Shown here: positions 1 to 64,000 of the stretch, piece after piece | How positions within the stretch are numbered: the stretch's first letter is position 1 | Layout of the letters: each line of letters starts with the position of its first letter | NCBI GenBank assembly: GCA_043739785.1 | Contig: JAYUDN010000024.1 | Coordinates: 3,535 to 67,534, forward strand | Direction of reading: 5' to 3' | Length of the DNA: 64,000 bases | From: Candidatus Altimarinota bacterium | GTDB lineage: Bacteria > Patescibacteriota > Gracilibacteria > BD1-5 > UBA2023 | Position numbers and translations under genes: made by a program | The notes under the pieces: model-generated | The model's input: only the letters and a program-made list of their open reading frames with translations | Databases searched by the model: none | Told to the model about the DNA's origin: nothing

Positions 1-261
1 TTCTGTCATAGATAGTAATAAATATAAAGTGAGTATATGTATATTTCTCAAAAACTCAAAGAAAAACATAAACTGTTTGTGAGAAAAATCTCTCCTTTTC
101 GAGGCAAATCATTCCTAGACTCGTCTTGTAATCTCCTTGAGAAAGTATTTCTTTCACCTCTTCAAGCCTTTTTGTAAAGTCCTATAAAAATATAATTTCA
201 AAAGTTGCAATTCTCACCTTTTTCCCTAGACTCATTTTCAGTACTCTCTTATTTTTCCCCT

Positions 262-1380
262 ATGCGATTCCGCATTGATACCGAACTCTTCCGAAAGGCT
301 ATCGAAATCACGAGCCATGCGACAACCGCTTCCAACCTCACCCCCATACTCGAAAATATCCTCATTGAAGCACAGTATAAAAAACTTATCGTCACTGGGA
401 ATAACCTCGAAATGGCGATCGAATATATCATCGAAGAAAAGATTGATGTCGAAGTAGAAGGAAAATTTACCATCTCATCCAAGTTCCTTACTTCCTATAT
501 AGCGCTGATCAGCGACAGTGAGATTTCGGTCGAACTCGACTCGAATGGAAGCTTTATATTCAAGACGAAGTCGAGTGAGACGAAGTTCAAAGGGGTTGGA
601 GCTGATAAATTCCCGGTTATCCCCGCACTTCATACGACGGATCCTCTCGCTATCGAAGGACGAGACCTGAGACAGGCTATTGATAAAACTATTTTCTCTA
701 CTGCAGAAGGGAATATCCGACCGATGCTGGCGGGGATTTACTTGCGTTCTCTTGACGGAGTCCTGATTTTTGCTTCGACCGATAGCTTTCGTCTTTCTGA
801 GTTCCGCATACGGGTGACTTCTGTCAATATCGTGACCTCGATCATCATCCCGACCAAGACGGCTCTGGAACTTTCTCGGATTATTACGGATGATGCCAAG
901 GACGTCAAACTCTTTATCCACGAGAACCAACTTCTCGTTACCTCAGGCAATATCCGACTCTCTTCTCGACTCCTTTCGGGGAAGTTTCCTGAATACGAGA
1001 CTTTTTTCCCGACGGAATACAAGACGAAATCCGTCCTCCTTCGCAATGAACTCATCAATGCTCTGAAGCAGTCCAATCTTGTCGCTCGAGAAAATAATTA
1101 CAATACTCGCATGAGATCACTTCTCGAGGGTTCAGTCGAAATCAGTACTGGAGATACGGAAGTCGGAAAGAGTAATGTTACTCTCTCAGCTTCAGTTGAA
1201 GGCGTTGCTGACATCGTCGGACTCAATGCTCAATACCTCCTCCAGGCTCTTGGCGTGATGAAAGAGGACTACATCAGTATGGAGTATAAGTCAGCACTTT
1301 CACCCATCGTTCTCAAGTGAGTCCCTGCAGAAAGTGGAAAATATGGGTATCGACACCTGATTATGCCACTGAAGATTTAA
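262..1380 (+). CDS. dnaN: DNA polymerase III beta subunit (sliding clamp)
   Basis: Track ORF 205..1320 is clamp-like, with ATG at 262 (MRFRIDTELF). It reads through in-frame TGA 1318-1320 to TAA 1378-1380, which adds the expected C-terminal tail ..GYRHLIMPLKI. Confidence 0.9.
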
Positions 1381-1418
1381 TGGAGAGATACTAGTAGCCA
1401 GTAAGAAAATAGTGTATC

Positions 1419-1816
1419 CGTCATTCTGAGCTTGCGAAGAATCCAGATTTCTATTATATTATGAATAAACATGGTTATGTTTACATTCTAGCCAATAAAA
1501 GAAATGGTACTCTGTATATCGGTGTTACCTCTGATATACATTCATGAATATTTCAACATAAAAATGATTTAATTGAAGGATTCTCCAAAAGATATCAAAC
1601 GCATATTCTGGTGTATGTAGAAACTCTTTCATTTATCACTGATGCAATAATGAGGGAAAAAAGTTTAAAGTGAATTACAAGGAATCGAAAAATTGAACTT
1701 ATTGAATCCATTAATCCTCATTGGAATGATCTCTCTGAAAAGTTATAAAACTGGATTCTTCGTACCCCAAGGGTACTTCCAATGCTTCGCAAAGGGGCGT
1801 CCTCAGAATGACGAAG
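1419..1816 (+). mobile_element. GIY-YIG cassette bracketed by inverted GTCATTC..GAATC-type repeats
   Basis: Left arm CGTCATTCTGAGCTTGCGAAGAATCCAG (1419-1446) and right arm CTGGATTCTTCG..CCTCAGAATGACGAAG (1751-1816) are reverse complements. The right arm carries an extra GTACCC/GGGTAC hairpin. The arms enclose a small nuclease ORF between dnaN and pheS. Confidence 0.5.
1461..1748 (+). CDS. GIY-YIG nuclease family protein (95 aa, two in-frame TGA)
   Basis: ATG 1461 to TAA 1746-1748. MNKHGYVYILANKRNGTLYIGVTSDIHS-G-IFQHKN matches the GIY..YIG signature. The gene is absent from the standard-code track because of TGA at 1545 and a second TGA. Confidence 0.7.
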
Positions 1817-1855
1817 TCAGAAGCTCTTACTTATTACTGTACTAACTGTTGCTCT

Positions 1856-2875
1856 ATGCTTACTCAACTCAAAACTCTCGAATCATCTGCCCTGCATACC
1901 ATCCCGCTTCTCGAAACCGAAGGGGCGCTGATCGAATATAAAAACTCACTACTCGGGAAGGCCGGGGAGTTGACCAACATCCTCAAATGACTTAAGGACC
2001 TCTCGATCGAAGAGAAACAAAGTCTCGGTAAAGCTTCGAATGAACTCCGGGATACTCTTACCCAAGCGTTCGAAGTCCAAAAAACAGTGATTGCTCGGAA
2101 AACTATCGAAGCACAGATAGCGAATGAATGGGAAGATACTACCGTTCCGGCTTGAGGGGAAGCACCCCACCTCCACCCGATTACTCGGGCTCGTATGGAT
2201 GTCGAAGATACATTTCGTCGGATGGGATTTGATATCTATGAATCCGATGAAGTGACGACTGAGTATCTCAATTTTGATGCCGTCAATGTCGCAAAAAATC
2301 ATCCAGCTCGAGATATGCAGGATACTTTCTGGCTCGAAGGGAAGGGAAATGTCCTCGCAACCCAGACTTCCTGTATGCAGAACCTGATTATGCGTAACAA
2401 TACCCCACCGATTCGAGCGATTATCCCAGGACGAGTGTTTCGAAACGAAGATGTTGACGCCACACATGAGAATACATTCTACCAAGTGGAAGGTATTGTC
2501 GTGGATAAAGATATCAGCATCTGACATTTGAAATTTACGATCAAGACGATGCTTTCTGATCTCTTTGGTCGGGAGGTTTCGATTCGTATGCGTCCATGAT
2601 ACTTTCCCTTCGTCGAGCCCGGAGTAGAGGTAGACTTCAGCTGTCCTTTTTGTTATGGGAATGGGTGTAAGATCTGTAAAAAATCGGGATGGATAGAGTT
2701 TATGGGCGCAGGCCTTATCCATCCCAATGTGATCCGTGAAGCCGGACTTGACCCGACTGTATATAGTGGATTTGCCTTTGGATTCGGGCTCAATCGCCTC
2801 GTCATGATCCGCTATGGAATACCAGATATGCGCTACTTCCAGAATCCAGATGTACGATTCCTCTGACAATTCTAG
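1856..2875 (+). CDS. pheS: Phenylalanine--tRNA ligase alpha subunit
   Basis: Frame-2 pieces 1808..1990, 2195..2524 and further pieces join across five TGA codons. The product contains ..[19 protein letters not shown].., ..[12 protein letters not shown].. and ends DVRFLGQF then TAG 2873-2875, like E. coli ..DLRFLKQF. ATG 1856 was chosen because 1808-1816 lies inside the repeat arm. Confidence 0.9.
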
Positions 2876-2990
2876 ATTGATTATGTGTTCTAACTTCTAT
2901 GGTAGTTTTTTTGATTTTCTACATTTCTACCAATCTAAGAAACCAATAATCTAATAAACCAACAACCAATCTACCATTCCGGTTTTATAT

Positions 2991-3019
2991 TTGCGCATTT
3001 GTCGATTATAGGGTATAAT
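2991..3019 (+). promoter_or_regulatory. Putative sigma70-type promoter TTGCGC-17-TATAAT
   Basis: TTGCGC at 2991-2996, a 17-nt spacer, then TATAAT at 3014-3019. This lies 20 nt upstream of ATG 3040. Confidence 0.4.
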
Positions 3020-3039
3020 GACACCAATAATTTACGAAT

Positions 3040-3858
3040 ATGTCACACTTAACCTTTCGGGAATACGTCGAATCTCAGTGAAGAACACTGAGTGCTCCTG
3101 CCTTCCTCTGAGGGCAACAGAAAGCAGAAGACTATGATACGCTCAAGCTCAAGTACCTCCAAACGGGAGGGAATTCCGATCTCCTCGCTTTATCAACCGA
3201 TATTGAGATAAATGTTGCGTTATCAACCCTATGGAGTGAGAAAATAGCGAATATTAAACCTAAATTGTTCAAATCAGAGTACTGACTCTTTGAGGAATTT
3301 CTCAAGCACTTGGCCCTCAATGTGGGCGACCTCTTCAAGGCAGATAAACTCGCGAAACTTCTCGGATCCTCAAGACGAAAGGTCTATAAATATATGGAAA
3401 TCCTTGAAGCCGAATGAATGGTGCTTAGGCTTCATCCATTTTATGAAAACACCGAGACCGAACTCTCTCGTCATGAAAAAGTGTACTTTAGCGATCTCTC
3501 TATTCTCCATGCGATCCTCGGACCGATCTACTACTTCGGAGATACCAAGAAGGGGATTCTTGAGAACTTCGTCTTTCTCGAACTTCGTCACAAGCTCGAT
3601 GCGAGTCATGAGATATTTTTCTATCGGAAGAAATCGCAAGCAGAACTGAGTTTTATCCTCAAGAATCATGAGCACAACCTCCTGACGCCCGTCGATGTGG
3701 TCGTCCGCTCTACTGATGCGGTTTCTCAAGCGGTCAAAACCTTCGATGCAACTTACCATGATCGAGTCGAGCACTATATGATCCTCGATGAGCATACCGC
3801 TGCCCAGAAAACCTACCATGAAACGGCAGTATTCTTCTTACCACATATTGCGATATAA
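3040..3858 (+). CDS. DUF4143-domain protein, the C-terminal two thirds of an AAA+ ATPase with no Walker A region
   Basis: ATG 3040 joins track ORF 3418..3858 in frame across four TGA codons. LTFREY.., ..KVYKYMEILEAEGMVLRLHPF.. and ..KVYFSDLSILH..ENFVFLEL resemble the DUF4143 part of AAA_14/DUF4143 ATPases. No P-loop coding sequence lies upstream. Confidence 0.6.
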
Positions 3859-3891
3859 TATAACTATGGAGTCATTTAAAAAATAAGTGGA

Positions 3892-4566
3892 TTATCAAAT
3901 CGAGGCTAAACCTAAAAATCCAAAAAATAGAAACCATAATATCATCAAAAAGAAGTATATTTTGAAAATAGTTATAAGTATTTTATTCCTTCTTCAGATT
4001 GCTAAATTATCAGAAATATTTTCAGGATTTGACTTGTATTTTTTGCTTGCATACTTAAACATTAAATACCCAAAAATTCCTATCAAAATATAGATTTGAG
4101 GTCAAAAAAGAAGGATAATTAATGTAAAGAACAATGTGCCTTCGTAAAAATAATAATAACCGCTTTTGATCATAAGTGTGATAAGCGCAACAATATTACT
4201 CGAAATTAGAGCGTATACTACCGTAATCTTATATCACAAGAGAGAGTGGTATAGTCATGGACGATACTTCTGCAGGGTTTTTAACAAGTAATAGAATGAT
4301 GTCATGAAGCTAATTACAGTAATATAACTAAGTATCATAATAAAAGTGATTCTTCATCCTAATTCTATTACCAGAGTCATCGTAATACATAATACAAAAT
4401 AAAATATAACATGAGAATAGAATATTTGTATAAGATCATTAAAAACTATTCCCCTCCCCATACGATGAAGCTTCAAGAAAAACGTCCAAACGTATATGAG
4501 AAATCAGATAATAAATAAGAGAAGGATGAATATAGGTATGAAAAAAATAATATCAAGTTGGTTCAT
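3892..4566 (-). CDS. Hypothetical polytopic membrane protein (224 aa)
   Basis: I checked this frame codon by codon. It has no TAA or TAG across 225 codons in a very AT-rich stretch and contains seven TGA codons. The product is hydrophobic (MNQLDIIFFIPIFILLLFIIGFLIYVW..). It is not in the track. Confidence 0.6.
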
Positions 4567-4637
4567 AAAACAGAGGCTAAGGATTAAAATGGTAGGATTA
4601 TTTTATCAATGTTGTCAGGGGATTAGAATAGAAAATA

Positions 4638-5369
4638 CTATCCACGAACTGGCATACTCATTAATGCTCAAATGACTAAAGAAAATAAAAAACCAAATAT
4701 AATAAGGCAATCTAAAAAAACTAACCATTTATTTCATCTGGAAAGTTTTTGTACAGCAGTGTATATTAACTTATTTTTATTATACTGTATCCTTCAGTAG
4801 ATGAAATTTAAAATCATAACTCCAAGAATGATAAAATTAATTCGCAGTAGTAAGAAACTTCAATTGAACCCCCATAATCCTCATTCACTAGCGAAAAAAA
4901 TAGAATGAAATTCTTGAACTCAAGAGCTATTATTTATGATGTAAGAAATCAAGATGCTAATTGATGAGCATATCATAATAATACTAGAAAGTATCATACA
5001 TTTCATACCATTAATAGATCACGAAGGATAGATAATATCTATTTTTAGAGTTTTTATGAGGTTAAAGAATAAGAAAATATATGTGGTAATTACACAAATG
5101 AATATGAACAAATAATAAACGCTACCCATGAATCATGTACCTATTCAATTTTGCATGGGTAGAAAATTTATAAACACATGCAGATGACATATATAAACTG
5201 GTATAAAAAGTAAACATAATGTATACAATATCTGTATAAAATCTTGTCTTGAGTATACTATCCTCAGTATCTGTATATCATAAAATATCCATCCTAAATA
5301 CATTGTAATAATGATCAAGGGAATGTATATGTGGATCCTATATTCAAATATAAAAAATAATATTCACAT
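4638..5369 (-). CDS. Hypothetical polytopic membrane protein (243 aa)
   Basis: I checked this frame codon by codon. It is open for 244 codons with TAG at 4638-4640 and many TGA codons. The product is hydrophobic (MGILFFIFEYRIHIYIPLIIITMYLGW..). It lies directly upstream of the 3892..4566 gene on the same strand. Confidence 0.6.
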
Positions 5370-5468
5370 TTTTTTAAGGTAAAGGTAGGGGAATAATATC
5401 GCTTTTCATAGGATTGTCCATATTATTTTTTGAGTAAAATTGGGTATTTATTTTCCCTCAAGAAAAAC

Positions 5469-5496
5469 TTGCAAAATGAGGCCATATTTATATACT
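5469..5496 (+). promoter_or_regulatory. Putative promoter TTGCAA-16-TATACT upstream of atpB
   Basis: TTGCAA at 5469-5474 and TATACT at 5491-5496. The atpB ATG is at 5517. Confidence 0.35.
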
Positions 5497-5516
5497 CACC
5501 CGCGATTTACTATACT

Positions 5517-6362
5517 ATGTCAGCAGAACTCACCGTCACATCCGTAGCCGAACACGCCGGTCCACATATCGCTCCACCAAAGGGGGTACCGATTCTTGAT
5601 TGGTCAGTCGGGGGGATTCATATTACCAATACGGTATTTTCGACATGGCTATTTATGGGGGTTCTTGCTCTGATTATCACTCTTTTTTATATGGCGATTA
5701 CGACGGACAAGATGCCTCGTATGCGAGCCTTTGGGGTCGATGTCGTTCGCCGAATACTTGCCTATAGTATCAGCCTCATCGGAGATGAAAAAATCGCTAA
5801 ACGATACTTCTGGCTCCTCGGAGGTCTTATGGTGGTGATATTCGTCGGGAATCTCTTTGGACTTATCCTCGATTGGTTCGTGCTCGTTTCGAAAGATGAG
5901 TGGCTTGGAGCCTATCTGAGGCCTATCTATTCTGATCTTTCTACGACCCTTGTCTTCTCATTGACGGTTATCCTCGTCGCTCAGATTACCGCTATCTGGA
6001 TGAAGGGACCAATACAACACTTCAAGCACTATCTGTTCAATTTTCACGGAGATACTATCGCTGAGAAATACGTCAGCGTGTTCATCGGTTGGCTGCACTT
6101 TGCTGGAGAGTTTATCCGTATCGGTTCACTCTCGATGCGTCTGTTTCTCAATATTTTCGTCGGAGCTATCCTCATCGCGGTCGTCGTCTACGTCGGGGAG
6201 ATGATCCTCCCACAGTATACCGGAGGACTTTTTCGAATCATGGCGGTTCCGTTCTGGTTCTTCGAGCTCTTGGTCGCCTTCCTCCAGGGGTACATCTTCA
6301 TGACGCTTTCGTCTCTCTACATAAGAGAGTCACTCCCTGAAAAAGAAGCCCACCACCACTAG
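5517..6362 (+). CDS. atpB: F0F1 ATP synthase subunit a
   Basis: Track ORF 5430..6362 is an a-subunit-like polytopic protein containing ..GSLSMRLFLNIFVG... An internal ATG at 5517 (MSAELTV) was preferred. Stop is TAG 6360-6362. Confidence 0.85.
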   Translation: MSAELTVTSVAEHAGPHIAPPKGVPILDWSVGGIHITNTVFSTWLFMGVLALIITLFYMAITTDKMPRMRAFGVDVVRRILAYSISLIGDEKIAKRYFWLLGGLMVVIFVGNLFGLILDWFVLVSKDEWLGAYLRPIYSDLSTTLVFSLTVILVAQITAIWMKGPIQHFKHYLFNFHGDTIAEKYVSVFIGWLHFAGEFIRIGSLSMRLFLNIFVGAILIAVVVYVGEMILPQYTGGLFRIMAVPFWFFELLVAFLQGYIFMTLSSLYIRESLPEKEAHHH

Positions 6363-6470
6363 ACGCTAGGGAGAAGGGAATAACCTTTCTCCCTGATGTT
6401 TATGAGTTACTCGGATACTACCTCTCCGTACCCTCAATCACAGGATTCTATTTTTTCATTTTTTTATTGT

Positions 6471-6671
6471 ATGGAATATCTTCCTTTTGCTCTCATCGGT
6501 GTTATCGGTTCTGGAGTTGGTATCGGACTTATCGGTATGGGTGCGATGCAGGCTATCGGTCGCAATCCTTCCGCTTCTGGAGATATCAATGCGAAAATGC
6601 TTACCGCTATCGCCCTCTGTGAAGTTCCTGGTCTTCTTGCCTTCGCAGCCCTTTTCCTTATTACTAAGTAA
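6471..6671 (+). CDS. atpE: F0F1 ATP synthase subunit c
   Basis: MEYLPFALIGVIGSGVGIGLIGMGAMQAIGRNP..AIALCEVPGLLAF has the glycine-rich helix 1 and the carboxylate (E) in helix 2. ATG 6471 lies within track ORF 6396..6671. Confidence 0.85.
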   Translation: MEYLPFALIGVIGSGVGIGLIGMGAMQAIGRNPSASGDINAKMLTAIALCEVPGLLAFAALFLITK

Positions 6672-6756
6672 TTTTCACATAGAATACAGAAACAAGGAGA
6701 GATATGAAAAATCAATATCTCTTCAGATGTGCTGTGTATCGTAACTCATTTTCCCT

Positions 6757-7233
6757 ATGGATACCCTTATAGACTATGGATCACTCATTATTCAGGCGAT
6801 AAATTTCGGAATCGTAGCATTCGTGCTCCGTAAGTTTTTCTTCGTACCCTACCTGAAGTTTCTCGATGAAGAGGTCGAAAAACATATCTCCCTCGAAAAG
6901 AAACTCGCTGATTCTGATAACCTCGTTCATGCCGCGCAATCGGATGCGCTCGATATTATCGAAAAAGCAAAGGTTGATGCAAAAATGATGGCCTCAGAAA
7001 TCGTGGATAATGCCCACCGTGAATGAGGTGAGATCGTAGCACACGCTCACAGGGATGCCGACGCTGCAAGGTCAAAGGGGTTTTCTGATATCGCGCTCGA
7101 GCGCAAAGAACTCTATGCAGAAATCAAAACTCGTGTGATGGATGTGGCATTGAAGCTCAATGCCAAGCTCTTCACCGATCCAAAAGCTCATAAAGAATTT
7201 ATCGAAAAAAATACCGCTTCCATAGAATTGTAA
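6757..7233 (+). CDS. atpF: F0F1 ATP synthase subunit b
   Basis: Track ORF 6757..7026 reads through TGA 7024-7026 to TAA 7231-7233. It has an N-terminal TM helix, then a long charged helix typical of subunit b. Confidence 0.8.
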
Positions 7234-7286
7234 GCATTGATATAGAATAGTAGACCTCAGAAACACTTTCAAAAAGCACTCTTCCT

Positions 7287-7634
7287 ATGACCTTCGCGCT
7301 CGCCACTCTCTCACGAGAGGAAATAACATTCTCACTTAAACTCCTCAAGGAGTACCGAAATGCCCTCAAGCAGATCGGAAATAGAGCTTCCCTAGCAGAT
7401 ATTGCCTTTCCGAAGGTCCATATTCGCGTGGAGTATGCTCCGCATGCGGGGATGGATCATGCGAAAAAAATGGTCGAATCTCTTTTTGAACGTTTTTTCC
7501 GAGATATTCCATATAGCGCTTCTACCACCGAGTTTACTGAAAATCCCGCCCTTTCTGGAGGGATTCGACTCTTTGCCGGAGATGAGATGATGGATATCTC
7601 CTTCGACCGCTTCATTCCTATACTGAAACAATAA
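7287..7634 (+). CDS. atpH: F0F1 ATP synthase subunit delta, unusually short (115 aa)
   Basis: The position between atpF and atpA fits delta, as does the C-terminal ..[29 protein letters not shown]. An upstream in-frame TAG at 7251 rules out a longer N terminus. Confidence 0.7.
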
Positions 7635-7654
7635 TTCGCTCCGAACACTTCATA

Positions 7655-7689
7655 AACCTTTCACCTTCACCCTTTAACTTTCAACCCCC
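7655..7689. repeat. Pyrimidine-rich heptad tandem repeat abutting the atpA start
   Basis: aaCCTTTCA CCTTCAC CCTTTAA CTTTCAA CCCCC, followed by gcatATG at 7694. Confidence 0.6.
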
Positions 7690-7693
7690 GCAT

Positions 7694-9214
7694 ATGTCTT
7701 CTTCTACTCAGATCGTCGATGGTCTCATCAAACAACTCGAATCACAGATTGACTCGGTCGATATTTCTCCTGAACGAGTAAACTCCGGTACCGTTGTTTA
7801 CCTCGGAGATGGTATCGCGAAGGTCGTCGGCCTTCGGGACGTCGCCTACAACGAAGTCGTCGAATTCGAATCTGGAGCTCGGGGAGTTGCGATGAACCTC
7901 GAAGAGCACTATGTCGGAATCGTCATCCTCTCTGGATTTGCGACGATTCGAGAAGGGATGATCGCGAAGGCTACCAAGAAAATCCTCGAAATCCCGGTCG
8001 GTGAAGCCCTTCTCGGACGCGTGGTCGATGCCCTTGGAAATCCTATCGATGGACTTGGACCGATCAAGACGACTGAGCATTATCCAGCTGAGCGTGTGGC
8101 CTCAGGAGTGATGACTCGTAAGAGCGTCCACGAACCGATGGCAACCGGTATCAAGGCTATCGATGCACTCGTACCTATCGGACGAGGTCAGAGAGAGCTT
8201 ATCATCGGAGACCGTCAGACGGGGAAGACTCAGATCGCGATCGATACCATCCTCAATCAGAAAGGAAATGGGGTAAAGTGTATCTATGTGGCAATCGGAC
8301 AAAAGGATTCCAAGGTCGTCGCTATTGCGGAAGAACTCAAAAAGGCGGGAGCACTGGATTATACGATCATCGTCAATGCGGGAGCATCATCACCGGCAGC
8401 GATGCAGTGGCTTGCTCCGTATGCAGGATGTGCGATGGGAGAATACTTCATGTACAAGGGAGAACACGCCCTCATTATTTACGATGATCTCTCGAAACAC
8501 GCGAACGCGTATCGAGAAATGTCACTCCTTCTTCGTCGTCCACCAGGTCGTGAGGCCTATCCAGGTGATGTCTTCTACCTCCACTCTCGACTCCTCGAAC
8601 GTGCAGCGAAGCTCAATGATGCTCTTGGTGCAGGATCACTCACCGCTCTCCCGATTATCGAAACTCAAGGAGGTGATGTTTCAGCCTATATTCCGACCAA
8701 TGTGATTTCTATTACCGATGGTCAGATATTTCTTGAATCTGGACTCTTCAATGCCGGTATCAAGCCCGCAATCAATATCGGACTCTCTGTTTCTCGAGTC
8801 GGAGGATCCGCTCAGACGAAAGCGATGAAAAAAAATGCCGGAACCCTGAAACTGTCTCTCGCTCAGTATCGAGAACTTGAGGCCTTTGCTCAGTTTGCTT
8901 CTGATCTTGATGCGGATACGAAGAAACAGCTCGAACGTGGAAAGCGCATGGTCGAGATCCTCAAACAGGATATCTACTCTCCAGTTGCTTTCGAAAAACA
9001 GGTTGCTCTTATCTTCGCTGGATCCAATGGATACCTCGATGGGATCGATGTCAAAGACATTCACCAGTTCGAATCTATCCTCTTTGCTGGACTCGATCGA
9101 GAAGCAAAAATCCTCACTTCCATACGGGAAACAAAAGACTTTGGTGATGAAACGAAGGCCAACCTCAAAACCTTCCTCGATGAAACTGTGCAGGTGTTTG
9201 TTAAACACAGGTAA
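7694..9214 (+). CDS. atpA: F0F1 ATP synthase subunit alpha
   Basis: An intact 506-aa ORF with the Walker A motif GDRQTGKT and alpha-subunit signature sequences. It has no in-frame TGA. Confidence 0.95.
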
Positions 9215-9249
9215 TTGAGTACTATCCTATATATCTAGTTTTTTTAATT

Positions 9250-9534
9250 ATGGATAATAAAAGTCTTATTAAATCTCTCCAATTACTTTCTATGTCTATT
9301 GCAAGTACCTATTTGACTTGTTTACTTGTATGGGAATTTCTTCTATGAAAAAATACTTCAGTCATAAATATTCTTAGTTCACCTGTGTTCTTTTTGGCGT
9401 TGATTCTGAGTTTGCTTTCATACATGCTTCAATGATTTGGAAAAGGGGGAGCGCATGCCAATAAAGCCCTTATAGTAGGTTTCCTAGGCTCTTCTGTTTG
9501 GATCGTATCCTTCTTTATTATTCAGTTTAAATAA
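9250..9534 (+). CDS. Small hypothetical membrane protein (94 aa, about 3 TM) inside the atp operon
   Basis: ATG 9250 to TAA 9532-9534 with two in-frame TGA (9346, 9433). I checked it codon by codon. It has three hydrophobic segments and fills the atpA-atpG gap. Confidence 0.45.
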
Positions 9535-9549
9535 TTCATATTCGTTATT

Positions 9550-10458
9550 ATGCCATCTGGTAAAGAAATAAAATCTCGAATCAAATCAGTCAAAAATACA
9601 GGGAAAATCACGAAAGCGATGGAACTTATTTCGACGGTAAAGATGAAAAAAGCACAAGAAAGTGTCGTCGGACTTCGTCCATTTGCTTTGGCGGCTCTGG
9701 AGATTCTCGGACGAGTCGGACACTCCACCGAAACCTTCGGTATATTTTCTCAGACTTTTCCAGAAAGTAAAAAAGAAATCATCATCATGGTTGCAGCCCA
9801 AAAGGGACTCTGTGGAGGATACAATATGAACGTGTTCAAGAAAGCGACCGAGTATATCCGAGATGACAACGATGTTCCATTTACTCGTCACTATGACTAT
9901 GTCGCTATAGGAAAGCGAGCTCGAGACTTTATCCTGCGTACGGGACAGTCTCTTATTGTTGATTTCTCGGATGAGATGAAGGATCCTCTCACTCAAGCAG
10001 AAACCCGAAGAATTGTACGATTCCTGATTAGTGAGTGGAAAACCGAGAAGTATTCGAAGATTTCAGTCGTCTACAATCACTATGTTTCAGCGATCAACCA
10101 AGTCCCGACTATTAAGCCTATTTTTCCTATTGTACGAGAAGATATTGTTGCGTTTCTTGAGAAAGTGACACCGGGTGTAGCACATGATTTCAACTCGACT
10201 GAGTATACGATCGAACCGAGTCACGAAGTAATTCTTGAATCTGTTATCCCGCTTATCCTCGATACGATGCTCCACGAAACCCTTCTCGAAGCAAAAGCGA
10301 GTGAGCACGCGGCTCGAATGGTCGCGATGAAAAATGCGAAAGATAGTGCCAATAAAAAGGCCACTTCCCTGACCCTCGTCTACAACAAAACTCGTCAAGC
10401 TGCTATCACGAAGGAAGTTTCTGAAATCGTGAGTGGAGTCGAGAGTATGAAGGATTAG
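9550..10458 (+). CDS. atpG: F0F1 ATP synthase subunit gamma
   Basis: An intact 302-aa ORF. It starts MPSGKEIKSRIKSVKNTGKITKAMELIS and ends ..RQAAITKEVSEIVSG.., both typical of gamma. Confidence 0.9.
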   Translation: MPSGKEIKSRIKSVKNTGKITKAMELISTVKMKKAQESVVGLRPFALAALEILGRVGHSTETFGIFSQTFPESKKEIIIMVAAQKGLCGGYNMNVFKKATEYIRDDNDVPFTRHYDYVAIGKRARDFILRTGQSLIVDFSDEMKDPLTQAETRRIVRFLISEWKTEKYSKISVVYNHYVSAINQVPTIKPIFPIVREDIVAFLEKVTPGVAHDFNSTEYTIEPSHEVILESVIPLILDTMLHETLLEAKASEHAARMVAMKNAKDSANKKATSLTLVYNKTRQAAITKEVSEIVSGVESMKD

Positions 10459-10639
10459 ATGGTTTATAGATTGATATTTTGAGTGATTATTTCACCTTAC
10501 TGTGAAAATAAGAGAGATTTTATTCTGTCTGCTCCAAAAGCTAGAGTAGGTTTTCATTATCAAGTCTATTTCTTATTTCTGTCATTTTCACGACATTTTC
10601 GTCAGACTCTGAAGAAGGAACGATATAGAGTGAAGAAAA

Positions 10640-10669
10640 CTGGATTCTTTGTGCCTCAGAATGACGAAG
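10640..10669. repeat. Solo copy of the GTCATTC..GAATC-type element
   Basis: CTGGATTCTTTGTGCCTCAGAATGACGAAG closely matches the reverse complement of the left arm of the GIY-YIG cassette (1419-1446). It lies in a 470-nt non-coding gap after atpG. Confidence 0.6.
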
Positions 10670-10932
10670 TATTGATCTTACTTAGCTGAATATACTCTAC
10701 CATAGACTAAAAAACACCAATTCGAACATACTACTATATCACTCGATTATTTCATCTTACTTTAATAGTTACGCTAAGATTCTATTCTTGAATCAAAAGT
10801 CAGGATTTGTAATGATAGTTTTAGTATCAATTCTTCACTACACTAGGGATTTCTTTTTTGTCTTGGAGGAAATGAATCTATATTTGTTTTTTTTGCGAAG
10901 TATTTATAATAGAGCTATATTACCAGTATCCT

Positions 10933-11472
10933 ATGGGGCGAAAGCAACTTATTCTTGTGAGACATGCGAAGGCCTTCGAACCAGATGAGTTCGAAGGAGT
11001 CGATTTCGAGAGACCGCTCACGATTCATGGTGAGCATGCGATCTTCATCATGGCCAGATACCTACGACTCATCGGGATCAAGCCGGATCAGATTATTTCG
11101 AGTCCATCAGTGCGTACCAAGGAAACGGCTGAAGTGATCGCGAAAAAGTATTTGGTCGAGTGTATCGACTGGCATGCGGATCTCTACAATGGTTTTCGGA
11201 AAGAGAAGGATGATTCTGATAAGATTCATCTCAAAGCAATCAGAACTGCCAAGCCTGAAACTAATACCCTGATGGTCGTATGACACAATAGTGATCTTAC
11301 TCAGTTCGTGACCTACCTCACGTGAGAGTGAATGCCGAGCATGAAAAAGGGGTCGGTCGTCGTCCTCTCGATTCCGGATAAGATGTCTTGGTCTGAGATT
11401 ACGGCTGGAAGCCTTGAAGTCGTCTACTACCTCACTCCACAGTTTCTTCTCCTCGAGAATCTGGTTTCCTAA
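10933..11472 (+). CDS. Histidine phosphatase family protein (SixA-like)
   Basis: Track ORF 10933..11283 reads through TGA at 11281 and two more TGA codons to TAA 11470-11472. Motifs are LVRHAKA (RH motif) and MVV-G-HNSDL (GHN motif). Confidence 0.6.
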
Positions 11473-11540
11473 CAAAGTATGTTCAGACTTCCCTTGATTG
11501 GAGAACTCGAAGTACTACCGTCGCCATATAACTAAAACAA

Positions 11541-11945
11541 ATGAAGTATATCGTATATACCGATGGAGGTTCCCGTGGGAATCCTGGAATATCTGGATGT
11601 GGGATTTATATTACCGATGCGCACAATCATCCGATCGAAAGGCGACATAAATCCCTCGGAATCGCCACCAATAATATCGCTGAATATACAGCTGCTTACC
11701 TCGGGATTACGAGGGCGATCGAACTCTGAGCGACGGAGATAGAACTAAGAGCCGATTCGAAACTCGTGATCGAGCAACTTTCTGGGAATTACAAGGTAAA
11801 AAATCCAGAACTCAAGAATATATTCCTGAAAATTGGTGATGCCGTAGCCAAGTGGGGAGGGAAGATTAAATACACTCATATCTATCGAGAGCATAATACG
11901 GAAGCCGATCGACTTTCGAATGTGGCAATGGATACCGCCAGGTAA
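11541..11945 (+). CDS. rnhA: Ribonuclease HI
   Basis: MKYIVYTDGGSRGNPGISG.., ..NNIAEYTA.., ..ADSKLVIEQL.. and ..HNTEADRLSN. The gene reads through TGA 11727-11729 and stops at TAA 11943-11945. Confidence 0.85.
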
Positions 11946-12032
11946 CTTTCTTCACCGAGTAATTTTTGTGAGCGTATCAACTATTTTTCGAATGTGAACC
12001 AACATACTCTAGCTAACAAAGAAATTTTATCG

Positions 12033-13211
12033 TTAGATTTTTCCTATGAAATCCTCTCATTTTACGAATTCTACTTCATCCTTATTGTAGATAATTCATA
12101 TCAATTCAAGAAAAGGAGAGTAAAGGAGCTCAGATGGCCCTACAATACTGTCAAACTGACTTCTCGGAATGAGAAAGACACCGATTTTTTTGAATAAATA
12201 ATCGATCAACTCACTACAAAAAAAAGAGTTTTTATTTTGAAATATATTATTCATAGAAACAATTCTTCGAAAAAAATAAATAACATTGATACTAAAATAT
12301 CAGCCTATCACGGCATACCATTGTTTGAGTTCCGAGAATCTATAAATCCTTTTCTTTTCCAGTATTTCTTGACGAAGTATCTCTATCTCATTTCTATACT
12401 GATTTAAGAGAAGCTGAGAAAGCTTTGGCCGCATAATAAAAAAGACTTCATTTTTTTTATTCTTTAAGAGTTGCGACACGATAATATGATTATTATCGGG
12501 AGTAGGATTAATATGTTCAACAGTATCTCACTCTACCCTCGAAATAACGGACGAGTGTGTAATATTACTCTGTTGAGCAATAGATATGAGTCTCGAGAGA
12601 TACGCCTCATCCAGGTATGGTTTCGTTTTATAGGAGAGGATAACATCTCCAACCTTTAAATTTTTCTTTTCAAATTCATATTCGAGAATATCCTTATGAA
12701 AGATATTTTGGATTTTGTATTCATCGCGTATGACCTGCATAGAAAGATTCGCAAAAAATATAGTATTTGATAGCTTATTTTTAGCACTCTTGATACGTTT
12801 GAGAAGATATTTTTTTCGAGCATGCTGAAACCAGTGCTGATCTGAGAAGAAATCAATTTGCATATACGTTTCTTGGTATATATGCTCGAGCTTTCTCAGA
12901 ATTTTCTGACTTTTTTTTAGACGTGCCTGTATAAAATAGAGATTTGCATACATAAAATTGATTCGAATTTTTCTTCCGATCTCAACGAGATTCATACGTT
13001 TATCAAAATTCTCTACTATGAACATGATTCCCGTGAGTAGGATGGTATTTTCTCGAAGGAGGTATGAGAATTTATCTTTATCTAAGCTTGGTACGAGCAT
13101 GATATTTCCGATTTCTTCACTAAAAATCCTCATTCTTTCTCCAATTTTCTCCATAACATTGCTATCTATAAAATTATAGATTATTTTATGCTTTATTTTA
13201 CCTTTTGACAT
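12033..13211 (-). CDS. Hypothetical protein with a C-terminal permuted papain-like (YiiX/YaeF, peptidase C92-like) domain
   Basis: Track ORF 12528..13250 continues through TGA 12528-12530 and four more TGA codons to TAA 12033-12035. I checked the frame codon by codon. ..KVGDVILSY..SRLISIAQQSNITHSSVI.. is followed about 110 aa later by ..NSFFCSELIDYLF... That His-then-Cys order is typical of the permuted NlpC/P60 clade. Confidence 0.5.
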
Positions 13212-13236
13212 AGTGTGAGTGTATTTTTTTCGAACC

Positions 13237-14070
13237 TTACTTCCCTTCAAGGAGATTTATTTTTTGAGAATTCAGGTCCTGATCGTGATGACTGAGGAGA
13301 AAGTAAGGTGCTTCTGCTACGGGAAGACCTGCCAAGATCCGATAGAGAATGTTTCCTCAGAGACTCGCAACGGCAAATGATCCTGGAGCAATCTGTGAGG
13401 CCGGACAAGGAGTCCCATCTTCCATGATGGTAAGTGCCTGACTGATCGCATAGAGGACTTCTGGATTGAGGTGCGGAGCGAGCTTCGTTACGACATCTGT
13501 ATATGCTTGAGTGTAGTCGATAGCCTCTACGGAACCGGAGAGCGGAAGTCAGAATACCTTCCGGAAACTATATGCTGAGTCACTCGGAAAGTAGATCAGT
13601 CCTCCATCGAATCCGATATTGAGGGCGGTTATTCTCGGTTTTCTTGCCTTCTCACACGCATCATGGAGGGCAACGATCGCTACAAGATCGACAAAATCAA
13701 CGGTATCGAAAATAAAATCTGCTCGTTCTACGATACTTGGTATAGTTTTTTCGGTCAAAAAATCTGGAATTATTTCGATTTCAGCTTCTGGATTGATATC
13801 AAGAATTCGTTTTGAAAGGGATATCGCTTTATTGATCCCTATGTCGCTCTGGATATAAAACTGACGATTCAGATTACTCAGGCTTACCGTATCTCCGTCA
13901 GCCAGGATAAATCGAGTGCATCCCATACGAGCCGCGAGACAAGCAAATGAGCTTCCCATTCCACAACCTGCGATGAGTATTCGTAAATCGTGAATTTTTT
14001 GTTGAATATCGGGTGCGATGTAGTTTCGATTTCGAGCCGTAAGGCCTTCGTAGTGAGGAGTGGATTTCAT
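13237..14070 (-). CDS. ThiF/MoeB/E1-like adenylyltransferase family protein
   Basis: Track ORF 13549..14193 reads through TGA 13549-13551 to TAA 13237-13239. ..LRILIAGCGMGSSFACLAARMG..ILADGDTVSLSNLNRQ.. is the ThiF Rossmann signature. ATG 14070 gives a canonical N terminus. The gene ends 25 nt upstream of the 12033..13211 gene on the same strand. Confidence 0.75.
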
Positions 14071-14542
14071 AGAGGATAGTGAAGAAATATTCAGACATTC
14101 GAGAGCTTCGAAGGTATGAAGAAATAGGTAAATCGAACTTTCCGCGGAGTCTTGTTTTATGGTACCACATCCTCTCCACGAATGCAAATACACTCTATCA
14201 AACAGTATTTTTTGTATTCTGCGAGCGAAAATATCATAGGTGCTTACTCCTGTTTTCTCGCCTCTGTGCCCTTACAAGGGAATAGTATTCTACTGTGCTT
14301 TTGATAACTTTGACTTTCGTATGGGAACGGCTACCATACTTCGGAGAGCGTACATCGCGCTTTCGTTATAAGTCTTGTGGTTTGTGAAAACCCTCGAACT
14401 TATCTTTATTCCCTAATTTTTTTATTATGACGGAACGAAGAGAAGATGAACGTCGAGAAGATCGCCGAGAGCGAACAGAAGAAGAGCAAAGTGTTTAGCA
14501 CTCCTCGTAATTTCTCGAAAGAGATCTTCCTATTCTCGTAGA

Positions 14543-14580
14543 AAACTCCTCTCAAATGAGAGGAGTTTTCTTTTTTTTGG
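14543..14580 (+). terminator. Rho-independent terminator
   Basis: Perfect 12-bp stem AAAACTCCTCTC / GAGAGGAGTTTT with loop AAAT, followed by CTTTTTTTTT. Confidence 0.7.
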
Positions 14581-14789
14581 AGGTATAGTTTCAGTAACGA
14601 GAAGTGAAGTGATCTTCATATTCTACTGAGATACAGATATCCTTGAGGCAGTGTTCCTATTTTTTAATCTTTTCATAGGCTTTTAGAGAAATATGAGCTA
14701 CGATTGAGATGAAAGTATTCACTTCTATGGAAATCAAAAAAACAAAAGATATCTCGTAAAAAACGGAAGTGTTTTTCGCGAAAAATTCT

Positions 14790-14817
14790 TTGATTTTTGC
14801 CTACTTCTTCATATAAT
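14790..14817 (+). promoter_or_regulatory. Putative promoter TTGATT-16-TATAAT for atpD-atpC
   Basis: TTGATT at 14790-14795 and TATAAT at 14812-14817, 22 nt upstream of ATG 14840. Confidence 0.45.
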
Positions 14818-14839
14818 CCGGTCGTTCTAATTTTTTCAT

Positions 14840-16243
<1,404 letters not shown>

Positions 16244-16276
16244 AAAATAGATTTTGTAATTCGTTACTAGACTCGT

Positions 16277-16735
16277 ATGCAACTCAATATTATCTCCCAG
16301 ACGGGCATCGTTCTCGAACTTCCATCATTCACTTCGGTGAGCCTGATGACGGAGTCTGGGATGGTGACAATTCTCCCTCATCACGAGCCACTCCTCTCTG
16401 CCCTTAAGCCGGGGATTATGAATGTAGAATATGAGGAAGGTGCAAAATCTCATGCCAAGGCCTACGTCACGAGTGGTGGCGTTCTCAATGTCAGTACCAA
16501 CGAAGTGACGATTATCTCTGATATGGTCGATGCAGATGATGATCTCTCGGATATGGAGTATATCAAGTCCCAAAAAGAAGAATCTCAGCGTCTTGTGGAT
16601 ATGTATAAAGCGGAAAATAGTGAAACCATCGACCCAGAACGACTCATCGCGATCGAGAAAGATCTGATGCGTTATAGCCTCATGCACGAACTCGGGAAAA
16701 AATATCGTGAATCAGGCTCTGGAAGCAGAGGATAG
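16277..16735 (+). CDS. atpC: F0F1 ATP synthase subunit epsilon
   Basis: A 152-aa ORF directly after atpD. The N-terminal beta-sandwich-like sequence ..ILPHHEPLLSALKPG.. fits epsilon. Confidence 0.8.
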   Translation: MQLNIISQTGIVLELPSFTSVSLMTESGMVTILPHHEPLLSALKPGIMNVEYEEGAKSHAKAYVTSGGVLNVSTNEVTIISDMVDADDDLSDMEYIKSQKEESQRLVDMYKAENSETIDPERLIAIEKDLMRYSLMHELGKKYRESGSGSRG

Positions 16736-16752
16736 TATGAAATGAATATATT

Positions 16753-16780
16753 AAAACCAGTCAAAGAGACTGGTTTTTTT
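16753..16780 (+). terminator. Rho-independent terminator after atpC
   Basis: Stem AAACCAGTC / GACTGGTTT with a short AAAGA loop, followed by TTTTT. Confidence 0.6.
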
Positions 16781-16852
16781 AGTTTGGGTTTAACTATAGG
16801 AAGTGGTGTTCTGATAAATGACTTTCAGGAAGGATAAACTGAAAATTTTCAG

Positions 16853-18340
16853 CTAGTTTACTTGCTCAATATTTTCTACGAGAAGCGCATTCCCATCTGA
16901 AATAATGGTCATAGTATATTCTCAATAATCTCGAGTCAATCATTTGGGAACACCTGCAGTAGCAACTCATCCAGTCTCATAGAGGAGTGACGTAATCAGA
17001 TGATCTTCATCTATTCCACTATCTCATGTAGTTCATGTGAACTTCATCTGATCCAGAGGGACTCTTGGGTTTGGATATGTCATGTTACTTTGGTGGATAA
17101 TCTTCATAATCTCACCATCATGTTTTCATTCTATATAATCTCAGTCGACTATAACCCGTACCCTTTCACCACTCGAATCTGTGATGCCCCGGATAAGCAT
17201 TCTTTTTGCTCTCTCATTTTGTGCGAGTGAAAAATTAGCTTGAAAGAAAGGAGAGTATTGACGTACTTGGTATATGCGAGGATTTCTTTGTTTATCAAAT
17301 CCGAATTCCATATGAAAAGAGTAATCTTTTCAAAAAATATTCTTCTCTCTTACTTTTTTATAGAGCTGGATTATTTGATCCAGTCATCTCGCTTTATATC
17401 ACTCAGAGAATGCTCCATTTTTTGATATAGAAGATACTTCTCATGTATTGGTATCTATAACTATAGTTTCGGCGTAATTTCCCAAAGGTAAGTCATATCA
17501 TTGTTTTCTTAGTTTCTCACTTTCGTCAGAGGGAATCGAGTAACTTATGATAAAAACTCAAGGTTTATGAGGACTTTCAAATACTCATCCTGTTGGAAGT
17601 CAAGAGGGTAAATCCTTAGGCTGGATGTAGACTCCTGTTTCTTTTGGTGGACGTATGTTTCTATGTTCTTTATGTCCTGCCGAGTTAAGGATTTTCTGCC
17701 TCATAGAAGAGACTATCCTTACATGCTGGGGTTGTCAGTTCCCGAGCATCTTCAAGATTTCATTTTCATAGTCGACAGATCTATCTCATGATTTGAGTTT
17801 ACCAAGAATTTCTCTATATATATCATCCGCGGTAGGTTCATCAGTGTACTCTATCTCGTTATCCGCACCCATCTTCATACGTGGATGTGAAGATGGATAA
17901 TAGTATTCCCATTCATTTCTCGGTTTATTGCTACCCCAAACCCACTTTGGTTCTTCATTGTTTTTTTGAAAGTAGGCAAGTGCTCGATATATCTGATGAA
18001 GTTCTTGCTCACGCCAATCAAGATCATAGTAATTTTTATCAGGTATCTTATCTGTTGAGTCAAGGGTAGGAAGTATGCCGATATAACCACGATGATCATC
18101 TGGATGGCTAGAACGGTAGAGAAGTGGCATATCTGTCCATCAATTAGGAAGATCAGGGAGTGTATCTCTCTGTAGTTGTTCACTTGATATGTAATATCAA
18201 TCATGTATATAGGGGGCAAGATCGGGAAAAGTCCTCAGGAACTCAAGAATCCCCCCCTTCGATCCGAGTCGTTCAGTAAATTCTTTTATCCTGGGAGCGA
18301 GAGCGTCTCGGTGGTGTTCTCAGAAATGAAGGATTGCCAT
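16853..18340 (-). CDS. Hypothetical protein (495 aa, 20 in-frame TGA)
   Basis: One frame is open from ATG 18338-18340 to TAG 16853-16855. The track shows only the fragment 17786..18130. The product looks like an ordinary soluble protein, and I recognise no family. Confidence 0.7.
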
Positions 18341-18540
18341 ATTTTAGAAATTATTTATCCCTTCAGAGTATCGAGAGGTGTGGATATGTCAAACTTATTT
18401 TATAAAAATATGAATAGTCAATTCTCTATATGAGATTCATTCTCATTTATCTTGCTTTTTTCCGAATCATTCATAAACTCAATGAGTCCAAAACAGAATG
18501 TAATACATTCAAATCTTTCAAAAATCTAACCCCCCTCACT

Positions 18541-19680
18541 ATGGCTGAAGATATCTACCAGAAATCCCTCGAACTTCATAAGAAGTATCATGGAAAACTT
18601 CGCATGGAGGCAATCGTTCATATAGAAAACCGCGATGATCTCTCATGGGCGTATTCTCCAGGAGTTGCGGAACCCTGCCGTGAGATTGCGAAGGACCCTG
18701 CGAAGCTCTATGACTACACACTGAAATCTCGCACGGTGGCGGTTATCTCAGATGGTTCAGCTATCCTCGGACTCGGAAACCTCGGTCATAAGGCGAGTAT
18801 GCCCGTGATGGAAGGAAAGTGCGTCCTCTTCAAGGAGTTTGCGTGAGTTGATGCTTTTCCGATTATCATCGGGACGCAAGATGTGGAGGAGTTTATCACG
18901 ACGGTCAAAAATATTGCCGATGGATTCTGAGGGATCAATCTCGAGGATATCTCGGCTCCACGATGTTTCGAGATCGAAGACAGACTCAAGGCCGAACTCG
19001 ATATCCCAGTGATGCATGATGATCAGCACGGTACGGCCATCGTCGTCCTCGCTGGACTCATCAATGCGCTCAAGGTAACCAGTAAAAAGAAAGAAGATAT
19101 CAGGGTCGTTCTCAACGGAGCTGGTGCTGCAGGGGTCGCTATATGCAAACTTTTGCATCTCTATGGGGTTCAACACTTTATCGCTTGTGATAGCAAGGGA
19201 ATCATCTATAAGGGACGAGAAAATCTCGATATTTCGAAACAGAAACTCCTCGAATTCACGAATCTCGATTGAAAGACTGGGGCCCTCTCAGATGCTATCG
19301 CAGGCGCTGATGTTTTCATCGGGGTTTCCGTTGCCTGAGCTCTTACGGAAGAAATGGCTCGTACGATGGCTCCTGACGCGATCGTATTTGCTATGGCGAA
19401 CCCTACTCCAGAAATTATGCCAGATGTCGCAAAAAGAGCCGGAATTCGCATTATCGGAACCGGTCGAAGCGACTATCCGAATCAGGTCAATAACTCACTC
19501 GTATTCCCTGGGATATTTAAGGGAGTGCTCAAGTATGGGAAGAAGAAAATCACTGATGAGATGAAAATCCGCGCGGCCGAAGCCCTCGCGAGCTATGTCA
19601 AAAATCCATCAGAAGATATGGTTATTCCCGGACCATTTGATCCAGGGATAGCGGATATAGTAGCTGAGGCAATGAAATAA
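18541..19680 (+). CDS. NAD(P)-dependent malic enzyme (short form)
   Basis: Frame-1 pieces 18430..18846, 19009..19272 and 19354..19680 join across TGA codons. ..AYSPGVA.., ..ISDGSAILGLGNLG.., FKEFA-G-VDAFPI, ..HDDQHGTAIV.. and ..NGAGAAG.. are malic enzyme motifs. ATG is at 18541. Confidence 0.9.
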
Positions 19681-19682
19681 TA

Positions 19683-20486
19683 TTATTTATTAACTAATTT
19701 TCTCATAGGGAATTTAGAACCTAAAATTTCACATCGAAAAATAGGAGTACCTTCAGAGTTTCTACATATATACTGGGCACGTAAATTGTTCCTTTCAATC
19801 TCAATTACAGTTCAAGTGATGCTGATTGTGTTTCATGCCTGAAATCAATTTGAGTTTAGTCTTAGGGACGCAGATCATCAATAAAGCATTGTGTAGGAAA
19901 CATTTCTTTTACCGTAGGCATTAGCTATCATTTGAGCGCAACTTTCTTCCACTATTGAATCAGGTATTCACTCAGGACATATAGTAATGAATTCTTGAGG
20001 GATATCCCAATATCACCAGAAAGTGTCACCAATATTTATAGATGAATGATCTTCATGAAATCAAGAATTTGTCACAAATTGGAACTGTTTTCAATGCGGT
20101 AAAGAGTGTGAATTTTGTTGGTTTACTATACCCTGAACAGTAGAGGCAATCTCTTGGTGGATATGTCCAAAATAAGAAATATCGGTACTTGATATAACTT
20201 TTTTCCCACCCATTAGTAGGAAAATGGTATCCTCATCAGTTTGGAATTCCAGGTCAGCATCTGCAGGGACCTTTCAGAGAAATACTACATCTTTTCCGAA
20301 AAAATTTGTTCTATTTCCGAAAAGTAAAAGAAGTTCTTTCAAAAATACTCAGGGCACTATTCAAAAGTGAAGCTTCATTATGTCACTATCAGACCTTACT
20401 CTTGCTGTTTTTTTGGTCCAGTTAATCTCGAATATGTCTTCTAAGAAAATATTCGCCTGTTCAGTCGAAGATTGAGTATTCACCAT
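19683..20486 (-). CDS. Hypothetical protein (267 aa, 12 in-frame TGA)
   Basis: The frame is open from ATG 20484-20486 to TAA 19683-19685, checked line by line. The gene converges on the malic enzyme gene with a 2-nt gap and is absent from the track. Confidence 0.55.
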
Positions 20487-20576
20487 ATTGAAAATTACTA
20501 ATGATGAACAGTATATTTTTTTTATATATTTTGCAACAAATTATAAAAAAATCTACTTTCCAAATCGTACCATATA

Positions 20577-21500
20577 TTATTTTTTCTTTGGTTCATTTTC
20601 TATTCGGAGGATTTCGAGGATTCCGAGGATACAGATCATGATAAACCCATAGCGGTAACCGTGGTGGGATACCATAAAGTCGGTGATTCTTCCTCAGAAA
20701 TTCACTATGAGAATGAGGAGCATAAAAATAGTGACCATGAGGTATTTTCCATTTGATTTCGCCCAATCAGCAAATGCGGAGTGATTAGGAGTTAGGTATT
20801 TGGTCTGGAGAATAGCGAAGCCACTTACGACGGCAATCAGGAGCATCGTAAATATACTGGATTCCGGGATACCATAGACCATATCAGTGGTGATAACTTT
20901 TCCGAGTCATTTTTCGAGCATCTCAAGGGCTGTAAAGAGGATAACAAAGAGTCCCACCCATTGAATGGATGGATACTTTTCGAGGAGTTTGGCGATATAG
21001 TTTGAAGCCACTACCATCAGGAGAATGGAGACAATCAAACCAATCATCAGGTTCACGATGTTTCCATGACTCGCTCCAGCAACCGCGAGTACATTATCGA
21101 GGGACATTGCCACATCGGCGATGATAATCGTCTGGATGGCTGCACGAAAGGTAGTGGCATTACTTCATTCAGCATGCTCACTATGCTCACTTCCTCGAAT
21201 CTCACGATAGAACTTCCAGACGACGTAGAGAAGGAGTATAGCTCCGAGGAATTCGAGTCCAGGAATTTTGAGAAGAAAAACAACTCCGAGCGAAAAAATA
21301 ATTCGTAGAATAGTGGCTCATGCAACTCACCAGAGAATAGCCTTCTTTCGAATGGCGATCGGGAGTTTTTGGGTCGCCATACCTATAAGGATAGCATTGT
21401 CTCCACTCATGACGAGGTCGATGAGGATAATATTGAGCAGAGCGAAGGCGCCAGCAGTGGTAAAAAGATGAAGAAAATCAGAAGAGAGGGAATCGAACAT
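20577..21500 (-). CDS. TerC family integral membrane protein
   Basis: Track fragments 21327..21680, 20907..21113 and 20694..20882 share one frame and join across TGA codons. ..IDLVMSGDNAILIG.. and ..DVAMSLDNVLAVAG.. are the duplicated TerC motifs. ATG is at 21500 and TAA at 20577-20579. Confidence 0.8.
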
Positions 21501-21656
21501 GGAGAATATGTTATGAGGTATAAAATGCTTATTTTGATATATAACCCTTTTGGCGTGATGTATTGTACCAAAAGGACGAAAAATGCAATAATTTTGACAC
21601 GAAGGGGGAAAGTATGGTATTATAATACGGAAATAAATGGATAACTCATAATTATT

Positions 21657-22343
21657 ATGAATCGTCGACCTGAAAATCAAGAAAACCGTAGCGTTATTCC
21701 GGAGTTTGACTGAAAAAAAGCTTCTGATCTTTTTGATTTTTCGTGATCAACTATGGATTCACTTGACTCGGATACAAAGAAGAATAATTCACCAAATATC
21801 CAAAAAGAAGAAGAAGGACTTGCTGTCATCAAACCTGAACTTCGAAAACTCTCCAACATGCGAGATGCGCAAGGGAAGATGACACCAGAGAGTATTGATC
21901 ATGCATTTTTTGCGTATTCGAGTCAGGAAATGGGTAAAATTTCCGATGGAAACCCTGAGAAAAAAGCTCTTGAAAGTGCTCGACGAGACCTGCTTATCGA
22001 AATGCAAGGCATCAAAGATCCCCGAGAAAAGCTCAAAGCTATAAGTGCTTTGACGAAAGAAGTAGTTTCATTAACTGGTACAGTGTCTGGAGCTTCAGAC
22101 AAGGGGAATAAAGATATGAGGCAAATGAATGATTCTCAAAATCAGCAAGGTGACCTCTATGATCGAATGAAGACATTCAAGGATATGCTTCAGAAAAGTG
22201 AAGAGCAAAGAAAATTAAAAACTCAAATCCAACTCGGTACAGCTCGTGGGAACTGAGATAAATCAATGTGAATACTCAATCCTATTCAAAATAAATCATC
22301 TTCAAATGCCTTGGAAGAAGGTTTGCGTGTGACTTTCCCTTAA
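21657..22343 (+). CDS. Hypothetical charged protein (228 aa)
   Basis: Track ORF 21753..22256 extends upstream across two TGA codons to ATG 21657, and downstream across TGA 22254 to TAA 22341-22343. Confidence 0.5.
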
Positions 22344-22352
22344 GGTTTTGAT

Positions 22353-23354
22353 TTAGGGTACAACGGTATTTTCGAGAATATACGTGATAATCGCATCTGG
22401 CTTCACGCCTGAGCCGATCGCTTCATACGAGAGTCCGATGCGGTGTCTGAGGACATCGTGGGCGAGGTACTTGATATCTTCTGGGAGGACAAAGTCTCGT
22501 CACTCGATCACAGCTCGAACTCGAGCGAGTCGGATAAGGGCCAGTCCTGCTCGAGTCGAAGCTCCATATTCGAGAAGCGCTGCAATTGGCTCATATCATT
22601 TCCGCGGGGTTCGAGTGGCCTCCAGGATACTCAGGATATAGGTATAGATCTTCTCATCGATTCGGACGGAGGACATTATTTCTTCACGAATCGAGAGGAT
22701 ATTGAGAGAGTTTTCAGTTTTCAGTTTTCTGCTTGGAGTTGTTTTTGATTCGGTTTCCAAAGAAAGTCGTGCTATTTTACTCTGTGACTCAAGTATAACT
22801 TTTTCATCCGCACTTTTTGGATAGTCGAGGATGAGTTTCATCATGAATCGATCTAGCTCAGCTTCTGGAAGGGGATAGGTACCCGCTTGTTCGATAGGAT
22901 TTTGAGTGGCGAAGACGATAAAAGGAGTAGGAAGAGGAAAGGTGGTTTCACCGATGGTAACCGTTCCTTCTTCCATGGCTTCAAGAAGTGCGGATTGCAC
23001 TTTCGGTGGAGTACGATTGATCTCATCAGCGAGGAGGATATTAGCAAAAATAGGCCCCTTCCGAACGGTAAATTCCGATTTCTGTGGTCGGTAGATTTCA
23101 CTTCATGTAAGGTCTGAGGGGAGGAGATCCGGGGTAAAGGATATCCGCTGAAAATGGAGGCCGAGAATATCGGCAATCACTCGGACGGTCAGGGTTTTCC
23201 CGAGTCCAGGAACTCACTCGATCAGGACATGCCCCGAGGCGCAGATAGTCATCAGGAGCTTATCGACGAGAACATCCTGGCCGATAATATGCATCGTGAT
23301 GGATTTTTTCAATTCTAAAATCTGGGACTGAATCTGAGAAAGCACTGGATACAT
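22353..23354 (-). CDS. moxR: MoxR-family AAA+ ATPase
   Basis: [20 protein letters not shown](TGA 23214-23216)-[55 protein letters not shown]... The gene runs from ATG 23354 to TAA 22353-22355. Confidence 0.9.
22710..22730. repeat. AGTTTTC x3 heptad array inside the moxR coding sequence
   Basis: AGTTTTC AGTTTTC AGTTTTC on the plus strand. On the coding strand this is GAAAACT x3, 21 nt encoding ..KLKTENS.. in a segment slightly longer than in typical MoxR proteins. Confidence 0.7.
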
Positions 23355-23361
23355 AGAGTAG

Positions 23362-23382
23362 AGTTATGAGTTATAAGTTATA
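23362..23382. repeat. AGTTATR x3 heptad array abutting the moxR start codon
   Basis: AGTTATG AGTTATA AGTTATA on the plus strand. On the moxR mRNA strand this reads TATAACT TATAACT CATAACT, followed by CTACTCTATG. Confidence 0.6.
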
Positions 23383-23536
23383 CGTATGAGAAAAGCAAGA
23401 ATTGATAAGAAGACAATTTTTATGAAAGTTGTTATTCTCCAATCTCAAAGGGATCCCTCGGGTACTTCGGGTTGACCATATTTATAAGAGATTATATAGA
23501 ATATATCACATCCTGCAAACGAGAAAGTTGGTATTT

Positions 23537-23565
23537 TTGACTCATTCTTTCTTATGTGGTATGAT
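23537..23565 (+). promoter_or_regulatory. Putative promoter TTGACT-17-TGgTATGAT (extended -10)
   Basis: TTGACT at 23537-23542 and TATGAT at 23560-23565, with TGG immediately before the -10 box. ATG 23582 follows. Confidence 0.5.
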
Positions 23566-23581
23566 AGAAAGAAATCAATCT

Positions 23582-25018
23582 ATGCATCATTTCTTTGGAA
23601 AAAAACACATTTCGGTTAGGTGGAAGGAGAATGAGGATTGAAGTGTGGTTGAAAACCATACTGGAAGCGAAATTACTCAACAAAATCTTCCTCAGCGGGT
23701 TCCTCCTACTCAAGAGGAATTGAAAATTAAGGCAGATAAATATGGAGTATGATGGCCAGAAACATCAGGAACTGAAGATGCTCAGAAAATATTGACTGGA
23801 TTTGTTGATTGAGTGTCACCAAATGAGAACTTGGATTGAAAAAAGATAGCCGCTGCTCAGGCTCTCCAGCAAGCTCAAATCGCGAAAATAGAGGCTCAGA
23901 TGCATATCGTCGAGACCTCGAAGCGACTCACTGATCTGGCAGTGAGACTCAAGGGAAAATTTACGGCTGTACTCTGGAAAGAGCAAGAATCTGATAAAGG
24001 CAGTCTTTCTCCAGATGGTTTAGAAAAAAAAGGAAAGGAAATGGAAATCAAGGCTCAAAATCTTACGAATGAATATCTTACCGCAAACAAAGAGCAGTAT
24101 CTAGCTTATAAGAAAGAGATAATAAATCTTCCTGAAGAAGAACAGAAAACGAAGCTAGTCGAGTTTCGAAAAAATATGTTTGAGACATTTTGTCGTGAAA
24201 AGGGATTGGAATTACCCGCAGTAGCAGTTTCTGTTTGAGAAGAAGGTGCTGATAGTCAAGGAATGGCAACTTCGAATATGACTTTTGATAGCTCCGATGA
24301 TACCTTTGATGCGATGGAGCAGTATGTTCAGTCCACAGAATCCTATAAGCGTCAACACTTTGCCGAGGCAGAAGCGGATACTATTTTGAAAAAAGAGTTT
24401 CCTGAGGCAGAAAATGCACAAGATGCTGTGAAGCATGTTTTGAGTGAGGAAGGTGGAACTGAAAAACCATTAAGTGACTATCTTTCAAAATCAGATGAAC
24501 CATCCTCATACACTTCTGAAAGTAAGATAACGATCCGAAGCGGTGAAGGTTTTACTAGAATAGATGCACCCGGCTCTGAGAATGATTGGATTATATATTC
24601 GGATAATCAAGACGAAATAAAAAAAGCAGTTCGGCTCTATGCTTCATTTTCAAGACCTCCCCTCGATACGTTTCGGCGTGACGGGTATGAGTATATGTCT
24701 GCGGTCGAGGTACGTGTTGCGAAGGAAATAAATTCGAGAGTTCCTGGAGAAGTTCCGAGTCCGGATGATATCGCGAGGGTGATGCAATTCGTACTTCTCA
24801 AGCAAAATCCAGGCTACAGTAATGATCTTATCGGTATTACGCTGAAGGACTTGCTATCAGGTGGCAAAGGAATCGAAGAGTTTAATACCTTTCTCAAAAA
24901 TCACTGAGATGTGACTAGTGGTTCTATTTTGGCTTCTGCACAAGAGCAATGACTTGTCACGGATGATAACAATCTGAAAGTCGTGAATTTTATGAAAGCT
25001 CTTTCAGAACTCGCCTAG
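23582..25018 (+). CDS. Hypothetical acidic protein (478 aa)
   Basis: Track ORFs 23429..23641, 23900..24238 and 24263..24907 share one frame. I checked the intervening codons and the only stops are TGA. The gene ends at TAG 25016-25018. Confidence 0.65.
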
Positions 25019-25066
25019 ATTTTTTCTCCTTTTTCTCTATACTCCGCTCATATAGCGGATTTTTTT

Positions 25067-26368
<1,302 letters not shown>

Positions 26369-26464
26369 CATCATGGAGTTTCTAAATATGAGAAGATTAT
26401 TTCTGATTAGTTTGAACTCTAATATACTATACAAATAACTATATAACTTATAGAGTAATCTTTT

Positions 26465-27151
26465 TTAGCTTTTTTTTGAATGATTCAAAACCTTCATAAC
26501 TCACCTATTATGACTGGTTTGCTTTTGCCTTACTAAGAAATCTCACCACTTTGTAATAAATGCTTGAGCAAATATCCCCACATTCCATAAGGAATTCATA
26601 TATTCATCAGGATTCTTTCAGAGTAACTTGGCAACCTGGAGGACATCTTTTTTCTTCAAACTGTACGGTATATTTTCATATACATTATGACTTCTTTTAA
26701 GTGTAAAAAGGAATCTACCAGTTTCTGAGTTATCAAACCATTTTTTCAACTTTTCGTTTACGTCAATTTCTCAATCTGAATCTTGAGATTCAGACATTAC
26801 TGCTTCATTATCCCCTTCATTCATATTTTCTATTTGAGGATTATCTTCGTTGTTGTAATTATCCTTCAATAAATCAATATCTTTCCAAGGAACTAGAAAA
26901 CGTGGATATAGTCTCTTTGCTGTAGTTACGAGGACAGTTGTCATCTTCAACACTGTCTCTTCATCTGGATTGTCGATCCCACCACCCAAAAATACCTGTA
27001 ATTCGTCAGGCAGTCATTGAAGATTGAGTTCTAGTAGAATGCTAATTATTCATGCAATAGCCTCATTTCTTTCCAAAGATTCAGGGGTATGATTTTCATC
27101 TGTATTTATTCACACTCACAGAAGCGCGGGGACCTGAGCTCAAGTTGACAT
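26465..27151 (-). CDS. Hypothetical protein (228 aa)
   Basis: Track ORF 26771..26989 extends upstream across TGA codons to ATG 27149-27151, and downstream across TGA 26771 to TAA 26465-26467. Confidence 0.5.
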
Positions 27152-27306
27152 AAATTATAAATATTACCTTTTTATTTTATCATATTTTTTCCCCTAAAGC
27201 GAATTATTTGGTATATGTTGCACAAATATTTTTCTAGATTACCAGACAGAATTACTGTAAAGAAGTACATACTTTATATTTAAATTGTCTGAATTGCTCA
27301 AAAAAT

Positions 27307-28173
27307 CTATACTCAATCATCCATTTTTCCAGCCATAAAGAAATTGATCTGGTTGACGGTTTCGATCGGTTTGTCGATATAGTGCATATGGAAGGTGGTT
27401 CCCACATCGGTGAAATCATTTTTTGTAATGATTTCTATCGTCCCGTAGTCGAAGAGGGAAGCGAGGAAATTCGGGAATGAACTCGTGATAAAACGGATAT
27501 TGCTATAGAGTCTGAGGGCTTGCGTTTTTTTGTACACTCAGGATTGATCGATGAAGTAGATCTTCCCAGCCACGACAACGATATAATCCATCTGGAGATC
27601 GATGACTTTCCTTCGATAGTAGCCTATGAGGAATACCTCGAGAAGCGAAAAAGTAATATCGAAAAAAGAAAAGGATCAAAATGGCTCCTTCGACATATAG
27701 ATATAGTAAAATATATGAATACAGAAGAGAAAAATAGCGATAAAATAACTTCCCGTTACTTGGTTGAAAAAATGATTAAAGACCCGATCCTCGAGTTGCA
27801 TAATGGTTTCTATGGCTCCATATTCTTTCTCGTGAGAAAGCTCATACAGTTTTCGATGGATTTTCTTATAGAACCTGAGAAAAGCGATACCCGCAATGAG
27901 TATTCAAACGGTATTGAGAATCAGGACTCCAGATGTAATCCAGAAAAAAATAAAACCACTCTGGTATACTCCTCTTTCGAGGTACAGTTCAAGTAGGAGA
28001 AGTAAGACTATAAGAAGGAGGGAGAGACTGACAAATGCTCCGTAGATCCAAGATCTCTGGACGACATATACCTTCTCGACATGTTCTTCCTTGAGTTCTC
28101 TCAGGAGTGAGCTTGCTCCTCCGATTTGGAATGAATGAAAGAGTGCCTCGTAGATTTTTTTGAAGGTGATCAT
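27307..28173 (-). CDS. Hypothetical membrane protein (288 aa)
   Basis: Track ORFs 27904..28173 and 27313..27537 share a frame and join across TGA codons. The product has several TM segments. The C-terminal ..LRLYSNIRFITSS..DYGTIEIIT.. faintly resembles a bacterial PH (YdbT-like) domain. Confidence 0.55.
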
Positions 28174-28230
28174 ATATGGAAACTGAGTGATCCATATGGT
28201 ATCCTTTTTATTGAAAAAGAGAAAAGCTAT

Positions 28231-28941
28231 TTAGATTTTTCCATACATAGCAAGCCCAGTGACTTTGTCATAACTTGTAGTAATTTTTTGGAATTTTGAT
28301 TTTATTTCTACCACTCGTATGGCATCTGACTCGATCTTCACTCGATATCCGAGACTGTATTCATTTATTTCTGCTATTTTTATGGCTTGAGTAAAGTCGG
28401 ATGTTTTAGCATAGTAGACACCACTTTTGGCGGTACACTTCTGAAACAGACAGAGTCAGGTAATCCAACTGAACGATGATCCATCACTACTCCAAGAACT
28501 ATCGAGTATTCAAGTGTCATTACTCAAGAGAACCTTACCAGTGGCAATACTTCGTAGACTCCATCCTTCTTTCTGGAATCCCTGCATATGTATTTCGAAG
28601 AATCTTCCCTTTGGATCGATGGTTCCAAGAGCAAAATTTTCGATACAGTTTGATTTTCACAAACTTACACATGCGAGAATTTCTTCTCGCTTGGGTTTGC
28701 TATATTGGCTCATGGGTCCAGGGAGTACTCGGTTTTTTCTTCCTTTCTGGATTACCGTGATCGTGTCGGTGAGCTTCGATGAATCTCAATTGTACACGAG
28801 AGTAATAGGATTTTTGAGAGTTGAGAGTGTTACTGAGTATGATTTTTTCGGGATCAAGAGTGTAGTATCGAGATCATCTGTGGCGTAGACACCACTGAAT
28901 ATAAGCGTAGAAAGTACAATGATGGAGATAAGGATGCGCAA
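28231..28941 (-). CDS. Hypothetical secreted protein (236 aa, TTG start)
   Basis: The frame is open from TTG 28939-28941 to TAA 28231-28233, with an upstream in-frame TAG. The N terminus (M)RILISIIVLSTLIFSGVYA/TDD looks like a signal peptide. Several TGA codons are present. Confidence 0.5.
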
Positions 28942-29056
28942 TAAGAAGAAATAATGACAGAGATAGTATATGGTATTTCACTATCGATGGTAGCTAAAGG
29001 ATAATTTCGAGTGGACGAAGTACGAGTATATTTCTTAGAATAAGAACGGTGGAGTT

Positions 29057-29085
29057 TTGCGAAATATATTAAAAAGTGATACGAT
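29057..29085 (+). promoter_or_regulatory. Putative promoter TTGCGA-17-TGaTACGAT
   Basis: TTGCGA at 29057-29062 and TACGAT at 29080-29085, preceded by TGA as an extended -10. Confidence 0.35.
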
Positions 29086-29156
29086 AGATAATATGTGATA
29101 TATATATAATGATTTTTATCAATCTAGAGCCATTCCTGAAGTAATTAGGAATCCAA

Positions 29157-29441
29157 ATGCACTTTCCCTCACTCAATATGAGGAACTTATTTGAAGAGTC
29201 TGATTCCGAGACAAAGTGCTATCACTTCTTGACTTATGATGAACTCTTGAAGAATTTTCTGCCAGAATTATGGATATCTACAAGGATGTCTGAGAATCAG
29301 GACTCAGTGAAAAAGAAATATGCATTCTTGCATCGGAGTGTTGATATGGTATGATTGATAGAGAAATCCTTAGAGATTGGATGCAATTCCTATTTATGAC
29401 GAAGGCAGCCTGAGAATCACTACCTTATACAGAAAGCTTAG
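29157..29441 (+). CDS. Small hypothetical protein (94 aa)
   Basis: Track ORF 29157..29354 continues through two TGA codons to TAG 29439-29441. There is no recognisable family, so the coding status is weak. Confidence 0.25.
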
Positions 29442-29839
29442 AGAATTGAATCCTGTGAAGCACTTTCCGTCAGAAAAAGAAAAATACTCTCAAACTGAAA
29501 AACGAGAGAAGGGAAAGAAGAAAGCTTGCCAAGAAAAACCAGAAGAATCAACAAATTCCTCAAAAAAAAGAAAGAGTATGAACCAAAATGAAATGAAGTT
29601 TTTATTAAAACTTGCTTTTATATTTTTTTCTTTATAATACCGGCATTGCTTCACCCATACAGATGAGTTTTTCCCGTGGTGAGGCGAAGTGTGGTCCATC
29701 CCGAGTCTTCGGGAAGTTTTGGGCGTATAAATAACTCTCGGTAGGGCTACTGAGCGTTTTATACCATTCGAGTTCGGAATTGAGAAATAGAATGGAATAG
29801 CAGATTTTTTTCCCTTTTCACAAAGAGAATGCAATCTTG

Positions 29840-29867
29840 ATTCTTCATTCGTCATTCTTCATTCCCT
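29840..29867. repeat. ATTCTTC-type heptad array in the rpoB leader
   Basis: ATTCTTC ATTCGTC ATTCTTC ATTCCCT. This is the reverse complement of the GAATGAA/GAATGAC heptads found inside tgt. It lies 40 nt upstream of the rpoB ATG. Confidence 0.65.
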
Positions 29868-29907
29868 TCTCCTCACCCCACTTTACCTTCTTTATCACCT
29901 ATCAACC

Positions 29908-32900
29908 ATGGCTAAGAAACAGGCTTCGACCGTTTCTCCTTCTGCCACGAGTACTCCATCACCTATGGGTCTTGGAGAAATTTACCATGAGCAGGGGAGA
30001 TATTTTTTCAATGATGATCGCACCGTTCTCGAGCTTCCTGGACTCATCGAAGTCCAGCTTGATAGCTATCGAGACTTTCTCGAACGTCGTATCGGACAGG
30101 CCTTCAATGAGGTATTTCCGATTGATGACTTTTCTGGAGAAAAGATTTCTATCTACTACAAGAGCTATGCGCTCGAAGAACCGAAGTACTCGGCGTCTGA
30201 TTGCAAGCGGAAAAATCTCAACTTCGAGGCACCGATCAAGGCACGATTCGAAATGCTCAACAAGCAATCCGGAGAAATCAAAGAACAAGATGTCTACCTC
30301 GGAGGGATTCCGATCATGACCGAAATGGGAACCTTTATCGTCAATGGGGTCGAACGAGTCATCGTCAACCAGGTGATCCGATCTACCGGTATGTTTTTTA
30401 CCCCGGATCAGAAAAATCCAGGTCTCTACGCAATGAAAATCATCCCACATCGTGGAAGCTGGTTCGAAATCGAAATCGAGAAAAAGGGAATCGTGAATGT
30501 CAAAATCGACAAGAAACGAAAGATTCCTATTTCAGTAATACTCAGAGCCTTCGGGTATGAGAGTGATGCGGAGATTCTCGCCGCCTTCAAGGGACAGGAT
30601 GAGATTATCACTCGACACATCGGTCCGACCCTCGAAAAGGACAAAACCAAAAATCGTATGGAAGCCCTCTATGCTATCTATAAGCTCCTCAGGCCAGGAG
30701 ATCTTGGAACCGATGAACGAGTCGAACAGCTCTTCCAGTCGACTTTTTACGATGTGAAAAAATTCGAACTCGGAGAAGTCGCTCGTATCAAGATCAATCG
30801 CAAGCTCTCTGAAATGTACAAAGATCACGCAAAGGTGAGTGGTGTAGAAGAGGGAAATTCATTCCTCCTTCGTGAGGACTTCCTCTGCGGACTCAAGTAC
30901 CTTTTCTCGCTCTGTATGGGAGAACCTGGATACCGAACGGATGATATCGATCACCTCGAGAATCGTCGTGTTCGTTCCGTCGGAGAACTCGTCTATGATA
31001 AAGTGAAGGTCGGACTTGCTCGTATGGAAAAGATTGCGAAGGACCGTATGACCATTATCACGGATCTCGATGAGGCAACACCAGGATCCTTTATCAACTC
31101 TCGACCGATGGTCGCGGTGATGCGAGAATTCTTCGGTACCAACCAGCTTTCACAGTTTATGGATCAGTCGAATCCACTTTCAGAACTCGCCCATAAGCGT
31201 CGAGTGACGGCACTCGGAGTCGGAGGTCTCACTCGTGAGCGTGCGTCGTTCGAAGTTCGAGACGTACATCCTACCCAGTATGGTCGAATTTGTCCGATTG
31301 CAACTCCAGAAGGTCCGAATATCGGACTCGTACTCCACTTCGCTTCCTATGCTCGAGTCGACAAGTATGGATTCATCACGACGCCATTCCGACTTGTGGA
31401 ACACAGTGTAAAAAATAATGGAGTTGATGCTATCAATCGTATCACCCTCAACGATATCGAAGATGCGAAAGGTAAAGTAATCGTTCCAGAAAAGACCCTT
31501 ATCACCGAATCGATCGCGAAAGATATCCAAAAACAATACAAAGAAGAGATGCTCGAAGTTCGAGGATTCCTTACGGAAAAGACGAAGTATTTCGATGCGT
31601 ATGAAGAGCGTAAGCTTGTCATCGCGGAGGCGAATACGAGTATCGATCCATACGGAAACTTTAGTGAAACGTGGCTCTCAGCACGTAAGGCTTCTGAAGC
31701 GGAAATCGTCTACGTCCGAGAAGTTACTCATATCGATGTCTCTCCGAAACAGATCATGAGTGAGACGACAACCCTCATTCCATTTCTCGAGCACGATGAT
31801 GCGACTCGAGCGGAAATGGGATCGAACATGATGCGTCAGGCGGTTCCTCTCGTTCGTGCGGAAGCACCAACGGTCGGTACTGGTATGGAACGTATTATCT
31901 GAGAAGGATCTGGATATATCGTCAAAGCTCTCGATGATGGAGAAGTCATCGGAGTTGATGCGAAGCATATTTCTGTGCTTTACGCCAATGGGAAAAAGAT
32001 GACCTACGGACTTCGAACCTTCGAACGTTCGAACCACGATATGCTCATCCACCAGTGGGCTCGTGTATTTACAGGAGACAAATTCGTCAAAGGACAAATC
32101 CTCGCCGATGGACAATCCCTCGACAATGGGGAACTCGCGGTCGGTCGAAACCTTCTCGTCGCGTATATGCCATGGGAAGGGTACAACTATGAGGATGCGA
32201 TTATCATCTCCTCTCGACTCATGCAGGAAGATTATTTCACCTCAATACACATCAACGAATATGTCATGGATGTTCGAGAGACCAAGCTCGGCCCTGAGCA
32301 GACGACCAATGATATCCCGAATGTCAGCCAAACCAAACTCAAGGATCTCGATGTGGACGGTATCATCCGAGTCGGAGCCAATGTCAAAAATGGAGATATC
32401 CTCGTCGGTAAGGTCACGCCAAAGGGAGAAGTCGAACTCTCTCCAGAGGAGCGCCTCCTTCGAGCGATCTTCGGAGATAAGTCAAAAGATGTCAAAGACT
32501 CTTCTCTCATCCTTCCCGCGGGAAGTGGAGGAAAGGTTATCGGTGTCCATATCCTCCGCCGTGAGGATGGAGACAACCTCCCAACCGGAGTATTCAAGCA
32601 AGTGAAAGTCTACGTCGCGCAAACTCGAAAGGTAGAAGTCGGAGATAAGATGGCCGGTCGACACGGAAATAAGGGTATCGTCTCTCGTATCGTTCCCGCT
32701 GAAGATATGCCATTTATGGCAGATGGAACGCCGATGGATATCATCCTGAATCCACTTGGAGTTATCTCTCGTATGAACATCGGACAGGTCCTCGAAACTC
32801 ACCTCGGTATTGCCGCTCGTAAGCTCGGGATTAAGGTAGCGACACCAATCCTGAACGGTCTCACGACGGATCAGATTTCTGAACTTATGGCGAAGGCGGG

Positions 32901-33474
32901 ACTTCCAGCTGATGGAAAGGTCCAGCTTTACAACGGAAAAACTGGTGAATCATTCAAGGAACATACGATGGTCGGAGTCAAGTATATGCTGAAGCTCCAC
33001 CACCTCGTCGAAGATAAGATCCACGCCCGTTCGGTCGGTCCGTACTCGATGGTGACGCAACAACCTCTCGGAGGAAAGGCTCAGAACGGAGGACAACGAC
33101 TTGGAGAAATGGAAGTATGGGCGCTCGAAGGGTATGGCGCTGCCAATATCCTCCAGGAAATGCTTACCGTGAAATCAGATGATATCAACGGTCGAACTCA
33201 GCTCTATGAAGCGATCGTCAAGGGAAAGAGAATCCGACGACCGAATGTCCCAGAATCCTTCAACGTGCTTCTTCGTGAACTTCAAGCCCTCAACCTCAAC
33301 ATCGACCTCCTCTCTACGGAAGAGACGAGAGCCCTTGAGACCGAGATGAAAGACCGCTTCGAAGAGCTCGAGAAGCTCGATGGACAGTTCGATGTCGAAA
33401 TCGATATCCCAGTAATCGAGGAAAAGAAAGATGAAGACGCACCAGTGGTGATTATGACGGAAATAGAAGAATAG
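29908..33474 (+). CDS. rpoB: DNA-directed RNA polymerase subunit beta
   Basis: Track ORFs 29908..31902 and 31975..33474 share a frame and are joined by a single TGA (31900-31902). Beta-subunit signature blocks run throughout. Confidence 0.97.
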
Positions 33475-33660
33475 AGTAATAAATAGTAATTAGGTTTTAG
33501 AAGAATAAATGCAGCTTTAAAGAATATTTTTATTCAGAATCAATTACATACACATAAAGAACGTAACATCCCACCGCTTCCTTCGTATGGTTTACCAAGA
33601 GAAAGAGAATTTACTTCTCCTACGCCCTCTTCACTCCGGTGGTACGAAGATAGAGTGATA

Positions 33661-33745
33661 AAGTTCTCAAGTTTTCAAGTTCTCAAGTGAATCACTTGAA
33701 CCAAAACTTTGAACCTCCAACTTTATAACTTTTAACTAAAAACAT
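33661..33745. repeat. Octamer array plus an imperfect inverted copy in the rpoC leader
   Basis: AAGTTCTC AAGTTTTC AAGTTCTC AAGTGAAT, then CACTTGAACCAAAACTTTGAACCTCCAACTTTATAACTTTTAAC. The palindrome centre is TCAAGTGA-A-TCACTTGA (33683-33699). The array ends at the rpoC ATG. Confidence 0.65.
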
Positions 33746-33746
33746 T

Positions 33747-36700
33747 ATGTTCCCAATGACAAAAGATCTTGAAAATTTCCTCAATGATAAGATCACAGAC
33801 TATTCTCAAATCGGAAAACACGCCGGAAAGAAAGATATTACCGTCGGAAAAAACCTCGATAACCTCGCGGCGATTTCTGTAGGTCTTGCTTCGAAAGAAG
33901 ATGTCCGCGCCCTTTCATACGGAGAAGTCCTGATTTCCGAGACGATCAATTATCGAACTCAGCGTCCAGAACGAGGAGGACTCTTCTGTGAACAGATATT
34001 TGGCCCACGAAAAAACTACGAATGTGCGTGTGGAAAATACAAGCGTATCCGGTACAAGGGAGTTATCTGTGAGCGATGTGGAGTCGAAGTGACCACGAGT
34101 CAGGTTCGACGACAGCGTACGGGTCATATAGAACTTGCGGCTCCGGTCGCTCATATCTGGTATCTGAAGTCAGTCCCATCTCGTATCGGACTCCTTCTTG
34201 ATATTTCCGTGAAGAAACTCGAACAGATTGTTTATTTTGCTTCCTATATCGTGACGGAAGTCTACGAAGAGAAGCGTGATGAGGCAATGCGAGAACTCGA
34301 GAATGCCTATAAGAACCAGAAGATCAATGTTCAGCGTGACCTTCAGGAAACGATGAATCGACTCAACCTCGAACTCGCAGAAGGAAAACTCTCAAAAAAG
34401 GAATTCGCAGAGCTCGAGAATATGCATACACATAAACTCGATGAGCTTGATGTCGAATACGCCAAGCTTCGAGACCTTCTTAAGGTGATCCGAGTAGCAG
34501 AAGTCATCGGAGAACTCGACTACCGTATCCTCTATGAGAAATTTCCACATGTATTCAAGGGGGGAACGGGTGCTGAGCACCTCAAGACTCTTCTAGAACG
34601 TATCAATCTTCGAGATTTTATCGCGACCGAACAAGCAGAGCTCAAGACCGCTCCGAAGAGTCGTCAGAAGAAAATCCTCCAGAAACTCAAACTTGCGTCA
34701 TCACTCTTCAAGAGCGGACAACGTCCTGAGAACTTCATCCTCACAGCACTCCAGATCCTTCCACCGGATCTCCGTCCGATGATCCAGCTCGACGGAGGAC
34801 GATTCGCGTCTTCAGATCTCAATGATCTCTATCGACGTGTGATCAACCGAAACAATCGACTTCGTAAGCTTACCGAACTCGGAGCACCAGATGTCATCCT
34901 CAAAAATGAAAAACGTATGCTTCAGGAAGCGGTCGATATGCTCGTCAATGGTGATGTGCGTTCGAACCGTCCTGGATATACGAGTGCCACTAAGAAGAAG
35001 CTCAAGTCGCTCGCGGATGTTCTCAAGGGAAAGCAGGGACGATTCCGTCAGAATCTCCTCGGAAAGCGAGTAGACTACTCTGGTCGTTCCGTTATCGTCG
35101 TCGGTCCAGAGCTCGAGATGAATGAGTGTGGACTTCCGAAATCTATGGCGCTCACCCTCTTTAAACCATTTGTCATCGGTAAACTCATCGCGAGTGAGAT
35201 GGCGTACAATGTAAAACACGCTGAAAAAACGATCGAAGAAAAAGGAAAAGAAGTCTGGGATGCCCTTGATGAAGTCATCGAAGGAAAATACGTCCTTCTC
35301 AATCGAGCACCGACTCTCCACCGACTCGGCATCCAGGCATTTCGCCCAGTACTTATTGATGGAAAGGCGATTCGTCTTCATCCACTCTGCTGTACCGCCT
35401 TCAACGCGGATTTCGATGGAGATCAGATGGCAGTTCACCTTCCTCTTACGATGGAAGCCCAGGAAGAAGCTGGAAGACTCATGGTCACGTCAAAGAATAT
35501 GCTCAATCCTTCAAACGGTGAGCCGATCGTCGCCCCTTCCCAAGATATGATCCTCGGGTGTTACTACCTCACGAAGATCGATCCGGGAGAACCAAAGCAT
35601 GCTTTTGCTTCTGGCGAAGACAGTATGGCAGCGTATGAAAATAAGGTGATAACCCTTCATACTCCGATCAAGCTTCGAATCGATGGGAAGATCATCGATA
35701 CGACCTACGGACGATTCCTCTTCAATGAAATCCTCCCGGAGTCACTCGGATTCGTCAATGAAACCATCGGAAAGAGTGCCGCGAAGAAGCTCCTCTCTCG
35801 AGCCTTCGATATTCTCGGAGGGGAAGATACTGCATTTCTTGCCGACCGTATCAAAACTCTTGGGTTCAAGTATGCGACGCTTTCAGGTCTTACGGTTTCT
35901 ATTTTCGATATGATCATCCCGGTAGAAAAAGATGGATTTATCGAAGAGGGGGAGACGAAAATCAAGGAAATCCAGAAGGCCTTCTGGCACGGACTGGTGA
36001 ATGAAGATGAGCGCTATATCCAGTCTCTCAAGATCTGGTCTGAGTCGAAGGGGAAGATCGAAAAAGAGATGAAAAAGAATTTTACTCCATCGAATCCGAT
36101 CTACAACCTCGTCGACTCCGGAGCTCGAGGAAACTGGGGAAATGTTACACAGCTTTGTGGGATGAAGGGGCTCGTCGTATCTCCAACCGGAAAGACGATC
36201 GAACTCCCAATCAAATCCAACCTCAAGGAAGGATTCTCCACTCTCGAATACTTTATCGCGACACATGGATGACGAAAAGGAAAGGCAGATACGGCCCTCA
36301 AGACCGCTCAGTCTGGATACCTGACACGTCGTCTCGTCGATGCGGCTCAGAATATCCTCATTCGAGAGAATGACTGTCACACGGTTCACTACGAAGAATT
36401 CGATCGAAGTGAGTCGACGACCCTCTTCGGAGATACGTTCGAAAATAAGATCTATGGAAAATTTACCGCGAAGGACGTCCTCGATTCGAAGGGATCCGTG
36501 GTTCTTGAATCCGGAACCCTGATTGCAAAGCTCGAGCTCAAGAAAATACTCGACAGTGATGCTCGACTCGTCGCCGTTCGTTCGGTCCTCACTTGTGAGA
36601 CAGAAGAAGGAGTGTGTCAGCAGTGTTATGGTCTTGACCTCGCTTCGAATGCGATGGTGAAGATCGGTACCCCGGTCGGTATTATCGCCGCTCAGTCTAT

Positions 36701-37748
36701 CGGAGAACCTGGAACCCAGCTCACGATGCGAACCTTCCACTCGGGAGGAGTTGCAAAGGAAGGAGGAGATATCACGGCCGGTCTATCTCGAGTGGAAGAG
36801 CTTTTCGAAGCTCGTAACCCGAAGTATCTGGCTGAAATCGCCCCATTCCCATCACAAATCGCCCTCATCGAACGAGAAGGAAACCATATGACCGTCACCA
36901 TTTCGGCCACTGATCTTCAGAAACGAGAGTACTACCTTTCGGATGAGACAATGGTCTGGACGGTTGCCAAGGGAGATACCGTAGAGGAAAAACAGATTAT
37001 CGGAAAGAGTAAAGAAACAAAACAGAAGGTCCAGTCACTCAAGGCTGGACGAGTCGTGAAAATTCAGGATGCGACTATTACGATAGAAGATACGATCGCG
37101 GAGTCGGTGACCTATACGGTTCCTGCCGGTCGAAACCTTCTCGTGAAGGAAGGAGATATAGTCAAAACGGGAGCGAAGCTTACGGAAGGACATATCTCTA
37201 TCCAGTCACTTATGGAAGTCGGAGGATCGCTCGCGACGGAAATGTATATCGTCAATGATATCAAGGAAATCTATGCCTCTCAAGGACAAACCGTTAATGC
37301 GAAGCATATCGAGCTCATCACTCGTCAGATGTTCTCGAAGATCAAGATTACCAATGCGTGAGACTCTACCTTCTTCCCTGGAGATATCGTCGACATCATC
37401 CGCTACAAGAAGGAAAATCGTGAACTCTCGAAAAATGGACTTGCCGAAGCGATCGGAACACCTCTCCTCCTCGGACTCACGAAAATCTCTCTCTTTACGG
37501 AGAGTTGGCTCTCCTCAGCATCATTTCAGGAGACAGTTCGAGTACTCGTCGAGGCTTCCACCTCTCGAAAGATCGACTACCTCGATGGACTTAAGGAAAA
37601 CGTTATCATCGGACGCCTTATCCCGACCCTTCAATACTTCGATAACAATCGAGACGTCGGAGAGTTCTTCTCACACAAGGATGATGGGAACTATGTCGAT
37701 GACTATCAGGAACTCGAGATTACGACATCAAGTACGAGTCTCGTCTAG
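33747..37748 (+). CDS. rpoC: DNA-directed RNA polymerase subunit beta prime
   Basis: Track ORFs 33747..36272, 36498..37361 and the tail share a frame and join at TGA 36270-36272 and 37359-37361. Motifs include the zinc-binding CxC..CxxC region, NADFDGDQM and ..[25 protein letters not shown]... The stop is TAG 37746-37748. Confidence 0.97.
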
Positions 37749-37789
37749 TTCACATTTTTTCACAAAACAAATAAAAGCTTTATAAAAAT

Positions 37790-37819
37790 TCCCCTCGGTC
37801 AGGAGGGGATTTTTTATTT
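37790..37819 (+). terminator. Rho-independent terminator after rpoC
   Basis: Stem TCCCCTC / GAGGGGA with loop GGTCAG, then TTTTTTATTT. Confidence 0.6.
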
Positions 37820-37891
37820 CCAAAAATTCTTTTGCTTTTTATAAAATATTATGTATTGTATATTTGAAATTGATTTATAACCCTTTAAAAT

Positions 37892-39343
37892 ATGAAAAAT
37901 GTACTCCATATTTGACTGATTACAGTCTCGAGTTTCCTTGTTATTACTTTCTCACTTTTCTCGAGTCCTTCATATGGTGCGACAGAGAGTCCTACTAGGA
38001 TCGCAATAGAAACGGTCGATACCTATATTGCAGGCCTCAAGGCAAACTATGCTTCTTCGAGCGAAATCGTACGCCAGCTTCAGGTGCTCCGAGACGGATA
38101 CGTCGCTCGTAAGTCACTCCGTACCTATACGGGGAATCTGAAACTTCAGATTGATGCGATGATCACAGTCATCGATGATACGATTGCTGAATATGGAGGG
38201 GCATCTCAGACGACGAATCCAACTCCTTATTCGTATACTACCCCGAAGAGCAGGTATACTCAAGACCCTTATCGGGTGATAGATCGCGGTATCTATATAA
38301 GAGGAACGACCAATCAAAATGGATACTACAACCCGAATACTCCGACTCCTCCAGTTTACTATCCTCCTGTATCCGGAAATCCTCGTTATATCTCAGGTCT
38401 CAGTAGTGTCGTTCTTGTCGAGAACGGATCGAATCCCTATATGGCGTATGGATTTACCTTTGTGAATTCATCGAATTTCTCGAAGGAGTATGATATCTAT
38501 GACTTTGCCTTTCAGAATAATATCAACACTGCGCAGCCTATATCTTCGACGTTTCTTCCTGTTTCTCTGGTGCGAGAAGTCTACTCACAGAATAATACCA
38601 AGATTTCCACTTCCTTCGGAGTCGAGAGTAGCGCCAATAGAGTTCTCACGATTCGAAATACGGCAGAGATCGTGAACAGAAGCTCAAAATCAAGCGCAGT
38701 AATCACGAGTTCTACCTCACTCTACCACTACCTGAACTACCTTTCGGTTTCGACGTCGACCAACCAAACCTATACGAACTATCGACTCTTTATCGCCAAG
38801 GATAATTCCGAAGCCTTTATCGTCGAACACACACAGCTGACTTCCACTCGCTCTACTTCCAATCCTGGAACGACGGGAGTTCTTGGACTCGATATTGGTT
38901 CATTTACCTATGGAAATGCTGGATACCTGACCCATGCTTATAGAAGTCCATCCACCAACAAACGATATAAAGAGTATCTTATGACTCCCTACAATAATAC
39001 CAATATATCGAATCTGATGATGAACCTAGACCTCAGTAACACCACTTACTCGAATGAGACGATGACCTCTCCGATGTATACCCTCGGATCTCGCAATTTT
39101 ATCACGACGACCAATGGATATACCATAAAGTCAGGAGGTATCTCGAAGCTCGAATCTTTCTTTTCCTACTCGAATCCTTCGATTACCGCTCTCTCTGGTC
39201 GAACCTTTTCATTCTCTCCGATAGGGGATACGACTTTCCAGAACTCGAAACTCAGCGATAGTACTTACCGACAGTATCGTCTGTTGGTCGCTGAAGATGG
39301 TTCTGATGCTCATCTCACGGAGTATATAGAGAAGTATAACTAA
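37892..39343 (+). CDS. Secreted S/T/N/Y-rich protein with an internal duplication (483 aa)
   Basis: ATG 37892 (MKNVLHI-G-LITVSSFLVITFSLFSSPSYGA, signal-peptide-like) joins track ORF 38084..39343 in frame. Both halves end with a Y-R-L-[FL]-[IV]-A-x-D-x-S-[ED]-A motif. Confidence 0.65.
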
Positions 39344-39361
39344 CTGATAGAATAGTATAAA

Positions 39362-39392
39362 ATATCCCCACCTCGGGGGTATTTTATTTTAC
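39362..39392 (+). terminator. Putative terminator
   Basis: Stem ATATCCCC / GGGGGTAT with loop ACCTC, followed by TTTATTTTA. Confidence 0.45.
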
Positions 39393-39447
39393 TTTTTCCG
39401 CATTTTTCGAATAATGGAGGTGAGCTCGTACTATTGGTTTAATTTAC

Positions 39448-40224
39448 ATGACCGTTCGAATCCATCCATCTTGGCAGAGAGTATTGGCTCCAGAGTTTGA
39501 CAAACCGTACTGGAAAGAGCTTACCGATTTTGTAAAAAATGAATATTCACAATATAGCTGTTTTCCGATCGGGAAGGATATTTTGCGTGCCTTCGATATG
39601 ACCCCATTCGAATCGGTAAAGGTCGTCATCCTCGGACAAGACCCATATCATACAGCGTATACGGTTGAAGGTTGAAAGTTGAAAGTTAGAGGTTGAGAAA
39701 GTTTGAATAACTCTCAAGAAGAAATTGGAATGCTTTCGCTTTCAGAACAAGAAATGATAGAGCAGTATCCAAAATATGCGGCTATGGGGCTTTCCTTTTC
39801 GGTGCCGAGTGGTTCGAAATCACAACCCAGTCTCACCAATATTTTCAAAGAACTACAGAGCGATCTTGGTATCACTCGAACCAATACGGATCTATCTGAC
39901 TGGGCAGAGCAGGGAGTGCTCCTCCTCAATGCGGTCCTTACCGTTCGATCTGGAGAAGCCGCTTCTCATCAAGGGAAAGGATGGGAAATTTTTACGGATA
40001 TGGTCATTCGACAGCTCTCCGAGAAACGAGAGGGGATTGTTTTTATCCTCTGGGGAAAGTATGCCATCTCGAAATCCTTACTTATCGATTCGTCCAGACA
40101 TTACGTACTCACGAGCCCTCATCCTTCACCATTCTCGGCTTATACGGGATTTTATGGTTCGAAACCCTTTTCAAAAGCCAATACCTACCTCGAAAAAAAC
40201 GGGAAATTACCTATAGCATGGTAA
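39448..40224 (+). CDS. ung: Uracil-DNA glycosylase (family 1) carrying a roughly 40-codon in-frame insertion
   Basis: Track ORFs 39448..39675 and 39703..40224 share one frame. ..[10 protein letters not shown] is followed by [insert], then [51 protein letters not shown]... Confidence 0.85.
39652..39780 (+). other. In-frame repeat-containing insertion within ung
   Basis: The insertion lies between GQDPYH and the A.GL.FSV block, which are normally about 5 residues apart. It contains heptads GGTTGAA GGTTGAA AGTTGAA AGTTAGA GGTTGAG (39663-39697). Both of the gene's TGA codons (39673, 39694) lie here. Confidence 0.6.
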
Positions 40225-40301
40225 TTCTAAAAAGATTGTACATTGACTCGGTATTGTATATAGTTTATGAGTTTAGTTTTATTTTCTATTATTTTTTCGA
40301 T

Positions 40302-41339
40302 ATGAAAAAATTTCTCTTCTTCCTTCCACTTCTATTTTTATTCTCGAATACCTTTGCGTCGGATAGTCCGGTGATGGATATATATACATGATCCGGAACC
40401 CCTTGCCAACTGAACAATTCTTATGCGTATGATGTAGGAAGCTTGCAGTATGCTTGTGTAGTAGAAAAGAAGGGAGGAGAAAGTGTACTGAACCTCAATG
40501 GAAAAGAAAATAATGCATATACCTGAGTTGAAAGTGTCGCTTTTTGAAACTCCGGAACACTGATACTTTATCTCAATAAGGGGAAACTGTACTCAATCCT
40601 ATATGGAAACTACCAGTCTCCCTGGTACCCGTTTACTCCTTCTATACAGAATGATGCAAGTGGGAACTTTGTCATTACAGCAGAGGATAGTGATGGATAT
40701 TTATGGATATATAATGGAAAGGAAGTCGGAATTGGACTTCCTCAATACCCTTTCGTGTTAAGTGATACATTCAATTTACCGATTGTTTTTGAATCCACTT
40801 CAGATAAGAGCTGGTATGATCACGTATATCTCTGAGATACAGAGATACTCACCGAGTACTCTCATTTCATCTACGAAGGAACCTACCTGAAAAAATCGAA
40901 AAATACTGTGGTGCTCTTGGCTCGAAAGGGTGAACATACAGTGCTCATTGCCTTGAATGAAGATTTCTCCGTATCGAAGCTTGCCGAAGTTCCATACGAT
41001 CTTTATGAATATGCTCTTTTTGCTATGAATTATGACCATCCATCACAATTTGCCTTTGTGGTAAAAGATAGAGAACGCTACCGCATCGTTTCCAATGGTT
41101 GACGGGTCTCAGGCTTGTACGATAGTGTCGATAGTCTCTCATATGATACGGGGTTCTGACTGTTTAAACAAGTCACAAAAGGTGGAAAAGATTATTTCTC
41201 AATTGGGAATATTGGATATGGACCCTACGATACAGTTAGTTACCCCCTTACCACTTCAAATAGGGTTCATTGGTACATAACAGTTTCGAAGTGAGGAAAA
41301 GACTATATGGTGATCGATGGAAGAGAAGTCGCATTCTAA
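40302..41339 (+). CDS. Secreted protein with WG/KWG-like beta repeats (345 aa)
   Basis: ATG 40302 (MKKFLFFLPLLFLFSNTFA/SD, signal peptide). The frame joins track ORF 40908..41102 across TGA codons and ends at TAA 41337-41339. It has repeated ..G.YD.V.. and ..GGKDY..I.G.. units. Confidence 0.55.
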
Positions 41340-41417
41340 AACTTGAGAATATCTTTCGAAATAAAATTTGCATTTTTCTCTTTTTCCCCGATAATGAAAT
41401 TATTCTAATACCAACTT

Positions 41418-42188
41418 ATGAAATCCTTCCCTATAGTATCAGTACTTGCGACGATCCTCGCGATGCTCGTTTCTGAATATATATTTCACTTTCCTTCGAG
41501 GATGCTCCATGATGGCGGTGCGCCACTTGTACAGGTAAGCCTTCCAGGAGTCACCGAAGTTGTTATGACTCCGACTCCTCCGAAAGGAGAAACCGTCTAC
41601 TGTACGGCGGAGTATGCTCCAGTCTGCGGCTGAGATAGCATCACCTATCCGAATGCCTGTGAAGCTGGTCGTTCTCATGCTACTGTTGCCTATACGGGAA
41701 CTTGTGATAACAGAAAGATAGAAAAGCCCCTCTATGAAGAAGTTGTATCCACTGGCATGACAGATTCAGGTTCGACGGTATCCGGATCAACCGGATCGGT
41801 TATCTCCGTAGTGACTCCCACTCCACTCACGCCATCTGAGACCGCTTCAGGGGCTCCGATTTTTGATACGGGATCGTATCATATCTATGCGAATAATTCT
41901 CTCAATTATGGATTCGCCCTTCCGAAGTATACCTACTACCAGGGGTATGGGGTACGAGACAGTGCCGCTCATACGATGGCGGTCTCCCTCACAGCGACCG
42001 GGATTGACACCTTCGATACCGCAGATGTCCGCATCTGGTACTACCGCAAGCTTCCAGCTGATACCACCGGAAAAAAGGTGATCAATCTCCTCGATGGAGG
42101 GATCGTCCTCATTGCTGGAGACGAAGCAAATCCACGAGTTGCGAAGATCATAGAAACGATCGAGCAAAGTACGAAGAATCTCCAATAA
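41418..42188 (+). CDS. Membrane-anchored or secreted protein with a Kazal-type inhibitor-like domain
   Basis: Track ORFs 41418..41633 and 41757..42188 join at TGA 41631-41633. ..VYCTAEYAPVCG-G-DSITYPNACEAGRSHATVAYTGTC.. fits the Kazal core C-x7-C-x6-Y-x3-C-x14-C. There is an N-terminal hydrophobic anchor. Confidence 0.55.
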
Positions 42189-42190
42189 CT

Positions 42191-42219
42191 AAAATCCTCC
42201 CGATTCGGGAGGATTTTTT
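42191..42219. terminator. Bidirectional rho-independent terminator between convergent genes
   Basis: AAAA, then stem ATCCTCCCG / CGGGAGGAT with loop ATT, then TTTTT. Confidence 0.7.
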
Positions 42220-42246
42220 GAATGTTTCTTGGCAGCCGAAAGGATA

Positions 42247-42897
42247 TTATTTTTTTCGAGCGAGGATTAAGTGGTTTGTCCTTTCTACTTTCTCACAGAC
42301 GGTGACTTCGAATCAATGTTTGTCGAGCTCAGTAATTATCGCATCAAACAGTACCATATCGGTCGTACTTGCCATTGTATTGAATATAATTTGCTTTTCT
42401 GAGCTTGAAATACGAAGTATATTTTCCCAGAATATAGCATCAAAAAATACTAAAGGTACTTGGTTGTTGATAAACAGGTCTATAATAATAAGTCCGTAGG
42501 CATCCTCAGTGTTCGCTACATACGTATACGCATCCTGACAGAGAATCTCCGTATTTACATAGCTATCGAGGGCAAATTCCTTCCTCGCGATCTCGATGAT
42601 GACCGGATCGATATCGACCGCTCTGAGGAGATTCGGAAGGTGAAATTCATTCCGAATAAGTTCAATGACTGATCCAGCTCCGAGTCCGAGGAGGAGGATA
42701 TCTTCACTACCTCGGAAATCAGCCTCTCGAAGGGCAAATCGCATGATTCGATGGAGTGATCCATACGAATAGTTTGCATCTCGAGTATTCAGCTTCTTCT
42801 TTCCTCTGAAAAGTACGATTCTCAGATCTCCATTATAGACTGATCTTATAGTGGAAACAATAGCAAAAAAATAGCTCAAAGGGATTTTGATCCTCAT
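42247..42897 (-). CDS. Class I SAM-dependent methyltransferase / spermidine synthase-like protein
   Basis: Track ORF 42313..42936 reads through TGA 42313-42315 to TAA 42247-42249. ..ILLLGLGAGS..AVDIDPVIIEIARKEF..QDAYTYV..YGLIIIDLF.. is a Rossmann MTase/spermidine synthase pattern. ATG 42897 was preferred. Confidence 0.55.
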
Positions 42898-43035
42898 AGG
42901 TTGGGGGTTTCGAGTCAGCGAATCTATCGAAATCAACGTATTAGAATACTAGAATGAATGTACCATCAAAATCAAGAAATGAGCATTTTTATCTTACTAC
43001 TATGAGAAGCAAAGTACTATGTTACTTGAAAGAGT

Positions 43036-43254
43036 CTATCTTCCTCGTGCGGCAGATCTGCCTGGACGCTGTTTACTTGGTGGGTTCATCGCGGTGTGAC
43101 CTTTACCACTGAACTTTCCCATACTCTGTGGACCAAATCGAGTGACCTTTTGGATGGGGATGTGTGGCTTCGGGATTTCTTCGACGATGGCTTCTTCGAC
43201 TATTACTTTTTCTTTCGGGTCTTGTTCGACTGGAGTTGATTTTGCTTTTGGCAT
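43036..43254 (-). CDS. Small basic hypothetical protein (72 aa)
   Basis: An intact standard ORF with ATG 43254 and TAG 43036-43038. I recognise no family. Confidence 0.35.
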   Translation of the reverse strand: MPKAKSTPVEQDPKEKVIVEEAIVEEIPKPHIPIQKVTRFGPQSMGKFSGKGHTAMNPPSKQRPGRSAARGR

Positions 43255-43307
43255 AGATGGAAATTATATACCATAGCATTTTATCCGTAAATATATTTTT
43301 GTAAATA

Positions 43308-43649
43308 CTATTTCACTTTGTTGGACCTTGGAGGTTTTTTGGAACTTCATCATTTTATTGGCTTTTTTACTGCCCGATTCGGCACATTAGCAAGGTCGAA
43401 TGGTTCAGCAAGAATACCTATAAAAGGCTTGAAAACGAGACTCGGAGTGACAGCTTGTCTACACCGTGCTTTGATCCATGCGATTATTACTTTCGGAAGA
43501 TCCCCTGTAAGGATTCTTGTCTCTTCTCGTACTCGTTTGGTTACCCGTTCGACTAAATTACTTTTGCCACCAGTTTCATATTCCTGATGTACGATTCGAG
43601 TGACATCATGATGGGTATAGGGTTCGAGAATCTGTTTTTCAGTAGCCAT
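43308..43649 (-). CDS. Hypothetical protein, paralog of the 43913..44197 gene
   Basis: Track ORF 43350..43649 reads through TGA 43350-43352 to TAG 43308-43310. It shares ..EP[FY]..DV.RIV..E..G..L..RV..KVRE..R....LP..V.AWI..C.Q...P..F...LAE..DLA..P with the upstream gene. Confidence 0.5.
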
Positions 43650-43798
43650 AAGAGGTGATAATCTACATCATTGTAGCTTGAAATATGGGAAGTCAATTTC
43701 CGTTAGCTTATCTGGTATAGTTAGTATTTTTCTCTTCTTCTGCAGCCTACTTAGAATGGAGGAAATCTCAGGAACTTTTTTGTAAGGAATAAACCACT

Positions 43799-44014
43799 CT
43801 GTTTCTACTGTATCTTTCATGGAAGTGAGGCAAGATCAATAGCTTCAGCGAGTTTACCACGAAACATCTTTCTTGGTGCTTCTGGTAATGTATATTGTAG
43901 ACAAATCTGTTTCTACTGTATCCTTCATGGAAGTGAGGCAAGATCAATAGCTTCAGCGAGTTTACCACGAAACATCTTTCTTGGTGCTTCTGGTAATGTA
44001 TATTGTAGACAAAT
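43799..44014. repeat. Direct tandem duplication, 2 x 108 bp with one mismatch
   Basis: Unit CTGTTTCTACTGTATC[T/C]TTCATGGAAGTGAGGCAAGATCAATAGC..GTAGACAAAT occurs at 43799-43906 and again at 43907-44014. It duplicates the 3' end, including the stop codon, of the 43913..44197 gene. Confidence 0.85.
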
Positions 44015-44197
44015 CTGGTGTATCCAAGCTCTCACACGTTCTGGGAGAGGAGCCTCAATCAGGCGCATAGTTTCTCGAACCTTTGCGATTACTCGAGGCT
44101 TCAAATCTTCTATTCCATCCGATTCTGCTTGTTCCGATACTATTCTTTCGACATCGAGATAATGAAAGGGTTCTCGGACTTCATTGCGTATAGACAT
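43913..44197 (-). CDS. Hypothetical protein, paralog of the 43308..43649 gene
   Basis: Track ORF 43925..44197 reads through TGA 43925-43927 to TAG 43913-43915. Confidence 0.5.
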
Positions 44198-44250
44198 ATA
44201 ATAAAATTTAGAATAGCATTATACTATATAAATTACTTTGTCAATAAAAT

Positions 44251-44631
44251 CTACCCAATCCTCTTGCTCATCTTCGAGATGATATTGTTCGCGCGCTCGA
44301 TTTCGACGGACTCCGCGGAGTGGATGATATCGGAACAGAACTCTTCAGCACGGGTGATGGCTTCGGCAAGCTTCGCTTCACCACCTGGCGCGATAGCGAC
44401 ATAGCTCACTCGAGCATCGCCATCATGGGCTTCACGACGTACGAGGCCAACCTTCTCCATCGGGAGGAGGAGTCGGGTAATTCCTGAAGCGGTAAGGCCT
44501 ATAGTATCCGCAAGATCCACCCCTCGCATATGGTTGCCGTCAGCTACCGAGAGGGCATAGAGGATGAGAAAAACCGACCATCCGAGTCCTCCGAGCTTCG
44601 CGTCAAGTCGTCTAGAGAGAATCGTCTCGAT
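44251..44631 (-). CDS. MarR-family transcriptional regulator (start uncertain)
   Basis: Track ORF 44251..44529 encodes only ..DLADTIGLTASGITRLLLPMEKVGLVRRE..DARVSYVAI.PGG.. (wHTH and wing). The same frame stays open upstream and encodes ..ETILSRRLDAKLGGLGWSVFLILYAL.., the expected helices 1-2. That extension contains no ATG, GTG or TTG, so the start may be ATC or ATT near 44631. Confidence 0.55.
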   Translation of the reverse strand: METILSRRLDAKLGGLGWSVFLILYALSVADGNHMRGVDLADTIGLTASGITRLLLPMEKVGLVRREAHDGDARVSYVAIAPGGEAKLAEAITRAEEFCSDIIHSAESVEIERANNIISKMSKRIG

Positions 44632-44699
44632 ACGAGAGAGGGAGATGAAAAGTGAGAGGGTAGGTGAGAGGGAAGACAGAAAAAATTCTTGATAAATAG

Positions 44700-44716
44700 T
44701 TGACTAATCAAGTCAA
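44700..44716. promoter_or_regulatory. Palindrome TTGACT-AATCA-AGTCAA, candidate MarR operator overlapping a -35 box
   Basis: A perfect 6-5-6 inverted repeat immediately upstream of the marR reading frame. Confidence 0.35.
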
Positions 44717-44937
44717 TGGAAAGAGGATGGGAAGTCAAAGAATTAAGAAAGATTATAAAAGTACGATAAAGAATGAGTCTGTGCAAATAATGCACAGACT
44801 TAACTAGTTCCAATTTGGAACAAGTTGAACTAATCTAATTGTTGCAAAAAATGCAACAGTCCTTTTCTAGATTGAGTTATTGTACGAAATACATAATCGA
44901 ACTATCCGGAATTTCCGGGTAGTTGAAAAATACATTC

Positions 44938-45159
44938 TTATGACCGAGGAATTTGCATTTTCTGCACATTGCTTTTCTCATCGACTTCACCCGACTTCAA
45001 AACATTGTTAATATGCCTGGTAGCGACGGTACGATCAATCTCAAATAACTCAGTAATTTGCTCTTGCCGAGCCCAGACGGTATCAGATTTCTGATCTATC
45101 TGTATCTGGATTTCTCCATTTTCCCCCTGATAGATGATGATATTTTTCTTACGATCCAT
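44938..45159 (-). pseudogene. RhuM-family protein, N-terminal fragment only (73 aa)
   Basis: MDRKKNIIIYQGENGEIQIQIDQKSDTVWARQEQITELFEIDRTVATRHINNVLKSGEVDEKSNV.. matches the conserved RhuM N terminus. It stops at TAA 44938-44940, about 250 aa short of full length. Confidence 0.5.
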
Positions 45160-45260
45160 AGAAAAATATGTATATACATACATTGTATACAAAAGAATAT
45201 ATTTACAACATATTTTACTCAGTATCTCGGTTTCTAAATTTTGCTTGTGAATAATCACGA

Positions 45261-46976
45261 CTACCGCGAATTGTAGGGTGAGAAAACAATAGAAAGAAGA
45301 GGGGCAGAGGCCGGATTAAACTGTATTCTGACGGGATTTTTCTCCTCTACGGCTTGTACACTGAGTGATTTTACTCCTCGTTCTCAGATATAGAGTTGTA
45401 AGTCATCTATCTTATGAAGGGCTTCCATTTGACTCGGGAGGATAGTTTGGAGGCCATTGAAGTCATAATCAAAACTTATAGATCAATTGTCCCTATTTCT
45501 CTTTCGAAATCTTCAAATAGATAAGGCAATAAAGACATCTTTAGAGATTTTTATCTTCCGTAGGATACTATATCTATCAAAGTACCAAGAAAGGTATTCT
45601 TTGATAGATATATGAAACTTTGTTTGTACTCTCGATATAGCTTCTTCATCTACAATTTCGTTTGATTTTGGAATAGAAGCGTCCTGACCTTCTTGTTTCC
45701 GGGATTTACTACTCAAATCTGGGACTTGAATCTCGAGTACGGTACTATCAGGAAGGAGAGCGATGATTTTTCTCTCTCCATCATGGTATTCCCATGAAGC
45801 TCATGTAGTAGCCCGATTTCCAGCTTTTGATAATTCTTTCCCCCCGTCATTACTTACAAGTCCTTGCCAAATAGGAATCTGATCAATACTGGTATCCTGT
45901 ATGGTAATCGTTACCGTCCTTCCCACTTCTCAAAATATATAATTGGTATCTTCAGTATTAAGGAGTATGGGCGAAAAAACAGTAGTAGCCCATGGGACTT
46001 GTTTTTTCTTTTTATATTCCGTTAATGCGTTCATGATAACAGTATTTGCAAGAGCAACTTTTTCAATCATATTCCTACTTCGCACTATTGTATTTCGACC
46101 TGTTTCGTCAGGAGTTCACCCTGCTTGGAGAAGGTCAACTCTTCACGCCTTCACGCCTTCTGGAGGGTCTCTTTTTATCGTTTGTGCACTTCTATCTCTC
46201 TTGGTTGCGAGCCAGTTCGGAAATATCACTCAAAACACTCTTGAAAAATCTGATTGGGAATAAACTCAGTATGCATTTTCCCAAATAGAAACCGTATCTC
46301 CAGAGAGTTTGTGAGTATATTTATAGAGTTTCGAATCAGGGTGAGTTTTATTCCATCCCGTGACTATGCTCTCTATCACCTGTCGCCAAGTACTCTGGCC
46401 TCACTGTGGATAAGCATCCAGTCATTTTTGAAGAAAGAGACTCATCTCGCTCTTGATGGGTTCAACAATATCTGTAACTGAAATATAGTTTCCATCTTTG
46501 CTTGATTTTTTGTTTCGTTCTGGGGTAGTAGCTCTAGGAACAGTTCATCTTTCTTGTATGCTTCCTCATTCTCTTTTTTTCGAAGGAGAGGTCCGTACGG
46601 TTCACCACACTTGGAAAAGAGTATCTCTATCGCCAGTTTGTAAAGTCTTTACTAAGTATCTGTAGGATGCTATATAAAAACTCAGTCGGTCAGGACTTCG
46701 TAGTATCATGTTGATATCATCAATTTGAAGCCCAAGAAATGTAGGAAGATACCATGTCTTAACTTCATTTTTGAGAGCATTTTCTGCTGCTTCTCTAGCT
46801 CTTTTTTCAGCCAGTGCTACTTTTTCTTTGGCTCTTTTTTCAGCAATTTCTGCTAATTCTCTTTCTCTTTGAGCTTTTCTGAGGGACTCAATTTGAGCCG
46901 TCAGTAACTTTTGTTGCGCTTCCAATTGTTCAAGAGTACTGGCACCAACTAGATCAAGGAGAGCTATTCCATTCAT
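45261..46976 (-). CDS. Hypothetical protein with an N-terminal coiled coil (571 aa, 14 in-frame TGA)
   Basis: Track fragments 46602..46976 and 45513..45716 lie in one frame. I checked that frame codon by codon and it is free of TAA and TAG from ATG 46976 to TAG 45261-45263. Confidence 0.7.
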
Positions 46977-47114
46977 GATTATAAATTATAACTTCTTTGA
47001 AATATACATAAATAGGTGAATATGCAAATTTAGTTATAAAAATGTTTCAAAAATATATTCCGTACTTTGTATATGCACATTTTGTTTTCTGTGCTATCTT
47101 TACTTCATAGTGAT

Positions 47115-48284
47115 CTAGAGTCCATCTCCGAGCTCGAGATATTCCACGGTTCCGAGCTGAGAACCGAGCATTCCCTTCAGATCTCCATGCATTCCGGCGG
47201 TATTTTTGATCACTTTTTCGAGGAGATCTTCTCGTTTTCTCCACCTGCTTTCGAAGGCCCTTCGCTCCTCGGCTACCTGTTCTTGCATCTGATGAAATGC
47301 GGAGAGGATATTGGTAATCTTATCGTGAAATTTCGGAGAGGTGAGATAGTTAAATACATTTTCGAGTCGTTCATCTCTTCCAACAAGCGAGTTTTGGATG
47401 CTCGCTACTTCTATGAGTTGAGAACGCAGTATCATCGCAATCTGCGGAACATAGTTCCACTCTACGACCCAGACGCCGTTATAGAGTCCGAATTTTTCTA
47501 TTCATTTCGGCATTACGGCAGATACGAGGATCGACAGGGACGCATTGACGATGAGGCGATCTTCCTTGAGCTTTTCTACCCATGAGTCACTCCATGCCTT
47601 CGTATTCTTCGACTCCCAGGCGATAATCCCGACCGACTGACCCAAATCATTGCGGACTTCCTGGATGATATCGGCTCACTTGATTCCTTTCTCTACATCA
47701 GAAATAATATCGATCGGAAAATTTTGTGCGAGTAACTCCTTCAGTGCGTCTTCGCGAACTTCTCATTGTATCTGCATACTTCATTGGTTCGCCTTGCGGT
47801 TCGCATCCTCCACCGCTTTCTGTGTCATTTCGAGCTGTTTTCTTAGCTCTGATTCCTTTTTGTCAAAATCAAGACGCATCTTATCCGTTTCGAATTTTGA
47901 TTTCTCTTCGGCTTGTTTCTTAGATTCTTCTTCGACTCGCTTTCGTTCTTCGGATTTTGCCTTCTCGATTTCAAAGGCTTGATTCTTCTGGATTTGTTCG
48001 AATTCTTGTGACTTTTTGAAAAATTCTATTTCTTTGCGACGAGCCTCTTCATCACGCTTACGGAGAGATTCGAGTTCTATAGTTTGTTTCTTAGCCTGTT
48101 CTTCGGCATCAGCTTTTACTTTTGCAGCAAAAGTACGAGCGCGTTCATCGAAGTCTTTTTGCATTTCTACTTTGAGGCTTTTCGACATTTCTACTTTCAT
48201 CTCTTCGAGCTCGTGCTTCTGGACATCGGAAAGGGAGAACTGGTGTCCGCAGTGGGGACAGGTGATGAGGTTTTGAGGAGACAT
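47115..48284 (-). CDS. DUF2130-like protein (zinc ribbon, coiled coil, PD-(D/E)xK-like C-terminal domain)
   Basis: Track ORFs 47781..48284 and 47115..47435 share a frame and join across TGA codons. Features are the N-terminal CPHCGHQF, a long K/E-rich coil, then ..GADIIQEV..GIIAWESKNTKAWSDSWVEKLKED... Confidence 0.6.
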
Positions 48285-48324
48285 AGTTTATAAGTTTTAT
48301 AGTTTTAAAGTATTACAGTTTTAC
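48285..48324. repeat. AGTTTTAN x5 octamer array abutting the DUF2130 gene start
   Basis: AGTTTATA AGTTTTAT AGTTTTAA AGTATTAC AGTTTTAC on the plus strand. On the mRNA strand these read as TAAAACT-type units ending at the ATG. Confidence 0.65.
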
Positions 48325-48738
48325 AGGATGACAATTTGAAATTATTATAGTGATTTTTTATGTGAGATGAGTCAACCAATCATTTTGATAATTTCTGTGA
48401 TTTCTTCTTGCAGAGACAGTGCTACTGTTCCAGACATGTAGTGAAGCCTCTCAGCAATAATAATCTGTGTTTCTATTTCAAGTGCTGATCATTTTGCAAT
48501 AGAGAGAAATCGTATATATTCTGGCTCGCTTCATCTTCCGCTTCCCTCCGCGATATTACTCGGTATAGAGATACTTGCTCGACGCATTTGGTCTGAGAGA
48601 CCATAATTCTCAGATTTTGGAAATCATTTTGTGACAGTATAGGTGTTTTCGACAAAATCAATTGATTTCTGCCAAACTTTCAGATTTTTATGATATGAAG
48701 TATTTTCTGTCATGGTCAATCAAAATACTACTAAATTG

Positions 48739-48786
48739 TAAAACTCTAAAACTGTAATTCTCTTATACTCTATTACTCTTGAACTA
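48739..48786. repeat. TAAAACTN-type octamer array upstream of the DUF4012 gene
   Basis: TAAAACTC TAAAACTG TAATTCTC TTATACTC TATTACTC TTGAACTA, 50 nt upstream of ATG 48836. Confidence 0.65.
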
Positions 48787-48835
48787 ATCACCTTTTTTCC
48801 TATTATATAGAAAATTCCTCATTTACAAGCCTCAA

Positions 48836-51061
48836 ATGTCACGTAAAAAAATCCCCATCTTCGATATAAAACCAGGAGTGAACCCTGAGATCGATATCGA
48901 GGGATTTTTTCATATGGGTGAAGCACAGGCTATTTCACACAACCGAGATACCGTATGGCTCGATGATATCCAGGCATGAGATTCGGCACCGACCCATAAT
49001 CTCTCCCTTTCACATACTCTTCAGGTCCATCGGTTTCGCACTCTCGGAACTCTCGATCTGATGAGTGGGGAGCTTGCAGATCTCTCGTATACGCACATGA
49101 CGACCGGAGAACGGAGGCGGGAACGTCTCCTCGATGTGAATCCCCCACTTGTGATTCCCTATTGATCCCTCGATGTCAGAAAGGGAGGAGCGGGTATACT
49201 CGGGCGGAAATATGCTGACCTCTTTACTCGCCGACTTCCTTTCTGGCTTTCGCTCGAAGGGCACTATCGTCTCTATCATCGTGAAATATTTACATGGTTT
49301 TCACGGCTTGCATATACCATAGGTTTGCTTTTTCTTCTGGCACTTCCACTTCTCTTCTTTATACGATTCTCACTCCTCGAGAGTGCTCGACTCATGACGA
49401 CACTTCCGAACATCACGAGCAATAGTGAACTCCTTGATACTACTCGCGATATCCGTGCTGGATTCGAACGCTCGAAGCTCCTGATCACTCCGTATCGGTT
49501 CCTCCTCGACAATCGACTGATTCACTTTGATGAGATACGAGCCCTCGGTGGATTTATCGATGTCGGCACCTCACTCGCTCGATGACTCCATACCCTCGCA
49601 GGTGATCTCAACCCGAGTTTTGTCTATGTACCAAAAGATACCACGGTAGAAGAGACTCCACTCACACCCGTCTGGCGATGACAATCGAAAGATTTTTTCC
49701 CACTGGAAAGATTCGGTATCGATAAGCCGACCGAGTGGTTGTCGAAAAATGAATCTACGATTCGAGGAATGCTCGAGGATCTTGAGAATGCGAATCAAAC
49801 CCTTCGAGACGTCGATTTTCTCCATAATACTCGACTCGAGAACTACCTCGTAGGAAGCGAGATAGTCACGATGGTATCGCGGATTGGGGACTTCTACCTC
49901 AAAAATGTAGGTCCGCTCCTGACGATGCTCGGAGATAACCTCCCTGAGCGATATATCATTTTCAATCAGAATCAAGATGAACTGCGTGCGAATGGTTGAT
50001 TCCCAGGAAGTGTTATCACCTTCACACTCTATAAAGGAAATATCCTCGACCTCAGAAAGGATGATGTCTACTACTATGACTGGAATCTCTTCCCATACAA
50101 GGAGGTCCCCCCTCCCGGTATCGCCCTCCTCTCGAGTAATTTCGGACTCCGAGATGTAAACTATTTCCCTATCTTTCGTGATAGTGTCGAAAAGGCCAAT
50201 GAATTTATCGAAAAATCAGGAGATTCGACGATTACGACTGGGATAGCGATCCACCAGGGGATACTCTGAGATATCCTCAGAGAGGTAGGTCCGATCACAC
50301 TGACGGGGATCTCGATACCAATCACCGCAGACAATTTCTCAGCCCTCATGTCGACTCTCGTCGAAGCGAAACACGCGAAGCTCATCTCTCCGAAGGATAT
50401 CCTCTTTGACTTTATCGACGAACTAACTCATAGGATTATCGAAAAGAAAAAATACCTCAGCGTCGCTCTCAGTATCGAAAAATCGATGAGTGATGGTGAA
50501 ATCCGTGTGGCGAGTCGAGATGACGAGATAGAGAAATGGCTCGGTACGGTCGGTTTTTCGGAGGCTTGGCTCTCGAGTAGTGGAAACTGGATCTATCCGG
50601 TCTTTACCTCACTTTCTGGGAATAAGAGCGATCGCTATATGACTCGAGAATATAGTGGAACGAGTCGGGTCCTCTCGGGGTGTACGATCGAAAATACCGT
50701 CACCCTTCGAAGCCGACATACCTTCGATGCACGGGATGCGACCGAGATCGGAAGCTACCTCGATATGATCGGACTGACTGATCCGAAAGATCGTGAAAAA
50801 CTTCTCTTTATCGAAGGAAATGGACCCAATAAGCACTATATGCGCCTCATTGTCCCATCTGATTCTGAAGTGATTTCGAAGGGTTCCGGGGTTGAATTCA
50901 TCCCAGGGGTGCAATATGCTACGATCGCTTTTCCGCTCGAAACTCCCGTCGGAGGAACGAGTGAGAAGACGATCCGATATACGACGACACCTCTTGATTG
51001 TAGTGAGAAGATTCAGTGGTTTCGTCAACCATGAATACGAGAACTCGAGATTCGAGAGTAA
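48836..51061 (+). CDS. DUF4012 domain-containing membrane protein (741 aa)
   Basis: Track ORFs 49325..49585, 49739..49999 and 50348..51034 share a frame with ATG 48836, and I checked the first 165 codons. There is a TM segment YTIGLLFLLALPLLFFI. The hallmark motif is ..IIFNQNQDELRANG-G-FPGSVITF... Confidence 0.7.
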
Positions 51062-51160
51062 AAGTGAAAGAATACTCGAGAATCTCAAACCTCGAGAGGG
51101 TAGTTGAAAGAAAGTGAAATGACAAAGTGAAATATTCCTCAAAGTAGTATAAGACCTTGA

Positions 51161-51880
51161 TTACCAGTCTTCTTTGAGCTTTTTTCAAGAAACAGGAATG
51201 AGTGATCCCCAGAGATCCTTTAATGCCTCTTCTTCAGTCGTTTCTCAGACCAGTCTGACAAACTTTTGTTTTGCTTTCTGATACTCTTCGAGGGTATCCC
51301 GAGTTTCTGAGAGGGTTTTGGCTTCTTCTCGAGATAGACTCGGAGATGAAGTTGTTCCTGAACCGTCACTTGAAGTCGGGGTACTCGCAACTTTCTCGGC
51401 TTCAACCATCTGAGCCTCCTGATTACTTATCAGGCTTTTGAGAAGAGTGATTTTTTGTTTGACCCGCATAGTTGATTCGATTTGCTCGGAAGATTCATAG
51501 TTTGAGAGTCATTCCCGGTAGGCGAGGAGTCGTATATTGCCGCTTCCTTCATTTTCTCCCTCGAGGCTTCGGATATCTCAGAGAAGCTCATAGGTTGATT
51601 TTTTTATACGAGACTCATTCGTATGAGAGAGGATATCTCTCGCTATTACCTCAGCTCGTGCATACTCTCATTGTCGAGCGTATATGAGAGATTTATGGTA
51701 CCATAATCGTTCATTTTTGAGAGGATTACCGAGATAGGATTCAGCTTGAGAGACTTTCACTATGGAGTTTTCTCTCACTCCAGAAAGGAAGAGGTACGAG
51801 CCATACAGCCCTTGCCATTCGATCAGTATGGTTCCTAGGATAAGGATCATACAGGATGAGAAAAAGTATGTCTTAGGCAT
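51161..51880 (-). CDS. TPR-like membrane-anchored protein (BatC-like)
   Basis: ATG 51878-51880 overlaps the batA-like stop (ATGCCTAA). There is an N-terminal TM segment, then ..WYHKSLIYARQ-G-EYARAEVIARDIL.., which is TPR-like. The stop is TAA 51161-51163. Confidence 0.45.
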
Positions 51881-52778
51881 AAGAGCGCAAAGAGTATCTT
51901 GGGATAAAATGGGAAACGAGAATGCAAAAAACTCATAAAATAAGCAAATATGGTTTACTTTTTGCTGAGTTACTGGAATTTAACCTATTTTCAGAAGCAT
52001 GATTGATGTAGGTCTTGATGTCTGATTCTCACTCGATATTGGTCGTCGTCGCATGGAACAAATCTGCGAGGGTTTCGATATTACGAGTATTTCGAGTTGA
52101 ACGAACGAGTTCTCCATCTTGCATTTTATAGAGCGGCTTACCGAAGACATCATTTCCTGAAGGTATATTTCCTCACGCCTTCGTCCCGATGCCTATGATC
52201 TCGAGTTCGGTTCCGAAGTGATCTATCATAGAAGCATCGATCTCTCCTCATCCATCCGTAATCAGGAGGAGTCGCACCCCAGATGTTATATAGAGCTTCC
52301 GGATTCGTGCAAGAGCTGATTCGATATCCGTTCCAGATGTTTGATCAACGAGTGAAATAGTATTGATAGAGTTCTCGAGAAAGTCGGTATTATCAGTAAT
52401 CGGGCTTCTGAGGATGGGGTTTTTGGCAAAGGTCATCAGTCCATATTCTCCGGGAGTATGGACGAGCTTCCTGATCAGGTTTTTACTAGCTTCGAATCGA
52501 GAAATAGTTCATCCACTTAGAGTCGCTATATCTTCGACCGCCATAGAGAGCGATGTATCGAGGAGGATGAGTGTTTTATCACTCGATGGAAGATTCGTCA
52601 GTGAGAGAAAGAGCGAGAAGAGAAACAGTGTACATCAGACAATCCAGAGAGTGGCTCGTATTCGTAGGCCCCAGATGGAAACATGACGCGTGAGAGAAAA
52701 ATCCTCACGTTGTCAGGAGGAAGGTGTGAGTTGTTTCGGAATGAGGATTTTCCTGATGGATTCTCGTAAAGAGCGCAT
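51873..52778 (-). CDS. von Willebrand factor A domain membrane protein (BatA-like)
   Basis: The frame containing track ORF 52248..52436 is open from ATG 52778. ..TLILLDTSLSMAVEDI..SRFEASK.. is MIDAS-like. ..VRLLLITDG-G-.. follows, then a C-terminal TM helix. The stop is TAA 51873-51875. Confidence 0.6.
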
Positions 52779-52922
52779 AGAGGGATGATATATTGAAATC
52801 AGAATTTTCCAAATATTTCGTAGTCATCCTCGTCTTGAAGTGAAAGTCTGTTATTCATCTTTATTAATAGTCTGATAAGAGGAATCGTTTTACATTTTTC
52901 TGTTTTTTTGTATCATTCGGCA

Positions 52923-53831
52923 ATGACTGAAGCACCATTTCTCAAACAAGAAATTGATATATCTCATCTCTCTGGCTATCATACTCGAGTCGTGGCACGG
53001 TATTTCCTCGAAGTTTCGACGAAGGAAGATCTTGCCATGCTCGGTGAGGCATACCGCTTTGCACAAACACAAAAAATAGGATTTATCATCATCGGTGGCG
53101 GAACCAATCTCCTCTTCGCGATGGAGTATTTTGACGGAGTGGTCGTCAAAAATAACCTTACCGGATGGCAGTATGATAGTGAAACCAAGCTCCTTCAATC
53201 CTCCTCGAACGAGAGTATCTGGGAAATTGCAGAATCCCTGGAAAAAGACTATGGACAATCCCTCTGGCATAGATTTATCGGGCTTCCGGGAAGCATCGGG
53301 GGGGCGATCTATGGAAATGCCTGATGTTTCGGGCTCGAAACTGAGTCGAACTTCCAGAGCGCGATGATCTATGATATGGTATCATGAACGGAGAGAGTAT
53401 ATATGAAATCAGAAATGGGGTTTGATTATCGGACCTCGTTTCTGAAAAAATCACCTCACCTCTTCATTATCAGTGCGACTTTTGATCTCTCTAAGAAGGT
53501 AGAAAAGTACGCCTCAGAAGTCGACAATATCTACTTCCGTGAATACAAACAACCGAAAGGGAATACCTGTGGGAGCTTTTTCAAGAATCCTTCCCGAGAT
53601 CACTCTGCTGGATCTCTGATAGAAGCGGTAGGGCTCAAGGGGTTCCGTATCGGCTGAGCTGAGTGGAGCTCACTTCATGCGAATTTCCTAATGAGTGATG
53701 GATCTGACTGTCGATGGCACGATCTCCTCGCTCTCGTGGAACTCGCTGAGAAAAAAGTCTTCGAACAATTCTCCATACGACTGGAACGAGAAGTCAAAAT
53801 CATAACTCCATCCGCATATGTTCCACTATAG
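52923..53831 (+). CDS. murB: UDP-N-acetylenolpyruvoylglucosamine reductase
   Basis: Track ORFs 52908..53324 and 53403..53657 share a frame and join across TGA codons. Motifs are ..IIIGGGTNLLF.., ..GLPGSIGGAIYGNA-G-CFG.. and ..GSFFKNP... Confidence 0.85.
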
Positions 53832-54267
53832 CATCCTCAATACTCCATCCTTTCCCATCAACATCTCCCGAGTCGATGAGATCTTTGCTGATATCGATAT
53901 CATGATCGACTCGCTTCAGAAGGGGATGATTAATATCGCCTTCATCTCTGATGAGGAGATGAAGGAACTCAATCAAAAGTATCGAGGAAAGGATGTGACG
54001 ACCGATGTCCTCTCCTTTCACTACTATGATGATGTCGAAATTCTCTCGGATGATGGAGTGACAGGGGAGATCCTCATGAGTGAGCCACGTATTCAGCTCC
54101 AGGCGAGTGAGCACCACCATAGTGAGACGGAAGAATTCGAAACACTCCTTATCCACGCCCTTCTTCATATCCTCGGTTTTGATCATGAGTCGGATGATGA
54201 CTATGAAATGATGTGGGAATATGAACGACCGATACGTGAGAAGTTTAAACTTTCTCTTTGAGAATAG
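53818..54267 (+). CDS. ybeY: rRNA maturation RNase YbeY
   Basis: Motifs ..DVLSF.. and HALLHILGFDH (H-x3-H-x5-H). The gene reads through TGA 54259-54261 to TAG 54265-54267 and overlaps the murB end by 14 nt. Confidence 0.85.
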
Positions 54268-54338
54268 AGGTCTTCAAAATCTGTGAGAATCGCTTGAAAA
54301 ATATAAAAAATAGGTATTATCTAGCACGTACTCTTTTT

Positions 54339-54415
54339 GCGGATATAGCTCAATTGGCTAGAGTACCGCCTTGCCATGGCGGCCGTTGTGGGTTCGAGTC
54401 CCATTATCCGCTCCA
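54339..54415 (+). tRNA. tRNA-Gly (anticodon GCC), CCA encoded
   Basis: Cloverleaf folded by hand: acceptor GCGGATA/TATCCGC, D arm GCTC..GAGT, anticodon stem CCGCC/GGCGG with loop TTGCCAT, T arm GTGGG-TTCGAGT-CCCAT. Confidence 0.85.
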
Positions 54416-54468
54416 AATAGAAAAAATTCTCTCACGCTCGTGAGGGCTTTTATTTTTCCAAAAATATA

Positions 54469-54483
54469 AGTCCCATTATCCGC
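54469..54483 (+). repeat. Direct repeat of the tRNA-Gly 3' end
   Basis: AGTCCCATTATCCGC duplicates 54397-54411. It lies 72 nt downstream, past a terminator-like hairpin. Confidence 0.6.
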
Positions 54484-54573
54484 CCTGATATGTAAAAAAT
54501 TCTTTGACGAATTCTTATGTGTTCGTGTTTGAATTATTCAATGTATTACTGAGTGTTTCCCTCTTGATTATTT

Positions 54574-55236
54574 ATGAAAATAGATAAAATTGAGACTCAC
54601 ACTATTCTTATGAATGCCCCAAGTCAATCCCCTGAAGCTCATGGTTTGATGATTGTGAATCTTGGTACTCATCCAAGACTTCTTACTGAGAGAGAGAAAT
54701 CTCTGGCACTAACAGAGTTATACAGGCGATTTATTGTTTTTCTTTTTTTCAAAATAAAAGAGTGTTTAGGTTCAAATTTGATCGATCCCTCAAATATTAA
54801 AACATTGGCACTTTCATCATTAGAATGAGACGATATTGTCTTTCGATGTTGAGCCACGCTGAAAATTACACTACCAAAAACTCTAGACATAAATGGCTTC
54901 ACCCTTTCTCAATTAGATCATCTTTCCGATGAATGGGCTATAGTAGTAAATGAGATGGAAATCGAAAAAGCCGTATGGGCTTCTCATCAGGTAAATCTTT
55001 ATGTCGTTCGGGATACTCAATGATTATCGGAAAATGTTCGAGAAGAGGTAAAAAGTATAATAGCTATCGAAAAATCAAAAGATAGGTCACTCAGATGAAA
55101 GCGAGGTAGAATGTATAATAAGCTTATGGGTATAAGTAGTCCAGAAAATCAAGAAAATGAAACAATACCCAATGTACAATCTCAACCCGCGAAACCAAGG
55201 ATTACCACCGTCACGATAAAATGAAGAATTTCATAG
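54574..55236 (+). CDS. Hypothetical protein (220 aa) between the two tRNA genes
   Basis: Track ORF 54574..54828 continues across five TGA codons to TAG 55234-55236. Confidence 0.4.
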
Positions 55237-55287
55237 AAAACTTGCATTTTCTCTTTTCTTCATATAATGCCCTCGCACCAATCCTAT

Positions 55288-55363
55288 GGCGGGATAGCTC
55301 AGTTGGTAGAGCAATGGATTGAAAATCCATGTGTCCCCGGTTCAAGTCCGGGTCTCGCCACCA
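55288..55363 (+). tRNA. tRNA-Phe (anticodon GAA), CCA encoded
   Basis: Acceptor GGCGGGA/TCTCGCC, D arm GCTC-AGTTGGTA-GAGC, anticodon stem ATGGA/TCCAT with loop TTGAAAA, T arm CCCGG-TTCAAGT-CCGGG. Confidence 0.9.
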
Positions 55364-55510
55364 CTTGATTCGTAAAACCCTCAGTTTTTAACTGGGGGTT
55401 TTTAGAATCAATTTTACTGATTCGGACTTGAATCCGAATTATGCCTGATATATGCCTTGAATGGCATATATCTATAATGAGGAGAGGCGGGTCGCGGACG
55501 GGGGAGCGAC

Positions 55511-55531
55511 CAAGTCCGGGTCTCGCCACCA
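55511..55531 (+). repeat. Direct repeat of the tRNA-Phe 3' end (21 nt)
   Basis: CAAGTCCGGGTCTCGCCACCA duplicates 55343-55363. The 147-nt interval holds three hairpins. Confidence 0.7.
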
Positions 55532-55630
55532 CAAATATATAAAACTTCTTCTGGAAACAGAGGAAGTTTTTTTATTTTGCTTGTAAAGCTCTAACAGTTT
55601 CATATTATAAACTCATATTATTTATAAAAC

Positions 55631-56005
55631 ATGCAAAAAGTTATCAAAATTATCTGGCTTGAAACACCAGAAGAGCACGACTATCCAGCCGCAGAGAATT
55701 ATCTGGAACTACTCTTTAGCGAAGATATAGCATATGGATATGTTTCGGCTTTACAAAAAGTAGCAATCAACCATTTCAAAGCAAAAGATATCTTCCGAGC
55801 TTCTGGTCTGAGTCTGCTCGGAATTAGTAACTCTCATGTACGAAAAGACCAGAAGAAAATCGAAAAAGGACTCTCACTCTCTCCACTCCTCCTGGTTCGT
55901 GATCCGAAGTCTTCTCGAGTGATCGTTGCTGACGGATACCATCGTCTCTGTGCCCTCTATCGATTCGATGAGGATGCAGTTATTCCCTGTAAAATAGTCG
56001 GGTAG
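55631..56005 (+). CDS. ParB/Srx-fold (ParB N-terminal-like) domain protein (124 aa)
   Basis: An intact ORF ending TAG. ..PLLLVRDPKSSRVIVADGYHRLCALY.. resembles the DGxHR motif of ParB-like nuclease domains. Confidence 0.45.
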   Translation: MQKVIKIIWLETPEEHDYPAAENYLELLFSEDIAYGYVSALQKVAINHFKAKDIFRASGLSLLGISNSHVRKDQKKIEKGLSLSPLLLVRDPKSSRVIVADGYHRLCALYRFDEDAVIPCKIVG

Positions 56006-56133
56006 GGGACTATGCTCATGAAATAGAGTTTGATGAGAAATAGCAGGTGATTTATGAATATGGTTCACCGAATTGAAATCGAGATTGATTTCCTCTCGAA
56101 GATATGGTAGACTATGCTAGTAACCTCTCTCTT

Positions 56134-56388
56134 ATGAAACGAATCTTCTATATCGCGCTCATGATAGTGTTTTCATTCCTTCTTACGTTTTTTGTGTATT
56201 ACTCGGCTCTCTTTTGCCTGATATTTTATCGTATCGTTCCGATGGACTATATTATCCCCGTCACCGATGCGGCTCGTTCTCCTCTGGCGTACATGCTTGT
56301 TGCATGAGTAGCCATTCTCTGGGGATATCATTTTGGAGTGAAGTGTTGGAAGATCATCTATGTTGACAAGGTGTATAGATTTCGATAG
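56134..56388 (+). CDS. Small hypothetical membrane protein (84 aa)
   Basis: Internal ATG of track ORF 56104..56307 (MKRIFYIALMIVFSFLLTFFVYY..). It reads through TGA 56305 to TAG 56386-56388. Confidence 0.3.
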
Positions 56389-56479
56389 GAAAGAAAATAA
56401 TTTATATGAATCGCGAATAACACGAGGATTGTATTGACTTCATAGATTATATAGTTATATAGATGGAAATAAATTTCCT

Positions 56480-57088
56480 ATGAATACTACTAATGGAACA
56501 GCTGGCAGGGTGAGATGATTGAGAAATGTTACTAAATGAGAATATCTCTATCACTTGCCAAGTGGGAAGTCAGAACCTCATGGAAGTGCGTACAAATTTA
56601 AAGTAGTAGCAGAGATCGCACGAGAGTTGGTAGTCGATATACCAGCAGTTATCAAAGGAGCCATACTGGATCAAAATGATGAAGCAGAAATAATACTCTG
56701 AAGGAAGAGTTCAACTCGGTCTGATTTGTTCAAAAAGTCCTCTTTGGCCGCACTGAATAGAAATGTTATCATTCTTTTGATGCCTATTGTAGAAATCTAT
56801 TTTGCTCTTGAGAATGACGAAAGGATAGACTGACTCGGTATTTCAAAACTCGATATATACAGAAAACTATTTGAAATTCTATTGTGAGAAAATACCAGTT
56901 TTATAGATCTCAAATGAATAACATTGCTCATTGTAGATCAAATCCACGATATCCAAGGCTGGACTCAGCGTCTCATTGCCGAATCACTCTGAGGATCGTA
57001 TCTTCCTATTCAATCGCTAGCAAGGAGTATCCAGCAAGTCGCAATACATAGACAATCTATAATCGATAGCTGACCCTCTGGCCAATAG
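56480..57088 (+). CDS. Hypothetical protein (202 aa), doubtful
   Basis: The frame is open from ATG 56480 to TAG 57086-57088 with 9 TGA codons. It overlaps the antisense 3' extension of rimO by about 190 nt. An ORF of this length could arise by chance when only two stop codons are in use. Confidence 0.3.
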
Positions 57089-58535
57089 ACAAATTCTTCC
57101 CAAGTATAGCATCAACAGATACTTCATCATATTCATCTATTTCTGGAGCGTGGAGCTCAGGACGGATGATGGCAGTTCCCAGTTTTGAGTTTCCGGTTTT
57201 GAGTTCCATAATATAACCGACCTGTATTTTTCACTGTCTTGCGGCTTTCTTCTCTTCGTAGATCGACTCGAGGAGGGGTGTGAGTTTCTCGATGCGAAGT
57301 TTTGCGATATCTTGAGCAACCTTCTCTGGAAGCTTCGAACTCGTCGCAAGTGGCTCATCATGATACTGGAAAATCCCGACCGATTCGAATCGGTATTTTG
57401 CTACGAAATCCATAAGTATCTCGAAATCTTCATCCGTTTCTCCTGGGAATCCGATGATAAATGAGGTACGGATAAATGGAGATACAGTTGAGTGTTGTGT
57501 GTTTAGAGTTGCCAGTTGATCAAAATATGGCCACTGAAGAGACCGAATCTTCTCGATAAAGGCATCGATATGCTCTCGATCATAGTGTCGACCCATCAGT
57601 TTCAGGATCTTTTCACTCGCGTGCTGAAAGGGGATATCGAAATAGGGGAGGAAGTGCTTCAGTTTGGCGAGTTTCGAGAGGTGATCGAGCGTCAAGATAT
57701 CTGGATAGAGGTAGTAGACACGATAGGTGGGATGCTGGGATGCTGGAGTATTATTCGTTTTGATGAAATCATCGATGACTCCATCTATTTTCTCGAGGAG
57801 TTCTATGAGTTTCGCTTCCTCATAGAGATCCGTTCCGTATCGAGTCGTATCCTGGGAGATGATCTGGATTTCCTGGATTCACTGAGCGAGCATGAGCTTC
57901 ACTTCCTCGAGGACGGCTTCGATCGGGCGACTCTGCTGGCGTCCGCGAATCGTCGGGATGATACAAAAGGTGCAGTTATTATCACAACCTTCCGCGACTT
58001 TGAGGTATTCGTATCCAAAAGGTGCATGCATATAGGCACGTACTTCATCTCCACGCCAGACGAAGGCTTTTTTCCCTTTTCCTGGAGCCTCGATTGAGGC
58101 GAGGTAGTTCGTGAGAGTTTTTTCTTTTGATTCTTTATGTGCTTGCTTCGCCTTCACTATAGCTCCGAGATTGAACTTACTCTTCTTCCCAAGTACGAGT
58201 TCTTCGATCACGGAGTAGCTCATAAAGGGGACGATAGAAACGAGGTTCTTGAGAGAAGCGAGGAAGGCATCATCCTTCACACTCACATAGCATCCCATAA
58301 GTATAAGCTTCTTCCCGAGGGCGTCATAGTGAGAAAGGGTTTCCTCAGATTCCTGTCGAGCCGATGAGAGGAACCCGCACGTATTGACGATGACATATTC
58401 CGCCTCCGGACTCTCTGAGTCCTCGACGTACTCGATAGGAGCTCGATCTGAGTACTTCAGTATCTCCCCGATGGCGTATTCGAGGTCGACGAGGTTCTTG
58501 GAACATCCGAGATTGATGGCTGAGAAGGAGAACAT
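56901..58535 (-). CDS. rimO: Ribosomal protein S12 methylthiotransferase RimO (radical SAM MTTase), 3' end uncertain
   Basis: Track ORFs 57879..58634 and 57231..57695 share a frame. Motifs are MFSFSAINLGCSKNLVDLEY.., ..YLKVAEGCDNNCTFCIIPTIRG.. and a TRAM-like tail. The first in-frame TAA lies only at 56901-56903. Confidence 0.8.
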
Positions 58536-58640
58536 AGGTTGCAGTTTAGTGTGTAGAGCATATAGAGCACACATTGGAAATACTATCGTTATGTATTCTG
58601 TAGCGTACTCAGTGCACTTGATGCTGCGCATCATATAAAT

Positions 58641-58672
58641 AAACTTGCAAAAAGCAAGGAGTTGACTATAAG
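58641..58672 (+). promoter_or_regulatory. Repeated 32-nt promoter-like block, copy 1 (TTGCAA-16-TATAAG)
   Basis: AAACTTGCAAAAAGCAAGGAGTTGACTATAAG, 8 nt upstream of ATG 58680. Confidence 0.45.
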
Positions 58673-58679
58673 ATATAGT

Positions 58680-59396
58680 ATGTTAAGAATTAAAAATACT
58701 GCTAGTAAGTATTCTAAAATAAGAAGTTGAGAAATCCGGGGTGACGAACTGGCTCAACTTTTGCAAAAAGTAACACTCGAGATTTCCGAGTTAGCAGACC
58801 GAGTAACTGATTTAGAATACTGAATCTTAGACCAGGTATTACGTCAAGTACTAGCTAGACGACATTTTGACGTTCCTCAAAGTGTTCTTATAGCAGAAGC
58901 TCATAGGCTCTCTAATGATTATAAGAGATCACTTTTTAAGCCATTTGAAGATTTATCTCTTCTTGAACTCAATAAATTTGCATGAATTATAAATAGATGA
59001 TTACTTGATTTTCTCGAAGGATACACATTCCGAATGTGTCTTGAACAATTCCTTGATGCTATGAGGACGCTTTTATGAAACAAAGAACAAATGAATCAGA
59101 GGTATCTATGACTGAGTGAATCCAATTGGTTATTTCTCAAGAATACTGGATTTCTTGGGGAAATTTTTTATAACAGTAAATGATGAATTGTCGATATAGA
59201 TATTATTTTATGAAAGATGCAAATATTACTCAATTTAGTTTTCGAAACCAGCTCAGCTATATCACGTGGAGCCCTTAATAGAATACTTTTAAATTTCAAT
59301 CCTCTCAATGGAGATGCAGTAATCGAAAATTCGGATATTCAATGTATTGTCACAAAAATGAAAACCCTGAAAAGGGAGAACTTATTTGATTATTAA
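58680..59396 (+). CDS. Hypothetical protein (238 aa)
   Basis: The frame is open from ATG 58680 to TAA 59394-59396 with about 10 TGA codons. It is absent from the track. Confidence 0.45.
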
Positions 59397-59426
59397 ACTT
59401 GCAAAAAGCAGGGAGTTGACTATAAG
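59395..59426 (+). promoter_or_regulatory. Repeated 32-nt promoter-like block, copy 2
   Basis: AAACTTGCAAAAAGCAGGGAGTTGACTATAAG has one mismatch to 58641-58672. Confidence 0.45.
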
Positions 59427-59462
59427 TGTATAAGTTTAATAAACCTATTTAAAATACCAAGT

Positions 59463-59669
59463 ATGGACTATAAAACCCTAGTACACACCCAATGAGTTGT
59501 TCCTAAGAGTTGATTCATAGAACATGTGGGTAACCATCTTTCTGGTGTTACATCATTCGAAAAGAGAATGAGAATTTTTGCGCTTTTAAGAGGAGCACCA
59601 CTTACTCCAGTCAAAGTCACTTTCTTCGAAAGGAATCATGGGAGAGGAAGGAGAAAAGGTTTGTATTAA
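59463..59669 (+). CDS. Small hypothetical ORF (68 aa), possibly the 5' part of a frameshifted gene
   Basis: ATG 59463 to TAA 59667-59669. The downstream ORF's frame is already open across this interval. Confidence 0.25.
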
Positions 59670-59734
59670 TTTTCTCAACCTCATTTTTAGTATCATCCAT
59701 CTTTTCGGGATATCTCTTAACATTTATAACCCTT

Positions 59735-60340
59735 ATGAGTACAAATATATTTCAGTTTCAAGATATGGTGTGAATTCCTGTTCATCATGGTCGCGACGTT
59801 ACCTGGACGTGATATACTACTGGGGTTTTGAAAGACATGAATCCACATCGTATATGAGAATGGTCCTTTTGGGATAGATGATTTCAGTGAACTTTATCAC
59901 ATGGCCTTGGAATCTCTGGAAAAAGATATACCGTGTGAATAAATAACGAATGAAAGTATGTATTACTCTGTGACGGTTCTTCAGTGAAGCTCTTACGGTT
60001 TGATGGGAGCTGGGGCGTAGTATCAAATATCTGAAGACAAGTGATGCTTCGCTTAGATGGATCACCGTATGCAGAATCTGTCCATCCCGTAGAGCTTCTC
60101 GGTGGGGAACATACGTTTATGTCTGCCTCTCAGGTCGACTACGCAAATAGGTTTCCAGAACTTATCGTAGTAAAAGATGGAAGGAAGAGGGTTGAATCGA
60201 TCATGGGATGAAAAAATACACTAGATGGAACAGAAAACCCAACGAGAGTAATATTGGAGTCATGAAGATATATCCAACTTCACGATAACTGACTTGATCA
60301 ACTTTCAGTCTTACAAAAGGCAGCGTTACCTCCACAGTAG
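59735..60340 (+). CDS. Hypothetical protein (about 201 aa; start uncertain)
   Basis: The frame is open from 59534 to TAG 60338-60340, with ATG candidates at 59735, 59765 and 59837. ..YVLLCDGSSVKLLRFDGSWGVVSNI-G-RQVMLRLDGSPYAESVHPVELLGGEH.. looks protein-like. Confidence 0.4.
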
Positions 60341-60478
60341 CATCTCCATATATTCCTTCTCCATTTTTGCTGCTTTTTTCCACATTTTCAGTGCGAGTGA
60401 AGTAACTCTCGAACTCTCGAATTCTGATTCTAATAATCCTCTTCGCTTTGAAAAGCGATTATTTATTACACTTACGAA

Positions 60479-61153
60479 TTAGTTCCCAGTTCCAGTCATT
60501 CCAGTACTGGTTTCTCATGTGCTCGTAGTCACGCCGAGGTAACGGTTCATAAAATCCTGAAACATTGTCGTACTTCGGAACATTCCGAGATCGAGGGATT
60601 TATCATCGAGGATCAGGGTTGGGGTTCCTTGGACTCATACCGTATCCCCATCTTTTACGTCCGCAGCAATTCGTCCGGCATAGTTTTTTTGTTCGAGACA
60701 GACATTGAACTTACCCTGATCGAGTCCGAGATCGGTAGCGAGCTTGACGCGATCCGTATCGGTCACTTTAGCTCACATTCTTTCTTCCTCGAGCCCGTAG
60801 ATCGCCTTTTTATACTCGATATACTTTCCCTGACTGTGGGCGCAGAGTGCCGCAAGAGCATCATTGTAGGCATTCGGGTGGATTTTCGTCAGTGGATATT
60901 GCTTGTAAGTGATGAGAAGCTTCTTGTCTTCGGCGAGTTTTTCGACGATGGGTCCGAGTGACTTCGAGAAGTTGATACATGCTGGACACTCATAGTCGAG
61001 GTAGAGATCGAGTTTGTGTTCTCACGATCCGAGCGTCGGAGGAGCGATTTCGAGAGCAACGATACCTCCAGAACCATTTCAGGTTCCAGTATTGATGGTG
61101 GTACAAGCAGTGAGCAAGAGCAGAGTACTCGCGAGGAGAAATATATGTTTCAT
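60479..61153 (-). CDS. DsbA-family thiol:disulfide oxidoreductase lipoprotein
   Basis: ATG 61153. MKHIFLLASTLLLLTAC is lipobox-like. ..LDLYLDYECPACINF.. is a CxxC thioredoxin-fold motif, and ..GVQGTPTLILDD.. follows. Several TGA codons are present. The stop is TAA 60479-60481. Confidence 0.7.
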
Positions 61154-61281
61154 AGTAAAAATAAAGAACCTGGTGATTATAGAAAAAATATGAGAAAAGA
61201 CAAGAAAAATTCTCACCTCTTTTGGAAGGCTTTTCTTTTGTCTTATTTGCTTTTTCGAGCATTTTTTGATATCATAGAATC

Positions 61282-62808
61282 ATGAAGAAAATCCTCCTTC
61301 TCATTTGCCTCTTTTCCCCTTTCCTCTCATATGCAGCGGATGAAGGAGGTTTTGGTGAGAGTATGAGTACGGATTTCTATACCCAGATCGAGCAGTGAAA
61401 CTATACTATCCAGCAGAAGCTCCTCAATACTCGACTCAAGGAGTACAAAGATACCAATGACTTCATATCAAAGTGTGGGATCAATGCGAAGATGAAAAAT
61501 GGAGTTCCACTTTCGAAGATTATAGATAAAAATGGTATTGTTTTTTCAGGTGTCACTTCAAGTGTCGAGGCAAAAGATCTGACGACTGATTCTCTTATTA
61601 TCCTCCTTCGTTGTATCAATGAAACCTATGCAGGAGTCCAGGCAAGTGCTGGAAAACAGGTCGATAATATGAGAAAAATAGCTTCTATCGGAATCTATAC
61701 GGATGGGTCGACGGACAATAGTGACTATGATATTGTTTCAGATATTGCGAAGATCAATGATATTATTTTTACCCAGAAAATCTCATACAATGGGACCAAA
61801 AATATCGGAAAACTCTCACTCTTTGATCTGTTGTCGAATAATGTTCCCATGCTCAATCCTCCGAAGAATGCGCTTCCGAATACGACCTACGCCAATCACA
61901 CCCTTTCTGGCGTAGCTGGCAATACATCTTCTTGAACGAGTGGGGTTCCGGTTACCGTCAATCTTGGGGAAAATCTCGCGGCCGGCTGGTGTGGGACGAG
62001 TGATCCGATTCCGTTTTCGAATCCAGATGGGTCACTCCTTTCTGAGATCGCTTCCCTGACGACATACGGTTCTCAAGATATCTGAAGTAGTGGAGTGGGT
62101 GGTAGGTACGCTGATCCCACAGGCCCAACTTCGATTCCTCGATCTCGACCTACGACACCCGAGCAACCGGATTTTTTCCATACTCCGACTTGTGAGAGCT
62201 TTTTCTGTATCGATATCAAGATGATCCCCGGGACGATGAATCTCCTAAGTGGAGGAAACTCATATTCGATAGAATCACTTCTGAACAAGCGATACAAGGA
62301 AATCAATGAAATCTCACAGTTTGACCTGACCGCGAAGCATATGTCGACCAATTTTTTTGAAAATATTTCGAAAGGACTCTTCAAAGGGAGTGGTCTCAAA
62401 ACCTATCTCTTTGAGAAGCCTCAGCGTACACAAGTACAAAAGAAGGAAGAGCGTCCAGAAGAAGTGATGGATCGACTCTGGCGCTGTGCGGCATCGACCG
62501 CGGGTCTGAGCTCTACCGAGATGGTACAGTCCAATAGCTTTACCGCAGGTGGCTATATGAATACCGAGTGAGCCAGTACGCAGACTATAGACTACCGAAA
62601 GGTACAGTTGAATCCATCGGATGAAGATCTCCTCAATCAGTCGAAGACATGTCTCGAGAACGAAATCAATCTTGCGAGAAAGGACTACTCGAGCTCATTT
62701 TCCACAGATCTCACTGAGATTCAGGCGTTTAGCAATCAGATAATTAATAGCATCCAGAGTATCATCGCCCTCGTGGATCGTATGGAGAAAAAACCTTCTG
62801 AAAAATAA
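61282..62808 (+). CDS. Large secreted hypothetical protein (508 aa)
   Basis: ATG 61282 (MKKILLLICLFSPFLSYA/ADE, signal peptide). Track ORFs 61492..61935, 62095..62571 and 62608..62808 share this frame across TGA codons. Confidence 0.65.
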
Positions 62809-62810
62809 CT

Positions 62811-64000
62811 ATGCACTCACTTCGAAACCTCATTACATTATTACTTCTCAGTCTTTTCTCCTCTTTTGTTGTGTTCTGAGCTGGAGGGTGTGCTATCGAA
62901 TCATGACCAAGTCCTGCCATGGCTGAATACAAAAAAAACGTGACCAAAGTCCTCGAAAAACTCTCTCAGTTGGCATCGACCGCGAGGTGCCCAGCTGGGG
63001 TAGAAGGGCAAGGGAAACGTGCTCTCTCCCGGATAGACGCGAGCTTCAATGAAGGATTTACGATGGCAGATATTCTCGTCGATTTTAGATATAACTTCGC
63101 CCTCATTGGACGAGGGGAAATGCGCCAATCCGTACTCAGAGAGGGGAGTATGATCAAGCAACTCGAAGGAAATATCACGAGTAGACTCATCGCGATGGGA
63201 TCAAACTGTGCGCTCGATGTAGTGGTGGACTCATCAAAACTTCATGAAGGAATGACCGTGAGTCAGAAACTCTCAGGACGTACGGTAGAGGAAGTATTCG
63301 ATGCACTGATCCAGAATAATAAAAATATCGAATCCTTCTATAAACGAATCAGTGTGGGTGACAATGCAGGCTCACCTCAGTTTTCCATAGTTCCGAGTAC
63401 TTTTTCTGATGAGGTGAGTGCCCTCTATCAGCCTGGAGCGGTAGCGACTTGTAATCCTAAAAATGGAGAACTTAGTTGGGAAAAAGTTATTGATAAAGGT
63501 ATGGATATGATTCAACAAAAAGGAAAAGGAACAAAGAAATGACTCGACTCATGGAAATCGGCGCTTGCTCTCCTCGAGAACAATTCGAAGGAAATACAGG
63601 ATCGAGACCTCGCGCGGAATCTTCTCAAGAAAGAGCTTCAGAATCAAGGTATCGGTGGTACAGCTATATCGGTGACATTTTTCTCACTGGCCGCTTTCGA
63701 TGCCAATACGGGAAACAATTCGAAAGATAGCGAAGCGGATAAAACGCTCAATCAACGTACGAAGAATACAAGTACGAATCTCGGAAGTCGTGTCGATACG
63801 TTTTTTGGCTCTCTTCTGCCGAAATCAAAAACGACGGATCAGTGGATTACTCGTCTCAATAATATCAAGACTCAAAAAATACAAGCGGTGCCTATACTCG
63901 AGGAATACCAGGTGGCAAAATCCCTCCTCTGAGAGGAAGCAGCACTCGATACCAAAATCATCACGGATCTCGTAGATCTTCATATCAAACTTTCCCAGAT
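62811..64000 (+). CDS. Secreted protein or lipoprotein-like hypothetical protein, 3' partial
   Basis: ATG 62811 lies 2 nt after the previous stop. MHSLRNLITLLLLSLFSSFVVF-G-AGGC... Track ORFs 62919..63542 and 63672..63932 share the frame, which is still open at the window end. Confidence 0.6.

Follow-up and report, generated by a model that had tools for sequence, protein, structure and literature searches.

An in-frame insert with tandem heptads at a recurrent insertion site of Gracilibacteria uracil-DNA glycosylase

Low-complexity inserts generated by slippage are in-frame tandem repeats that appear in proteins as hydrophilic, disordered and fast-evolving loops at surface turns. DNA repeats also enter proteins as selfish palindromes inserted in frame into housekeeping genes, where they add 20–80 residues and the protein survives. 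Such intragenic copies have been described for the CGTC-REPs, with many cases among genes for DNA repair and tRNA modification (Di Nocera et al. 2013, PMC3733652), and for the Rickettsia palindromic elements (RPEs), which are summarized in PMC10969869 as in-frame intragenic palindromic repeats (Ogata et al. 2000). In addition, the NTS/SRM repeats have been reported together with the Ssn GIY-YIG single-strand nucleases (Chenal et al. 2025, Nat Commun, PMC11893778); in-frame intragenic copies are not described in that work. As for uracil-DNA glycosylases (UNGs), the insertions presented for the mimivirus motif I (PMC5538708) and the gamma-herpesvirus Leu-loop (PMC5934625) comprise 7–17 structured residues located at or after the Leu-intercalation loop.

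The insert described here is located in the ung gene of a Candidatus Altimarinota bacterium (Gracilibacteria), in a stretch of 64,000 nucleotides that was analyzed as a whole (the window). The gene (39448–40224, plus strand) encodes a family-1 uracil-DNA glycosylase (UDG) of 258 codons and, according to its translation with TGA read as Gly, extends from the ATG at 39448 to the TAA at 40222–40224. The source genome uses code 25, in which TGA is read as Gly, and other genes of the window support this reading, namely, the one TGA of atpD aligns with the Gly of a conserved block, and one TGA of rpoC sits in ..THGxRKG... In the ung orthologs, which are 60–78% identical, the invariant Gly of GLxFSV is encoded by TGA.

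The protein matches the Pfam family PF03167 (UDG) with E = 1.3e-15. An AF2 model, which was available for the sibling UDG (P0001, 78% identical) rather than for the window protein, agreed with solved UNGs at TM 0.86–0.88. The water-activating loop GQDPYH (motif as defined in PMC5538708) occupies codons 63–68, and the uracil-binding motif LLLN and the stacking Phe of GLxFSV are both present and invariant across 52 aligned orthologs. The loop that intercalates into the minor groove is present as the variant HPSPFS, with Phe for the Leu of HPSPLS, the Pro-rich loop has a variant form in place of PPPPS, and LWGK replaces GS in the Gly-Ser loop; these three variants are common to the whole ortholog group. 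Between the window gene and its sibling, dN/dS of the core is 0.11–0.14. The gene is intact, and its core is under purifying selection.

Between GQDPYH and AMGLSFSV, which begins at codon 112, there are 43 codons (codons 69–111, positions 39652–39780), whereas the ortholog alignment shows four residues, T-P/A-G-A, at this place in insert-free orthologs. The spacing of about 43 codons given in the first-pass annotation, which was made from the sequence without database searches, was exact. The net insert comprises 39 codons (117 nt, approximately 39658–39774) and interrupts the short turn H-T-A/P-G-A-A-M, which follows the water-activating loop, after its Ala codon and before its Gly codon. Over 977 nt, heptads included, an independent assembly (Logan SRR23617215) shows 100% identity, so the insert is not an assembly artefact.

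The length of the insert is the same in two sibling assemblies, and despite the tandem repeat zero indels are found relative to the sibling at dS of about 0.8. Its dN/dS against the sibling is about 0.8–0.86; the evolution of the insert is near-neutral. In the sibling AF2 model, pLDDT is <50 throughout the insert, and the low-confidence stretches (residues 77–95 and 97–129) include the flanking PYH and AMGLSFS; the loop is probably disordered or floppy. As initially described, the insertion is in frame and lies in the catalytic core of a UDG that is intact in other respects. The segment is not an ordinary loop conserved within the lineage, as its dN/dS and its patchy presence show, and copy-number differences that break the frame were found neither in the siblings nor in the independent assembly.

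The open and conserved frame suggests that the insert is actually translated. That the segment is instead removed or skipped, in an intron-like manner or by translational bypass, or that ung is a decaying pseudogene, is scarcely credible. Under the standard code, two TGAs split ung, and public callers that use code 11 cut it into ORFs of 75 and 164 residues and give an intact, selected gene the look of a pseudogene. However, code 25 is established here and the frame contains no TAA or TAG, the length has been kept over the above synonymous distance while the core stayed under strong purifying selection, and the Rfam search gave zero matches to intron or ribozyme families. Furthermore, the insert length is a multiple of three in 8/8 insert-bearing (filled) alleles read at the DNA level, which is partly a selection effect, since the orthologs were gathered via full-length protein predictions and this favors in-frame cases.

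The loop might be kept because it changes the behavior of the UDG, for example, by hindering phage DNA mimics of the Ugi/p56 type or by modulating binding of DNA or of a partner, and its variability would then be a sign of an arms race. Its location directly after the water-activating loop agrees with such an adaptive role, as do its length and sequence, hypervariable between lineages with the length kept between siblings, and the functional catalytic-domain insertions presented for the mimivirus (PMC5538708) and gamma-herpesvirus (PMC5934625) enzymes. We nevertheless consider this role very unlikely: dN/dS of about 0.8 fits neutrality, disorder is predicted, the insert is missing in close relatives and is therefore dispensable, and neither an inhibitor gene nor any other context in favor of it was seen. 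As in the viral enzymes, which are active, the extra residues of ung lie inside the catalytic domain near the active site. Unlike the viral insertions, the ung insert has 39 residues with predicted disorder and comes after the water-activating loop. To our knowledge, which includes a limited literature search, no UNG insertion at the turn after the water-activating loop has been described.

In-frame inserts of 15–50 codons were found at this turn in at least nine other Gracilibacteria ung alleles, which are scattered among empty alleles. The neighbor-joining tree, constructed from ~215 residues, is robust only for two close pairs of filled and empty alleles, namely, P0002 (filled) and P0005 (empty), 94% identical in the core, and P0040 (filled) and P0094 (empty), 86% identical in nucleotides. 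The insert-bearing alleles were obtained from NCBI, ENA and Logan, not JGI. A metagenome scan for DNA encoding GQDPYHTAY gave zero matches, and when genome contigs were scanned with the UDG protein, the sole Gracilibacteria match was the GL52 sibling. The UDGs of Gracilibacteria have an insertion hot spot in the turn that follows the water-activating loop, and this character of the site is a new result. For protein engineering, it means that this UNG turn takes 15–50 extra residues in nature.

In most filled alleles for which DNA was read, the insert consists of two inverted copies of a palindromic repeat that is NTS/SRM-like and of the CGTC type. The paired arms form strong long hairpins (for example, −38.7 kcal/mol, z = −4.6 in P0009). 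A second insert type with another placement, directly after the His, was found in P0027 and P0046. The insert of every filled allele contains one or more TGA codons in frame, and TGA is 3.4-fold enriched within the inserts (16/283 vs. 29/1753 codons).

The filled alleles have common boundary codons, HTA|Y ... P-x-[C/Y]|A-AMG. The boundaries of the window insert, GCG TAT AC... and ...CCA NNN TRT GC, are those of the repeat-type inserts, and the empty alleles nearest to the window gene read T-P-G-A. The codons that flank the inserts of filled alleles are the same irrespective of the empty-site sequence found locally, and homologous recombination between ung genes has therefore probably spread these alleles. 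When flanking DNA was compared for a co-conversion tract, the identities were equivocal, and in almost every pair divergence is higher in the 90 nt 3' of the site. The upstream ung codons GTC GTC ATC CTC, which mimic the repeat head, were also considered as an attractor of insertions and were rejected, because filled alleles such as P0040 do not have this sequence.

The repeat of the relatives' inserts is itself present in the window together with a nuclease gene. A repeat arm (1418–1446, plus strand), a GIY-YIG ORF (1461–1748) and an inverted repeat arm (1814–1751, minus strand) form one unit at 1413–1828 (plus strand). The arm profile matches this unit with nhmmer E = 1.8e-10, the positions 1413–1445 are identical in 33/33 nt to the ung insert of the ortholog P0009, and the ORF matches Pfam GIY-YIG (PF01541) with E = 5.3e-10. 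The order of repeat, small single-domain GIY-YIG gene and inverted repeat is the NTS-ssnA-NTS architecture (PMC11893778), and, judging from its sequence, the ORF appears to be Ssn-like. In addition, an ORF-less pair of arms is located at 10590–10669 (minus strand), downstream of atpG, which ends at 10458. The positions 10640–10666 of this pair (arm at 10667–10640) share 25/27 nt (92.6%) with the ung insert of the ortholog P0040. In metagenomes the repeat is widespread, with at least 120 loci, and among the matches listed a GIY-YIG relative lies 0–282 nt from an arm in 4/120 loci.

Read directly from the arms, their layout is C-CGTC-ATTCTGAG...GAAGAAT-CCA-G, with inverted pairing. The form CGTCAT-...-ATCCAG corresponds to the head CGTCAT(TC) and the tail (GA)ATCYRG of NTS (PMC11893778), and the CGTCAT head and ATCYRG tail are found in the relatives' ung inserts as well as in the window at 1418–1446, 1814–1751 and 10667–10640. 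The published SRM pattern HGTCWYN(0-2)YYVSBRHN(0-5)WNVSBRGN(0-2)RNCYNB gave 0 matches in the window and nine Gracilibacteria loci, because the central stem is A/T-rich (TCTGAG...GAAGA) and does not suit the G/C-rich positions of the pattern. As in CGTC-REPs, the arms have the CGTC tag, a stem starting with AT, the CCA tail and an arrangement in inverted dimers; most CGTC-type REPs are such dimers, and so are the relatives' ung inserts. The lengths of stem and loop in the arms differ from those of the four published CGTC-REP families. According to nearest-neighbor energies, the single-arm hairpin is weak: as DNA, its stem ATTCT/AGAAT gives about −1 kcal/mol, a value no better than that of shuffled sequences. 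The CUGAGGA of the arms was also considered as a hammerhead core and was rejected, as there is no fitting GAAA/helix arrangement and no Rfam match.

As for the window's own ung insert, the above CGTC-REP features are absent from it, the arm profile gave no match in 39652–39780, and the CGTCAT head and ATCYRG tail were not found there. No significant hairpin was detected in the insert (RNA z = −0.67, DNA z = −0.01). BLASTN found no second copy of it within the 64 kb, where the heptad motif alone occurs again, in two leaders. Searching proteins with the peptide of the insert was uninformative. Compared with RPEs and in-frame MITEs, the insert likewise lies in frame in an intact protein, while the palindromic and multi-copy character of these elements is seen in the relatives' inserts and not in that of the window. 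A profile constructed from the relatives' ung inserts matches 39721–39748 (plus strand; GGAATGCTTTCGCTTTCAGAACAAGAA) with strand and model region both correct but with only 1.1 bits, a score that is reached by 4/1000 shuffles; this segment may be a remnant of a right arm. The same profile gave no match in the sibling, and pairwise alignments of the window insert with the repeat or with the relatives' inserts were not significant (z ≤ 2.1). Thus, judged from these comparisons, the similarity of the insert interior to the repeat appears marginal.

We infer that descent from a repeat pair is the most likely origin of the window insert. The insert would be an old copy of a repeat-pair insertion, the arms of which have decayed and in which a 7-nt unit was amplified by replication slippage. 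The turn is a hot spot that in other lineages is filled by the in-frame inverted pair of the NTS/SRM-like, CGTC-type REP repeat, and this repeat family flanks small Ssn-type GIY-YIG nuclease genes such as the one in the window. The 117 extra nucleotides, which are in frame and under weak constraint, would be translated into a loop that is probably disordered. It would be tolerated because the turn accepts extra residues and because TGA is Gly and not stop in this genome, TGA being an in-frame codon of such repeats and their derivatives. We incline, if not strongly, towards this account as a whole.

An independent origin, in which de novo slippage or tandem duplication and subsequent drift at an indel-tolerant turn took place in the window/GL52 lineage and the boundary residues reflect structural constraint, is also possible, though unlikely. 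Such an origin would agree with the clear heptad array, with the interior that has no significant similarity to the arms or the relatives' inserts, and with the P0027/P0046 type, which shows that the turn takes unrelated insertions. However, the boundary codons GCG TAT AC / CCA-NNN-T(G/A)T-GC are shared with the repeat-type inserts at the nucleotide level, though the nearest empty alleles encode T-P-G-A, the marginal profile match falls on the correct strand and model region, and the heptads account for just the first 35 of the 117 extra bases. The window insert also differs from typical slippage inserts in that its site is shared with mobile-repeat insertions, the 7-nt unit is not a multiple of three, and the array is synonymously conserved.

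The array consists of five tandem heptads, GGTTGAA, GGTTGAA, AGTTGAA, AGTTAGA and GGTTGAG (39663–39697, plus strand). Tandem Repeats Finder reports a period of 7 at 39663–39696, with 4.9 copies, 77% matches and a score of 40; this score is modest, and the array is very short. The ung gene has just two in-frame TGA codons (Gly), one in heptad 2 (39673–39675, codon 76) and the other in heptad 5 (39694–39696, codon 83), and both are kept in the sibling. Both the array and the location of the two TGA codons within it had been recognized in the first-pass annotation. The heptads look like a secondary slippage product that arose within the insert.

The same annotation had described the heptads as the reverse complement of those in the atpA leader (7655–7689, plus strand), and the comparison upheld this: without gaps, the ung heptads and the reverse-complemented leader agree in 30/40 positions, the top value among 4,702 background windows. 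A further reverse-complement copy of the motif is located in the rpoC leader (33705–33722, plus strand). With at most three mismatches, the motif RGTTGAARGTTGAARGTT has seven matches vs. 0.42 expected, three in ung, three in the atpA leader and one in the rpoC leader. The likeness is statistically real, but the evidence is weaker than these figures, because tandem arrays propagate the match of one unit along the array. It could stem from motifs prone to slippage that both have in common, from an origin of both in repeat ends, or, with so many leader arrays, from chance. The leader repeats of atpA and rpoC are G-poor.

Over codons 69–85, which include the heptads, nucleotide identity to the sibling is 92%. 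There is one synonymous difference in 10.8 synonymous sites; going by the remainder of the gene, about five would be expected (p about 0.007 by a binomial estimate, for 17 codons in one genome pair). This conservation is not predicted by pure neutral decay and counts against the decay account. It would be expected if the heptads acted as DNA or RNA, for example, as an antisense leader, a promoter-like or protein-binding site, or by pairing with the G-poor leaders, and the enrichment of the motif, common in reverse complement to the atpA and rpoC leaders, points in the same direction. On the minus strand, the array precedes an ATG by 11 nt, an arrangement similar to that of the atpA leader; as this ATG is complementary to the invariant His codon, it is uninformative. 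A nucleotide-level role is highly improbable, as the sample is limited to 17 codons of one genome pair, concerted slippage can also keep the consensus of a short array, and neither a promoter-like site, an Rfam match nor a significant fold was obtained. The promoter scan called zero sites in the insert, Rfam at gathering thresholds found only two tRNAs in the whole window, and six ortholog loci had no Rfam match at E up to 1.

The relatives' ung inserts agree with the intragenic REPs and RPEs, and the window's ung insert, as probable kin of such insertions, is an unusual but not unprecedented route from junk DNA to protein. Unlike the REP and RPE cases, the host is a Gracilibacterium with code 25, which reads the repeat's in-frame TGAs as sense, one and the same ung codon is filled across many lineages and has common flanking codons, and the insertion adjoins a catalytic motif; the window copy, furthermore, has no recognizable palindrome and bears heptads. 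The reassignment of TGA takes away the main obstacle to a repeat-derived protein, an in-frame TGA. The case thus joins Ssn/NTS repeats, in-frame CGTC-REPs in repair genes and stop-codon reassignment, which had not previously been connected. Recurrent insertion at the same site with shared flanks would give a testable model for the spread of ORF-less palindromic repeats.

A more far-reaching proposal is that repeats linked to Ssn-type GIY-YIG nucleases repeatedly enter one ung codon, or pass between its alleles, by homing-like recombination that carries the flanks, that TGA-to-Gly recoding permits their in-frame survival, and that decayed copies keep a nucleotide-level function, as the synonymous conservation of the heptads and their complementarity to leaders, which belong to highly expressed genes, might indicate. 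We regard this combination as quite doubtful.

A parallel case is the in-frame insert of tgt (25385–25530, plus strand), which contains (AATGAAG) x4.4 at 25428–25458 and has a 3' end like the right end of the repeat. The first-pass annotation had presented the ung insert as a second leader-type tandem repeat embedded in a conserved enzyme, after that of tgt. The parallel with tgt stands, while "leader-type" is a poor description, as the same ung codon holds SRM/NTS-like palindromic pairs in relatives and the heptads make up only 35 of the 117 bases. The profile of the relatives' ung inserts matches the tgt insert with 6.2 bits, and 0/1000 shuffles reach this score. The genes ung and tgt represent the two classes, DNA repair and tRNA modification, that are enriched for intragenic REPs. 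Across the Tgt proteins of Gracilibacteria, the insertion site is hypervariable, with repeat-type and heptad-type inserts mixed as in ung.

The ung gene of the window runs on the + strand from ATG at 39448 to TAA at 40222–40224 and encodes, in 258 codons, a family-1 uracil-DNA glycosylase (Pfam UDG, E = 1.3e-15). GQDPYH occupies codons 63–68 and AMGLSFSV starts at codon 112; translation confirmed the spacing of 43 codons between them (39652–39780) reported in the first-pass annotation. Orthologs are mostly 219–220 residues long, and in these GQDPYH is followed by T[P/A] and a short turn with no insert, so the net excess in the window ung is 39 codons. According to the analysis in the Tandem Repeats Finder program, the segment contains a period-7 array of 4.9 copies (39663–39696, score 40). 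As had been noted, both in-frame TGA codons of the gene (39673–39675 and 39694–39696) are located in this heptad array, and ung has no others. The AlphaFold2 model of the protein of the sibling, the closest relative GL52_DN_metabat_56, shows a confident UNG core (TM 0.86–0.88 with solved UNGs) and pLDDT < 50 at residues 77–95 and 97–129, namely, the insert and its immediate flanks.

The codon evidence shows that the genome uses code 25, in which TGA encodes Gly. The window's core genes contain few TGA codons, which are read as sense (atpA 0, atpD 1, rpoB 1, rpoC 2), and the single atpD TGA corresponds to a Gly position of a conserved block. In addition, the invariant Gly of GLxFSV is encoded by TGA in several ung orthologs. 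Among named relatives, MAGs of Candidatus Gracilibacteria are the nearest. In public protein collections, the window ung is split into entries of 75 and 164 residues (39448–39675 and 39730–40224), and that of the sibling likewise into 75 and 61; the standard code was used for gene calling.

The sibling shows 78–80% amino acid and 81% nucleotide identity. Comparison with it gave a dN/dS of 0.11–0.14 for the ung core (dS ~0.8) and ~0.8 for insert codons 86–110, with no indels within the 129-nt segment. An independent Logan assembly showed no difference from the window over 977 nt (100% identity), and the insert length was equal in two sibling-type assemblies. Given the low core dN/dS, the lack of indels and the matching assemblies, the gene is intact and the insert is real and stable; the possibility of a decaying gene, raised earlier, is excluded.

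Among the best 120 orthologs, nine further alleles contain an insert of 15–50 codons at the same place, with common boundary residues H-T-A | Y ... P-x-C | A-A-M-G (filled alleles, as opposed to empty ones without it). A second insert type, placed directly after the His, was found in P0027 and P0046; the P0027 ung has a tyrosine recombinase/integrase gene immediately upstream (contig L066, 1–1040). Two other orthologs, P0104 and P0107, carry another insert of ~45 residues after ..LGITR/..WIKR, so inserts in UDG are not confined to the turn after GQDPYH.

DNA was examined for six filled alleles besides those of the window and the sibling, and for two empty alleles. Long imperfect hairpins were detected in four of the five such filled alleles with the common boundary codons: P0009 (111 nt, −38.7 kcal/mol, z = −4.6), P0040 (102 nt, −39.1 kcal/mol), P0023 (159 nt, −41.7 kcal/mol) and P0025 (156 nt, −36.6 kcal/mol); P0002, with an insert of 57 nt, forms only a weak fold (−10.4 kcal/mol). 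In these hairpins the arm sequence is CCGTCATYCTGAGGAACGAAGRATCCAG, together with its complement.

In a neighbour-joining tree of 119 orthologs constructed with the insert masked, filled alleles were scattered among empty ones. Two pairs are robust: filled P0002 and empty P0005 (core 94% identical, nucleotides 92%, same gene neighbourhood), and filled P0040 and empty P0094 (86% nucleotide identity). Alignment places the insert point between an Ala codon (GCN) and a Gly codon, GGT, which becomes TGT in filled alleles and TAT in the window. Since T-A | Y is kept in filled alleles even within clades whose empty alleles have T-P-G-A, the flanking codons travel with the insert. Filled alleles were probably transferred through homologous recombination, unless an ancient insertion was followed by replacement with empty alleles; a conversion-tract test on the flanking DNA gave ambiguous identities. 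A look-alike of the repeat head CGTCATCCT lies 30 nt upstream of the site, in the codons for V-V-I-L-G (GTC GTC ATC CTC GG, 39623–39636); it is probably a coincidence, as this is inconsistent across filled alleles.

The arms found in relatives' inserts occur in the window as well, outside ung. Positions 1413–1445 show 33/33 identity with the right insert arm of P0009, and 10640–10666 show 25/27 identity with the left insert arm of P0040; the latter match lies in an ORF-less arm pair downstream of atpG (10590–10669, − strand) whose right arm is degenerate. Arms at 1418–1446 and 1814–1751, the second containing a nested extra hairpin, are inverted and flank an ORF of 95 codons (1461–1748) with two in-frame TGA and a GIY-YIG domain (PF01541, E = 5.3e-10).

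The arms have a CGTC tag, an AT-initial stem, a CCA tail and an arrangement as inverted dimers, features they share with CGTC-type REPs. Di Nocera et al. (2013; PMC3733652), who consider these REPs equivalent to dRS3 of Neisseria and to RPE-4/RPE-6 of Rickettsia, described in-frame intragenic copies, particularly in genes for DNA repair and tRNA modification. Chenal et al. (2025; PMC11893778) showed that small GIY-YIG genes, ssnA, are flanked by the Neisseria NTS (CGTCATTCCCGCGMAVGCGGGAATCYRG) and by related "SRM" repeats; the ssnA products are site-specific single-strand DNA nucleases cutting near the repeat, and the authors likened NTS-ssnA-NTS to insertion sequence architecture. The 1413–1828 layout (arm, GIY-YIG ORF, inverted arm) corresponds to these units, and the arms share with NTS the head, the tail and the flanking arrangement. 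In contrast, the published degenerate SRM pattern gave 0 matches because the A/T-rich centre of the arms fails it, and the single-arm hairpin is weak. A search for the arm pattern in metagenomes gave at least 120 loci of widely differing composition; many of those listed have a recognisable inverted second arm nearby, and 4 of the 120 listed have a GIY-YIG relative 0–282 nt from the arm.

As for the window's own insert, its position is that of the repeat-type inserts of relatives, and its boundaries are identical or nearly identical to theirs (left GCG TAT AC, as in P0025; right CCA-NNN-TAT-GC). A profile of relatives' inserts matches 39721–39748 on the correct strand, in the right-arm region, with only 1.1 bits, a score reached by 4/1000 shuffles. 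The interior similarity is weak: this profile did not match the sibling insert, the arm profile did not match the window insert, no pairwise alignment was significant, and neither was its hairpin fold. The main rival is that the insert arose by slippage alone. Weighed against the weak interior, the position, boundary codons and profile match make descent from a repeat pair the most likely origin, in which case the heptads would occupy the place of its former left arm.

A clearer parallel is provided by tgt (25067–26368), which has an in-frame insert of ~48 codons after GGFQVFSLG (25385–25530). It has (AATGAAG) × 4.4 and three TGA codons, and its 3′ end, GGAATGACGGAAGCC, is similar to the repeat's right end. 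The heptads include GAAGAAT, an inner part of the arm, and AGAATGA, the right-arm end. The profile of relatives' inserts scored 6.2 bits, reached by 0/1000 shuffles. Gracilibacteria Tgt orthologs have both repeat-type (..DFSTPAAASTRNDK..) and heptad-type (..KNEKWKMKN..) peptides at this site, the length of which varies from ~10 to 60 residues.

The first-pass annotation connected the ung heptads with those of the atpA leader. Many genes have G-poor 5′ leaders that contain no Shine-Dalgarno-like GGAGG and often consist of short tandem repeats of 7–8 nt (7655–7689, 29835–29864, 33661–33735, 23355–23385 and 48285–48330). In reverse complement, the ung heptads match the atpA leader at 30/40 ungapped positions, better than any other match in the window. 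The motif also occurs in reverse complement in the rpoC leader; ung, the atpA leader and the rpoC leader together account for 7 matches against 0.42 expected. The tgt heptads also have a leader counterpart: the array in the rpoB leader is their reverse complement and includes the repeat head TTCGTCATTCT. The pattern is thus real, but with so many leader arrays a chance match of one unit is not improbable. Overall, the in-frame heptad insertion stands and the first-pass interpretation holds in part. The feature is an in-frame, largely neutral loop, most likely repeat-derived and predicted to be translated, at a hot spot where Ssn-associated palindromic repeats insert in frame. Intragenic REP/RPE-like insertions are a known kind; this one lies in a new lineage, beside a catalytic motif, and the stop-codon reassignment makes it readable.

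At synonymous sites, codons 69–85 differ from the sibling at 1 of 10.8 sites, where ~5 would be expected (binomial estimate p ~0.007), and the left arm is 95% identical between P0009 and P0040 over 39 nt, compared with 77–83% for the gene (three segments compared). This over-conservation suggests that the 5′ part of these inserts is under nucleotide-level constraint or evolves in concert.

No filled allele lacks an in-frame TGA in its insert, so under the standard code the inserts would truncate UDG. The arms themselves contain TGA within CTGAGG and AATGAC, and the pooled frequency is 16/283 insert codons versus 29/1753 elsewhere. Judging from the ung inserts, code 25 may allow such repeats to persist inside genes in more frames than would otherwise be open to them. 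Separately, the window contains a 108-nt unit in 2.0 copies with 99% identity at 43798–44017 (Tandem Repeats Finder score 433).
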